Positions 1-52,121 of a stretch of 52,121 bases of DNA are shown here, one piece after another. The number at the start of each line of letters is the position of its first letter. Within the stretch, counting starts at the first letter, position 1. The position numbers were made by a program, and so were the translations under genes. Source of the stretch: a virus. The notes beneath the pieces are model-generated. The model was not told the DNA's origin, did no database searches, and saw only the letters and a program-made list of their open reading frames with translations. Location: the IMG/VR virus record IMGVR_UViG_3300045988_120717; one strand, given 5' to 3'.

Positions 1-10006: not shown

Positions 10007-10438
10007 ATGGCAGAACTTAGCATGAAAGCATTTTTAAAAGGTAACGCGATCGCTATTAAAGAAAAAGAATATGTAGCGTCAGAACGCTTTGTAGATGAGC
10101 AAGGTAATCCGATACCGTGGAAACTGCGAGTTCTTGGTAATGATGAGATCGAAGCAATGGAGCGCCGGTGCAAGAAAAAAGAGTTTAACAAAAGTACCCG
10201 TGAGTACAAAACTACTACCGACCAGATAGCACTAGCAACGGAAATGGTTTGTGCGGCCGTAATATTCCCAAACCTTAACGACGCAGATTTACAGGCGTCT
10301 TATGGTACTATAGGTGCGGCACTCACGGTTAAAGCTATGCTGACACCTGGCGAGTATACAGACCTTGTAAGCGCCGTATCAGAAGTGTCCGGCTATCAGA
10401 TGGGTATGGCAGAAAAAATCAGTACCGCAAAAAACTAA
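10007..10438 (+). CDS. Tail assembly chaperone (XkdN-like).
   Basis: Lies between the tube and tape measure genes. The ATG at 10007 follows ATGGAGGATTTAATT. The ORF track extends this to 9941. Confidence 0.55.
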   Translation: MAELSMKAFLKGNAIAIKEKEYVASERFVDEQGNPIPWKLRVLGNDEIEAMERRCKKKEFNKSTREYKTTTDQIALATEMVCAAVIFPNLNDADLQASYGTIGAALTVKAMLTPGEYTDLVSAVSEVSGYQMGMAEKISTAKN

Positions 10439-10620
10439 TTAATGGCAGTGATGCATGGGCGGGTGTCCTGTATTACTGTCTTATAAAGCTACACAAACTG
10501 CCAAGTGAGATAATGAGTTTGTCGGAGGAAGAACAAGCTTTTATATGGGCTGCTATAGACGTAAAAGCTAAAGCCGATAAAAAAGAAGCCGAAAAAATGA
10601 AATCAAAGGCTCGGAGGTGA
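10333..10620 (+). CDS. The -1 frame ORF that would extend the chaperone by programmed frameshifting, giving a G/GT-like product.
   Basis: The -1 frame is open from 10333 to a TGA at 10618. It overlaps the last 100 nt or so of the chaperone gene, which contains an A6 run (GAAAAAATC at 10412..10420). The extension ends 4 nt before the tape measure start. Confidence 0.4.
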   Translation, partial: SYADTWRVYRPCKRRIRSVRLSDGYGRKNQYRKKLINGSDAWAGVLYYCLIKLHKLPSEIMSLSEEEQAFIWAAIDVKAKADKKEAEKMKSKARR

Positions 10621-10624
10621 TACA

Positions 10625-13300
10625 GTGGCTACATTACAAAACAGAATTGAACTAGTCGATGGCGTGTCACCAGCGCTCAACAAAATTACGCAGAGCGTCA
10701 ATGCTACGCAAAAAGGCTTTAGCTCGATAGCCAACAGCAGGAAAGTTTTTGACCAGTTAGAACAATCTGTTTCCGGTGTAGAACGAATTGTTGATAATAT
10801 GCAGGGCAAAAGTATTAACATAAATACTAAAGCTATTCAAAATAGTATAGCGCCTATAATGAATATCGGAAAACGAATAGGAATGGCCTATGCTGATCCG
10901 TTCATACAATTGGGCACAATAGCAGGACGAGAACTTGATAAAGTAGCAACCAAAGGACAGTCAGTGGGGAGATCTGTTACCGCGTCAATGCAACCATTAC
11001 TGGCATTAGGAAAACGAATGGGTTTAGCTTATGCAGACCCTTTTATACAATTAGGTATAGTGGCAAAACGAGAGCTTGGTCCAGTGGGAAAATCAGTTAC
11101 TGCATCAATGCAACCCGTGTTAACACTAGGTAAACGGATAGGATTAGCCTATGCAGACCCGTTCATACAATTGGGTATAGCGGCGCAAAACTCTGCACCT
11201 AAAGTTGTCAGTATGTTTGAAAGTATAAAAGCTAAAGCTGGTGAGACTGCTGCAAGTATCAAACAGAAGTTCTCTGACTTATTTGGTCATGTGTCACCAG
11301 GTCCCGCAAATGACGCATTGGCGGGCTTAACTAATAGCACTAATAACACATCCGGAGCCTTCCGTAAACTTAAAGGATTAGCCGGCAGTACCTTTGGTCA
11401 AATGACTATGGCTAATCTTGCTGCCGGAGCTATTTCAAAAGTAGCAGCGGAAATATCCAGTCTTCCTAGCAAACTTATGTCAGCTTCAGACGCTTATTCA
11501 GGTATGCAAGCAAGGTTAAGACTCATTGTAGGTGCTGGCAGTGATGTTGAAGCCATGAATGAAGCTATTTTCCAATCAGCTATAAGAGCTAGAGGTTCTT
11601 ATACACAAATGGCGGATGCAGTTGGTAAAATTGCTATGACAGCTAAAGAGGCGTTTCCTGACCCGCAACAGGTAGTGCCTTTCATGGAAGGTATACAAAA
11701 GCTTTTCGCTATTGGTGGAACAGGTGTACAGCAACAAGCTGACGCTTTGCTACAGTTAACGCAGGCATTAGGCAGTGGCAAATTGCAAGGTGATGAGTTC
11801 AGGTCAATAGCCGAAGCAGCACCAATGATTGAACAAATGGTAGCTAAGTCTTTACATGTTACGACGGGTGCATTAAAACAAATGTCAAGTGATGGCCTTA
11901 TCACTGCCGAAATATTAAAAAATGCTATACTTGATAACATGGACACCATTAATGCCATGTTTGAAGGAATACCGCTTAAATGGAGTGATATTTGGCAGAT
12001 TGGCATGACAAAAATTGATTATGCAATGAGCGGGGTTTATAAAAAAGTTAATGATTTAGCAAATAGCCAAGTAGTCCGCATAATTAGTGATGCCGCGGTC
12101 AATGGTGTTGTCGCATTGGCCGGAGCCCTTGACTGGGTAATGAATAATATTCAGTATATAGCGGAATCACCTGCTACCGCACAATTTGTAGAAGGTATAA
12201 TCAGTGGTTTTAGTGAAGCAGCAAATACAGCGCAATGGTTTGTTGAGGTAATATCACAAAACATGGATTATATATTTCCGGTATTAATGGGGCTGGGTGT
12301 TGCGGTTATGGCTTTAGGGGTGGCATGGTTAGCGTCATCAGCTATGGCGGTAGGAGGTGCAATAGCTCATGCGGTTGCGTCCTTTATGGAAACTGCTGCT
12401 ATAATAGGTTTGATATTAGCACAGAATGGTTTAAACGCAGCCTTAGCTGCATGTCCGCTTACTTGGATAATTGGCTTAATAGTTTTGCTTATAGCTGTCT
12501 TTTACGTCGTTATTGCCGCCGTAAACAGATTTGCGGGCACTAGCATATCAGCAACAGGTATTATATTTACAGTGTTTGCTTGGCTATTCAACGCGATTTC
12601 GGCTTTAGTGGAATTTGTCATAAATAGATTTATTGATTTTGCTAATTTTCTAGGTAGTGTATTTCAGGACCCGTTAGCTGCTATATACAATCTATTCGCT
12701 GATATTTGGAACGGCGTTGTAGAATTGGTAGCAGAAGCAATAAATGGTATTATTGCGTTAATGAATAAAATCCCAGGTATAGAGATAAGCTCAGTATCTG
12801 CTAGTGGTTTAACTTTAAGCAGAAAAGCTATATCAGGATTTAATCCCATGTCACATATAAAAACAGGCAGAATCGATTCAGCGGGTGCTTATGACGCAGG
12901 TAAACGATTTGAGGAAGACCCGGTTGGAGCTATGAAAGATTTGTTCGGTGATGGTATACGGCATAAACTTGATGAGGTGCCAGCACAGAAAAATGATAAA
13001 TCGGGTGGTAGTTCAGATGGTTCAGGTGCCGGCGGAGACGGTGGCGCTGCACGTGATACCGCTGACAACACCGACAGAATGGCAAACGCTATGGATGACC
13101 TTATCGAAATTGCCAAGGAAGCTAGAGAATTAGCCAGTAAGGAAGCAGTGCAGCATTATACTACACAGGAAATAGCTGTTAGCGTTGGAGATATTAACCC
13201 GACTATTGAAAAACAGCAAGATATTGACGGTGTTATTGACCAGATAACAGAGTATATTTTAACTGGAATAAATACAGGTGCAGAAGCTGTCCATGTTTAA
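10625..13300 (+). CDS. Tail tape measure protein.
   Basis: 891 aa with internal transmembrane segments, a Gly-rich C-terminus, and three tandem repeats of about 40 aa. GTG start after GGAGGTGATACA. Confidence 0.8.
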   Translation: MATLQNRIELVDGVSPALNKITQSVNATQKGFSSIANSRKVFDQLEQSVSGVERIVDNMQGKSININTKAIQNSIAPIMNIGKRIGMAYADPFIQLGTIAGRELDKVATKGQSVGRSVTASMQPLLALGKRMGLAYADPFIQLGIVAKRELGPVGKSVTASMQPVLTLGKRIGLAYADPFIQLGIAAQNSAPKVVSMFESIKAKAGETAASIKQKFSDLFGHVSPGPANDALAGLTNSTNNTSGAFRKLKGLAGSTFGQMTMANLAAGAISKVAAEISSLPSKLMSASDAYSGMQARLRLIVGAGSDVEAMNEAIFQSAIRARGSYTQMADAVGKIAMTAKEAFPDPQQVVPFMEGIQKLFAIGGTGVQQQADALLQLTQALGSGKLQGDEFRSIAEAAPMIEQMVAKSLHVTTGALKQMSSDGLITAEILKNAILDNMDTINAMFEGIPLKWSDIWQIGMTKIDYAMSGVYKKVNDLANSQVVRIISDAAVNGVVALAGALDWVMNNIQYIAESPATAQFVEGIISGFSEAANTAQWFVEVISQNMDYIFPVLMGLGVAVMALGVAWLASSAMAVGGAIAHAVASFMETAAIIGLILAQNGLNAALAACPLTWIIGLIVLLIAVFYVVIAAVNRFAGTSISATGIIFTVFAWLFNAISALVEFVINRFIDFANFLGSVFQDPLAAIYNLFADIWNGVVELVAEAINGIIALMNKIPGIEISSVSASGLTLSRKAISGFNPMSHIKTGRIDSAGAYDAGKRFEEDPVGAMKDLFGDGIRHKLDEVPAQKNDKSGGSSDGSGAGGDGGAARDTADNTDRMANAMDDLIEIAKEARELASKEAVQHYTTQEIAVSVGDINPTIEKQQDIDGVIDQITEYILTGINTGAEAVHV
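10868..11200 (+). repeat. Tandem repeat of about 120 bp, present in 2.6 copies, inside the tape measure gene.
   Basis: The peptide unit KRIGxAYADPFIQLG...SVTASMQPxLxLG occurs three times. Confidence 0.8.
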
Positions 13301-13386
13301 GCAGGAAATAACCTATTAGTTAGCGAAAATAATACAGGTGATCATACAAAGTATAATTTTATGCTAACTAATAGGAGGCGGTTCAC

Positions 13387-14286
13387 GTGGGATTGTTTGG
13401 TAAATCAAAGGAACAAAAAATACGGGAAGAAGCTGAGCACCAATTACTACTGGAAGAAGCAAAACGAAAAATCAGGGAAGAAGGGGAAGCAAGGCTAGCG
13501 GCTAAGAAAAAGGCTGAGGAAGAAAAAGCTCAAATAATATCCAAGGCTAAGCAGTACACCATCGAAGACGTTAAAAAGTGGGAAACCCAAAAGCAAAAGA
13601 AGATAAAAAAGGGGCTTATTTTATTCTTTTGCTTGTTGATAGGCGGGTGCGGGTTATTTCTACATAGCCCAAATAATCAAAATTCGGAGACACAAAAAGA
13701 ACAGCAAACCGCTGGCAACCAATTTCAAAAATTAAATAAAAATTTAAGTCAAGCAGAAGCCGAGAGCATACAGGACACACTTAGCCAATGTGGAATGGCT
13801 GGACAAGCTGCAAAATTTGAAACCGTAGCTAATGATGATACTAGATTTCCTGACTGTAATTTGTACAAGGGTGTTATACGGCAGAATAACAGTGGTTATA
13901 ATATAACGGTATACACTAAAAATGATAAAGTTGTTTATATTTTAGCTTTTATTGATGGCGGCGAACGTGAACTTTATGCTGATGGTAAAGTGTCTAATAC
14001 TTTTAATGATTTTGAGCTAACGAGCGATGAAGAATTTAAGTACATAATACAGACCCAAAATATTGTAAAATCTGTATTGCTAGACCCAGACTCAGCCGAG
14101 TTCCCTAATGCCGGAGGTAGTGATTGGAATACACATAAAAACCCGGAACACATAAGAATCAGTTCTTATGTAAAATCAGAAAATGCTTTTGGTAAAAAGA
14201 TTAAAACCGAATTTTCAGTCACGTACTCAAAAGGGGGAGCACCAATATCTGTAATTATCAACGGTAAAGAATATCTGAAAAAATAA
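13387..14286 (+). CDS. Membrane-anchored protein (moron). It may be a lipoprotein-like or surface protein.
   Basis: GTG start after TAGGAGGCGG. It has an N-terminal K/E-rich coiled coil, one transmembrane segment (LILFFCLLIGGCGLFL) and a globular C-terminal domain. It has its own -10 box upstream and a terminator downstream. Confidence 0.5.
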   Translation: MGLFGKSKEQKIREEAEHQLLLEEAKRKIREEGEARLAAKKKAEEEKAQIISKAKQYTIEDVKKWETQKQKKIKKGLILFFCLLIGGCGLFLHSPNNQNSETQKEQQTAGNQFQKLNKNLSQAEAESIQDTLSQCGMAGQAAKFETVANDDTRFPDCNLYKGVIRQNNSGYNITVYTKNDKVVYILAFIDGGERELYADGKVSNTFNDFELTSDEEFKYIIQTQNIVKSVLLDPDSAEFPNAGGSDWNTHKNPEHIRISSYVKSENAFGKKIKTEFSVTYSKGGAPISVIINGKEYLKK

Positions 14287-14295
14287 TATTAATCT

Positions 14296-14332
14296 TTTTT
14301 AAGCGCTGCCGTGTTACGGTGGTGCTTTTTTA
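14296..14332 (+). terminator. Rho-independent terminator after the moron gene.
   Basis: GC-rich imperfect hairpin (GCGCTGCCG..CGGTGGTGC) followed by TTTTTT. Confidence 0.45.
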
Positions 14333-14346
14333 GTGGAGGTGATACA

Positions 14347-15096
14347 GTGGCTTATTATTTTTTCCTGGGTGACATGATGTTGCCGGTCCCGCCCGCAAAA
14401 ATGACAACTAAAATCAAAAACCGGAACAAGACTATTAACCTGATTAACGAGGGTGAAGTTAATCTAGTAAAATCAGCTGGATTAACGGAGATTAGTTTTG
14501 ACATACGGCTGCCGGGTGACGCCCGTCCCTATGCAAACTATAGCCAGAGTTTCAAGTCAAGCGCTTTAACTTATATCGGCAAAAAACTTTTCGGAAAGGA
14601 TTATTCTTTTAAACAGCCCGTTTACTTCCTTCAAAAGATTAAGAAGCTGAAAGCTGGTCGGGAACCTTTCGACCTTATAGTTTTGCGAATGAGTCCGCGT
14701 TATGAAGTGCTGTTTGATACATATATGCGGGTAACACTTGAAAGCTACAGCATTAAAGAGGACGCAGGAGAAGGATTTGACATTACGGTACCTGTTACCC
14801 TAAAACAGTATATTGACTATGGCACCAAAGAGGTTGAGGTCAGTACCGATGAAAACGGGAATCAAACAGTTACAGTAAAGCAGAACCGAAAGGCTGGGGG
14901 TAACAAGTCCCTACAAAATGCGATAACAATCCGTGGCCAGCGGTCCATATGGGAAGCGACGCAAACTGTTTTAAGCGGTGGTGCTCCTAGTGTTGGTGTG
15001 CTGGCTAACATCGCTATACTTAACGGTATGAAAAATCCGTATAATGAGCCAGTGCAGGGAACACAGATAAAGATACCAAACGGGGTGATTCATTAA
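14347..15096 (+). CDS. XkdP-like tail protein with a degenerate C-terminal LysM motif.
   Basis: GTG start after GGAGGTGATACA, the same 18-nt RBS and start context as the tape measure gene. The C-terminal segment (SIWEATQTVL...GTQIKIP) is LysM-like. Confidence 0.45.
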   Translation: MAYYFFLGDMMLPVPPAKMTTKIKNRNKTINLINEGEVNLVKSAGLTEISFDIRLPGDARPYANYSQSFKSSALTYIGKKLFGKDYSFKQPVYFLQKIKKLKAGREPFDLIVLRMSPRYEVLFDTYMRVTLESYSIKEDAGEGFDITVPVTLKQYIDYGTKEVEVSTDENGNQTVTVKQNRKAGGNKSLQNAITIRGQRSIWEATQTVLSGGAPSVGVLANIAILNGMKNPYNEPVQGTQIKIPNGVIH

Positions 15097-16241
15097 TGTC
15101 AATTAAAGGTTTAGAGATATTAGAGCAATCGGCTTTAACCCCGCAAGCTAAACAAGAAAAAGCTGTCACGATAATAATTTCGCATAACGGCAAAACTTTT
15201 ATGCCAGCAGTACAAGAAGGCGTTACCTGGGATTTAGCCAGGCAGGGTACACCAGGTAAACTAACTTTTAAGATGCTACGAGATGATATTTTAGACTTTG
15301 AAGAAGGTAACATGGTCCAGATGAGCTACGGTGACGACAACATTTTCAAAGGTTTTATCTTTTCCCACAAAGAGGATAAAAACGGTGTTATACAAGTTGT
15401 GGCTTATGACCAGCTACGCTACTTAAAGAACAAAGACATAACCGTGGTAGTGGAAAAGACAGCAGCCGAGGTTATCCGTGCTATTTGTGATGACTATGGC
15501 TTAATACACAAAAAGAAAAGCAAGGATGAAAGTGGTAAAGAAGTTGAAACTGAGGCCATCTGTGATACAAGTTACACTATACATAAAATGAGGGCCAGCA
15601 ACCAAACACTGTTTGATACTATCCAGCTGGCGCTTGACCATACCATACTGTATACAGGTGATAAAAGTGTTAATGCCACTTATAAATACGGGAAAATGTA
15701 TATCTTGTATGATGACTTCGGTGTAATAACCTTAACTGAGGTAGGAGGGCTGGATGTGCCGATACTTATTGACGCTGAGACGGCGCAGAACTTTAACTTT
15801 GAATCGTCAATAGATAAAGATACTTTCAATGCCGTAACCTTGTATAAAGATGATAAGACCGCTGGAAAGCATATTGAGTATTCCAGGCAAAGTGACGCTA
15901 ATATAAAGCGCTGGGGCATTTTGCGTAAAACTGAAAGCATTAACGAACGTGACACTACTGACCCCTACAATAAAGCACAGATAATGTTAGGGGTGTACAA
16001 CTCTGCTAAAAAAACTTTAAGCATAAAAGGTGCTTTTGGTGACACACGAGTACGAGCTGGTAGTCGTATATGGGTAAAACTAAACATCAAGGATCCGGAT
16101 GTAAAACTACAACGCGAAGAAAACGGCGTTGAATACAACACGGTACAGATGATGGTAGAGCAGGTCAAACACAGATGGGACAGCGGTAACAGCAGCTACA
16201 CTATGGATTTAACTTTAGTCGGGAGGGGCATTACTAAATGA
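15096..16241 (+). CDS. Baseplate hub or late-control-D-like protein (XkdQ-like).
   Basis: 381 aa, in baseplate-module position. Confidence 0.45.
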   Translation: MSIKGLEILEQSALTPQAKQEKAVTIIISHNGKTFMPAVQEGVTWDLARQGTPGKLTFKMLRDDILDFEEGNMVQMSYGDDNIFKGFIFSHKEDKNGVIQVVAYDQLRYLKNKDITVVVEKTAAEVIRAICDDYGLIHKKKSKDESGKEVETEAICDTSYTIHKMRASNQTLFDTIQLALDHTILYTGDKSVNATYKYGKMYILYDDFGVITLTEVGGLDVPILIDAETAQNFNFESSIDKDTFNAVTLYKDDKTAGKHIEYSRQSDANIKRWGILRKTESINERDTTDPYNKAQIMLGVYNSAKKTLSIKGAFGDTRVRAGSRIWVKLNIKDPDVKLQREENGVEYNTVQMMVEQVKHRWDSGNSSYTMDLTLVGRGITK

Positions 16242-16645
16242 GTAACCAGCTTATGAACGCTTTACAGAAATTAGCATATAACACTTATCAAGCGGGAAAA
16301 CCTGCTGACTATATCCTGGGTGTGGTTGAAACTGTCGATCCGCTTGTCATAAGGCTTGACGCAAAAGAAACCATCACCGAAGAATTTTTAGTTTTGACCG
16401 ATGCAGTCAGGGACTATGATGTTGATATTACTGTCAACCACACCACCGAAAATGCTGCTGGTGGCAGCGGGTACGCTGAATATGCTAGTCATAATCACGG
16501 GTATAAAGGCAGGAAGCGGATAACCGTTCATAATGGCTTAACGCCGGGTGAAAGTGTAGTAATGCTGAGACAGTTAGGGGGACAAGAATACTTAGTAATA
16601 TCCCGTATTTTTAATCATACCGCCTTATCGGGACAGTGGGGGTGA
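16238..16645 (+). CDS. Small baseplate protein (XkdR-like).
   Basis: 135 aa. Assigned by synteny. Confidence 0.4.
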   Translation: MSNQLMNALQKLAYNTYQAGKPADYILGVVETVDPLVIRLDAKETITEEFLVLTDAVRDYDVDITVNHTTENAAGGSGYAEYASHNHGYKGRKRITVHNGLTPGESVVMLRQLGGQEYLVISRIFNHTALSGQWG

Positions 16646-16649
16646 TTAA

Positions 16650-17075
16650 ATGGCAACACTTCCGGAATCCGCGTCAAGTGTCACAATAAGCGCTGCTGAT
16701 GTCAGCATAGGTGACAATATTCAGACCAGCAACACGTATCAGATGCATATTAAAAAAGAGCGTATAAAAGGTGCTGTCACAGGGCTTGACGCTATAGCGC
16801 AGGCTTGCTATAAAGCCATAAACACCGAACGTTATGCATATCCGATATACAGCTGGAATTATGGTATAGAACTACAAGACCTTTTCGGGCAGCCTATACC
16901 GTATGTTTTCGCCGTCTTACCACAGCGCATAACGGACGCACTTATGCAAGATGACCGCATAACTGATGTCACTGATTTTGACCTGTCGCATACAGGAGGT
17001 GACGTTTTATGCAAATTCACCGTTAAAACAATCTACGGCACACTTGAACTACAAAAGGTGGTGACACTTCAATAA
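16650..17075 (+). CDS. Baseplate wedge protein (XkdS, gp25/W-like).
   Basis: 141 aa, immediately before the J-like gene. Confidence 0.45.
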   Translation: MATLPESASSVTISAADVSIGDNIQTSNTYQMHIKKERIKGAVTGLDAIAQACYKAINTERYAYPIYSWNYGIELQDLFGQPIPYVFAVLPQRITDALMQDDRITDVTDFDLSHTGGDVLCKFTVKTIYGTLELQKVVTLQ

Positions 17076-18175
17076 TGTACGAAGATCTAACACAAGATAC
17101 GATTTTAAAGCGGATGCTTGATAACGTCTCTAGTGATGTAGACAAGCGCGAGGGAAGTTTAATTTACGACGCAACGGCTCCCGCGTCAATCGAGTTTTTC
17201 TTGCTATATGTAGCTATCAACTACTTTTTTACTAATACCTTTGCTGACACAGCGGAAAGAGAGTGGCTGATAAGGCGGGCTAAAGAAAGAGGGCTGACAC
17301 CGACACCGGCGTCCAGCGCTAAAGTAAAAGCAACTTTTACACCAGCGACCGTTGATATTGAGATAGGCAGTTCCTTTTCTTATGAAACCATTAATTTTAC
17401 TGTCACCGAAAAAGTGTCACCAGGCGTCTACTACTTGACATGTGACACAGCAGGAACCGTAGGTAATGTACCGCCCGGAGCACTTATACCTAACTCTTTT
17501 ACTTTAGGACTGCAAACGGCAACTCTGACTGAGATAATACGACCTGGACAGGACGAAGAGGAAACGGAGCATTTCAGGACCCGCTATTTAAACAGCTTTA
17601 ACGTTCTAGCTTATGGCGGTAACATCACTGACTACATCGACAAGATGAACAGCATAGCCGGAGTAGGCGGGTGTAAGGTTTATCCGGTGTGGGCGGGCGG
17701 TGGCACGGTAAAGCTGGTTTTCATGACCAGTGAGTATAAAGTACCTACTGAAGAATTTGTGCAAGAAGTACAAACCATGATAGACCCTGTGACTAACGCA
17801 GGGCAGGGCATAGGCATAGCACCAATTGGTCATCATGTCACGGTGGAAGGTGTCACCACCTCTAAAGTAGCAATAGAGCTGCACTTAACTACCACCGAAA
17901 AACTCGCTATAAGCTTTAAAAATGATATAGAGAAAATCATTGATAACTACTTTACCGAGCTTAACAAGAAATGGCCAGACACTAAAAAAGACACTGCTCA
18001 AACTACCCGTAACACTGGTATAACGATACGAACTACTCAGATTGAGAGCCGGATTTTAGAGCTTGACGGTATCGACGACATAACACATACCAAGCTTAAC
18101 GGTGTAGAAGAAAATTTAGTGCTGGGTATTAACGAGTTAGCAGTTAGAGGTGAAATAACATGGCTGACGAACTGA
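17075..18175 (+). CDS. Baseplate J-like protein (XkdT-like).
   Basis: 366 aa, with baseplate J family features and position. Confidence 0.6.
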   Translation: MYEDLTQDTILKRMLDNVSSDVDKREGSLIYDATAPASIEFFLLYVAINYFFTNTFADTAEREWLIRRAKERGLTPTPASSAKVKATFTPATVDIEIGSSFSYETINFTVTEKVSPGVYYLTCDTAGTVGNVPPGALIPNSFTLGLQTATLTEIIRPGQDEEETEHFRTRYLNSFNVLAYGGNITDYIDKMNSIAGVGGCKVYPVWAGGGTVKLVFMTSEYKVPTEEFVQEVQTMIDPVTNAGQGIGIAPIGHHVTVEGVTTSKVAIELHLTTTEKLAISFKNDIEKIIDNYFTELNKKWPDTKKDTAQTTRNTGITIRTTQIESRILELDGIDDITHTKLNGVEENLVLGINELAVRGEITWLTN

Positions 18176-19203
18176 CACGTGACGTTGACATAGCTCATTA
18201 CTTCCCAAAGGTTGTTGCACCGTCATTAGAATTTCAGGAGCTGGCCAAGACTGAAAACATCGAGTTTGCCCGTATATGGCCACAAGCTAAAAAGTGGTTC
18301 GTAAATACTTATGTAGAGCTGCTCGACGTTGACGGCGCTAAACGCTGGGAAAGTATGCTTGACATCAGACCGGGTGACAATGACACACTGACACAGCGTA
18401 AAAACAAAATCTTAGCAAAGATTAACCACTCGTTACCATATACCGAACGCAAGTTCCAGCAGATGCTTGACCAGCGGTACGGTGAAGGTGTTGTTACACT
18501 GAAATGCGATTATGACAACTACAAGCTGAACTTAGAAATGTACGATGATGCAGGTATTAACGAAGGACAGGTTTATAAATATGCCCGATCAATAATACCG
18601 GCTAATCTCGGTGCAATAATCAACGCTATTTTAGTGATGTACATAAAAACCCATCACTATTTGAGTATAGGCATAACCTGGGCAGGTACACAACGCTATT
18701 TCAGTAGTGCCACAGGTAAAACGTCAACTCTTTACTGGGAAGGTACACACGATAAAAACGGGATACCGCATACCCACTATTTTGATGGGCAGTACCGCTA
18801 TGATGCATTGGAAGGTGACACGAATTACAGGGATGACCAAAAACATTTTTTAACGGCTTCGTATTATTCAGAAGCAGTAAGCAGCTTAAAACCTGTAAAT
18901 ACTGTACATGGGGAAATTATAGGAAACGCCGTTAAAAAAGTTACTAGTAAGCACAAAATGTTCTTAACAGATATATTGTCACCGGTGTCACGTGTCACCT
19001 GTCAGTCAAATGTTTTAGTTGATACAGTTCTAAATTATAAGCAAACTTGCAGTAACGCAGAATTTGATAATGTACTTGATGGCAGCTGGGAGCTGGACGG
19101 CTCAAGGGAACTTACATCGACTACTCGTAGAAAATATATGCTTAAACATACTGCCACGGTGACAGTTATAAAAGGTGACGCAAGAACGGAGGAGAGCTTA
19201 TGA
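18160..19203 (+). CDS. XkdU-like tail or baseplate protein.
   Basis: 347 aa. It contains a second copy of the 21-bp GTGTCAC repeat. Confidence 0.4.
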   Translation: MADELTRDVDIAHYFPKVVAPSLEFQELAKTENIEFARIWPQAKKWFVNTYVELLDVDGAKRWESMLDIRPGDNDTLTQRKNKILAKINHSLPYTERKFQQMLDQRYGEGVVTLKCDYDNYKLNLEMYDDAGINEGQVYKYARSIIPANLGAIINAILVMYIKTHHYLSIGITWAGTQRYFSSATGKTSTLYWEGTHDKNGIPHTHYFDGQYRYDALEGDTNYRDDQKHFLTASYYSEAVSSLKPVNTVHGEIIGNAVKKVTSKHKMFLTDILSPVSRVTCQSNVLVDTVLNYKQTCSNAEFDNVLDGSWELDGSRELTSTTRRKYMLKHTATVTVIKGDARTEESL

Positions 19204-19655
19204 ATCAAGATATGAATTTAAACATGAATCTACAGCTATTTGCTGACAACGGTGATAACAGTGCCGACTTTTTAAAGAACAACAAAGTAACAACGGCGCT
19301 ATATCGTAGGCTGCTGGCACATGCGGTAGGTGAAACCGGAACAATCAGCAAAATAACTAAGATGGCTTTTGGGGACCAGGGTGAAACAGATGAGCAGAAT
19401 AACCCTGCTCCACCTACTGAAACAGGCAGCTTAAATCACGTCGTTTTAACTAAAACGCTTGATAGCATAACTTTCCCGTCGGATAATGCCGTCACCTTCC
19501 AAGCTACGGTTAATGCTGGTGAAGTAACGTCCGGTATCAATGAAATAGCGCTACTTGACGAAGCAGGTGAAACAGCTGCTAAGATTAGGCTTTTAACGTC
19601 GAAAGGTGTAGACGCTGAAACATCACTGGTGTTTAAGTGGACACTAGAATTTTAA
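19200..19655 (+). CDS. Hypothetical tail protein.
   Basis: 151 aa. It carries an N-terminal NLQLFA motif. Confidence 0.35.
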   Translation: MNQDMNLNMNLQLFADNGDNSADFLKNNKVTTALYRRLLAHAVGETGTISKITKMAFGDQGETDEQNNPAPPTETGSLNHVVLTKTLDSITFPSDNAVTFQATVNAGEVTSGINEIALLDEAGETAAKIRLLTSKGVDAETSLVFKWTLEF

Positions 19656-19667
19656 GAGGTGGAAGCT

Positions 19668-20696
19668 ATGGCCATATCAGAAGAAGAACGCAAGAAAATA
19701 CTTAATCAGAATTTTCCCGATACCGTGCTCGGCTATAAACGTCCAGGTGATGTACCTACGGACTTTCCATATAGTGAACACTTTCCGCAATTCATCGCTA
19801 AAGATGAAGTCATTTATACGCTGACAAACTTAATCATTCGTCAGCTGCTTAGTAACGATAGGTACATAAAGGCTTTACTAGAGGCAGGAGACGAAAAGCT
19901 AAAAGCTCTGATTGACGCTATAGATAACCGGCTAGCTAGCAACGACTTAGCTATAGTCACACCAGCGCATAACGGCTTGATGAGCACTGAGGATAAAAAG
20001 AAGCTTGACGGTATAGCTGACAGAGCTAACAATTATGTGCATCCGAACAGCGGAGTTAAAGCTGGCAGCTATAAGCAAGTATCAGTTAATGCGCAAGGTC
20101 ACGTCACGGGCGGATCTAATCCGAATACTTTGCAAGGCTACGGTATAACCGACGCAGCACCTTTAGTTCACGGCAACCATGTACCGAAATTGGAATCTGC
20201 TAACAACTCCCGATTTTTACGGAACGATAACACATGGCAAACAGTAACGCCGGGTAATATCGGGGCTCCCACAAAAACGGGCACAGGTGCCAGCGGTACA
20301 TGGGGCATTAACATCAGTGGTAAAGCTAGCGCGGCGGGGACGGCGGGAACAGCTGGTTATGCGGCTGACAGTGACAAATTAGATGGGTACCACTACCAAG
20401 ACATAATATCTTTTGTGCTGCAACAAGGTGGTGGCATGTCTAAATTAGTTTTGCAAGAGAATGGATATGCGATATTCGGAAATGGGTTAACAGTAATGTG
20501 GGGACAACATGCAAACCCAGTAGTTTTTCCAGTATCTTTTAAAACAAAGTGCTTGCAAGTCGTGCCACAGCTACAGGCACCGTCTGATGGTAGTAATATG
20601 AGTAAGAACCGTGTGTGCGTTACTGGTCTCACTACTAGAGGCTTTAGTTTGGAAAATCCGCAAAGTACTTATAGGTACATCGCTATTGGATATTAA
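19668..20696 (+). CDS. Tail fibre protein 1.
   Basis: Contains phage tail-fibre repeat motifs (SYKQVSVNAQGHVTGG; DSDKLDGYHYQDI). Its N-terminal region is shared with the next gene. RBS is AGAGGTGG. Confidence 0.6.
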   Translation: MAISEEERKKILNQNFPDTVLGYKRPGDVPTDFPYSEHFPQFIAKDEVIYTLTNLIIRQLLSNDRYIKALLEAGDEKLKALIDAIDNRLASNDLAIVTPAHNGLMSTEDKKKLDGIADRANNYVHPNSGVKAGSYKQVSVNAQGHVTGGSNPNTLQGYGITDAAPLVHGNHVPKLESANNSRFLRNDNTWQTVTPGNIGAPTKTGTGASGTWGINISGKASAAGTAGTAGYAADSDKLDGYHYQDIISFVLQQGGGMSKLVLQENGYAIFGNGLTVMWGQHANPVVFPVSFKTKCLQVVPQLQAPSDGSNMSKNRVCVTGLTTRGFSLENPQSTYRYIAIGY

Positions 20697-20759
20697 AAGG
20701 GTGATTAAATGCAGTCATTAAAAAAACTAGCTTATACTGACATGGAGGTGACACAGTAA

Positions 20760-21887
20760 ATGACAAATGAGGAACGAGATAAACTCATTAATTCCGTACT
20801 GCCGGACACGGTAAAAGGTCAGCAGCGTCCAGCTGAAAACCTTAATCCGGATATGCCTTATAGTACAGACTTTCCGCAGCTTATAAACAAAGACCCCGCC
20901 AGCGCAGACGTGTTTAATCTGATTAACCGTCAGCTGCTTAGTAACGACAAAAGCTTAAATGACAGTAAAGCAGATAAAACGTACGTAGATAAAAAAGTAG
21001 CAGATCTGGTAAACGGAGCGCCGGAACAACTTGATACATTACAAGAATTATCTAAAGCACTGAATAACGATAAAGATTATGCAGCCACCGTTAATAACGC
21101 GTTAGCGGAAAAACTTGGCAAGACAGAAAAAGCAGTAAGCGCGGAAACAGCTGATGACAGTGACAAATTAGACGGGCATCACTACCAAGACATAATTAAT
21201 AAAATACCATCCCGAAGCAACTTGCCACTTCAATATGAACAAAAAAAGGACGAAACTAATCAGAAAAATTACAACTATATCTATCCGGACAACGGATTCT
21301 CGGGTGGGAGCCCAGATGCCGCTACTAGAATAGAGTTGTACGGTCGTATGGGGTATTGGAATGCCGATGGTGCTAATTTAACACTGACTGGAGCTGATGA
21401 TTCAAACGGATTTTTATTTAGACTTAGACCGATGTCGCAACGGGTTGATGATTCACCAGCGGTGATACCCGAACTGGTAGGTTCAATAGATTACTCGACC
21501 TCTGCTTATAAATACTCTAATCCTAAACTGACCTGGACTGATGACAAAGGCGTTATAGCCGACCTTGCGGGGGCAGGTATAGTATCACAGCAGCTAGGTC
21601 AAGAAATGAACTATATTAAGTACGCGAACGGTTTGCTGGTGCAATTCGGTATGATGGAAGTACAAGGCTACTCGGGAACAAAAATGTATGTTAAAACTTT
21701 ACCGATTAGTTTTAAGGCTACATATAGTTTGCAAGCAACACTGGGTTATCCAAATACTGACAGGGTATCATCAGTACAAGCAGAAACGGATTTAACGTAT
21801 ATAAAGCTATACGTTCATAACTTTATCAATGACCATAACGCACCAGTATACTATTGTCATTGGCTTATGATTGGCTCATGGAAATAA
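20760..21887 (+). CDS. Tail fibre protein 2, a paralogue with a different C-terminal domain.
   Basis: It shares the N-terminal 60 aa or so and the DSDKLDGHHYQDI motif with fibre 1. RBS is GGAGGTGACACAG. Confidence 0.6.
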   Translation: MTNEERDKLINSVLPDTVKGQQRPAENLNPDMPYSTDFPQLINKDPASADVFNLINRQLLSNDKSLNDSKADKTYVDKKVADLVNGAPEQLDTLQELSKALNNDKDYAATVNNALAEKLGKTEKAVSAETADDSDKLDGHHYQDIINKIPSRSNLPLQYEQKKDETNQKNYNYIYPDNGFSGGSPDAATRIELYGRMGYWNADGANLTLTGADDSNGFLFRLRPMSQRVDDSPAVIPELVGSIDYSTSAYKYSNPKLTWTDDKGVIADLAGAGIVSQQLGQEMNYIKYANGLLVQFGMMEVQGYSGTKMYVKTLPISFKATYSLQATLGYPNTDRVSSVQAETDLTYIKLYVHNFINDHNAPVYYCHWLMIGSWK

Positions 21888-21906
21888 CGAAAGAAGGGAA
21901 ATAGTA

Positions 21907-22356
21907 ATGGAAGAAAATTTTATTCTCACCTACTTATGTGAATTCGATGAAAAAGGAAACCGTGGTGAAACTTATGATACCGCGGGTATGAGTAAAGAAG
22001 AAAAGCAGTCAAAACTTGACGACGGTTTTATCGAAATAACAGAAGAAGAATGGCACTACTTGGTAGGCAACAAGGGTACGGGGGACAACGGTACAGGCTA
22101 TATCTATGATGTAGCTAATAAAAAAGTAAAGTCAGCACCACCAGCACCAGAACCTACACAAGCTGAAAGAGCAGAACAGAAAAAAGCACAGCTGGACGCA
22201 AGCTATGAAGCTGATAAAAAAGAGCTGCTAAGTCAGTACGCCGAAGCCGTAGCATATAGTGACACTGATACAGCAAAAGCAGTACAAGAACAGCTTACGG
22301 CTTTAGACGCTCAGTATGATGCTGACTATAGAGCAGCAGAGGAAGGGAGTGAGTAA
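21907..22356 (+). CDS. XkdW-like protein.
   Basis: About 150 aa, acidic, directly after the fibre genes. RBS is GAAGGGAAAT. Confidence 0.4.
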   Translation: MEENFILTYLCEFDEKGNRGETYDTAGMSKEEKQSKLDDGFIEITEEEWHYLVGNKGTGDNGTGYIYDVANKKVKSAPPAPEPTQAERAEQKKAQLDASYEADKKELLSQYAEAVAYSDTDTAKAVQEQLTALDAQYDADYRAAEEGSE

Positions 22357-22358
22357 TT

Positions 22359-22490
22359 ATGGCATTTAAGGTAATCAAGCGGTGCATCCGTTGTCGCAAA
22401 CCGCTACGTGAGGATGGTACATGCCAAAATCCAAAGTGTGTAAGATACACAGAGCCTAAAGAAAAAGAAGAAAAACCAACTGATAAGTAG
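22359..22490 (+). CDS. Small CxxC zinc-ribbon protein of 43 aa.
   Basis: The sequence RCIRCRK...GTCQNPKC has a zinc-ribbon pattern. It is below the ORF-track cutoff. Confidence 0.3.
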   Translation: MAFKVIKRCIRCRKPLREDGTCQNPKCVRYTEPKEKEEKPTDK

Positions 22491-22498
22491 GTGACACT

Positions 22499-22753
22499 AT
22501 GAGCTTGAGTGAGTGGTTAACTATAGCCGTACAAATGACTGCTATTATGTCCGTTATTGGCGGTGTGATAAGCTACATCTTTTTACAGCCGTTAAACCGG
22601 GCTATTAAAAACTTGCAACTGCTTATAACGAATACACAGGAGCAGCAGCGGTTAATCGATTTAAGGCTGGTACGGGTTGAGGAAAGCACTAAATCCGCAC
22701 ATCATAGAATTGATGGTATCGAAGATGTTTTACATCACGGCAAATGGGGGTAG
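22499..22753 (+). CDS. XhlA-like membrane protein associated with lysis.
   Basis: 84 aa with an N-terminal transmembrane segment and a coiled coil. It is the first gene of the lysis cassette. Confidence 0.4.
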   Translation: MSLSEWLTIAVQMTAIMSVIGGVISYIFLQPLNRAIKNLQLLITNTQEQQRLIDLRLVRVEESTKSAHHRIDGIEDVLHHGKWG

Positions 22754-22757
22754 TTCT

Positions 22758-22922
22758 ATGAAAGATATACTGACAAAAGATAATATATGTGTATTTTTTC
22801 TTGGCATGTCGCTTTTAGCTTGCATAGTAAGTGGCTACAGTGAAAACGTAGCTTGTACGATCGGCGGCTCACTTGGTGGAGCTATAGCGATAAAAGCAAT
22901 CGGAGGAGGCGTTGTAAAATGA
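22758..22922 (+). CDS. Putative small holin, or a holin-like lipobox protein, of 54 aa.
   Basis: Hydrophobic N-terminus with an LLAC lipobox-like motif and a Gly-zipper second hydrophobic segment. Its stop codon overlaps the endolysin start. Confidence 0.35.
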   Translation: MKDILTKDNICVFFLGMSLLACIVSGYSENVACTIGGSLGGAIAIKAIGGGVVK

Positions 22923-23509
22923 AAGTGATTGATATATCCGCATGGCAGACTGAAATTGACTGGCAGGGGCTAGTTGATAGCGGTGTAGATGGCGTTATAT
23001 TAAAAATCGGGCAGGAAGATAACTTAGATGATATGTTCGTGGAGCATGTCAATCATGCAGTTGAATACGGTCTCAAGTATGGCGTCTATTACTACGCTAA
23101 AGCTTGCAGCTACGATGAAGCAGTAAGAGAAGCAGATATTGTAGCAAGCTGGCTGAAAGAATACTTGCGGGGCGAAACGCCTGAACTTGGTATTTGGTAT
23201 GACGCAGAAAGCAACAAAATGCTGTTAAATGGTGATGATATAACCAGCGTATGCATGGCTTTTCTAAATCGTCTCACCGACTATGGACACCAGTATCAAG
23301 GCATTTATTCATCTTGGAACTGGCTTAGCAAAGAAGGAGCACATCATATTCATATTGATGATTTGCCTGAATATGTTCCTATATGGGTGGCGCAATATAG
23401 CAGTCATTGCGACTTAAAAGACGAATATCCTGACAGGGTAAGAATTTGGCAGTATACTGACAGTCTGTACGGAATGAGCCTTGACGGGAACATTTACTAC
23501 GATGACTAA
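22919..23509 (+). CDS. Endolysin, a glycoside hydrolase family 25 lysozyme.
   Basis: N-terminus MKVIDISAWQ...VDGVILKIGQ is typical of GH25 enzymes. About 197 aa, catalytic domain only. Confidence 0.75.
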   Translation: MKVIDISAWQTEIDWQGLVDSGVDGVILKIGQEDNLDDMFVEHVNHAVEYGLKYGVYYYAKACSYDEAVREADIVASWLKEYLRGETPELGIWYDAESNKMLLNGDDITSVCMAFLNRLTDYGHQYQGIYSSWNWLSKEGAHHIHIDDLPEYVPIWVAQYSSHCDLKDEYPDRVRIWQYTDSLYGMSLDGNIYYDD

Positions 23510-23560
23510 CTATTTATTAATTTTTTAGGCTTGCTTAGCAAGCAGAAAGCGAGGTTTATT

Positions 23561-23926
23561 ATGCAGGAAAAAGCAAAACAGATTGTTGTCGACTATTTCA
23601 ATAGTCATGTTAAGGAGAAAACAAACATGATTAAAGTATTTATTTCACAGCCAATGAGAGATAAGACTGACGAGCAGATTGAGGCAGAGCGCAATCGTGC
23701 TATTGAAACAATTAAACAGAAGTATCATGGCGATGTAGAAATCCTTGATACATTCTTCAAGGAAGCTCCTCATAATGCAAAGCCATTGTGGTTTCTTGGT
23801 AAGTCCATACAGATGCTAGCAGATGCTGATATTGCATATTTCGTTGAAGGTTGGAATAAATATCGTGGCTGCAAGATTGAAAATACTTGTGCAAGAAAAT
23901 ACGGTATTGGTGTAATTGAAGAATAA
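23561..23926 (+). CDS. Hypothetical protein, possibly DUF4406-like.
   Basis: The core [10 protein letters not shown]...[11 protein letters not shown] suggests a deoxyribosyltransferase-like fold. An alternative start lies at 23627 after AAGGAGAAAA. Confidence 0.35.
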
Positions 23927-24074
23927 TGAACTGATTACAGTGTATATCGAAACATTAGAAGGGTTTCTTCTTGCTGACCCTGGCGATTATATTATCACAG
24001 GCGTAAACGGTGAGCAGTATCCGTGCAAACCTGATATTTTCGATAAAACGTATGAAAGAGTGGAGGAATAAATT

Positions 24075-24359
24075 ATGAGCAAATGGACAGAAGTTAAAGA
24101 CAACATCGTAGAAGCATTGCATGTAGACGATGTGACAGAGCAAGTAAAGCAGAACGTGACAAATGCTATCTTGACGGAGGTTGTGCCGATGGTCGAAAAT
24201 GCCGTTGATAGCTTTGTAGCTACAACTAAAGAACAGGCTAAAACTGAAACGGGCTGGTGTAAAATTCGTGATGGTGTAGCGTTGCCGCTCATTATGCAGG
24301 GGCTTGTATATGCCGTCAAGACGATACTAACTAAGACGGTGACGGAGGTAAAAGCATGA
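24075..24359 (+). CDS. Hypothetical protein with a C-terminal hydrophobic segment.
   Basis: RBS is GGAGGAATAAATT. The competing 196-aa ORF on the minus strand looks spurious. Confidence 0.4.
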   Translation: MSKWTEVKDNIVEALHVDDVTEQVKQNVTNAILTEVVPMVENAVDSFVATTKEQAKTETGWCKIRDGVALPLIMQGLVYAVKTILTKTVTEVKA

Positions 24360-24526
24360 AACGTTGTAAATATTGTGGTGCTATATGCACTGAAAATGGC
24401 TGTCCCAACGGTACCTGCATAGCTTATTCTAAAAAAGAGGTGACACAGGTGACACCTAAAAAGCGTAAAACCAAAAAGGCTGATGTAGATAACATAGACA
24501 TGGTAGAAGCAGATATAAAGAGGTGA
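24356..24526 (+). CDS. Small CxxC zinc-ribbon protein of 56 aa.
   Basis: The sequence CKYCGAICTENGCPNGTC has a zinc-ribbon pattern. It contains tandem GGTGACAC repeats. Confidence 0.3.
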   Translation: MKRCKYCGAICTENGCPNGTCIAYSKKEVTQVTPKKRKTKKADVDNIDMVEADIKR

Positions 24527-24530
24527 CACT

Positions 24531-24788
24531 ATGAATAAAAATACTGATGATCTAGCTACGGTATTTGCTATGGCCACAGAGGTATACCGAAAAACACTTC
24601 ATCGCTATCATGTAATAGTGATAAGTCTGATTGTACTGTTATTGGTGTCACTTGTGTCACTTGTCATAGTACTGCAAGGTAATACGACTAAAGCAGCATG
24701 TACCGTGGGCACAGCAATCCCTATAGCCTTTATCACTACCAGCAGATTGCCGATAAGCAAGACGGAGAAAAGGGGCTGTTATGCATGA
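24531..24788 (+). CDS. Small membrane protein.
   Basis: 85 aa with one or two transmembrane segments. RBS is AGAGGTGACACT. Confidence 0.4.
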   Translation: MNKNTDDLATVFAMATEVYRKTLHRYHVIVISLIVLLLVSLVSLVIVLQGNTTKAACTVGTAIPIAFITTSRLPISKTEKRGCYA

Positions 24789-25020
24789 AAACCGGCGTAA
24801 AGCTAGGGACTGGCTAAACGGTGCCAGTCTTACTGATTTCACAGAGCTAGTCCGCGAAGCTAAAATACCAGACGAGGATATGACAATTCTTAATCTGAAA
24901 TTCGTTCACGGGTACAGTAATACTCAGATAGCTGTCACTGAAAATCTATCTATAGATAAAGTAAATAAGGTAGTTCAAAAAGCCTATGACAAAATAGCAC
25001 GCCTGCTTGACGTGTACTAG
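24781..25020 (+). CDS. Small DNA-binding protein resembling sigma-70 region 4.
   Basis: 79 aa. The helix-turn-helix segment (YSNTQIAVTENLSIDKVNKVVQKAYDKIARLL) resembles sigma factor region 4. Confidence 0.4.
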   Translation: MHENRRKARDWLNGASLTDFTELVREAKIPDEDMTILNLKFVHGYSNTQIAVTENLSIDKVNKVVQKAYDKIARLLDVY

Positions 25021-25021
25021 T

Positions 25022-25058
25022 AAAAAAGCCCTCTGCTATGTGCAGGGGGCTTTTTTGT
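25022..25058 (+). terminator. Bidirectional rho-independent terminator at the end of the late operon.
   Basis: AAAAA, then a GCCCTCTGC..GCAGGGGGC hairpin, then TTTTTT. Confidence 0.7.
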
Positions 25059-25070
25059 ATAAAAAAAAAC

Positions 25071-25100
25071 CGCCCTTACGGACGGTTCGTAGCCACCTAT
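25071..25100 (-). terminator. Terminator for the convergent minus-strand operon.
   Basis: AACCGCCC-TTAC-GGACGGTT hairpin, followed on the minus strand by a T9 run. Confidence 0.5.
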
Positions 25101-25205
25101 TCGGCGGAAATATTGTAAATAAACAATAATCATTTCTGAACCGCCTGTTCGGCGGAAATACTGTAAATAAACAATACTCATTTCTAAGCCGCCTATTCGG
25201 CGGGC
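25088..25205. repeat. Tandem repeat unit of about 48 bp, present in 2.5 copies. Each copy carries a CCGCCnnTTCGGCGG hairpin.
   Basis: Direct repeats with about 90 percent identity, lying between two convergent terminators. Confidence 0.8.
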
Positions 25206-25230
25206 TACAAACATATTGTAGCAAAGGACT

Positions 25231-25476
25231 TTACTTTTGTAAAGCATTATTCGCATATTTGTACGGTACAAATTCACCGTATTCGTAAAACCCAATACAT
25301 TCGTGATTGCAGAATATTAATATATCAGACCCAGCTTCAAATTTTTCATGGTCATTAAGAGACGCTTTACAAGCAATATCGAAAGCCAACTCTCTATCAG
25401 CGCCAATATAGAGAAAATCGTTTGAACTGCTGCAGAAAATTGAGTGCTCTGCAACTGTATAAGTGTATTTTTTCAT
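25231..25476 (-). CDS. Hypothetical protein of 81 aa.
   Basis: Last gene of a four-gene minus-strand operon. It lies 1 nt downstream of the Arc-like gene. Confidence 0.4.
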   Translation of the reverse strand: MKKYTYTVAEHSIFCSSSNDFLYIGADRELAFDIACKASLNDHEKFEAGSDILIFCNHECIGFYEYGEFVPYKYANNALQK

Positions 25477-25477
25477 T

Positions 25478-25687
25478 TTATTTTTCCTCCTTTTTCATAG
25501 CCGGTGCTTTCTTACCAGCTTTTTCGTAACAAGCCTGCCGTATGTACTGAGCAAGTGACAAGCCGTGCTCTTGTGCAAAACCTTTTATAACTTCACGCTC
25601 TCCGATGGGGACGCTACAGCTCAGCTTTTCGTAGTTTTTCGAGATGTACTTACTATTTGCCCGATAACGGGCGGGGGTTATTTTCAT
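25478..25687 (-). CDS. Arc-like ribbon-helix-helix DNA-binding protein.
   Basis: The sequence NYEKLSCSVPIGEREVIKGFAQEHGLSLAQYIRQA follows a beta-strand, helix, helix pattern. Confidence 0.45.
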   Translation of the reverse strand: MKITPARYRANSKYISKNYEKLSCSVPIGEREVIKGFAQEHGLSLAQYIRQACYEKAGKKAPAMKKEEK

Positions 25688-25694
25688 TCAACAG

Positions 25695-25895
25695 TCACTC
25701 TCTTTCCATTCCCCAAGATGGGTTACAGTCTGCTACAAAGTCCCAGCAGGCATTATCAGGAAAGTCAAGCTCTCTATCAGTAGCTTCTTCCCAAAGACAT
25801 CTGCAAACGTCACTTATAAAGCGCGGGGATGTCGTTATATCCGAGTTCATTAGCTCGTCAATCGAGTCAAACTCAAAATTTTTAATCTTATACAT
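25695..25895 (-). CDS. Small acidic hypothetical protein.
   Basis: ATG after GGAGGAG. Confidence 0.35.
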   Translation of the reverse strand: MYKIKNFEFDSIDELMNSDITTSPRFISDVCRCLWEEATDRELDFPDNACWDFVADCNPSWGMERE

Positions 25896-26012
25896 TTTAA
25901 ATCTCCTCCTCATTAACGTCCTGCCAGCGCCAGCCAGCAGGATTACTGAATATTAGCTAATGCAATCAATTAGCTGGTCAATTGAGGTTATCTCAATCGG
26001 TTGATGTTTTAT

Positions 26013-26666
26013 TCAAACTAGCACTCCGTCGTCTATCTGAGATATTAACCGTTCAATTTCAATAGGACACGTAATGTCATTATCCGTCATGAAGTCATAA
26101 ATGTCATACACGGCTTGAGCGTATGACTTATGCTTCAATCCCGGAAATAATGGCGTTTGAGTTTCGCCTTTGACTGCATAAAACTTATTGTTGCGTTCTA
26201 CAATTGCATATTTGATACCATCTACTTTAGCAATATCAGATATTTTTTTGTCGTTTTTATCATTAACTTGGCGATCATTGATTGCCGGCAGTGTTGTTTT
26301 GATAGCAGCTTTTTTGGGGAGTGGAGCCGAGTGTGTAAGCTCGGCTGTAAATTCAGCGATAGTTTCATCGACTTCACTAAAAGCATCGTCTTTGCGAAAA
26401 TCTGTTTCACGATTAATGCTGTAACGGTTTGTTTTGTTATTGATAAAGCCACAATTAACCCATATTTCCTTTTCTTTGAAGTTTTCGTCATTTGTCCAGA
26501 CATCAACAGTAAATCTGACTTTTAAGTAAGTCCTATCGTATTCGCCTTTTACCCAACGTTTTGAGTAAATATCAGGATGGACATTTATATGAACTTTTAC
26601 ATTGCCAGCTTTTTTTTGGCTTATCGCATAATCGGTTACAACTCTGTCAAATTCTGCTATTTTCAT
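26013..26666 (-). CDS. Hypothetical protein of 217 aa.
   Basis: Strong RBS (GGAAGGAGGAAAACAAA). First gene of the minus-strand operon. Confidence 0.5.
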   Translation of the reverse strand: MKIAEFDRVVTDYAISQKKAGNVKVHINVHPDIYSKRWVKGEYDRTYLKVRFTVDVWTNDENFKEKEIWVNCGFINNKTNRYSINRETDFRKDDAFSEVDETIAEFTAELTHSAPLPKKAAIKTTLPAINDRQVNDKNDKKISDIAKVDGIKYAIVERNNKFYAVKGETQTPLFPGLKHKSYAQAVYDIYDFMTDNDITCPIEIERLISQIDDGVLV

Positions 26667-26877
26667 TTTGTTTTCCTCCTTCCTTCCTCCCTTTATCGGG
26701 AGGAAGCTGCATCAATTGTTTTTTTTTATTTGTTTCCCTTTTGACACTTTAATTGTACTACAACCAATACATAATGGCAAGTTTTTTTTTCAAAAAAATT
26801 GCCATTTTTTAGCCAGTTTTCGTACACTTCCGCTCTCTATTTATTTAGTAGTATATAGATAAAGGGAGGGCGGACCT
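26667..26877. promoter_or_regulatory. Divergent promoter region containing a perfect palindrome.
   Basis: TTGACA is followed 17 bp later by a -10 box that is probably TACATAAT. The palindrome is AATGGCAAGTTTTTTTTTCAAAAAAATTGCCATT. Confidence 0.4.
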
Positions 26878-27306
26878 ATGCAGATAGAGCAAAGCACACT
26901 AAAAGCTACACCATCAGGGATTTGTACAGTCGAAGACGGTGTTATATATGAAGTAAATGCTTTATATGGTACTAAAACCCGAGTAGGTGTCACTGATGGC
27001 AAGTATAACGAACTCAAGGAATTAGCCGATAGTTACTACAATAAGTTAGTAGAGCTAGGAGCCATAGTGCCACCAAAAACGCCAGAGCAGATCCAACAAG
27101 AAACCATGCAGGTTATGCAGGGTATGCTGAAACAGATGCAGACCTTGCAACAGGAAATGGAGGTGCTGAAAAATGAACGCTCAAATGCTAGCACAGATGT
27201 TAAATCTAAATCCGACGAACACTCAGAAGCTAACACAAGCGTGGGGGCAAGCACAGCAAGCGTCGGCAGGAGTAAACAGCCTGCAAAGCGCACAAAAAGC
27301 GATTAA
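26878..27306 (+). CDS. Q-rich hypothetical protein.
   Basis: RBS is AAAGGGAGGGCGG. It overlaps the next ORF by 133 nt. Confidence 0.4.
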   Translation: MQIEQSTLKATPSGICTVEDGVIYEVNALYGTKTRVGVTDGKYNELKELADSYYNKLVELGAIVPPKTPEQIQQETMQVMQGMLKQMQTLQQEMEVLKNERSNASTDVKSKSDEHSEANTSVGASTASVGRSKQPAKRTKSD

Positions 27307-27529
27307 AGCTTTTGGTCTGACAAGCGATATGCTGTCACAAGCTGGCAGTATGCTTAACAGCCCTCTAGCCGGTGTCGTAGCGTCCGCCCTCGGTACGGAT
27401 ATAAATAAAGCAAGAAATGCTTTTAATAAGTTGACGGGGACATCTGGTACAGTGTCTACACCGTCTACGAGTAGTTTCGTAGACGACCTGGCAAAGCTTA
27501 AAGCAGGACTACAGCAGCTAAAAAGCTGA
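27173..27529 (+). CDS. Hypothetical protein rich in Q, S and A.
   Basis: RBS is GGAGGTG with a 9-nt spacing. Confidence 0.4.
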   Translation: MNAQMLAQMLNLNPTNTQKLTQAWGQAQQASAGVNSLQSAQKAIKAFGLTSDMLSQAGSMLNSPLAGVVASALGTDINKARNAFNKLTGTSGTVSTPSTSSFVDDLAKLKAGLQQLKS

Positions 27530-27569
27530 TGTACATAAATAACTATCTATCTAAAAAGGAGGTTTTATT

Positions 27570-28214
27570 ATGGCACTTGATGACAACACCGGCATGGCCG
27601 GTAACAGTGTGTCAGTATGGGGATTAATTATTTTCTTCATTCTGTTGTTTGCTATCTTTAGAGGCTGGGGCAACTTTGGCGGTTTTAATAATCAGCCGTT
27701 CCCGCCTAATAACGGTGTAGGCAACGTCGCTGACATCATGGCGCTGGTTGGTGCTGAACATGGTTGCGGGCAGGTTACGAATTGTGAACTCGAGAAGCGT
27801 TCCTTGCTCAACACGGATGCGGTGACTAGCGCAATCCAATCGTCTACTAATCAGCTTGCTACGCAGTCCCGCTTGCAGTACGACACAGCGATGGGTGAAA
27901 AGATGTTTGACTTGAAAATCAACAATCTTGCACAGCAGAACCGCTACGAAACGGCCGCAGCTCTACAGCAGCAGAACTACGAAGCTAAACTCGCTGCTAA
28001 GGACGCAACGATTGAGCGCATGACGCTGGCACAGAATATGACTGCACAGTTTACGACTCTCCAGCATGAAATTGAAGGGATTAAAGCTAATATGCTTACT
28101 AAACCGAACATCACAGGTGTTGGCGCAGTATGCCCCAATGCAGGTATTGTTAATGGTCTTGGCATTGGCAGTTCAATCGGTGGCTATTGCTGTGGTGCTG
28201 GCAGTATAGCTTAA
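27570..28214 (+). CDS. Membrane-anchored protein rich in Gly and Cys.
   Basis: RBS is AAAGGAGG. N-terminal transmembrane segment. The C-terminus is GGYCCGAGS. Confidence 0.45.
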   Translation: MALDDNTGMAGNSVSVWGLIIFFILLFAIFRGWGNFGGFNNQPFPPNNGVGNVADIMALVGAEHGCGQVTNCELEKRSLLNTDAVTSAIQSSTNQLATQSRLQYDTAMGEKMFDLKINNLAQQNRYETAAALQQQNYEAKLAAKDATIERMTLAQNMTAQFTTLQHEIEGIKANMLTKPNITGVGAVCPNAGIVNGLGIGSSIGGYCCGAGSIA

Positions 28215-28254
28215 ATTCAAGCATAGCAAAAGTAGCAGAGCACACATCCGTGCC

Positions 28255-28295
28255 GTACATAGAGGACGGCGTAAATGTCGCCCTCTTTTGTTTTA
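28255..28295 (+). terminator. Rho-independent terminator.
   Basis: GAGGACGGCG..CGCCCTC hairpin followed by a T-run. Confidence 0.5.
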
Positions 28296-28320
28296 TATTT
28301 TATTGAAAGAAGGAATTTAC

Positions 28321-28725
28321 ATGTTACAAGCTCATTCTGGCAATATTGCCGTTACGGCAAATACCAATATAGCGTTTAACAATATTGATGTGGAGACGGG
28401 GTGCGTTGCATTGTTGGCTAATGGTGGCACAGCAATAAAACTTAACCGGCCCGGCATATATCGTGTCGATTTTAATGCTTACGGGTCTAGTACAGAAGCT
28501 GGTTCTATTGGCGCGCAGTTACAAGTAGATGGCGTTAATAGTAATCAGGCTAGCAGTGTGGCCGCAACATCAGCAGGATCGCCACAAGCGATTGGTTTTT
28601 CTACGCTTATTAAAGTTGGCAGATATTGTCCATGCCGCAGCGTAAGCAAGACCGTTAATGTGGTATATACCGGAAGTGCGGGTACACTTACGCTGGCGAA
28701 TATTATCGTTTCAAAGATAGCATAA
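28321..28725 (+). CDS. BclA C-terminal-domain-like protein (C1q/TNF-like fold).
   Basis: Its architecture and its C-terminal ending (TLTLANIIVSKIA) resemble the BclA exosporium C-terminal domain. It has a GIYRVDF (GxYxF) motif. Confidence 0.45.
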   Translation: MLQAHSGNIAVTANTNIAFNNIDVETGCVALLANGGTAIKLNRPGIYRVDFNAYGSSTEAGSIGAQLQVDGVNSNQASSVAATSAGSPQAIGFSTLIKVGRYCPCRSVSKTVNVVYTGSAGTLTLANIIVSKIA

Positions 28726-28739
28726 GGCGGTGACATTAT

Positions 28740-28985
28740 ATGGGTAACTTTTTTGCTGGTATGGTGGCAGGTTTTTTAGCCTTTTCACCAGAAGGTAGAA
28801 ATGTATATGGTAAGGTAATTAAAAATTTGCAGGATAAAATATATGGAGGTGACAGTATTGAACACGACAAATTGGACGATAGAAAAACTTTATCAGCTGA
28901 TAGCGAACCACCAGTTAACCGGAGTGATGTTCCACACGGAAGCGAGCAGATACCTGAAGTTCCTGGGGCTAAAAAACCTTGCTGA
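28740..28985 (+). CDS. Small hypothetical protein.
   Basis: It overlaps the next ORF, and its 3' extent is uncertain. Confidence 0.25.
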   Translation: MGNFFAGMVAGFLAFSPEGRNVYGKVIKNLQDKIYGGDSIEHDKLDDRKTLSADSEPPVNRSDVPHGSEQIPEVPGAKKPC

Positions 28986-29433
28986 GCTACAGCATAACCA
29001 GGCACTAGACGAATGGCAGGACCTGGAATGTACCGAAGACACGTATTTACAATGGCATGAGCTAATGCTTGTACCTGCCGCAGAAAACTACGATAAGCTG
29101 ACACCAGCGGAAGCCTTATCTACTAAAGTACAAACGGTGGGTCGCGAGTTTAAGCGTAAAACCCTGTCACACTTTATGGAGCGCTGGGCTGATTGGGAAA
29201 ACGAGACAGAGGTATTATATAGTACGGCGGTTAAGTGGTGTATTGAAAGCGGTTGTGCGGACATGCTGCACTTCAAAAAATTACTTTGTGACGTATGTAA
29301 AGAAAAAACTCGTCTTACCTTTTTGCGGGATAAGATGAGCTTGTCTGACTGGGATTTAGTAGCTAGTGAAAATCTTGTCTACGATTTGTCTACAGATGAA
29401 AGTAAAACCGTAGGAAATCACAAAACAGTTTAG
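28843..29433 (+). CDS. Hypothetical protein.
   Basis: 196 aa. RBS is GGAGGTGACAG. Confidence 0.4.
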   Translation: MEVTVLNTTNWTIEKLYQLIANHQLTGVMFHTEASRYLKFLGLKNLAELQHNQALDEWQDLECTEDTYLQWHELMLVPAAENYDKLTPAEALSTKVQTVGREFKRKTLSHFMERWADWENETEVLYSTAVKWCIESGCADMLHFKKLLCDVCKEKTRLTFLRDKMSLSDWDLVASENLVYDLSTDESKTVGNHKTV

Positions 29434-29529
29434 ATTACTGTTATTGTGATAATTCTAGTTTGACATAAAAGGAAAGCCCCTTTAAAATAGTATGTAGTAT
29501 CACGTCTAATACTAGTATATTATACGACA

Positions 29530-29620
29530 TATGACCGTTAACCTTTATACAATCAAGGCTGACGGTCATATTTTTTACAGTTTGTCTACAATTTGTCTAC
29601 AAAGCAGGCTTGTCTACATC
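29530..29620. other. Candidate attP: an 8-bp inverted repeat plus three arm-type direct repeats.
   Basis: ATGACCGT, then 23 bp, then ACGGTCAT. TTGTCTACA occurs three times at the 3' end of the integrase gene. Confidence 0.4.
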
Positions 29621-30802
29621 TTTTTCGTGTAAATGTTCAGTGATGTCAGCAACCTGCTTTTGCATTAAGTCAGTATTATGTGTATAGAGATTTTCGGTTA
29701 TAGCTGTTGACTTGTGACCTAATCTTGCTGCTACACTTTTTGGTGATGCCATGTTTTCAATTAAGCGCGTGGCGTGGGTGTGTCTAAAGGAATGACTGTT
29801 AAATCCGTTTTTGCGCAGAGCTTGGGAAAAAGAGTCACGGTTAATAAGTTTCCCGTCTGGACGAGTACAGACTAATCTAATGCGCTGGCAAGAAACAGGT
29901 GGAGTTATGCCTTTTGAGTATTGTACTGCAAAATCGTTTTCGTTGGAGAAAACATATACATAAGACAAACCCGCTTTCAGTTCGTACTGCTTTTGTAAGT
30001 TTGACCACTTATGTAGAATACCCACGGTTAATTTATCAAGCATAATTGAACGCTTGCTGGTATCAGTTTTTAAAGACTGGAACTTAAAACCAGTACCCGG
30101 AATATATATCAGCTGTTTCACTATGTCAATTCTACTAGTATCTAGGTGTACATTATCCCATGACAGTCCTAGCAGCTCGCCTAACCTTAAACCGGTATAG
30201 TAGGCTAGAATTATGGGAATGTGGTAGCTGCTGCCAAAAGGAAACAAAGTTAATAGCTTATTAAGGTCACTGCTGGTTATGATATAGCGTTTCACTACCT
30301 GCTTTTTGGCGCGTTTAGGTATTTTTATAGCAGTACTCGCATTATAACTTATCAGTTCCAATGGGTATACAGCATAAGTTAGAGCATTACTTAGGACCGT
30401 TTTTATATTCTGAATTGTGCGATACGCTTTATTTTCGTCGTCACACAGTTTACGGAAAAACAGGTCAATGTCACGTGGCTTTAACTCTTGTAAAAGTATA
30501 TTACCTAAGTATCGGTTGACACTTTCGATGGCTGCATTATAAGTTTTAACGGAGTTTGGCTTTAAGTCCTTTTGATGAAGGTTAAACCATTTTTCAAGAT
30601 AATCCCGTAAAAGTATCTTGTCACTAGTCAACCCGATATTACCGTTTTTCCAATCGGTATAAGCAGCTGCACCAGCAGTAAACGCTTCCTCTTTTGAGCT
30701 GAAACCGCCTTTTTCTTTCATACGGCGTTTACCGTCAGGACCGGGCTCAATGTCAAAACTATAACTCCATGTTTTACCGCGTTTTCTAGTTCGTACGGCC
30801 AT
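29597..30802 (-). CDS. int: Tyrosine integrase.
   Basis: 401 aa. It has the C-terminal catalytic R...HxxR...Y motifs (HSFRHTHATRL...LGHKSTAITENLYTH). Confidence 0.85.
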   Translation of the reverse strand: MAVRTRKRGKTWSYSFDIEPGPDGKRRMKEKGGFSSKEEAFTAGAAAYTDWKNGNIGLTSDKILLRDYLEKWFNLHQKDLKPNSVKTYNAAIESVNRYLGNILLQELKPRDIDLFFRKLCDDENKAYRTIQNIKTVLSNALTYAVYPLELISYNASTAIKIPKRAKKQVVKRYIITSSDLNKLLTLFPFGSSYHIPIILAYYTGLRLGELLGLSWDNVHLDTSRIDIVKQLIYIPGTGFKFQSLKTDTSKRSIMLDKLTVGILHKWSNLQKQYELKAGLSYVYVFSNENDFAVQYSKGITPPVSCQRIRLVCTRPDGKLINRDSFSQALRKNGFNSHSFRHTHATRLIENMASPKSVAARLGHKSTAITENLYTHNTDLMQKQVADITEHLHEKDVDKPAL

Positions 30803-30894
30803 TTAAGCGTCACTCCTATCAATTTTTTATTCGTATATAGCAAATTTGAGTATTTGAAAAGGTGTATCTTTTGTGATACACCTTTAGATGATTA

Positions 30895-31185
30895 TTAATT
30901 ATTCAAAATGTCCCACTTATATCCGCAGTCAAGGCATTTTCCTACCAACTTATTCATTCCGAAGAATCCAGCCAATAAGCCGATACCACCTGTAAATAAA
31001 CCCAAAACAATGCCTCTAACCAAGGCAAAGCCTCTCTTGTTTATAGTAATATTGTAAGAATGGCATTGGGGGCAATTAGGCATTGACTTGTCTACGCTAT
31101 TCATTATCGAGACGGTAGCTTCTCCACAGTTAAGGCAGAACTTAGCATCATTAGGCAGTTCTTTTCCACAACTTTTACAGAACAT
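30895..31185 (-). CDS. Zinc-ribbon membrane protein.
   Basis: Three CxxC pairs followed by a transmembrane segment. Its ATG overlaps the upstream gene's stop codon (TGATG). The RBS is GGAGGG. Confidence 0.5.
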   Translation of the reverse strand: MFCKSCGKELPNDAKFCLNCGEATVSIMNSVDKSMPNCPQCHSYNITINKRGFALVRGIVLGLFTGGIGLLAGFFGMNKLVGKCLDCGYKWDILNN

Positions 31186-32582
31186 CAAGCTCCCTCCTTT
31201 TTGGTATGGGCGTTCATCTGTTGCCAAAGTTTTTCGCTTTCTCGGAACTGTTCAGCATCCGCGGTTTCGATGAAATCTACGCTGCCATCGAAATTTTTAT
31301 TTATAGTATCTTTTATCTCATCAAGCGAAACTCTAAAAAATTCCCGCCTTGTATTTACCATATTTACTTTTCTGTTCTCAAAGGCTTTGTGGATAGCTGC
31401 TTCCAACTTTGGAGCGTTGTCGCTGAAAATCATAGCGTGAATATCGAAGCCGAAAGGTACCGAGGCGTCTCCAAGTTCGCGTACTCTATCCATCGGGTCC
31501 AGTCTGCGCGTCATGCCTATCTTATAAACACCTTCGCCAAAAGAACCGATATTTGATATAACGTAGACATAGCCAGCTTTTTGATTGCTTTCGCGGTAGT
31601 CTATATCAGCAATATGCTTTTCTACCTGCTCCGCCTGTTCTTCAAGCTCACTTAGTTTTTGCACAAAAACTTCCTTATCATCAGAAGTCTTTGCGCTGGC
31701 TATTTTTTCCTTCATTGCAGAGATAGCATTTTTGTAATGTGTCTGTTCTTTTTTGATCTTCCTGCGAGCTTCTTCAATTTCTTTTTTCAGCCGGGCTTCT
31801 TCACGCAGCTGCTCCCGTAGCATACGCTGTTCTTCTTTTTCTTTTTGCTTCATCTGCTTATACTCAAAAGCAAGATGAAGTTCTTTTATTTTTAAATCAA
31901 AATATTCATAATTGATGCTAATGCTCATGCATCGTCCTAGTTTGTCTATGGCTTCTTTTGCAGATTCAATACGTTTTTTGTATGCGTCGAAATTATTATA
32001 CTTTACTTTAGCAGTCAAATGTTCACATTCGCCGTTAAAAGCACGAAGAAGTAGTTTTGAAATGTCGCGCACCATCTTTTTACCTTCAGCAGTACTTCCA
32101 TTTACTACCCAAGTTTGTGTTTTTGAAATGGCAGATCCATTTTTTATTAAAGCTTTTTGATTGCTGCGAATTTTATCAAGTTCTTCTTTGTATCGGTCTG
32201 AATTTACAAAATCATACATAGGTTCATAAAGCGATACATTTTGCAAGAGGACTTTTTCATCAAGTTCAATAAGAGCGCCCTTTTTTATACTCAATTCGTC
32301 CTCTAATGATTTGAGACAGTTTTTATTTACATCGAGTGTTTCTTTTAGAGACTTTACTTGATGTTCAAGATCTTGTTTACGTTCAGCAATGCTTGCGGTA
32401 GCTTCGTCAATTATATTTTTAGCATTTATTCCTGCTTCTGATATGATGGTATCGGCTTTTTTTTTAGCATTGTATATAATATGATTTGATTCTTCTTTCA
32501 GTTGAGCAGTTTCTTTTCGCATAGCTTGCAATTCTTTTTCTTCTGGGGTAGTAAGCCCTAGTAAGTTTCGTAACCATGACAT
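31185..32582 (-). CDS. DUF4041-like coiled-coil protein with a C-terminal domain that resembles T5orf172 (GIY-YIG-related).
   Basis: 465 aa. There is a long coiled coil, and the C-terminus has the motif GYVYVISN...YKIGMTRR...R. Confidence 0.55.
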   Translation of the reverse strand: MSWLRNLLGLTTPEEKELQAMRKETAQLKEESNHIIYNAKKKADTIISEAGINAKNIIDEATASIAERKQDLEHQVKSLKETLDVNKNCLKSLEDELSIKKGALIELDEKVLLQNVSLYEPMYDFVNSDRYKEELDKIRSNQKALIKNGSAISKTQTWVVNGSTAEGKKMVRDISKLLLRAFNGECEHLTAKVKYNNFDAYKKRIESAKEAIDKLGRCMSISINYEYFDLKIKELHLAFEYKQMKQKEKEEQRMLREQLREEARLKKEIEEARRKIKKEQTHYKNAISAMKEKIASAKTSDDKEVFVQKLSELEEQAEQVEKHIADIDYRESNQKAGYVYVISNIGSFGEGVYKIGMTRRLDPMDRVRELGDASVPFGFDIHAMIFSDNAPKLEAAIHKAFENRKVNMVNTRREFFRVSLDEIKDTINKNFDGSVDFIETADAEQFRESEKLWQQMNAHTKKEGA

Positions 32583-32612
32583 TATTCAATTAACACCTAC
32601 TTGTATTTTATT

Positions 32613-33017
32613 TTAATTTGGTCTCCATTGCAGCATTATTGCTTTTACCATCTTCTTACCACAATATTCAATGTGACTTTTGAGATAAAATCGTTTACCA
32701 ATTAAAATCAGTACAAAAGTCGCTGCGAGTACAATCGCCGATAATGTTGGCACATTTAAAAAATCGGTCGTTTTGACTAAGCTAGTTGCTGACTTAATGT
32801 GGCTGTCCCACGTATACTCTGTGTCCGATTCTATGTCCGCCGATTCAGCGATGCTTACGATGGATGCAGGGAGATAGTCAGACAAGTCAGGGATATTCCG
32901 CAGCGTGAAGCCGGTCATTCCGACAAAGATGAGCGTGAAGATGAAGAAAGTCTTTAATGCTGTTTTATTTATATTTATAATTCGTTTTTTCAATTGGTAT
33001 TGCTCCTTAGTCTGCAA
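32613..33017 (-). CDS. Hypothetical membrane protein.
   Basis: TTG start with two transmembrane segments. The start is uncertain. Confidence 0.35.
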   Translation of the reverse strand: MQTKEQYQLKKRIININKTALKTFFIFTLIFVGMTGFTLRNIPDLSDYLPASIVSIAESADIESDTEYTWDSHIKSATSLVKTTDFLNVPTLSAIVLAATFVLILIGKRFYLKSHIEYCGKKMVKAIMLQWRPN

Positions 33018-33120
33018 TGACTATACGGACAATTCTACCATCGATTATTATGTAGTAGACATTCTCCATGTGGCAACACCCCTTTATAATGTATTTTCAA
33101 CTGCTAGTTAGCAGATTGAA

Positions 33121-33579
33121 TCACACGTTATAACCGCAGGCGCGGAGGGTGAAAAGAACTGAATTTTTTATATGGAGCTTTGCTTCCGGCGACAAAGGCT
33201 TTTTGTTTTCTTTGTCGCCAAAAAACTTGCCGTCGATTATCTTAAGAACATCAGGACGGTCAGCAAATATTTCATCCATCAGACCGCTTTCAGATTTAGC
33301 ATCGGCGGGTACGACTGATACTTCTGAAATATTCGGTGGTTTGTCAAGTTTTTCATTTTCTTCAGAAAGTAACGCTTGTACAGGAACATGAAAGAAGCTG
33401 GCTATTTTTTTTATCTTGTCTATTTTGGGAATATTAGTACCTTTTACCCAAAAATTAACCGAAGCCGTAGAAACACCAACATAATCCGCTAAGTCTTTTT
33501 GAGTTTTATCCTTTGTTTCTAATAAATTACGCAAGTTTTTAGAAAATATGGTATCTTTAGGATTTTTTAGTTGTGTCAT
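33121..33579 (-). CDS. CI-like repressor with an XRE helix-turn-helix and a C-terminal domain.
   Basis: N-terminal HTH_XRE. It is divergent from a cro-like gene. RBS is AAAGGAGG. Confidence 0.65.
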   Translation of the reverse strand: MTQLKNPKDTIFSKNLRNLLETKDKTQKDLADYVGVSTASVNFWVKGTNIPKIDKIKKIASFFHVPVQALLSEENEKLDKPPNISEVSVVPADAKSESGLMDEIFADRPDVLKIIDGKFFGDKENKKPLSPEAKLHIKNSVLFTLRACGYNV

Positions 33580-33863
33580 AGTACCGCCTCCTTTCTATTT
33601 TGATTATATAGGATGTCTTTATAATTAGCAATAATAAAACTAAAAAAATATTAATTTTATTATTGACATTAAGTTAAAATTAAGTTATTATTTAACCATG
33701 CTTAAAAACTTAATACATCCCGTGAATATTGTGGCGGGAGACTAAAAGAGCTGGCTGTGGTCAGCGAAACAGGCAAAGTTGCTGAAAGGCGATAGAGACT
33801 TGCATTAATCCCATATAAGGGGGCGAGCCTAGTCAATGACTAATAATTTTGGAGGTAAAACTA
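33580..33863. promoter_or_regulatory. Immunity switch region with back-to-back promoters, an operator inverted repeat and a long cro leader.
   Basis: Minus strand: TTGCTA, 17 bp, TATAAT. Plus strand: TTGACA, 17 bp, TATTAT. The inverted repeat is AATAATAAAA, then 15 bp, then TTTTATTATT. The 5' leader of about 165 nt carries small hairpins. Confidence 0.5.
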
Positions 33864-34058
33864 ATGTTAAAAATTAGTTTGAAAGCCGCTAGGGTTAATG
33901 CTGGTTTAAGTCAAATTGATGTTTGCAAAGCGTTAAAAAAAACGCCACAAACAATAGTCAATTGGGAGAACGGCAAAACCAAGATTGATTACGGCAATCT
34001 TGAAGCACTCTGCAGGCTATATAATATAGACCGTAAGTATATTTTTTTACCATATTAA
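33864..34058 (+). CDS. Cro-like XRE helix-turn-helix protein.
   Basis: RBS is GGAGGTAAAACTA. The HTH segment is LSQIDVCKALKKTPQTIVNWENGK. Confidence 0.55.
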   Translation: MLKISLKAARVNAGLSQIDVCKALKKTPQTIVNWENGKTKIDYGNLEALCRLYNIDRKYIFLPY

Positions 34059-34096
34059 TTAAGTTTACTTAATTAATATACAGGGGGAATTAATTT

Positions 34097-34837
34097 ATGG
34101 AAAACTTGGTGAAAATTGAAAATCAGCAGATTGTAACGGATAGTCGTCAAATTGCTGAAAACTTTGGAAAACAGCACAAGCATGTAATCGAAGCCATCGA
34201 AAATATCAAAGCCGAAAATTCGGCTCTGACAAGTTTCTTTTACGAGGGGACATATAAAGCCGGCACGGGCAAGTCTTACAAAATGTACTTAATGAACCGT
34301 GACGGTTTCACATTGCTGGCAATGGGCTTCACTGGCAAACAGGCTTTAGAGTGGAAACTCAAATATATCAAGGCTTTCAACGAAATGGAAGCTGAGTTAA
34401 AAGCCAAGCAGGAGCCGAAGTCGCAAATTGACATTCTTGTTGAGAGTGCCAAGGCATTGCAACGGCAGGAGCGAGAGTTAGCACGGCTTAAGCTGACGCA
34501 GGAAGAACAGGCTGAGAGCTTGCGAATTGTCAATTCCCGCATGGACACGCTGAACGGTGTCTGTACAGAAGGTACAAAGCGGCAGAAATTAGTTGCGATG
34601 GTTCAAAAGTATGCCATCAGTAACGGCTTGGCATTTAATCGAGGATGGCATGACTTCCGTCAAGCTTACAACACAGCTTTCCACACCAATCTGAGAAATT
34701 CACAGAACTATTACTGTGAAAAACAGGGGATCAAGAAAATCAGCACGCCTGACTTCCTAGAGCGTAAGGGCTATCTTGATGACGCAATGCGCATTATGGA
34801 TAAGCTGCTGGCACAGAGAGAAACATTACTGAACTAA
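34097..34837 (+). CDS. Rha-family phage regulatory protein.
   Basis: The N-terminal segment IVTDSRQIAENFGKQHKHVIEAI is Rha-like. Confidence 0.55.
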   Translation: MENLVKIENQQIVTDSRQIAENFGKQHKHVIEAIENIKAENSALTSFFYEGTYKAGTGKSYKMYLMNRDGFTLLAMGFTGKQALEWKLKYIKAFNEMEAELKAKQEPKSQIDILVESAKALQRQERELARLKLTQEEQAESLRIVNSRMDTLNGVCTEGTKRQKLVAMVQKYAISNGLAFNRGWHDFRQAYNTAFHTNLRNSQNYYCEKQGIKKISTPDFLERKGYLDDAMRIMDKLLAQRETLLN

Positions 34838-34862
34838 AAAAGCCCCCAAGCGGGGGCACAGC
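34838..34862. terminator. Bidirectional terminator.
   Basis: AAAAAGCCCCC-AAGC-GGGGGC hairpin. Confidence 0.55.
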
Positions 34863-34873
34863 CTGTCAGATGT

Positions 34874-35092
34874 TTAGCGGTTGATTTCAGGGTTGTCGGT
34901 GCGACCGACTAAGTAATCAATGGAGACGTTGAAGTTATTGGAAATGTCAATAAGTACAGTGGCAGACGGTACGACTTTTCCGTACTCATAACGTTGGTAC
35001 AGTGATTCAGCTACATCAATGCTGGACGAGATTTGTTTTTGGGTCAGTTTGAACTCTTTGCGAAAACGACGCAAGCCATCAGATAGAGTCAT
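34874..35092 (-). CDS. XRE helix-turn-helix regulator, copy A of the minus-strand paralogue.
   Basis: ATG after GGAGGTTGA. Carries the motif LTQKQ...YQRYEYG...IDYLVGRTDNPEIN. Confidence 0.55.
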   Translation of the reverse strand: MTLSDGLRRFRKEFKLTQKQISSSIDVAESLYQRYEYGKVVPSATVLIDISNNFNVSIDYLVGRTDNPEINR

Positions 35093-35195
35093 AGTATCAA
35101 CCTCCATAAAAAAGATTGACACGACATAAATGTGGTGTTATATTAATAACAACACAACAAATATGTAGTGTTAAATACAAAAGGAGAGGAGCGAC

Positions 35196-35399
35196 ATGAG
35201 GAATCAAGCACTTATAGAAGCTCGCCATAGGGCGGGGCTAACACAAAAGCAGGTAGCTGACCACATAGGAATAGCAGAAGTCAGCTACCAGCGGTTGGAG
35301 TATGGACAGAAACCGAGCTTACGGACGGCAATCCGTATTGCGGATTTACTGAACATACTGGATTTAAGGACGCTATGGGGCGGCAACCTCACAGCGTGA
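35196..35399 (+). CDS. XRE helix-turn-helix regulator, copy A of the plus-strand paralogue.
   Basis: Preceded by TTGACA, 17 bp, then TATATT. RBS is GGAGAGGAG. The motif is SYQRLEYG...LWGGNLTA. Confidence 0.55.
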   Translation: MRNQALIEARHRAGLTQKQVADHIGIAEVSYQRLEYGQKPSLRTAIRIADLLNILDLRTLWGGNLTA

Positions 35400-35454
35400 C
35401 AGGCTGTACTTTCATTGTAGCAAAGGTACAGTAATGATAAAAGGAGATTTTTTT

Positions 35455-36294
35455 ATGACTAAACTTGAATGTTTTAATTCGGCTGAATTTGGAACAGTCA
35501 GAACGGTAACTATCGGCAATGAACCTTGGTTCGTTGGTAAAGACATAGCAGATATTTTAGGGTATCGCAATCCTAACGAAGCCATTCAAGACCATGTAGA
35601 TGATGAAGATAAATTCATCCGCTCCGCAAGGGGTAGCGAAATGCTAAAACTCTTTAGTTCGCTAAAGGAAATGCAAGAAAAGCTGGGTAGGCAAGATAAT
35701 TGGTTTATTTCTGAATCCGGTGTTTATTCGTTGGTGTTCAGCTCAAAGCTCCCGACCGCAAAAAAGTTCAAACGCTGGGTAACGAGTGAAGTGCTCCCAG
35801 CTATCCGCAAGCATGGTGCTTACATGACGGAGGACACAATCAAAAAAGCCCTGCAAGAGCCTGACTTTATTATCAAGCTGGCAACAGAGCTGAAAGAAGA
35901 AAAGGAAGCTAGAAAAACGGCAGAGCTTGAAGTTGCGCAGAAGTCGCAAATCATAAACGAGCTGAAACCGAAAGCTGACTACACCGACCGCATATTGCAG
36001 AGTAGTTCCTTAGTAACTATCACTCAGATAGCTAAGGACTACGGCATGAGTGGTAAAAAAATGAATAGCCTGCTTCACGAGCTAAAGGTTATTTACAAAA
36101 TGGGTAGTCAGTGGCTTTTGTACAGCAAGTACCAAGCTAAAGGCTATACCCATAGCGAAACCGTCAACATCGAGCACTCGGATGGACGTTCTGATGTAGT
36201 CATGAATACTAAGTGGACGCAGAAGGGCAGGTTATTCCTGTATGAGTTGCTTAAGAAAAACGGCACATTGCCACTTATTGAGCAGGCTGCATAG
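35455..36294 (+). CDS. Antirepressor with a Bro-N N-terminal domain.
   Basis: The sequence FGTVRTVTIGNEPWFVGKDIADILGY is Bro-N-like. RBS is AAGGAG. Confidence 0.65.
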   Translation: MTKLECFNSAEFGTVRTVTIGNEPWFVGKDIADILGYRNPNEAIQDHVDDEDKFIRSARGSEMLKLFSSLKEMQEKLGRQDNWFISESGVYSLVFSSKLPTAKKFKRWVTSEVLPAIRKHGAYMTEDTIKKALQEPDFIIKLATELKEEKEARKTAELEVAQKSQIINELKPKADYTDRILQSSSLVTITQIAKDYGMSGKKMNSLLHELKVIYKMGSQWLLYSKYQAKGYTHSETVNIEHSDGRSDVVMNTKWTQKGRLFLYELLKKNGTLPLIEQAA

Positions 36295-36308
36295 GAGGGC
36301 AAACATGC

Positions 36309-36533
36309 TCAAGCAGCTTTGTAATTGATGATGGCGATTTCTGTTAGTGATTTTTCCATAGCAGCTACGATCTTTTCCAGCTGCTTGGCGACCTCACGAC
36401 TGTAAGACACTTCGCCACACTGCGTGCAGACTTCCGAGGGAACATTTCGCACGATGACGATGCAGTGCCCGAGGTCAACGGTAAAGGTAGTGAGTTTGTT
36501 TTCTAACGTGCCTTTGCACAGGAAGCAGGTCAT
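36309..36533 (-). CDS. YgiT-type (MqsA-like) zinc-finger antitoxin.
   Basis: MTCFLCKG...VRNVPSEVCTQCGE matches the family consensus. Confidence 0.6.
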   Translation of the reverse strand: MTCFLCKGTLENKLTTFTVDLGHCIVIVRNVPSEVCTQCGEVSYSREVAKQLEKIVAAMEKSLTEIAIINYKAA

Positions 36534-36539
36534 TTTGAA

Positions 36540-36866
36540 TCATTCCTTTCTTGTAGTGCGAGTAGTAAAGTCAGCCGACCAGATGGAAGCATCCGGGCGA
36601 TAAGCGGTTATTAGAAAAAGTTCATCCGGCGTGATGCCGCAAACGACATGGAGTGGTTTGTCATTAATAGTATAGCCTAAAACCAGGCAGCTAGGATAGG
36701 GATAATCGTCGGGATAATCTTCAATGATTTTACCATTGGCAAGAGCTGTTTCAACATCTTCAATGGTTATTCGCCGTTGGATGATGCGCTGCATGAAGTG
36801 TTGTGTGTAACGAAATGCTTTTTTGGCACAATGGTTACGAATCTGAAAAAGCTGTTGACTTTGCAT
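36540..36866 (-). CDS. DUF4258-family toxin.
   Basis: RITIEDVE..NGKIIEDYPDDYPYPSCLVLG...HVVC...ITAYRPD matches the DUF4258 consensus. Confidence 0.6.
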   Translation of the reverse strand: MQSQQLFQIRNHCAKKAFRYTQHFMQRIIQRRITIEDVETALANGKIIEDYPDDYPYPSCLVLGYTINDKPLHVVCGITPDELFLITAYRPDASIWSADFTTRTTRKE

Positions 36867-36875
36867 AATATTCCT

Positions 36876-37094
36876 TTAGTGGTTTATCGCTGGTGTATTG
36901 GTTCTGCCAGTTAGGTAGTCTAATGAGACGTCAAAGAAGTCAGCAAGAGCCAATAGCTTTTGATATGCTGGTTCTCGTTCGCCATATTCATACCGTTGAT
37001 AGCCTAATGCAGACATACCGATAGCTGAGTAAACCTGCTTCTGTGTAAGATTTCGATTAGTTCTAAGTTCTTTTAATCGCGTAGAAAAATTCAT
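36876..37094 (-). CDS. XRE helix-turn-helix regulator, copy B of the minus-strand paralogue.
   Basis: Paralogue of 34874..35092. It lies 9 nt upstream of the toxin gene. Confidence 0.55.
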   Translation of the reverse strand: MNFSTRLKELRTNRNLTQKQVYSAIGMSALGYQRYEYGEREPAYQKLLALADFFDVSLDYLTGRTNTPAINH

Positions 37095-37188
37095 TGTAAC
37101 ACCACCTTGACGTTACCAAATGGTAGTGATATATTATAAGTATAAACATTACCGTTTGGTAGTGTTAAATATAGAAAGAGAGGAGAGC

Positions 37189-37407
37189 ATGAAAACAGAT
37201 AAAAAATTCAAAGCCCTTATGCAAGGGCTGCGTCAGCAAGCAGGATTATCACAAAAAGAACTTGCTGAGAAAGCTGGTGTTTCAGGATTGACATACCAGC
37301 GTTATGAGTATGGCGACAGAGTGCCAGATGCACGGACGGCAACCCGTATCGCAAAGGCACTTGGAGCCACGGTAGAAGAATTGTGGGGCAGCAGCCTCAC
37401 AGCATAA
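37189..37407 (+). CDS. XRE helix-turn-helix regulator, copy B of the plus-strand paralogue.
   Basis: Paralogue of 35196..35399. Its leader is nearly identical. Preceded by TTGACG, 17 bp, then TATATT. Confidence 0.55.
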   Translation: MKTDKKFKALMQGLRQQAGLSQKELAEKAGVSGLTYQRYEYGDRVPDARTATRIAKALGATVEELWGSSLTA

Positions 37408-37417
37408 ATGAAAGTAG

Positions 37418-37693
37418 ATGAGAAAAATGATTGAGACTGAAATTAACAAAATCCTTGAAAAGCATTTGCAGCTGCTTTGCGAGAAAAGCAAAGGTTCATC
37501 CGTTGATGAGCTTTGCAAACTAAGTGAGCAGATAAGAGCTATCGGTCAGCTTCTTTTGTGGCAAAACCAATCTTTCTACGAGGCTTCGACAAATCATCCA
37601 TACGTGGTACAGCTACCAGTAAAAGATTTAGTTGACTTGTATGCTGCAAGAGCTCAACTTTTGCACCGTCGGGGCCAGTCCCGTAGAACGTAA
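37418..37693 (+). CDS. Hypothetical protein. It overlaps a convergent gene.
   Basis: Weak RBS. There is a 155-nt overlap with 37539..37940 on the opposite strand. Confidence 0.25.
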   Translation: MRKMIETEINKILEKHLQLLCEKSKGSSVDELCKLSEQIRAIGQLLLWQNQSFYEASTNHPYVVQLPVKDLVDLYAARAQLLHRRGQSRRT

Positions 37694-37940
37694 TCATGTC
37701 GGGATTCCAATAGCCAACATCGTCAATGCAGAATGTGTACCCGTTGGCGGATGCAACAAAACGTCCTCCAGCCTGCATATTATCAGGGATAGATTCCTCA
37801 AACTCATTTATCTTTTTCACAATACGCTCATACATCCATTTGGCGTGAGTTGGCTCGTCTAAGTCAGGGATAGACACAAGTGATGGGGGAATAGCACTCA
37901 GATTATCCACCACATCATGGATTGAAGTCATAATTACCAC
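37539..37940 (-). CDS. Hypothetical protein of 133 aa.
   Basis: Strong RBS (AGAGGTGG). It is divergent from the HTH gene at 38016. Confidence 0.5.
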   Translation of the reverse strand: MVIMTSIHDVVDNLSAIPPSLVSIPDLDEPTHAKWMYERIVKKINEFEESIPDNMQAGGRFVASANGYTFCIDDVGYWNPDMITFYGTGPDGAKVELLQHTSQLNLLLVAVPRMDDLSKPRRKIGFATKEADR

Positions 37941-38015
37941 CTCTTATGTAAAGTTTACCATGAGAAGGGCAAGTAATCAAATATATTTACCTAATATTGC
38001 AGGAGATAAAAGTAA

Positions 38016-38198
38016 TTGAAATTTTCAGAGTTTCTACGGAAAGCGCGGGGCGGCATGACGCTGTACGAGCTTTCCAAACGTACCGGTATCACTGCCCAGC
38101 AGCTCGCAAATTATGAGAGCGGGCGCAGCCAAGCAACCATCAAGAAGGCTGCACAGATATGCAGGGCATTAAACGTTACATTTACGATTGGTGCATGA
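38016..38198 (+). CDS. Small XRE helix-turn-helix protein.
   Basis: TTG start after AGGAGATAAAAGTAA. The HTH segment is MTLYELSKRTGITAQQLANYESG. Confidence 0.5.
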   Translation: MKFSEFLRKARGGMTLYELSKRTGITAQQLANYESGRSQATIKKAAQICRALNVTFTIGA

Positions 38199-38223
38199 GT
38201 TAGCCATTATAGGAGGGAAACTA

Positions 38224-38538
38224 ATGGACGTAAATATGCAGAACTTGTCAGAGCTGGTTCACATGGGCCATCAGCTACAGGATATGCTAGAAAAGAATCC
38301 GCAGGTACTTGAGTACCTGAGATTAGCTAAGGAAACAGGCGGCCACACTGTTATGGCGCCGGTTAAAGTTGACAAATTAATCGAAGCTAAGGAAGCTGCT
38401 GAGATTTTAAAGGTCCCGGTTGGCAGAATCGGGGAGTATGTCAAATCAGGATTGTTACAGGCATACGTGACACCACCTACTACAAATAGAAAGTTCTGGG
38501 TAAGTGATGTTCTAGCAATTCCAAAGAAGGTAGCGTAA
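38224..38538 (+). CDS. DNA-binding protein with an excisionase or MerR-type (HTH_17-like) C-terminal helix-turn-helix.
   Basis: RBS is AGGAGGGAAACTA. The C-terminal segment is AAEILKVPVGRIGEYVKSGLL. Confidence 0.35.
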   Translation: MDVNMQNLSELVHMGHQLQDMLEKNPQVLEYLRLAKETGGHTVMAPVKVDKLIEAKEAAEILKVPVGRIGEYVKSGLLQAYVTPPTTNRKFWVSDVLAIPKKVA

Positions 38539-38865
38539 ATGAAACCAAGCAGAGAGGATTACTTAAAATATCTACGCCGGCAGGAAGATTATAGACAATA
38601 CGGAGAGCTTATATGCAAGCTCCCGCAAGCGTTAAAGCTACTAGCGCAAGTCGTAGCGATATGGGCCGTAGCCTTTGTTGTGGCTGGCCTTATAAAACCG
38701 TAAAGGAAGGTGCTGTAAATTGAAAGAGTTTGCAAGCAATTGTTTAGAAGAATTAAAAGAATTACCGTTTTTCACACCATTGGGATGGTTAGTAATGTTT
38801 AGTCTCATGTTTTTAGTAACATTCCTTGTTACATTTATCTACTGTATTTAAATTAGGAGGAAATT

Positions 38866-39816
38866 ATGAATTGCGAGTTAGTAATGACTTTTAAAGAAAT
38901 GGAAACCAGCAATGATAACTGGTTGAAACTTAGAAAAGCTGGCATAGGCGGGAGTGATGCCGCTGCAATTCTTGGCATGACGCCTTGGAAAAGCCCATAT
39001 CAGTTGTGGCTTGAAAAGACTGGCGAGGTTGAAGCCGAGGACATCAGCACTAAAGAGGTGGTCCATTTCGGGCACGTCCTCGAACAGGTAGTTGCTGATG
39101 AGTTTTGCCAGCGGGCGGATAAGCTGGTTAGGCGGTGCGGAGTTTACCGCATGAAGGATTATCCATTCATTCAAGGAAGTTTTGACCGTCTGCTTGTTGG
39201 TGAGGATGCAGGGCTTGAGTGCAAGACTACTAACAGCTTTGCACGTACTGAATGGGATGAGGGTAAAATCCCGCCCGCTTATTATGTGCAGTGCCAGCAT
39301 TACATGATGGTATCAGGTTTACCGCGCTGGTATATAGCCTGTCTCGTTGGTGGTAATCACTTCGTCATGCATACTATTGAGCGTGATGAAGAGGATATAA
39401 AAGCACTGCTGAAAGCGGAAGTCGATTTTTGGCACAAGGTTGAAAATCATATCATGCCAGAGGTTGACGGCTCAACATCCTGCAAAGAGGCGTTGAGCCG
39501 TAAGTACCCTGGCGGGAACAAAGAAACAATTGTGCTGCCAAGCGATTCCGTGAAGCTTTTAAACCGGCTTGATGAGCTGAAAGAAAGCGAAAAATCAATC
39601 AAGGGGCAGATTGCAGAGATACAAAACAAATTCTGCTCCATGCTGGGTGATTATGAAATCGGAACCGTTGGCGACGATGAGGACGCCCGCACAGTCAAGT
39701 GGCAGACAGTTGCCGGACGGGTAACTGTCGATACAAAACGGCTGAAAAAAGAACAGCCAGATATATTTGCAAAGTACAGCAAGCAGGGTAAACCAACCCG
39801 CAGATTCAGCATTTAA
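38866..39816 (+). CDS. YqaJ-like recombination exonuclease of the PD-(D/E)xK fold.
   Basis: The N-terminal motif WLKLRKAGIGGSDAAAILG is typical of YqaJ-like exonucleases. Confidence 0.7.
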   Translation: MNCELVMTFKEMETSNDNWLKLRKAGIGGSDAAAILGMTPWKSPYQLWLEKTGEVEAEDISTKEVVHFGHVLEQVVADEFCQRADKLVRRCGVYRMKDYPFIQGSFDRLLVGEDAGLECKTTNSFARTEWDEGKIPPAYYVQCQHYMMVSGLPRWYIACLVGGNHFVMHTIERDEEDIKALLKAEVDFWHKVENHIMPEVDGSTSCKEALSRKYPGGNKETIVLPSDSVKLLNRLDELKESEKSIKGQIAEIQNKFCSMLGDYEIGTVGDDEDARTVKWQTVAGRVTVDTKRLKKEQPDIFAKYSKQGKPTRRFSI

Positions 39817-39861
39817 TTTAATTAAATTTTTCATACAGAATACAGAAAGGAAGTATTTTAA

Positions 39862-40767
39862 ATGGCAACAGTAAAAGGCGGATTAATCAAAAAACAGGCA
39901 GCAGTACAGACAGAGGCAGGGAACGGAGTACGTTCTATTAAAGATTTGGTAGTTCAGATGGGACCGCAGATTGCTAAAGCGCTGCCAACGGTCCTTACTC
40001 CGGAACGCTTTACAAGAATGGTTCTTACGGCGATGAGTACCAATCCACAGCTTCAGCAATGCACGCCAAATAGCTTCCTTGGTGCCATGATGCAGGCAGC
40101 CCAGCTAGGTGTTGAACCTAACACACCGCTGGGGCAGGCATACCTCATCCCGTACCGTAATCATGGGAATTTAGAGGCCCAATTTCAATTGGGCTACAAG
40201 GGCCTTATAGACCTTGCTTACAGGTCCGGCGAAATAACAGATATTTCAGCTCACGAAGTTTATGAAAATGACAACTTTGAATATGAGCTTGGTTTAACAC
40301 CGAAACTTAAGCATATCCCAGCGCTTGAAAACCGCGGAAACGTAATTTTATATTATGCCGTTTATCACACTAAAAACGGCGGCTACGGGTTCGAGGTTAT
40401 GAGCCAAGATGATATCAATAAGCATAAGAATAAATTCAGTAAAGCTGCAAATAGCAGCTACTCACCGTGGTCAACAAATTATGATGAAATGGCCAAGAAA
40501 ACAGTTATCAAAAAACTGTTAAAATATGCCCCGATTAAAACTGAGTTTGTGCGGGCAATGGCGCAGGATGAAACCATCAAAACGTCAATAAGTGATAGTA
40601 TGGCAGATGAGCCGGATATTACTACAATTGACGCGGAAAATGCGCAGGAAATACCGCCAAATGTTGACCGTGAAACCGGCGAAATAAAGACAGAACCTAT
40701 TCCAAATGAACCAGGGCACAAAGTTACCAAAGAGGAATTAAATAAGGCAACTGACCCTTTGTTTTAA
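39862..40767 (+). CDS. recT: RecT-family single-strand annealing protein.
   Basis: Typical RecT core, lying directly downstream of the exonuclease gene. Confidence 0.75.
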   Translation: MATVKGGLIKKQAAVQTEAGNGVRSIKDLVVQMGPQIAKALPTVLTPERFTRMVLTAMSTNPQLQQCTPNSFLGAMMQAAQLGVEPNTPLGQAYLIPYRNHGNLEAQFQLGYKGLIDLAYRSGEITDISAHEVYENDNFEYELGLTPKLKHIPALENRGNVILYYAVYHTKNGGYGFEVMSQDDINKHKNKFSKAANSSYSPWSTNYDEMAKKTVIKKLLKYAPIKTEFVRAMAQDETIKTSISDSMADEPDITTIDAENAQEIPPNVDRETGEIKTEPIPNEPGHKVTKEELNKATDPLF

Positions 40768-40842
40768 AACTAAAAAAGGCTTTAAAAATTGCGGGCGGAA
40801 ATTAATAAAACCGCCTGCAAAAATAAAGCCGAAGGAGGAAAC

Positions 40843-41694
40843 ATGGCAGAAAGAAGAATGATGGCAAAATCAGTAATTGAGACTGACGTTTTCATGGACA
40901 TGCCTATGAGCACACAGTGCCTTTATTTTCACCTGCTTTTGCGGGCGGATGATGATGGCTTTATCACATCACCAAAAAGAATTATGCGTGAAATTGGCTG
41001 TCATGATGATGATATGAAGCTGCTGGTTGCTAAGAGCTATATCATCCCTTTTGACTCGGGGGTTATTGTAATAAAGCACTGGAAAATACACAATTTCATC
41101 AGGACAGACCGATACAAGCCAACTCATTGTGATGAATTTGCACGAATTGAGCTGAACAAACGAAAAGTTTATGAGCTTAAGGCGCCAGCAACTGCGGGGG
41201 ATTCAAGTGCTGGTATGACATCTGGTATACCAAGTGACATACCAGCGGTAGACATAGGTAAGGTTAGGTTAGGTAAGGTTAGGTTAGGTAAGGTTAGGTT
41301 AGATGCTGCTGCTACTGATACACCATCTTCAGGAGAATGTCAAGAAAAAGTTCAAGATTTATACGATGGTGATCGCGGTGAAGTCGTAACGGCCTTTTGC
41401 GATAATCTGCAACCTTTCGCGGGAAATCTTGTTTTAGAGCAGCTGAACGATGTTTATGACCGATACGGGAAACAATGGTGCCTTGCGGCAATCAAAGAAG
41501 CCGCTGTTAATGGCGGCAGGTCAATCCAGTACGTCATCAAGGTGCTGGAACGCTGGGAGCGTGAGGGGTTCAAGAGCAGTCGAAAAAAGCATAGGCAAGC
41601 TAATCAAGCTGATGCAGATGAGCTTTATAAGCAGGGCATGGCAGCACTAAAAGAAATGGGGATGATGGAAGATGGACAAGACAAGCAAGTATGA
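40843..41694 (+). CDS. Replisome organiser: an N-terminal phage replication-organiser domain with a DnaD-like C-terminal domain.
   Basis: RBS is GAAGGAGG. The C-terminal DnaD-like segment (AIKEAAVNGGRSIQYVIKVLERWEREG) resembles DnaD. Confidence 0.6.
   Translation: MAERRMMAKSVIETDVFMDMPMSTQCLYFHLLLRADDDGFITSPKRIMREIGCHDDDMKLLVAKSYIIPFDSGVIVIKHWKIHNFIRTDRYKPTHCDEFARIELNKRKVYELKAPATAGDSSAGMTSGIPSDIPAVDIGKVRLGKVRLGKVRLDAAATDTPSSGECQEKVQDLYDGDRGEVVTAFCDNLQPFAGNLVLEQLNDVYDRYGKQWCLAAIKEAAVNGGRSIQYVIKVLERWEREGFKSSRKKHRQANQADADELYKQGMAALKEMGMMEDGQDKQV
41258..41302 (+). repeat. 15-bp tandem repeat, three copies, encoding a (GKVRL)n linker.
   Basis: GGTAAGGTTAGGTTA is repeated three times. Confidence 0.8.
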
Positions 41695-42229
41695 GGCAGT
41701 GATGAAACTCTTGACGCTGGTAAACAAGGCATATCCGTACTCAAAAGCTGACGGAGCGACATTCGCCCTTTATGCCAAAGCACTTGAGCCTCTAAGCTAT
41801 GAGGAAATCAATGCCGGTATTACCAAATGTCTGCGCAAGTGCAAGTTCTTCCCAACGGTAGCAGAAATCTTTGAAGCAGCCGAAAGCATAAAAAAGACAG
41901 CAGCAAGCAACGGAAAGCCGGATGCAGGCGAAGCGTGGCGGGAAGCAATGGAAAATGCGAAGCGCAATGGAGACTACCGGCCGTGGCAGTACTCATGCCC
42001 AGAGATAGCGATAGCAGTAAAGCGTTTTGGCAAGATGGATTTACTCACGCTGAAAAGTGACGCGGTAAACACGGCCAGGGCGCAGTTCATGAAAATCTAT
42101 AACAGTGAGCTGGAACGGGAAGCAGAACGGAAAGAAAATAAAAAAATCCTTGACCAGCTGGGAGCAAAAAGTGTGCAGTCACTCATAAACGCAACCGCCC
42201 AAAAGCTGGCATTAGGAACGAGGCGATAA
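41672..42229 (+). CDS. G39P-like replicative helicase loader.
   Basis: AYPYSK...YEEINAGI...KFFPTVAEI resembles the loader-and-inhibitor-of-G40P family. The start is uncertain and may be at 41702. Confidence 0.4.
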   Translation: MDKTSKYEAVMKLLTLVNKAYPYSKADGATFALYAKALEPLSYEEINAGITKCLRKCKFFPTVAEIFEAAESIKKTAASNGKPDAGEAWREAMENAKRNGDYRPWQYSCPEIAIAVKRFGKMDLLTLKSDAVNTARAQFMKIYNSELEREAERKENKKILDQLGAKSVQSLINATAQKLALGTRR

Positions 42230-42234
42230 GAAGC

Positions 42235-42747
42235 GTGCGGATAGACAAAATAAACGAGTACAAAATAACGGTATACGGCCAGCCGGCGACCAAGAAAAAC
42301 AGCTCTGTGATGATAGCAAGAAGGGCGGAGATACTTCCAAGCAAAGCATATCGGGAGTATGCGAAAGTGTTCAGGTTACACCTCATGAAGGCTCGTAACC
42401 TGCCACACTTCATAGGACCGGTAGCACTTGAAGTAAAGTATTATCTCAAGAACCGGGCGCATTATCCGGATTTAAACGGGCTGATACAGGCCACACAGGA
42501 CTTAATAAGCGATGAATACGCTTTGATGCCGGATATAGCTACAGGCAAGCGTAAAAAACAGCTGGCTAAAAAATGGCTGCTGGCGGATGACAGACTGGTA
42601 AAGTCGCTTGATGGTTGCCGGATAGCGGGAATAGACAAAGAAAATCCGCGGGCGGAAATCACGCTGCGGGCGCTTGATGTGGACCTGAAAACTGAAACTG
42701 ACCCGCAAATCAAGAAAATGTGCCAAGAGTTGGTAAGTAAAAAATAA
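42235..42747 (+). CDS. Divergent RusA-like protein.
   Basis: YPDLNGLIQATQDLISD...LLADDRLV...RAEITLRAL resembles RusA but carries an insertion. Confidence 0.3.
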   Translation: MRIDKINEYKITVYGQPATKKNSSVMIARRAEILPSKAYREYAKVFRLHLMKARNLPHFIGPVALEVKYYLKNRAHYPDLNGLIQATQDLISDEYALMPDIATGKRKKQLAKKWLLADDRLVKSLDGCRIAGIDKENPRAEITLRALDVDLKTETDPQIKKMCQELVSKK

Positions 42748-42874
42748 GCCATTTAAGGCGTTTAAAAATAACTATGCATATATAACTATGGGCAATGCAT
42801 GAATTTTTGATTGTGGCGAACGCTAGGCGCATTAAAATTGATTTTAAAGAAAACGAAAAGGTGGTATTTTTAGC

Positions 42875-43066
42875 ATGACTATAAAGCATGACATGAAATT
42901 GTCCGAAATCGAGGCAAAAATAACCGAGGTGCAGCGGAAAAGACGGCAGGTGATGAACCAGTACAAAGCTGGCGAAATGACCATGCGGGATTTAAAAGGC
43001 AGGCTGAAGGGACTGAATCTCAGTCTTAAAGAGCTGGAAAAACAGCAGAAAAAAGCCAAGCATTAA
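42875..43066 (+). CDS. Small coiled-coil protein.
   Basis: 63 aa. Confidence 0.3.
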   Translation: MTIKHDMKLSEIEAKITEVQRKRRQVMNQYKAGEMTMRDLKGRLKGLNLSLKELEKQQKKAKH

Positions 43067-43215
43067 AGCAAAAATAAAAGTGAAAAGAGGTAAAAAATGG
43101 GGAATTTTAAACGCAAAACTAACAGGAAAAATATCAAGCAAGTTAAGCGTAATATGAGATGTAAAAATAGACTATGAAAATGAGTTAAAAATTATTTTAA
43201 ACAGGGGGCAAAATA

Positions 43216-43695
43216 ATGCTAAATTCAACTAGAATTTTGAACGTAAAAATACAGGAAACATCAAAAGGCAAAGTTATTTTAATCGGGTGGGAAACTAAAG
43301 GTGAAAACGGCTGGGAGCGTCAGACAATTAAAAGCAAAGATACTCCACGCCCTGAGCTTTATAATGTCATGCGGGCTATGGGATTACATGCATTGAAGAT
43401 GTGCGAATTGGAACATAAACAGGCAGATTTATCTACGAACTGGCAAGCAGACGAAGTTACTATAAAATATAGCGATGGTGTTAGTTCAAGACGTGGTGTA
43501 AAAATAAAAGTATCAATCCCCGTCAATGGGGGGTACATTTTCAAATTCAAGACACCAACTTGGCTAATAACTAACGATGATAATAAATTACAAACGGATA
43601 TTGATTTACTGACAGACGAAGCCATGCGCTACATTAATGGCGACAGGGCACAAAGCACATTGGATTTAGAAGTTATCGGGGGAACGGAAGCATGA
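43216..43695 (+). CDS. Hypothetical protein.
   Basis: 159 aa. RBS is AACAGGGGGCAAAATA. Confidence 0.45.
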   Translation: MLNSTRILNVKIQETSKGKVILIGWETKGENGWERQTIKSKDTPRPELYNVMRAMGLHALKMCELEHKQADLSTNWQADEVTIKYSDGVSSRRGVKIKVSIPVNGGYIFKFKTPTWLITNDDNKLQTDIDLLTDEAMRYINGDRAQSTLDLEVIGGTEA

Positions 43696-43955
43696 ACATT
43701 TCAGGGTTATGGAAGTATGAAGATGAACGGAAAAAGAGAATAAGTGCAGAGCAGGAATTAGTTGTAGTCAAGGCGACCGCAACACAGCTGACGCACGATA
43801 ATGATGAGCTTTATCGCAAGGTTTTACGGCTGGAAAATGAAAAAGAAAAACTTGAAAAATCAATCGAAAAAATGAAACCAATTGTTCAGCGTCAATTATT
43901 TTTGGAATGTGGTTTGTTATATACAGATAAAGAAAAGAGAGTGCCTGAAAAATGA
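43692..43955 (+). CDS. Hypothetical coiled-coil protein.
   Basis: 87 aa, with an overlapping start. Confidence 0.4.
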   Translation: MNISGLWKYEDERKKRISAEQELVVVKATATQLTHDNDELYRKVLRLENEKEKLEKSIEKMKPIVQRQLFLECGLLYTDKEKRVPEK

Positions 43956-44380
43956 GCAGTTTAATCGTAAGAATAAAACCTAAAACAAGACAAGAAACTT
44001 GTGGGAATATTTCATATGAAGAAGCAAAAGCCATGTACGAAAAAGGGTTAGCACTTCAAAGAGAATGTGCGGTTTTATGCGGCATGTCGGTCGGCGGTTT
44101 TCATAACCGGCTAAGGAATGACGGCATATTAAGTAAAGTAGTTAAAAGTCGCCGTGAATTTGCACGGGAAGGGCTAGGGATAATTTCAGAGGAAAGGAAG
44201 CGGGCAGAACTCAAGATGAAAAAATATCATGCAAACAGCAGGCTGACAGAGAAAGCTGCAAAGGCAAGGGAGCTTGGTATGTCGTATGGGCAGTATTCAG
44301 CAATGCTGAGAATGAGAGAGAAAAAAGTAACGCCGTTAAAACCGGCGAAAGCAGGTGACAATAGTTGGTTGATGGATTAG
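43952..44380 (+). CDS. Hypothetical helix-turn-helix protein.
   Basis: 142 aa. It contains an HTH-like segment (ECAVLCGMSVGGFHNRL). Confidence 0.4.
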   Translation: MSSLIVRIKPKTRQETCGNISYEEAKAMYEKGLALQRECAVLCGMSVGGFHNRLRNDGILSKVVKSRREFAREGLGIISEERKRAELKMKKYHANSRLTEKAAKARELGMSYGQYSAMLRMREKKVTPLKPAKAGDNSWLMD

Positions 44381-44592
44381 GTAGGTATTGCGATATATGC
44401 AATTCGATGAAAGATGTAAAGCATTATCACAGCGTTGATTTAGATATTTGTGATAAATGCTTACCGTATTTTAAGGATATGCTAGACAGGTGGAATAACA
44501 ATGAACCGATACAGAGTAATAGTAAATGGAGACCCCATACCGCAGGACAGACCAAGGCTGACAACAAATCAGGGGCATGCAAGAGCGTATGA
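44365..44592 (+). CDS. Small zinc-finger protein.
   Basis: TTG start. The sequence CDICNS...CDKC has a zinc-finger pattern. It overlaps the RusA start by 90 nt. Confidence 0.2.
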   Translation: MVDGLGRYCDICNSMKDVKHYHSVDLDICDKCLPYFKDMLDRWNNNEPIQSNSKWRPHTAGQTKADNKSGACKSV

Positions 44593-44920
44593 CCCTGATA
44601 AGAGCAGGAATTATAAGCAGCTAATAAAGCTTATGGCACAACAACATGCGCCTGATGAGCCGACTAAGAATCCAGTGATACTGTCAGTCTTGATTTACCG
44701 CAAGATACCGAAGTCATTTTCAAAGAAAAAGCGGGAACAGATAGATATGGGCTTACTGAGACCAACGACAAAGCCTGACGTATCTAACGTGATAAAAGGC
44801 GTTGAGGACGCACTTAATGGGGTATGGTACAAAGACGACAGTCAGATAGTAGCTTATGGCAAAGTCGGAAAGTGGTATTCAGATACGCCGAGAGTAGAAA
44901 TTACTATGGAGGTTTTATAG
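44501..44920 (+). CDS. rusA: RusA Holliday-junction resolvase.
   Basis: DRPRLTT...KPDVSNVIKGVEDALNGVWYKDDSQIV...PRVEITMEV matches the RusA consensus. Confidence 0.75.
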   Translation: MNRYRVIVNGDPIPQDRPRLTTNQGHARAYDPDKSRNYKQLIKLMAQQHAPDEPTKNPVILSVLIYRKIPKSFSKKKREQIDMGLLRPTTKPDVSNVIKGVEDALNGVWYKDDSQIVAYGKVGKWYSDTPRVEITMEVL

Positions 44921-44937
44921 TTGGTGGAGGGAGTTAA

Positions 44938-52121: not shown

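Follow-up and report, generated by a model that had tools for sequence, protein, structure and literature searches.

A putative prophage copy of the SNIPE defence nuclease without a transmembrane anchor, located between two small genes

The window is the whole 52,121-nucleotide stretch of the viral record IMGVR_UViG_3300045988_120717. Between a CI-like repressor gene and an integrase gene it carries three genes, which encode a small protein with two hydrophobic segments (orfA), a 465-amino-acid homologue of the SNIPE (formerly PD-lambda-1) nuclease, and a 96-amino-acid zinc-ribbon/glycine-zipper (ZR-GZ) protein. The features of this region are the following:

33121..33579, minus strand: CI-like XRE/HTH repressor gene, first in the minus-strand lysogeny unit (Pfam HTH_3, E = 1e-11)
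33047..33076, minus strand: promoter-like site TTGCCA-18-CATAAT, in the gap that separates orfA from the repressor gene (consensus scan, 10/12 matches)
32613..32993, minus strand: orfA, 126 amino acids from its likelier TTG start, two hydrophobic segments
31185..32582, minus strand: SNIPE / PD-lambda-1 homologue, 465 amino acids, without a transmembrane anchor (PADLOC PDLC03976)
31890..32057, minus strand: DUF4041 core (Pfam PF13250, E = 8.2e-20), residues 176-231
31296..31574, minus strand: T5orf172 / MUG113 (GIY-YIG-type) nuclease domain (Pfam), residues 337-429
30895..31185, minus strand: ZR-GZ protein, 96 amino acids (Pfam DZR and Zn_Ribbon_1; phrog_2546)
30913..31074, minus strand: 54-residue C-terminal module of the ZR-GZ protein, residues 38-91 (family pattern)
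30858..30885, minus strand: terminator-like hairpin directly 3' of the ZR-GZ gene (11-bp stem, -14.6 kcal/mol)
29597..30802, minus strand: tyrosine integrase gene (Pfam Phage_integrase, E = 3e-20, Phage_int_SAM_3, Arm-DNA-bind_4)

An earlier, sequence-only reading of this DNA had placed the genes between the integrase and CI, and the Pfam matches of the two flanking genes agree. The repressor also matches the PHROGs profiles phrog_8, phrog_4 and phrog_3 for transcriptional repressors, and a sigma-70-like site is found by consensus scan just upstream of its gene (33631..33603). The region contains no more sigma-70-like sites than expected from shuffled sequence, and thus the site at 33047..33076 is a lead only. 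The hairpin at 30858..30885 has a z-score of -8.7 relative to shuffled sequences, but its U-tract is weak, so that the consensus scan gave no flag. The TGA of the SNIPE gene and the ATG of the ZR-GZ gene have one base (A) in common, which forms the TGATG overlap that had been reported (...GCTTGATGTTC...). Comparison of the 4.6-kb region with cultured phages by megablast gave zero matches. Each of the three genes has homologues elsewhere, and therefore none is a chance ORF.

The further membrane protein described upstream of the SNIPE gene corresponds to a 134-amino-acid ORF (32613..33017). Its two hydrophobic segments are present as described, and the N- and C-termini are basic, but on sequence grounds the start is more likely the TTG at 32993, located 8 nucleotides after AAGGAG, than that at 33017, which reduces the product to 126 amino acids. 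There is no match to orfA in Pfam, PHROGs, NCBIfam or PADLOC, and a tblastn search of the cultured-phage collection returned zero matches. Homologues are found only at the loci L001 (94% identity), L002/L254 (84%) and L037 (66%), and always directly upstream of SNIPE. We considered whether orfA is the N-terminal transmembrane (TM) segment of SNIPE split off as its own gene, and rejected this because in four variants orfA is conserved as an ORF of its own. It has no evident resemblance, by eye, to the TM regions of SNIPE proteins in which these are fused.

The 465-amino-acid protein matches the PADLOC PD-Lambda-1 profile PDLC03976 from end to end, with residues 15-461 aligned to positions 37-481 of 491 (E = 4.6e-156). 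The earlier statement that the pair is part of no characterised defence system is thus not supported. The protein also matches PDLC03977 (PADLOC, E = 2.2e-146) and phrog_1847 (PHROGs, E = 1.4e-151). Both Pfam domains that had been named are found. The DUF4041 match covers positions 1-56 of the 56-position profile with 70.9 bits against a 27-bit cutoff, and PF13250 carries the label 'SNIPE' in the precomputed Pfam annotations. The proposed relationship of the C-terminal domain to GIY-YIG proteins is supported by T5orf172 (E = 1.1e-19) and MUG113 (E = 3.7e-18) matches with the motif residues kept.

Twelve residues of the nuclease domain are invariant in 62 homologues (G337, V339, Y340, K354, I355, G356, R359, R360, E394, N407, N410 and E414), and Y338 and Y353 are kept in at least 90% of them. 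The protein is 40-43% identical to a protein of E. coli phage PhiR26_1 that is annotated as PD-lambda-1 and in which the nine residues that the SNIPE paper names are all present at identical numbering. In the alignment, the residue that pairs with E414, the catalytic Glu of E. coli SNIPE, is E394. This rules out the invariant E414 of the window protein as the published catalytic residue. The positions that correspond to E223 and W257 of E. coli SNIPE are occupied by Lys and His.

An AlphaFold2 model (mean pLDDT 89.6) depicts an elongated protein in the order helix, globular domain, helical hairpin and alpha/beta domain. The long helices, residues 13-103 and 225-332, confirm the long coiled coil that had been described. 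The globular domain (residues ~109-225) surrounds the DUF4041 core, and the nuclease domain contains strands 337-343, 352-358 and 380-387 plus helices. There is no match at E <= 0.001 when the whole model is compared with the PDB by Foldseek, and coiled coils dominate the list. The GIY-YIG chains of Slx1 (7cq2_A, 4xm5 and 7cq4_A) rank 6, 7 and 13, with E ~1 and probabilities of 0.38-0.69. Family membership, domain integrity and gene organisation are established for this locus. Judged by sequence, the gene is a prophage copy of the SNIPE system.

As a single-gene system, PD-lambda-1/SNIPE has been characterised by experiment (PMC9519451; PMC13190303; PMC12322248). Its activity as a single gene was described in E. 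coli by Vassallo et al. 2022 (PMC9519451), and that of a SNIPE-family gene in S. thermophilus (PMC12322248). Saxton et al. (Nature 2026) report that SNIPE cuts the DNA of phages during injection, and that this is a direct, non-abortive defence (PMC13190303). In the E. coli protein, DNA is bound by the DUF4041 domain, which probably also binds the tape measure protein. The latter was identified as a SNIPE partner at injection by proximity labelling for lambda; direct binding was inferred for other siphoviruses (PMC13190303). The window protein has the same order of parts as E. coli SNIPE (coiled coil, DUF4041, helical linker and GIY-YIG/T5orf172 nuclease), is likewise prophage-borne, and keeps the catalytic Glu and the GIY, YIG and Arg motifs. 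The differences include a host that appears from relatives to be a gut or rumen member of the Bacillota, and a conserved three-gene block with two small hydrophobic-segment proteins in place of a single gene.

The window protein lacks an N-terminal TM segment, with a maximum 19-residue hydropathy of 0.33 in its first 150 residues. In the ORF list every ORF begins with the first start codon that follows a stop, and therefore there is no upstream in-frame start from which such a segment could be translated. In the AlphaFold2 model the N-terminus comprises only a helix at residues 2-7, followed by the soluble coiled coil. The first ~10 residues, MSWLRNLLGL, are modestly amphipathic (hydrophobic moment 0.41), and residues 16-77 have weak matches to DivIVA (E = 0.0019) and HrpE/YscL (E = 0.007). 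Among close relatives, zinc-ribbon, TM, TM2 and amphipathic N-terminal modules are swapped on the same SNIPE core.

An N-terminal TM segment is present in ~66% of SNIPE homologues and is essential in E. coli; the other 34% lack it and have DivIVA-like, T3SS-like, PH or DUF4428 N-termini (PMC13190303). As the published description of the family accepts such members, the missing segment is no bar to SNIPE membership. The window protein, with no predicted TM segment and a weakly DivIVA- and HrpE/YscL-like N-terminal coil, belongs to the TM-less subclass already described by Saxton et al. It differs in that the ZR-GZ and two-TM proteins are encoded by separate, co-transcribed genes. In those parts of both versions of the SNIPE paper that term searches reach, partner genes are not mentioned (PMC13190303). 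When its TM segment is deleted, E. coli SNIPE turns toxic and cleaves host DNA (PMC13190303), and thus a natural TM-less copy needs some other restraint.

The small protein encoded downstream of SNIPE has a zinc ribbon at residues 2-44, supported by Pfam matches to DZR (31.8 bits, cutoff 27.3, E = 1.5e-7) and Zn_Ribbon_1 (30.0 bits, cutoff 25, E = 4e-7). A CxxC-x(10)-CxxC knuckle pair is present, above the Pfam thresholds. Three CxxC pairs had been reported, but we count four: C3/C6, C17/C20, C38/C41 and C84/C87. The presumed TM segment does correspond to a hydrophobic stretch (residues ~58-78, Kyte-Doolittle 19-residue mean 1.97), located between the C38/C41 and C84/C87 pairs. The AlphaFold2 model places strands 46-51, 79-84 and 90-92 in one sheet, and gives the hydrophobic stretch low confidence. 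Because this sheet and the conservation of the family put C38/C41 and C84/C87 in one zinc ribbon, the hydrophobic segment may form a re-entrant loop with a glycine zipper instead of a helix that spans the membrane.

The C-terminal part of this protein is a 54-residue module with the family consensus CPxC ... K-K/R-G-F/Y ... glycine zipper ... CxxCGxxW, which reads here as CPxC, KRGF, the glycine-zipper hydrophobic stretch and CLDCGYKW. The pattern is found in 89 of 148 related representative proteins, with a length of exactly 54 residues in 85 of the 89. C38, C41, G52, G69, G73, C84, C87 and G88 are invariant across 40-60 relatives. No Pfam model covers the module. The protein matches phrog_2546 (PHROGs, E = 1e-24), and there are 377 representative clusters of the family at E < 1e-10, which makes it a large, widespread and uncharacterised phage family. 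The members of phrog_2546 and phrog_3845 and entries named 'zinc ribbon domain-containing protein' (for example phiC2p19 and Lactobacillus phage LF1 gp32) have the same combination of N-terminal zinc ribbon and 54-residue module. In most relatives a middle domain is inserted (L7/L12-C-like, DUF4236 or unknown) or a further TM segment is present at the C-terminus, whereas the 96-amino-acid window protein is a minimal version.

Loci of the module family were searched for with two of its sub-alignments. Members are mostly found without SNIPE (47 of 48 module-first clusters), and in 15 of the 48 clusters, or ~30% of the sampled phage lineages, a tape-measure gene adjoins the module gene. HK97 gp15, an inner-membrane protein, and Ltp of S. 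thermophilus phage TP-J34, a lipoprotein, mediate injection-stage superinfection exclusion via the tape measure protein. Compared by description, the ZR-GZ protein is similar to these in being prophage-expressed with a hydrophobic, probably membrane-associated segment, and its family is repeatedly encoded beside tape-measure genes or in the lysogeny region. It differs in being a zinc ribbon of cytoplasmic type into which a glycine zipper is inserted, and we know of no exclusion phenotype for the family.

The complete block of orfA, SNIPE and the ZR-GZ gene is found only in one narrow clade, consisting of the window phage, near-identical phages and L037. The SNIPE protein of L037 is 85% identical to that of the window. 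Its ZR-GZ protein is only 51% identical, although the one-base stop/start overlap is kept. L037 represents a different backbone, with integrases that are 24% identical and an aldolase-like gene in place of CI upstream. When metagenomes were scanned for relatives intermediate to this SNIPE clade, the result was one further copy at 99% identity and others at no more than 64%, and co-conservation at clade level therefore depends on L037 alone. Outside the clade, a 318-amino-acid module protein is encoded 22 nucleotides after SNIPE in L197/L211, and a 287-amino-acid one just upstream of SNIPE in L214-L225 and L248. Both adjacencies are independent, co-directional and tightly spaced, and all module genes in the flanks of SNIPE loci directly adjoin SNIPE.

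A check proposed earlier was whether the pair co-occurs elsewhere. It does so in L037, with the whole block, but a module partner is absent from 41 of the 44 evaluable SNIPE clusters (70% identity). In 28 viral-contig loci with a complete SNIPE ORF (L003-L032), a ZR-GZ gene is found downstream in none; in many of these loci an integrase or serine recombinase gene is located 3' of SNIPE. No ZR-GZ gene is found downstream in P0007, P0008, P0019 and P0022, which share the N-terminal peptide and are the closest relatives, and in P0004 and P0007 SNIPE is located downstream of repressor-type HTH genes. Module genes also stand alone in lysogeny slots (LF1, SMO_1P and CP51). In unbiased samples, SNIPE adjoins one of eight lysogeny-slot module clusters, and a module gene adjoins ~1 of 47 SNIPE clusters. 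The adjacency could reflect a shared insertion hotspot rather than a functional link; there is no base rate for SNIPE-free lysogeny slots, and thus chance adjacency is inseparable from co-location in such a hotspot.

These distributions bear on whether this is a multi-component form of SNIPE, wherein one or both of the small membrane proteins encoded at its flanks would serve the TM-less nuclease as a required in-trans membrane tether and/or tape-measure adapter that replaces a fused N-terminal adapter. The retention of the block and its overlap on the L037 backbone, the restriction of orfA to this SNIPE clade, the two further adjacencies, the direct contact with SNIPE of every module gene in the flanks of SNIPE loci, and the toxicity of E. 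coli SNIPE once its TM segment is deleted are all consistent with such dependence, as is the enrichment of the module family beside genes for the tape measure protein, a SNIPE partner (PMC13190303). However, among the 41 clusters without a partner are the closest relatives, whose TM-less N-terminus is the same, the SNIPE protein of the L214 group has its own TM segment, and a module gene is missing from the sibling phages L213 and L219, whose closely related SNIPE falls into the same 70%-identity cluster. A search in both directions, through 120 SNIPE homologues and through 148 relatives of the module, found no SNIPE-module fusion, and the solitary module genes in lysogeny slots permit the hotspot explanation. 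We consider this dependence possible but on the doubtful side, and the two-component module proposed earlier, which draws on one narrow clade and two other lineages against ~40 SNIPE clusters without a partner, is weakly supported. A related and rather unlikely proposal is that the ZR-GZ family is a membrane-associated module that engages the tape-measure/injection machinery of long-tailed phages, and that it has been recruited in trans as a separate subunit that positions or licenses SNIPE where DNA enters the cell, in this prophage, here together with the two-TM orfA, and in at least two other lineages. Such engagement, if true, would explain the frequent location of the family beside the tape-measure gene.

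Two other explanations assign the genes different functions. The ZR-GZ protein, or orfA, might be an antidote that keeps a TM-less nuclease dangerous to the host chromosome inactive until infection, in the manner of an abortive-infection or toxin-antitoxin module. SNIPE without its TM segment does cleave host DNA in E. coli (PMC13190303). Translational coupling would tie the expression of both proteins, but the antidote would then be encoded downstream of the toxin. This nuclease-first order is the opposite of that in most type II toxin-antitoxin operons. Also, defence by SNIPE is direct and non-abortive (PMC13190303), close TM-less relatives exist without a ZR-GZ gene, the ZR-GZ family is mostly unlinked to nucleases, and neither small protein matches a known toxin, antitoxin (NCBIfam) or Abi family, the only PADLOC hit being a nonsignificant CorA-like one (E = 0.058). 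An antidote is therefore quite improbable. The least probable explanation is that the T5orf172 protein has no part in defence and works for the phage's own needs, for example as a regulator, in recombination or as a nuclease of the homing type, which has been proposed for other T5orf172/Bro-N proteins. T5orf172 domains do occur in many lytic-phage proteins, and some records name homologues 'putative regulatory protein' (CDMH1 gp42). However, the match spans the whole PD-lambda-1 architecture and not the nuclease domain alone, the gene belongs to the lysogeny unit rather than to replication or lytic modules, and in two hosts members of this architecture confer protection from phages (PMC9519451, PMC12322248).

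The best explanation, which we hold with modest confidence, is that the locus is a prophage-borne SNIPE of the lysogeny unit, wherein the flanking small proteins are most likely not obligatory subunits. The earlier view that anti-phage cargo occupies this lysogeny region is supported. Nuclease activity, membrane localization and the roles of the neighbours are what we infer in the following scheme. SNIPE would be expressed as part of the lysogeny transcription unit, together with the repressor. Its DUF4041 domain would, by homology, bind DNA as well as the tape measure protein when a long-tailed phage comes in, and the GIY-YIG-type domain would then cut the DNA on its entry at the cytoplasmic membrane. 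The lysogen would thus be protected directly, without cell death. Membrane association might be conferred by the amphipathic MSWLRNLLGL peptide and the DivIVA/YscL-like coiled coil. The orfA and ZR-GZ proteins, both probably membrane-associated, would be co-transcribed and inherited with SNIPE as a cassette. An accessory role for them is possible, although the ZR-GZ protein is more likely separate cargo, from a phage family that seems to be tied to the tape-measure or injection step.

The locus adds a further prophage copy to a defence system with a mechanism known from work published in 2026, and is useful for annotation. It also bears on how TM-less SNIPE proteins, which constitute one-third of homologues, avoid the host chromosome and find incoming DNA. 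The two small, co-inherited proteins with hydrophobic segments are concrete and testable candidates for the control of TM-less SNIPE, and the ZR-GZ family beside tape-measure genes offers a new lead, either on injection or on exclusion that acts during it.

There are five genes on the minus strand of the window from 33579 to 29597, and the ORFs, domains and start/stop overlap named in the sequence-only reading are all confirmed with minor corrections.

33121..33579, minus strand: CI-like HTH repressor
32613..33017 (ORF as listed), minus strand: orfA, with two hydrophobic segments
31185..32582, minus strand: 465-aa protein, a SNIPE homologue
30895..31185, minus strand: 96-aa small protein, whose ATG has one base in common with the preceding TGA (GCTTGATGTTC)
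29597..30802, minus strand: tyrosine integrase

A TTG at 32993, located 8 nt after AAGGAG, gives orfA a length of 126 aa. Sigma-70-like sites are found 5' of the repressor gene and of orfA, in numbers not above the shuffled expectation, and a hairpin with an 11-bp stem (-14.6 kcal/mol, z = -8.7) lies 3' of the small gene. The remainder of the window is that of a long-tailed phage, with its tape measure gene at 10625..13300.

The 465-aa protein is a homologue of SNIPE (PD-lambda-1), a known anti-phage nuclease, that lacks a transmembrane (TM) helix and resides in a prophage lysogeny unit. The proposal that it belongs to no characterised defence system is therefore set aside: the PADLOC PD-Lambda-1 profile matches residues 15 to 461 (E = 4.6e-156), and the protein is 40% identical to a 500-aa PD-lambda-1-annotated protein of the cultured E. 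coli phage PhiR26_1. The latter is usable as a reference because it carries, at the stated numbers, all nine residues named in the SNIPE paper. There are also matches to phrog_1847 (E = 1.4e-151) and to the Pfam families DUF4041 (8e-20; PF13250, named 'SNIPE' in precomputed Pfam annotations), T5orf172 (1e-19) and MUG113 (4e-18). Residue E394 aligns with the catalytic E414 of the reference and is invariant in an alignment of 62 homologues, as are R359/R360, N407/N410 and the GIY/YIG motif residues G337, V339, Y340, K354, I355 and G356; Y338 and Y353 are at least 90% conserved. The AlphaFold2 model (mean pLDDT 89.6) has a helix (13-103), a globular part (~109-225), a helical hairpin (225-332) and an alpha/beta domain (337-430), which is the elongated layout described for SNIPE. 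A Foldseek search of this model against the PDB gives no significant match overall, with Slx1 GIY-YIG chains among the top matches.

PD-lambda-1 was discovered in E. coli by functional selection (PMC9519451) and received its present name, SNIPE, when its mechanism was worked out (bioRxiv 10.1101/2025.11.03.685801; Nature 2026, PMC13190303). According to that study, an N-terminal TM helix anchors E. coli SNIPE in the inner membrane, DUF4041 binds DNA and probably also the tape measure protein, and the GIY-YIG domain cuts phage DNA during injection (PMC13190303). In contrast, the window protein has no TM helix (maximum 19-residue hydropathy of 0.33 over the first 150 residues), no upstream start exists for its ORF, and its model begins with no more than a short helix (residues 2-7). 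Its N-terminal peptide MSWLRNLLGL, of ~10 residues, is modestly amphipathic (hydrophobic moment 0.41), and the coil that follows has weak similarity to DivIVA (E = 0.0019) and HrpE/YscL (0.007). This N-terminus is of a class that the paper reports for TM-less homologues, which make up 34% of the total (PMC13190303). Among close homologues, TM helices, DUF4428-like zinc ribbons, MGLFDxxF-type peptides, TM2 and HIRAN interchange on the same core. The MJ0042-type zinc ribbon (PF13717; homologue P0086), TM2 (PF05154; P0098) and HIRAN (PF08797; P0119) modules do not appear in the passages of the SNIPE paper covered here. E223K alone is reported there to be enough for stronger defence by E. coli SNIPE against phage Bas14 (and Bas14-18) (PMC13190303), and the corresponding window residue, K202 (~31977..31979), is already Lys; W257, which is altered in W257R, corresponds to His (H236, ~31875..31877).

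The N-terminal part of the small protein is a zinc ribbon (Pfam DZR, Zn_Ribbon_1). Its C-terminal module has no Pfam model and matches phrog_2546 (1e-24). An exhaustive profile search gives 377 representative clusters of relatives at E < 1e-10, and we found no literature on the family. The module pattern is present in 89 of the 148 relatives retrieved and spans exactly 54 residues in 85 of these; CPxC, K-K/R-G-F/Y, a glycine-rich hydrophobic stretch (LTGGIGLLAG) and CLxCGHxW follow in that order, and both flanks are basic. There are four CxxC pairs, not the three first noted. The hydrophobic stretch taken for a TM segment does exist, but it may not cross the membrane. The AlphaFold2 model (pLDDT 66.7), in which this stretch has low confidence, places strands 46-51, 79-84 and 90-92 in one sheet. 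This strand pairing and the invariant Cys pairs suggest a single zinc ribbon in the cytoplasm whose glycine-zipper insert dips into the membrane instead of crossing it as a helix. Some relatives have an extra, bona fide C-terminal TM.

The sequence-only reading was right about location, in that SNIPE homologues lie near integrase/recombinase or repressor-type genes, although the occupant is a known system. Many of 28 related viral-contig loci with a complete SNIPE ORF (L003-L032) have an integrase or serine recombinase gene after SNIPE, and none has the small zinc-ribbon gene 3' of it. Repressor-type HTH genes lie upstream of SNIPE at P0004 and P0007 loci, and cultured temperate phages, including CDMH1, ES18, EJ-1 and PLE3, carry homologues. 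Directly 3' of a TM-bearing SNIPE, L216 (5400..5865; also L217, L218, L225) has a 69-aa ORF and an 83-aa RelE/ParE-like ORF, and thus a second cargo module in the same slot.

Several other features of the window stand out. Its early region is on the plus strand, but at 36309..36866 the minus strand encodes a 108-aa DUF4258 protein (E = 1e-29) and then a 74-aa zinc-finger protein that is MqsA/YgiT-like (E = 9e-4); the two resemble a toxin-antitoxin pair. Two small HTH genes of the XRE type, paralogues with a common C-terminal motif (LDYL.GRT..P.IN), lie at 34874..35122 and 36876..37094 (both minus) and are interspersed with genes on the plus strand for Rha (34097..34837) and a Bro-N/KilAC antirepressor (35434..36294). 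Four ORFs of ~200 aa in the stretch from the tail genes to the integrase (23987..24577 and 26013..26666, minus; 27570..28214 and 28843..29433, plus) have no Pfam family and may be further cargo; the two on the minus strand coincide with a negative turn of GC and AT skew (~25-27 kb).

A SNIPE gene with a module gene beside it is seen in the window clade and in two further adjacencies. Of the SNIPE clusters that could be evaluated (44 at 70% identity), 41 have no module gene of any kind. The small gene is kept in near-identical phages (L001, L002, L254) and in the more distant L037 (identities of 85% for SNIPE, 66% for orfA and 51% for the small protein), with the same one-base overlap. The L037 flanks are different, with an aldolase-like gene in place of CI and an integrase 24% identical to that of the window, so orfA, SNIPE and the small gene moved together between backbones. 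The block (L037 1..3458) begins 35 nt past the end of the fructose-bisphosphate-aldolase-like gene and overlaps the integrase start, which puts the cassette at the margin of another integrative element. No orfA homologues were found beyond window-like phages and L037, and the next-closest SNIPEs with the same N-terminal peptide (P0007, P0008, P0019, P0022) have other or convergent genes 3' of them. L197/L211 carry a 546-aa SNIPE (PADLOC 6e-80) that has an N-terminal zinc ribbon; 22 nt further on comes the gene of a 318-aa module protein, and the pair is bounded by ImmA-like protease and serine recombinase genes. At L214-L225 and L248 the gene directly upstream of a TM-bearing SNIPE encodes a module protein of 287 aa; siblings L213 and L219, with a SNIPE of the same 70%-identity cluster, lack it. 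No SNIPE-module fusion was found. Among 48 module clusters sampled without bias, 8 have the gene within 4 kb of an integrase and one of these eight adjoins SNIPE; phages LF1, SMO_1P and CP51 have a module gene by itself in the lysogeny region. Adjacency of SNIPE and module is thus recurrent but facultative, and a shared hotspot for cargo would account for the same data equally well.

In 15 of the 48 clusters an ORF of tape-measure size is no more than 300 nt away from the module gene, and of 15 large neighbours of module genes that were tested, 13 are tape measure proteins, from at least six PHROG families. Loci with the module gene immediately beside the tape measure gene are L049, L100, L101, L113, L117, L123, L141, L153, L154, L163, L177, L178 and L184. 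Such adjacency holds for ~30% of module lineages, far more than the few per cent that a gene would reach by chance. In some cases the two genes are on opposite strands. The arrangement is also that of the cultured C. difficile phages phiC2 (L330, 12771..15697; annotated as p19 just upstream of tape measure gene p20), phiMMP01 and phiMMP03. Because SNIPE acts via the tape measure protein at injection, the idea of the small protein as an adapter is attractive; an independent injection-stage factor fits the adjacency equally well. A genuine multi-component SNIPE variant is a possibility that we hold to be real but rather unlikely. E. coli SNIPE without its TM helix is reported to be toxic because host DNA is then cut (PMC13190303). 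The small probability that remains is divided between a toxin-antidote arrangement and a function of the 465-aa gene outside defence. A single PD-lambda-1 gene protects S. thermophilus (PMC12322248), and we lean, with slight preference, towards a SNIPE that acts in this phage as it does in E. coli, with neighbours that would be dispensable or independent.

Follow-up and report, generated by a model that had tools for sequence, protein, structure and literature searches.

The window, i.e., the whole stretch of viral DNA that was analysed (IMG/VR record IMGVR_UViG_3300045988_120717, 52,121 nucleotides), contains two divergent pairs of XRE regulator genes at 34874-35399 and 36876-37407, with the open reading frames and coordinates that an earlier, sequence-only reading had given. 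We call the minus-strand genes A1 and A2, the plus-strand genes B1 and B2, and each divergent pair a cassette; the A and B genes are separated by 94-103 nt. According to independent gene calls on identical contigs, A1, B1, A2 and B2 encode 72, 67, 72 and 72 aa, and the 82-aa and 95-aa open reading frames start upstream of ATGs at 35092 and 37189 that are preceded by a ribosome-binding site.

All four proteins belong to the XRE/HTH_3 family (Pfam; A1 48.2, B1 43.9, A2 53.2 and B2 57.0 bits, with a gathering cut-off of 23 bits), and a Pfam-type domain search gave no ribbon-helix-helix match to any of them. Seven HTH_3 proteins are indeed encoded in 33121-38198, i.e., in 5.1 kb. Running the alignment that the earlier reading had proposed confirmed the two pairs as true paralogues, A1 and A2 being 44% identical over 72 aa (E 8e-22) and B1 and B2 about 42-44% identical (E 2e-17). 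When the seven HTH proteins of the region were compared all-versus-all, the best pairs were A1-A2 (64 bits) and B1-B2 (53 bits), whereas the A-B cross pairs reached 36-43 bits and CI152, Cro69 and HTH60 scored at most 33 bits with the A and B proteins; the paralogy is therefore well over the generic XRE background. A1 and A2 consist of the HTH domain and a 10-residue tail (DYLVGRTDNPEINR in A1, DYLTGRTNTPAINH in A2), and carry no C-terminal oligomerisation or autocleavage domain. Among solved structures, the closest are those of small XRE repressors that form dimers, namely the N-terminal domains of ImmR and P22 C2, CylR2, controller proteins and 434 Cro. The PADLOC defence components gave no significant full-length match, only generic HTH-domain matches (RmrA, capH, control protein; E 1e-4 to 1e-8), and the toxin-antitoxin genes described below had no match in PADLOC; the suggested role in anti-defence timing found no support.

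In cassette 1, the putative repressor gene A1 (34874-35092, minus strand) is monocistronic and convergent with the Rha gene (34097-34837), and its transcript is predicted to end at an intrinsic terminator (34842-34857), a GC hairpin with a T-run on the minus strand only and none after the hairpin on the plus strand. The B1 gene (35196-35399, plus strand; C-terminus LWGGNLTA) is preceded by the predicted promoter P_B1 (35116-35144, plus strand), in which TTGACA and TATATT are separated by 17 nt, with a TG extension and 11 of 12 consensus matches. Its -35/-10 spacer holds the palindrome CGACATAAATGTGGTG (35122-35137), the putative operator O1, and a second copy, O2 (CAACAAATATGTAGTG, 35155-35170), follows at a distance of 33 bp and spans roughly +5 to +20 of the B1 transcript. 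No acceptable candidate for a leftward A1 promoter was found in cassette 1. An antirepressor gene with Bro-N and KilAC (ANT) domains (35455-36294, plus strand; open reading frame up to 35434) follows 55 nt downstream of B1 on the same strand, and neither a promoter nor a good terminator was found between the two. The earlier statement that this module controls the Bro-N antirepressor is thus right as to position, B1 being directly upstream; the control itself is predicted from the gene order.

In cassette 2, the putative repressor gene A2 (36876-37094, minus strand) is the first of a leftward unit of three, followed after 9 nt by a gene for a 108-aa DUF4258 protein (36540-36866, minus strand; DUF4258 at 103 bits), a putative toxin, and after a further 6 nt by a gene for a 74-aa YgiT-type zinc-finger protein (36309-36533, minus strand), a putative antitoxin that resembles the N-terminal half of MqsA without the HTH. 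The predicted promoter P_B2 (37107-37135, plus strand; TTGACG and TATATT 17 nt apart, with a TG extension) has O1 (TTACCAAATGGTAGTG, 37113-37128) within its spacer, and O2 (TTACCGTTTGGTAGTG, 37149-37164), at a distance of 36 bp from O1, covers the B2 transcript from about +8 to +23. A candidate leftward promoter, P_A2 (37139-37168, minus strand; TTAACA and TATACT 18 nt apart), is only a weak match to the consensus, and its -35 falls in O2 and in the conserved TGTTAA motif. B2 itself (37189-37407, plus strand; C-terminus LWGSSLTA) gates no identifiable gene here, as no credible plus-strand gene was found between it and the convergent DUF6173 gene.

A family of cassettes with predicted private operators

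From viral and metagenome contigs we recovered 82 distinct cassettes of one plan, a leftward A gene of about 72 aa, ending in DYLxGRxDxP and resembling the N-terminal domain of a CI repressor, and a rightward B gene of about 65-72 aa; greedy ORF maps, which are noisy on GC-rich contigs, were read only together with HMM labels. In many lineages the cassettes lie between CI/Cro and YqaJ, RecT, ERF or replication genes, and a longer CI-like HTH gene adjoins them in most loci examined (14 long HTH_3 proteins in the flanks, 20 lineages). L007, L009 and L044 repeat the order Rha, A/B, ANT, and L053 has a Bro-N gene after B. A genes are nearly always free of toxin-antitoxin neighbours.

Cassettes are often stacked. 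Arrays of two are present in L051, L095 and L007, arrays of three in L128, L145, L157 and L175, and L165 has three paired cassettes and one unpaired B gene; in the metagenome scan, 22 of 73 loci had arrays (14 with two cassettes, eight with three). Orphan A genes stand in tandem with a cassette A gene in L180 (A A A/B), L148 (A A/B), L160 and L183. A scan of a genome collection with a narrow pattern gave four loci, including three cassettes in a Selenomonas MAG prophage. A megablast search with 33000-38600 found no near-identical DNA in isolated phages, and tblastn with the B family gave, among isolated phages, only a weak match to gp36 of Faecalibacterium phage Lagaffe, a gene without a divergent A partner. 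A-like proteins, for their part, are a generic feature of Firmicute phages. In the literature on tandem or multiple repressor cassettes, or on a second immunity region, in Firmicute phages, we found analogues only and not these cassettes.

The promoter layout is shared by the family. Among 21 diverse cassettes, P_B is recognisable in 20 as a sigma-70 promoter close to the consensus (TTGACA-17-TAtAAT, score 10-13.5 of 13.5), and the best leftward promoter is far weaker, its -10 usually overlapping that of P_B. Pairs of O1 and O2 are present in all 21, with a mean identity of 11.5 of 14 positions versus 8.35 in shuffles, and the offset between the two is mostly 30-36 bp across the cassettes examined. 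The operators of the window differ in type (ACAT..ATGT in cassette 1, TACC..GGTA in cassette 2), and each is confined to its own intergenic region, with no other copies in the window. The term mini-switch, applied earlier to each pair, is supported: each looks like a self-contained unit with a strong promoter and two copies of a private palindromic operator, and a divergent pair of DNA-binding proteins with two palindromic operator copies overlapping P_B is the arrangement of a CI/Cro-type switch. The leaders of the two plus-strand genes, which had been described as almost identical, do share a 60-nt stretch of 70% identity, including the exact 13-mer GTAGTGTTAAATA and GAGAGGAG, although this is no mark of duplication, since the layout is found family-wide (21/21 cassettes). 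The O2 hairpin also forms in the B leader RNA, where no Rfam match was found; such a hairpin is expected anyway from a palindromic operator, and O2 may have a role at the RNA level.

The recognition helices of A and B vary together within a cassette. In 19 non-redundant cassettes, the first five residues of helix 3 are more alike between A and its own B (identity 0.39) than between A and non-cognate B proteins (0.18; p ~5e-5), and the own B is the best helix-3 match of A in 13 of the 19, whereas helix 1 and helix 2 give no excess of own-partner identity in the same sample. Recognition helix and operator sequence also covary (Mantel r 0.45, p 2e-4, 67 cassettes, with the shared ancestry of the cassettes uncorrected). 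This covariation suggests that the A and B proteins of a cassette share operators and that different cassettes would be orthogonal, judging by the sequences compared; the likeness of the A and B helices could partly come from gene conversion rather than from selection for a common operator. Partners are sometimes shuffled: B1 shares 90% identity with the B protein of L009, yet the corresponding A genes share 51% and there is a 1-nt difference in operator spacing. Single-linkage clustering of operators chained most cassettes into one group and was rejected, as it gave no usable grouping.

A probable two-repressor switch and its alternatives

Taken together, we consider it probable that the two loci represent one type of compact two-repressor switch cassette, widespread among temperate phages of gut Firmicutes, in two different alleles. 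Since A and B of one cassette have matching recognition helices, they most likely bind the same two operators, O1 in the P_B spacer and O2 at the start of the transcript, some three helical turns further downstream, and occupation of either would shut P_B. We infer the targets of repression and the lysogenic state from this layout and the gene order: A would most likely be the maintenance repressor, on the predicted lysogeny strand with integrase, CI, a defence gene and the toxin-antitoxin genes, and B, the first product of the strong promoter, would most likely regulate itself in the manner of Cro or Arc and also counteract the weak A promoter that overlaps with its own. Orthogonality would hold between cassettes whose operators differ. 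Cassette 1 would gate the Bro-N/KilAC antirepressor by the logic of P22 immI, and in cassette 2, with B2 alone on the rightward arm, a toxin-antitoxin cassette would have been inserted as cargo of the leftward arm.

The role of the arrays may be a different one. It is possible, though we would not favour it, that extra cassettes and orphan A genes serve mainly to silence early promoters of related phages that enter with the same allele, so that an array would be a collection of immunity specificities (stacked heteroimmunity). Orphan A genes, which have no cognate B gene or operator, sit in tandem beside cassette A genes, and their helices match full cassettes of other contigs (e.g., the orphan helix LSLRAYQYYEKG of L180 equals that of the L091 A protein); cargo-free arrays exist (L051, L128), and the last cassette lies directly before essential early genes in L007, L028 and L034. 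However, the retention of B genes and of a strong P_B in the upstream cassettes would be left unexplained, and cassette decay could have left the orphan A genes behind. Stacked immunity competes with the gating of own cargo as a role, and the same molecular mechanism fits both.

It seems unlikely, to a greater degree, that the cassettes form a relay in which rightward transcripts, from the primary switch or from the P_B of one cassette, run antisense through the A gene of the next, silence it and so flip that cassette. The lytic decision would then spread stepwise and with delay to the early genes, with Rha and the antirepressor possibly acting on A. The geometry suits such a relay, as the stops of B and of the following A gene are 6 bp apart in L051 or overlap by 13 bp in L095, so there is no room for terminators; in the window, no plus-strand terminator follows Rha, the antirepressor gene or B2 (the T-run at 34842-34857 serving the minus strand only), and, in the order Cro-Rha, A1/B1-ANT, A2/B2, each A gene has an antirepressor gene upstream of it. 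The basis is, however, entirely geometric, and in some arrays (L128, L157) 130-520 bp lie between cassettes.

It is in our view very improbable that an MqsA-type antitoxin has been split here and A2 is its DNA-binding half, with A2, the DUF4258 protein and the zinc-finger protein as a three-part system and B2 as its divergent regulator. In its favour, the match of the zinc-finger protein to the MqsA model is confined to the N-terminal half of the model (residues 1-65 of 131) and, at 19.8 bits, stays under the Pfam cut-off of 30, the HTH half of that model finds a weak match in A1, and the three genes are tightly packed. Against this, the 127 zinc-finger homologues are all short (67-101 aa in all but one of the 120 listed), and wherever context was read, DUF4258 and zinc-finger genes formed stand-alone two-gene cassettes that lack an upstream HTH gene; A2 is a member of the A family, with its near-absence of toxin-antitoxin neighbours, and in the sister phage L007 the A gene in the equivalent position has no toxin-antitoxin genes. 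The split reading was rejected on these genomic contexts. MqsRA itself differs, since here the antitoxin has no C-terminal HTH and the upstream gene is DUF4258 rather than one of the MqsR family. Of the earlier description of a module on top of a toxin-antitoxin operon, the co-directional, tight packing holds and a special link to the regulator does not; to judge from the gene order, the DUF4258/zinc-finger pair is cargo carried on the A2 transcript.

Least credible of all, and a claim of the sequence-only reading that did not survive, is a recent tandem duplication of one regulator pair in the phage, with redundant copies that later gained different cargo: both pairs share architecture and the 13-nt leader motif, but their proteins are only 42-45% identical to each other, whereas A2 is 75% identical to the A protein of L051 (an unrelated contig), A1 58% to that of L048 and B2 65% to the B protein of L044; moreover, the operators of the two cassettes differ, unrelated cassettes also have the leader motif, and sister phages (L007) carry a third allele at the second position. 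When relatives were searched, L002 was rejected as a single-copy ancestor, as it retains a 34-aa antirepressor remnant and so is a deletion derivative. By their sequences, cassettes 1 and 2 were united by mosaic recombination or an old duplication, not by a recent one.

Related systems and possible meaning for gut phages

The immI region of phage P22 is a close parallel to the two-repressor switch that we prefer. It lies outside the primary CI/Cro-type region (immC), and its strong promoter gives a small autorepressor as the first product and an antirepressor as the second, with one operator between -35 and -10 and another over the start site, and with a weak leftward promoter that overlaps and competes with the strong one. 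Its repressors Mnt and Arc belong to the ribbon-helix-helix class and use two different operators, and mnt, the maintenance repressor gene, is divergent from the strong promoter of arc-ant (Sauer/Susskind literature). The same order of repressor, small repressor and antirepressor is found in A1, B1 and ANT, together with the predicted operator placement and the site outside the primary CI/Cro region; a weak overlapping leftward promoter may be a further likeness of the family, though cassette 1 has no acceptable candidate. Unlike immI, the cassettes use XRE helix-turn-helix proteins and two operators that are copies of one palindrome, and they occur also without an antirepressor and in arrays.

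With CI/Cro (lambda, 434, P22 immC) and the CI/MOR switch of TP901-1 (PMC7250872) the cassettes share divergent repressors with related recognition helices and, by prediction, common operators over back-to-back promoters and allele-specific (heteroimmune) operator sets. They differ in the 72-aa A protein, which has no C-terminal oligomerisation or cleavage domain, in having two operators and not three, and in being stacked and, in most loci examined, adjacent to a longer CI-like HTH gene. The TF-smORF modules of linear plasmid-like phages work through a transcription factor that activates a divergent small ORF (Silpe et al. 2023, PMC10432266); there too an accessory module apart from cI controls a repressor-inactivating protein, but in the cassettes both genes encode DNA-binding proteins and the promoter is built for repression, and what lies downstream of B is the gene for a large Bro-N/KilAC antirepressor. 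The C proteins of restriction-modification systems and CylR2, which include some of B's nearest solved relatives (1utx, E 2e-10; 3lfp, E 2e-7), are likewise small XRE dimers that use two adjacent palindromes at their own promoter and time a downstream gene, although these are single-protein circuits with no divergent partner and no association with phage early regions. The cargo resembles MqsRA in having the toxin gene first and a YgiT-type zinc finger on the antitoxin, and differs from it in the points given above.

It is possible, though less likely than not, that the arrays, with up to four mutually orthogonal XRE/XRE toggles and additional orphans, are an undescribed regulatory layer, which might act as a series "combination lock" on the early operon or as an immunity stockpile that decides which related phages superinfect or undergo cross-induction; the alleles would be swapped between phages, and the antirepressors (Rha, Bro-N/KilAC) would be the keys. 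If the cassettes work as proposed, they would offer dozens of small (~70 aa) orthogonal repressor/operator pairs, a natural parts library with a readable recognition code, i.e., the N-terminus of helix 3 versus the inner operator bases. It would then be possible to read rows of "XRE family regulator" genes in the early regions of phages as cassettes whose promoters and operators can be predicted. Several stacked switches, and not one CI/Cro pair, would decide immunity and induction in abundant temperate phages of the human gut, which would bear on prophage cross-talk, polylysogeny and the prediction of superinfection exclusion from metagenomes.

Divergent regulator pairs and their predicted operators

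The sequence-only reading had described two divergent regulator modules, at 34874-35399 and 36876-37407; both are present there, and the observation is correct and non-random. Each cassette holds a leftward gene A (A1, 34874-35092; A2, 36876-37094) and a rightward gene B (B1, 35196-35399; B2, 37189-37407). The true starts are the ATGs with a ribosome-binding site at 35092, 35196, 37094 and 37189, giving 72 (A1), 67 (B1), 72 (A2) and 72 (B2) aa, with which independent gene calls agree, and all four proteins belong to the HTH_3 family. Aligned, A1 and A2 are 44% identical (E 8e-22), as are B1 and B2 (44%, E 2e-17). When all seven HTH proteins of the region were compared, these two pairs scored best (64 and 53 bits), A-versus-B pairs reached 36-43 bits, and the remaining three (CI152, Cro69 and HTH60) scored 33 bits or less against the four; A1, A2, B1 and B2 therefore make up one clade with two subfamilies, well above generic XRE likeness.

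The promoters of B are rightward and near-consensus with a TG extension (P_B1, TTGACA-17-TATATT, 35116-35144; P_B2, TTGACG-17-TATATT, 37107-37135). Within the 17-nt spacer of cassette 1 lies the palindrome CGACATAAATGTGGTG (O1), with a copy, CAACAAATATGTAGTG (O2), 33 bp downstream, while cassette 2 carries TTACCAAATGGTAGTG in its spacer and TTACCGTTTGGTAGTG 36 bp downstream; O2 falls at about +5 to +23 on the B transcript. From established promoter biology we infer that O1 and O2 are arranged for a repressor and not for an activator, since one operator lies in a consensus promoter's spacer of the optimal 17 nt and the other over the start of the transcript. Neither palindrome motif occurs again across the 52-kb window, so each pair seems to act only locally, and since the operators differ between the cassettes, orthogonality is predicted for them. 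The cassette-2 operator has near-matches, probably unrelated to it, in two identical 16-mers (TTATGTCTTGGTAGTG, minus strand) at 20391-20406 and 21180-21195, 789 bp apart in the neighbouring ORFs 19659-20696 and 20760-21887, which suggests that these adjacent tail-region genes are paralogous.

A cassette family and its recognition code

Scans of viral contigs, one genome collection and metagenome contigs, with ORFs classed by HMM, recovered 82 distinct cassettes from these sources with a common layout: the A ribosome-binding site, 10-25 nt, TTGACA, a 17-nt spacer with palindrome, TAtAAT, about 10 nt, the palindrome copy, about 10 nt, GAAAGAGAGGAG and the B gene. Of 21 diverse cassettes, 20 have a P_B scoring 10-13.5 (maximum 13.5). 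Leftward promoter candidates are weak even at best, and the -10 of the strongest mostly overlaps that of P_B. O1/O2 pairs were present in 21 of 21 cassettes (mean identity 11.5/14 versus 8.35 in shuffles; spacing mostly 30-36 bp).

Near-identical leaders had been read as a sign of recent duplication. The leaders do share sequence, being 70% identical over 60 nt that include GTAGTGTTAAATA and GAGAGGAG, but this is a family-wide trait; the motif noted in the sequence-only reading is made up of O2's right edge, an element like TTAAAT and the ribosome-binding site of B. A2 is 75% identical to the A protein of locus L051 and A1 58% to that of L048, against only 44% between A1 and A2, and the sister phage L007 carries cassette 1, the antirepressor and, at the second position, a third allele (YFRYEKG helices) without toxin-antitoxin genes. 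The variant phage L002 holds cassette 1 alone but keeps a 34-aa antirepressor stub, and was rejected as a single-copy ancestor in favour of a deletion derivative. On the closer outside relatives, the third allele and the L002 deletion, recent duplication is rejected. The loss in L002 (at 3516-3620) runs from within the antirepressor gene to a 104-aa HTH_17-like early gene, putting cassette 1 directly against the early operon, and its replication module also differs (DNA polymerase A type).

When the recognition helix is compared over its first five positions, A proteins are 39% identical to their own B and 18% to non-cognate ones (19 non-redundant cassettes; permutation p ~5e-5), the own B being the best match for 13 of the 19. 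In this set helices 1 and 2 gave no significant cognate excess, and the stretch after helix 3 a smaller significant one (0.28 versus 0.23, p 5e-4). Simple co-descent of A and B predicts equal cognate and non-cognate distances; the excess is thus a sign either of one constraint on both proteins, a DNA site that they share, or of gene conversion. Helix and operator similarity are correlated across 67 cassettes (Mantel r 0.45, p 2e-4, uncorrected for ancestry), with recurrent pairings of helix-3 N-termini and operators: S[AMV][LI]G with TACC..GGTA, ER[VL] with CACGATA.., SLRT/TVRA with CATGACC..GGACATG, SRTA/SRVT with GTTCCC..GGAAAC, and ..AM/EAQ with CACCTAA..TTAGGTG. The cassette parts and their predicted recognition code are well supported. 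After the HTH domain, A proteins end in a tail, GR(T/S)(D/N)xP(E/A)IN(R/H) (e.g., 34874-34915 and 36876-36917), which is conserved even where recognition helices differ widely. This may point to something that all of them bind, be it an antirepressor, a protease or the other subunit of a dimer.

Genomic setting and cargo

The window is a human-gut temperate siphophage or prophage genome with structural genes at 1-29 kb. Its leftward block runs from the integrase (29597-30802) through genes for a zinc-ribbon protein, a DUF4041/T5orf172 protein and orf134 to the CI-like repressor (152 aa, 33121-33579); rightward follow the Cro-like gene (33849-34058), Rha (34097-34837), both cassettes and, beyond them, YqaJ, RecT and a DnaD-like replication gene. 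B1 has exact copies in 91 indexed blocks of a public assembly collection; the contigs read among them were mostly gut metagenomes, several with the same gene order. The 465-aa DUF4041/T5orf172 protein (31185-32582, minus) matches the PADLOC model PD-Lambda-1 (SNIPE family, E 4.6e-156) and is a predicted prophage-borne anti-phage defence gene between integrase and CI. An Rfam Fst antitoxin sRNA match between CI and Cro (33549-33640, plus; 27.6 bits versus a gathering score of 72, E 0.08) is most likely due to chance.

Among flanking ORFs of 20 lineages, 14 encode HTH_3 proteins of the longer CI-like kind, two of these with Peptidase_S24; others encode antirepressors (Bro-N, ANT and ORF6N), YqaJ, RecT, ERF, Gam, organisers of the replisome and integrases. 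This places the cassettes between primary immunity genes and early recombination/replication genes. In L028 no long CI gene was found within 4 kb and YqaJ/RecT directly follows the cassette, which may be the main switch there.

The order Rha, A/B, antirepressor recurs in L007, L009 and L044. In the window the Bro-N/KilAC antirepressor gene (35455-36294) starts 55 nt past the B1 stop, with no promoter or convincing terminator detected in the gap, and B1 and the antirepressor are most likely driven by P_B1. Its KilAC C-terminal half is nearly identical to those in L007 (808-1650), L009 (4261-5049) and L044 (2780-3622, minus), and the N-terminal domains differ (Bro-N versus a MKNLMTVANIRGYVDEHG... 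domain in the other three), which looks like a domain swap with the position behind B fixed.

Behind A2, at gaps of 9 and 6 nt, lie a DUF4258 gene and one for a 74-aa protein whose match to the MqsA model is below threshold and limited to the zinc-finger half. Its 127 homologues are all short (67-101 aa in all but one of 120 listed), and some sources label them YgiT-type zinc-finger or MqsA-family antitoxins. A split MqsA system, with A2 as the DNA-binding half, was rejected because at the chromosomal loci read the DUF4258/zinc-finger pair stands alone without an HTH gene upstream. This putative toxin-antitoxin pair is therefore a cassette complete in itself that was inserted behind A2, and it is probably co-transcribed with A2. 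The sequence-only reading is right on mini-switches and cargo, and wrong on any particular tie to the toxin-antitoxin pair.

A1, A2, the toxin-antitoxin genes and DUF6173 share one strand with CI, the PD-Lambda-1/SNIPE gene and integrase further left, the usual mark, we infer, of genes expressed in lysogeny. DUF6173 (PHROG 3306; 37539-37940, minus) forms a third divergent unit with a 60-aa HTH_3 gene (38016-38198, plus), the first of the early genes; L009 has only a DUF6173 fragment, and L003 lacks the 60-aa gene. A plus-strand ORF overlapping DUF6173 (37418-37693) has no family match and is probably not a gene.

Arrays and comparison with known switches

Two cassettes are present in the window, L007, L009, L051 and L095, and three in L128, L145, L157 and L175, while L165 has one unpaired B besides three paired cassettes; among 73 metagenome loci tallied, 31 carry one, 14 two and 8 three within the DNA fetched. 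Partnerless extra A genes occur in arrays L180, L148, L160 and L183, with helices matching complete cassettes elsewhere, and two or three A-type genes stand in tandem on one strand with a single B partner at L180 2440-3123 and L148 4442-5043 and 5223-5695. In tight arrays only 6 bp separate convergent B(n) and A(n+1), or the two genes share 13 bp, so that their transcripts must collide. The arrays suggest two roles that do not exclude each other: stacked cassettes may confer immunity against related phages, and they may pass on the lytic decision step by step. The sole host clue is L128, a prophage in a Selenomonas sp. MAG (CAKPXP010000001.1, 177911-186099) with three cassettes in a row (first gap 127 bp) and a B 81% identical to B1, pointing to Negativicutes rather than classical Clostridia.

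The nearest solved relatives (N-terminal domains of ImmR and P22 C2, CylR2, controller proteins, 434 Cro) are ordinary small XRE repressors. In P22 immI, mnt is set against arc-ant. Cassette 1 with its antirepressor resembles this logic, but it is made of XRE proteins and neither A nor B is ribbon-helix-helix, so membership is not claimed; nor is it for CI/Cro, which is similar in mechanism, as A is without a C-terminal domain. Literature searches turned up analogous accessory modules, TF-smORF (PMC10432266) and TP901-1 CI/MOR (PMC7250872), but no account of XRE/XRE cassettes in stacks, and the A/B pair was found in no isolated phage of the GenBank collection. In sum, gut phages carry a diversified family of two-repressor cassettes that can be stacked and are predicted from their sequences to be orthogonal, a variation on an already known type of regulatory switch.
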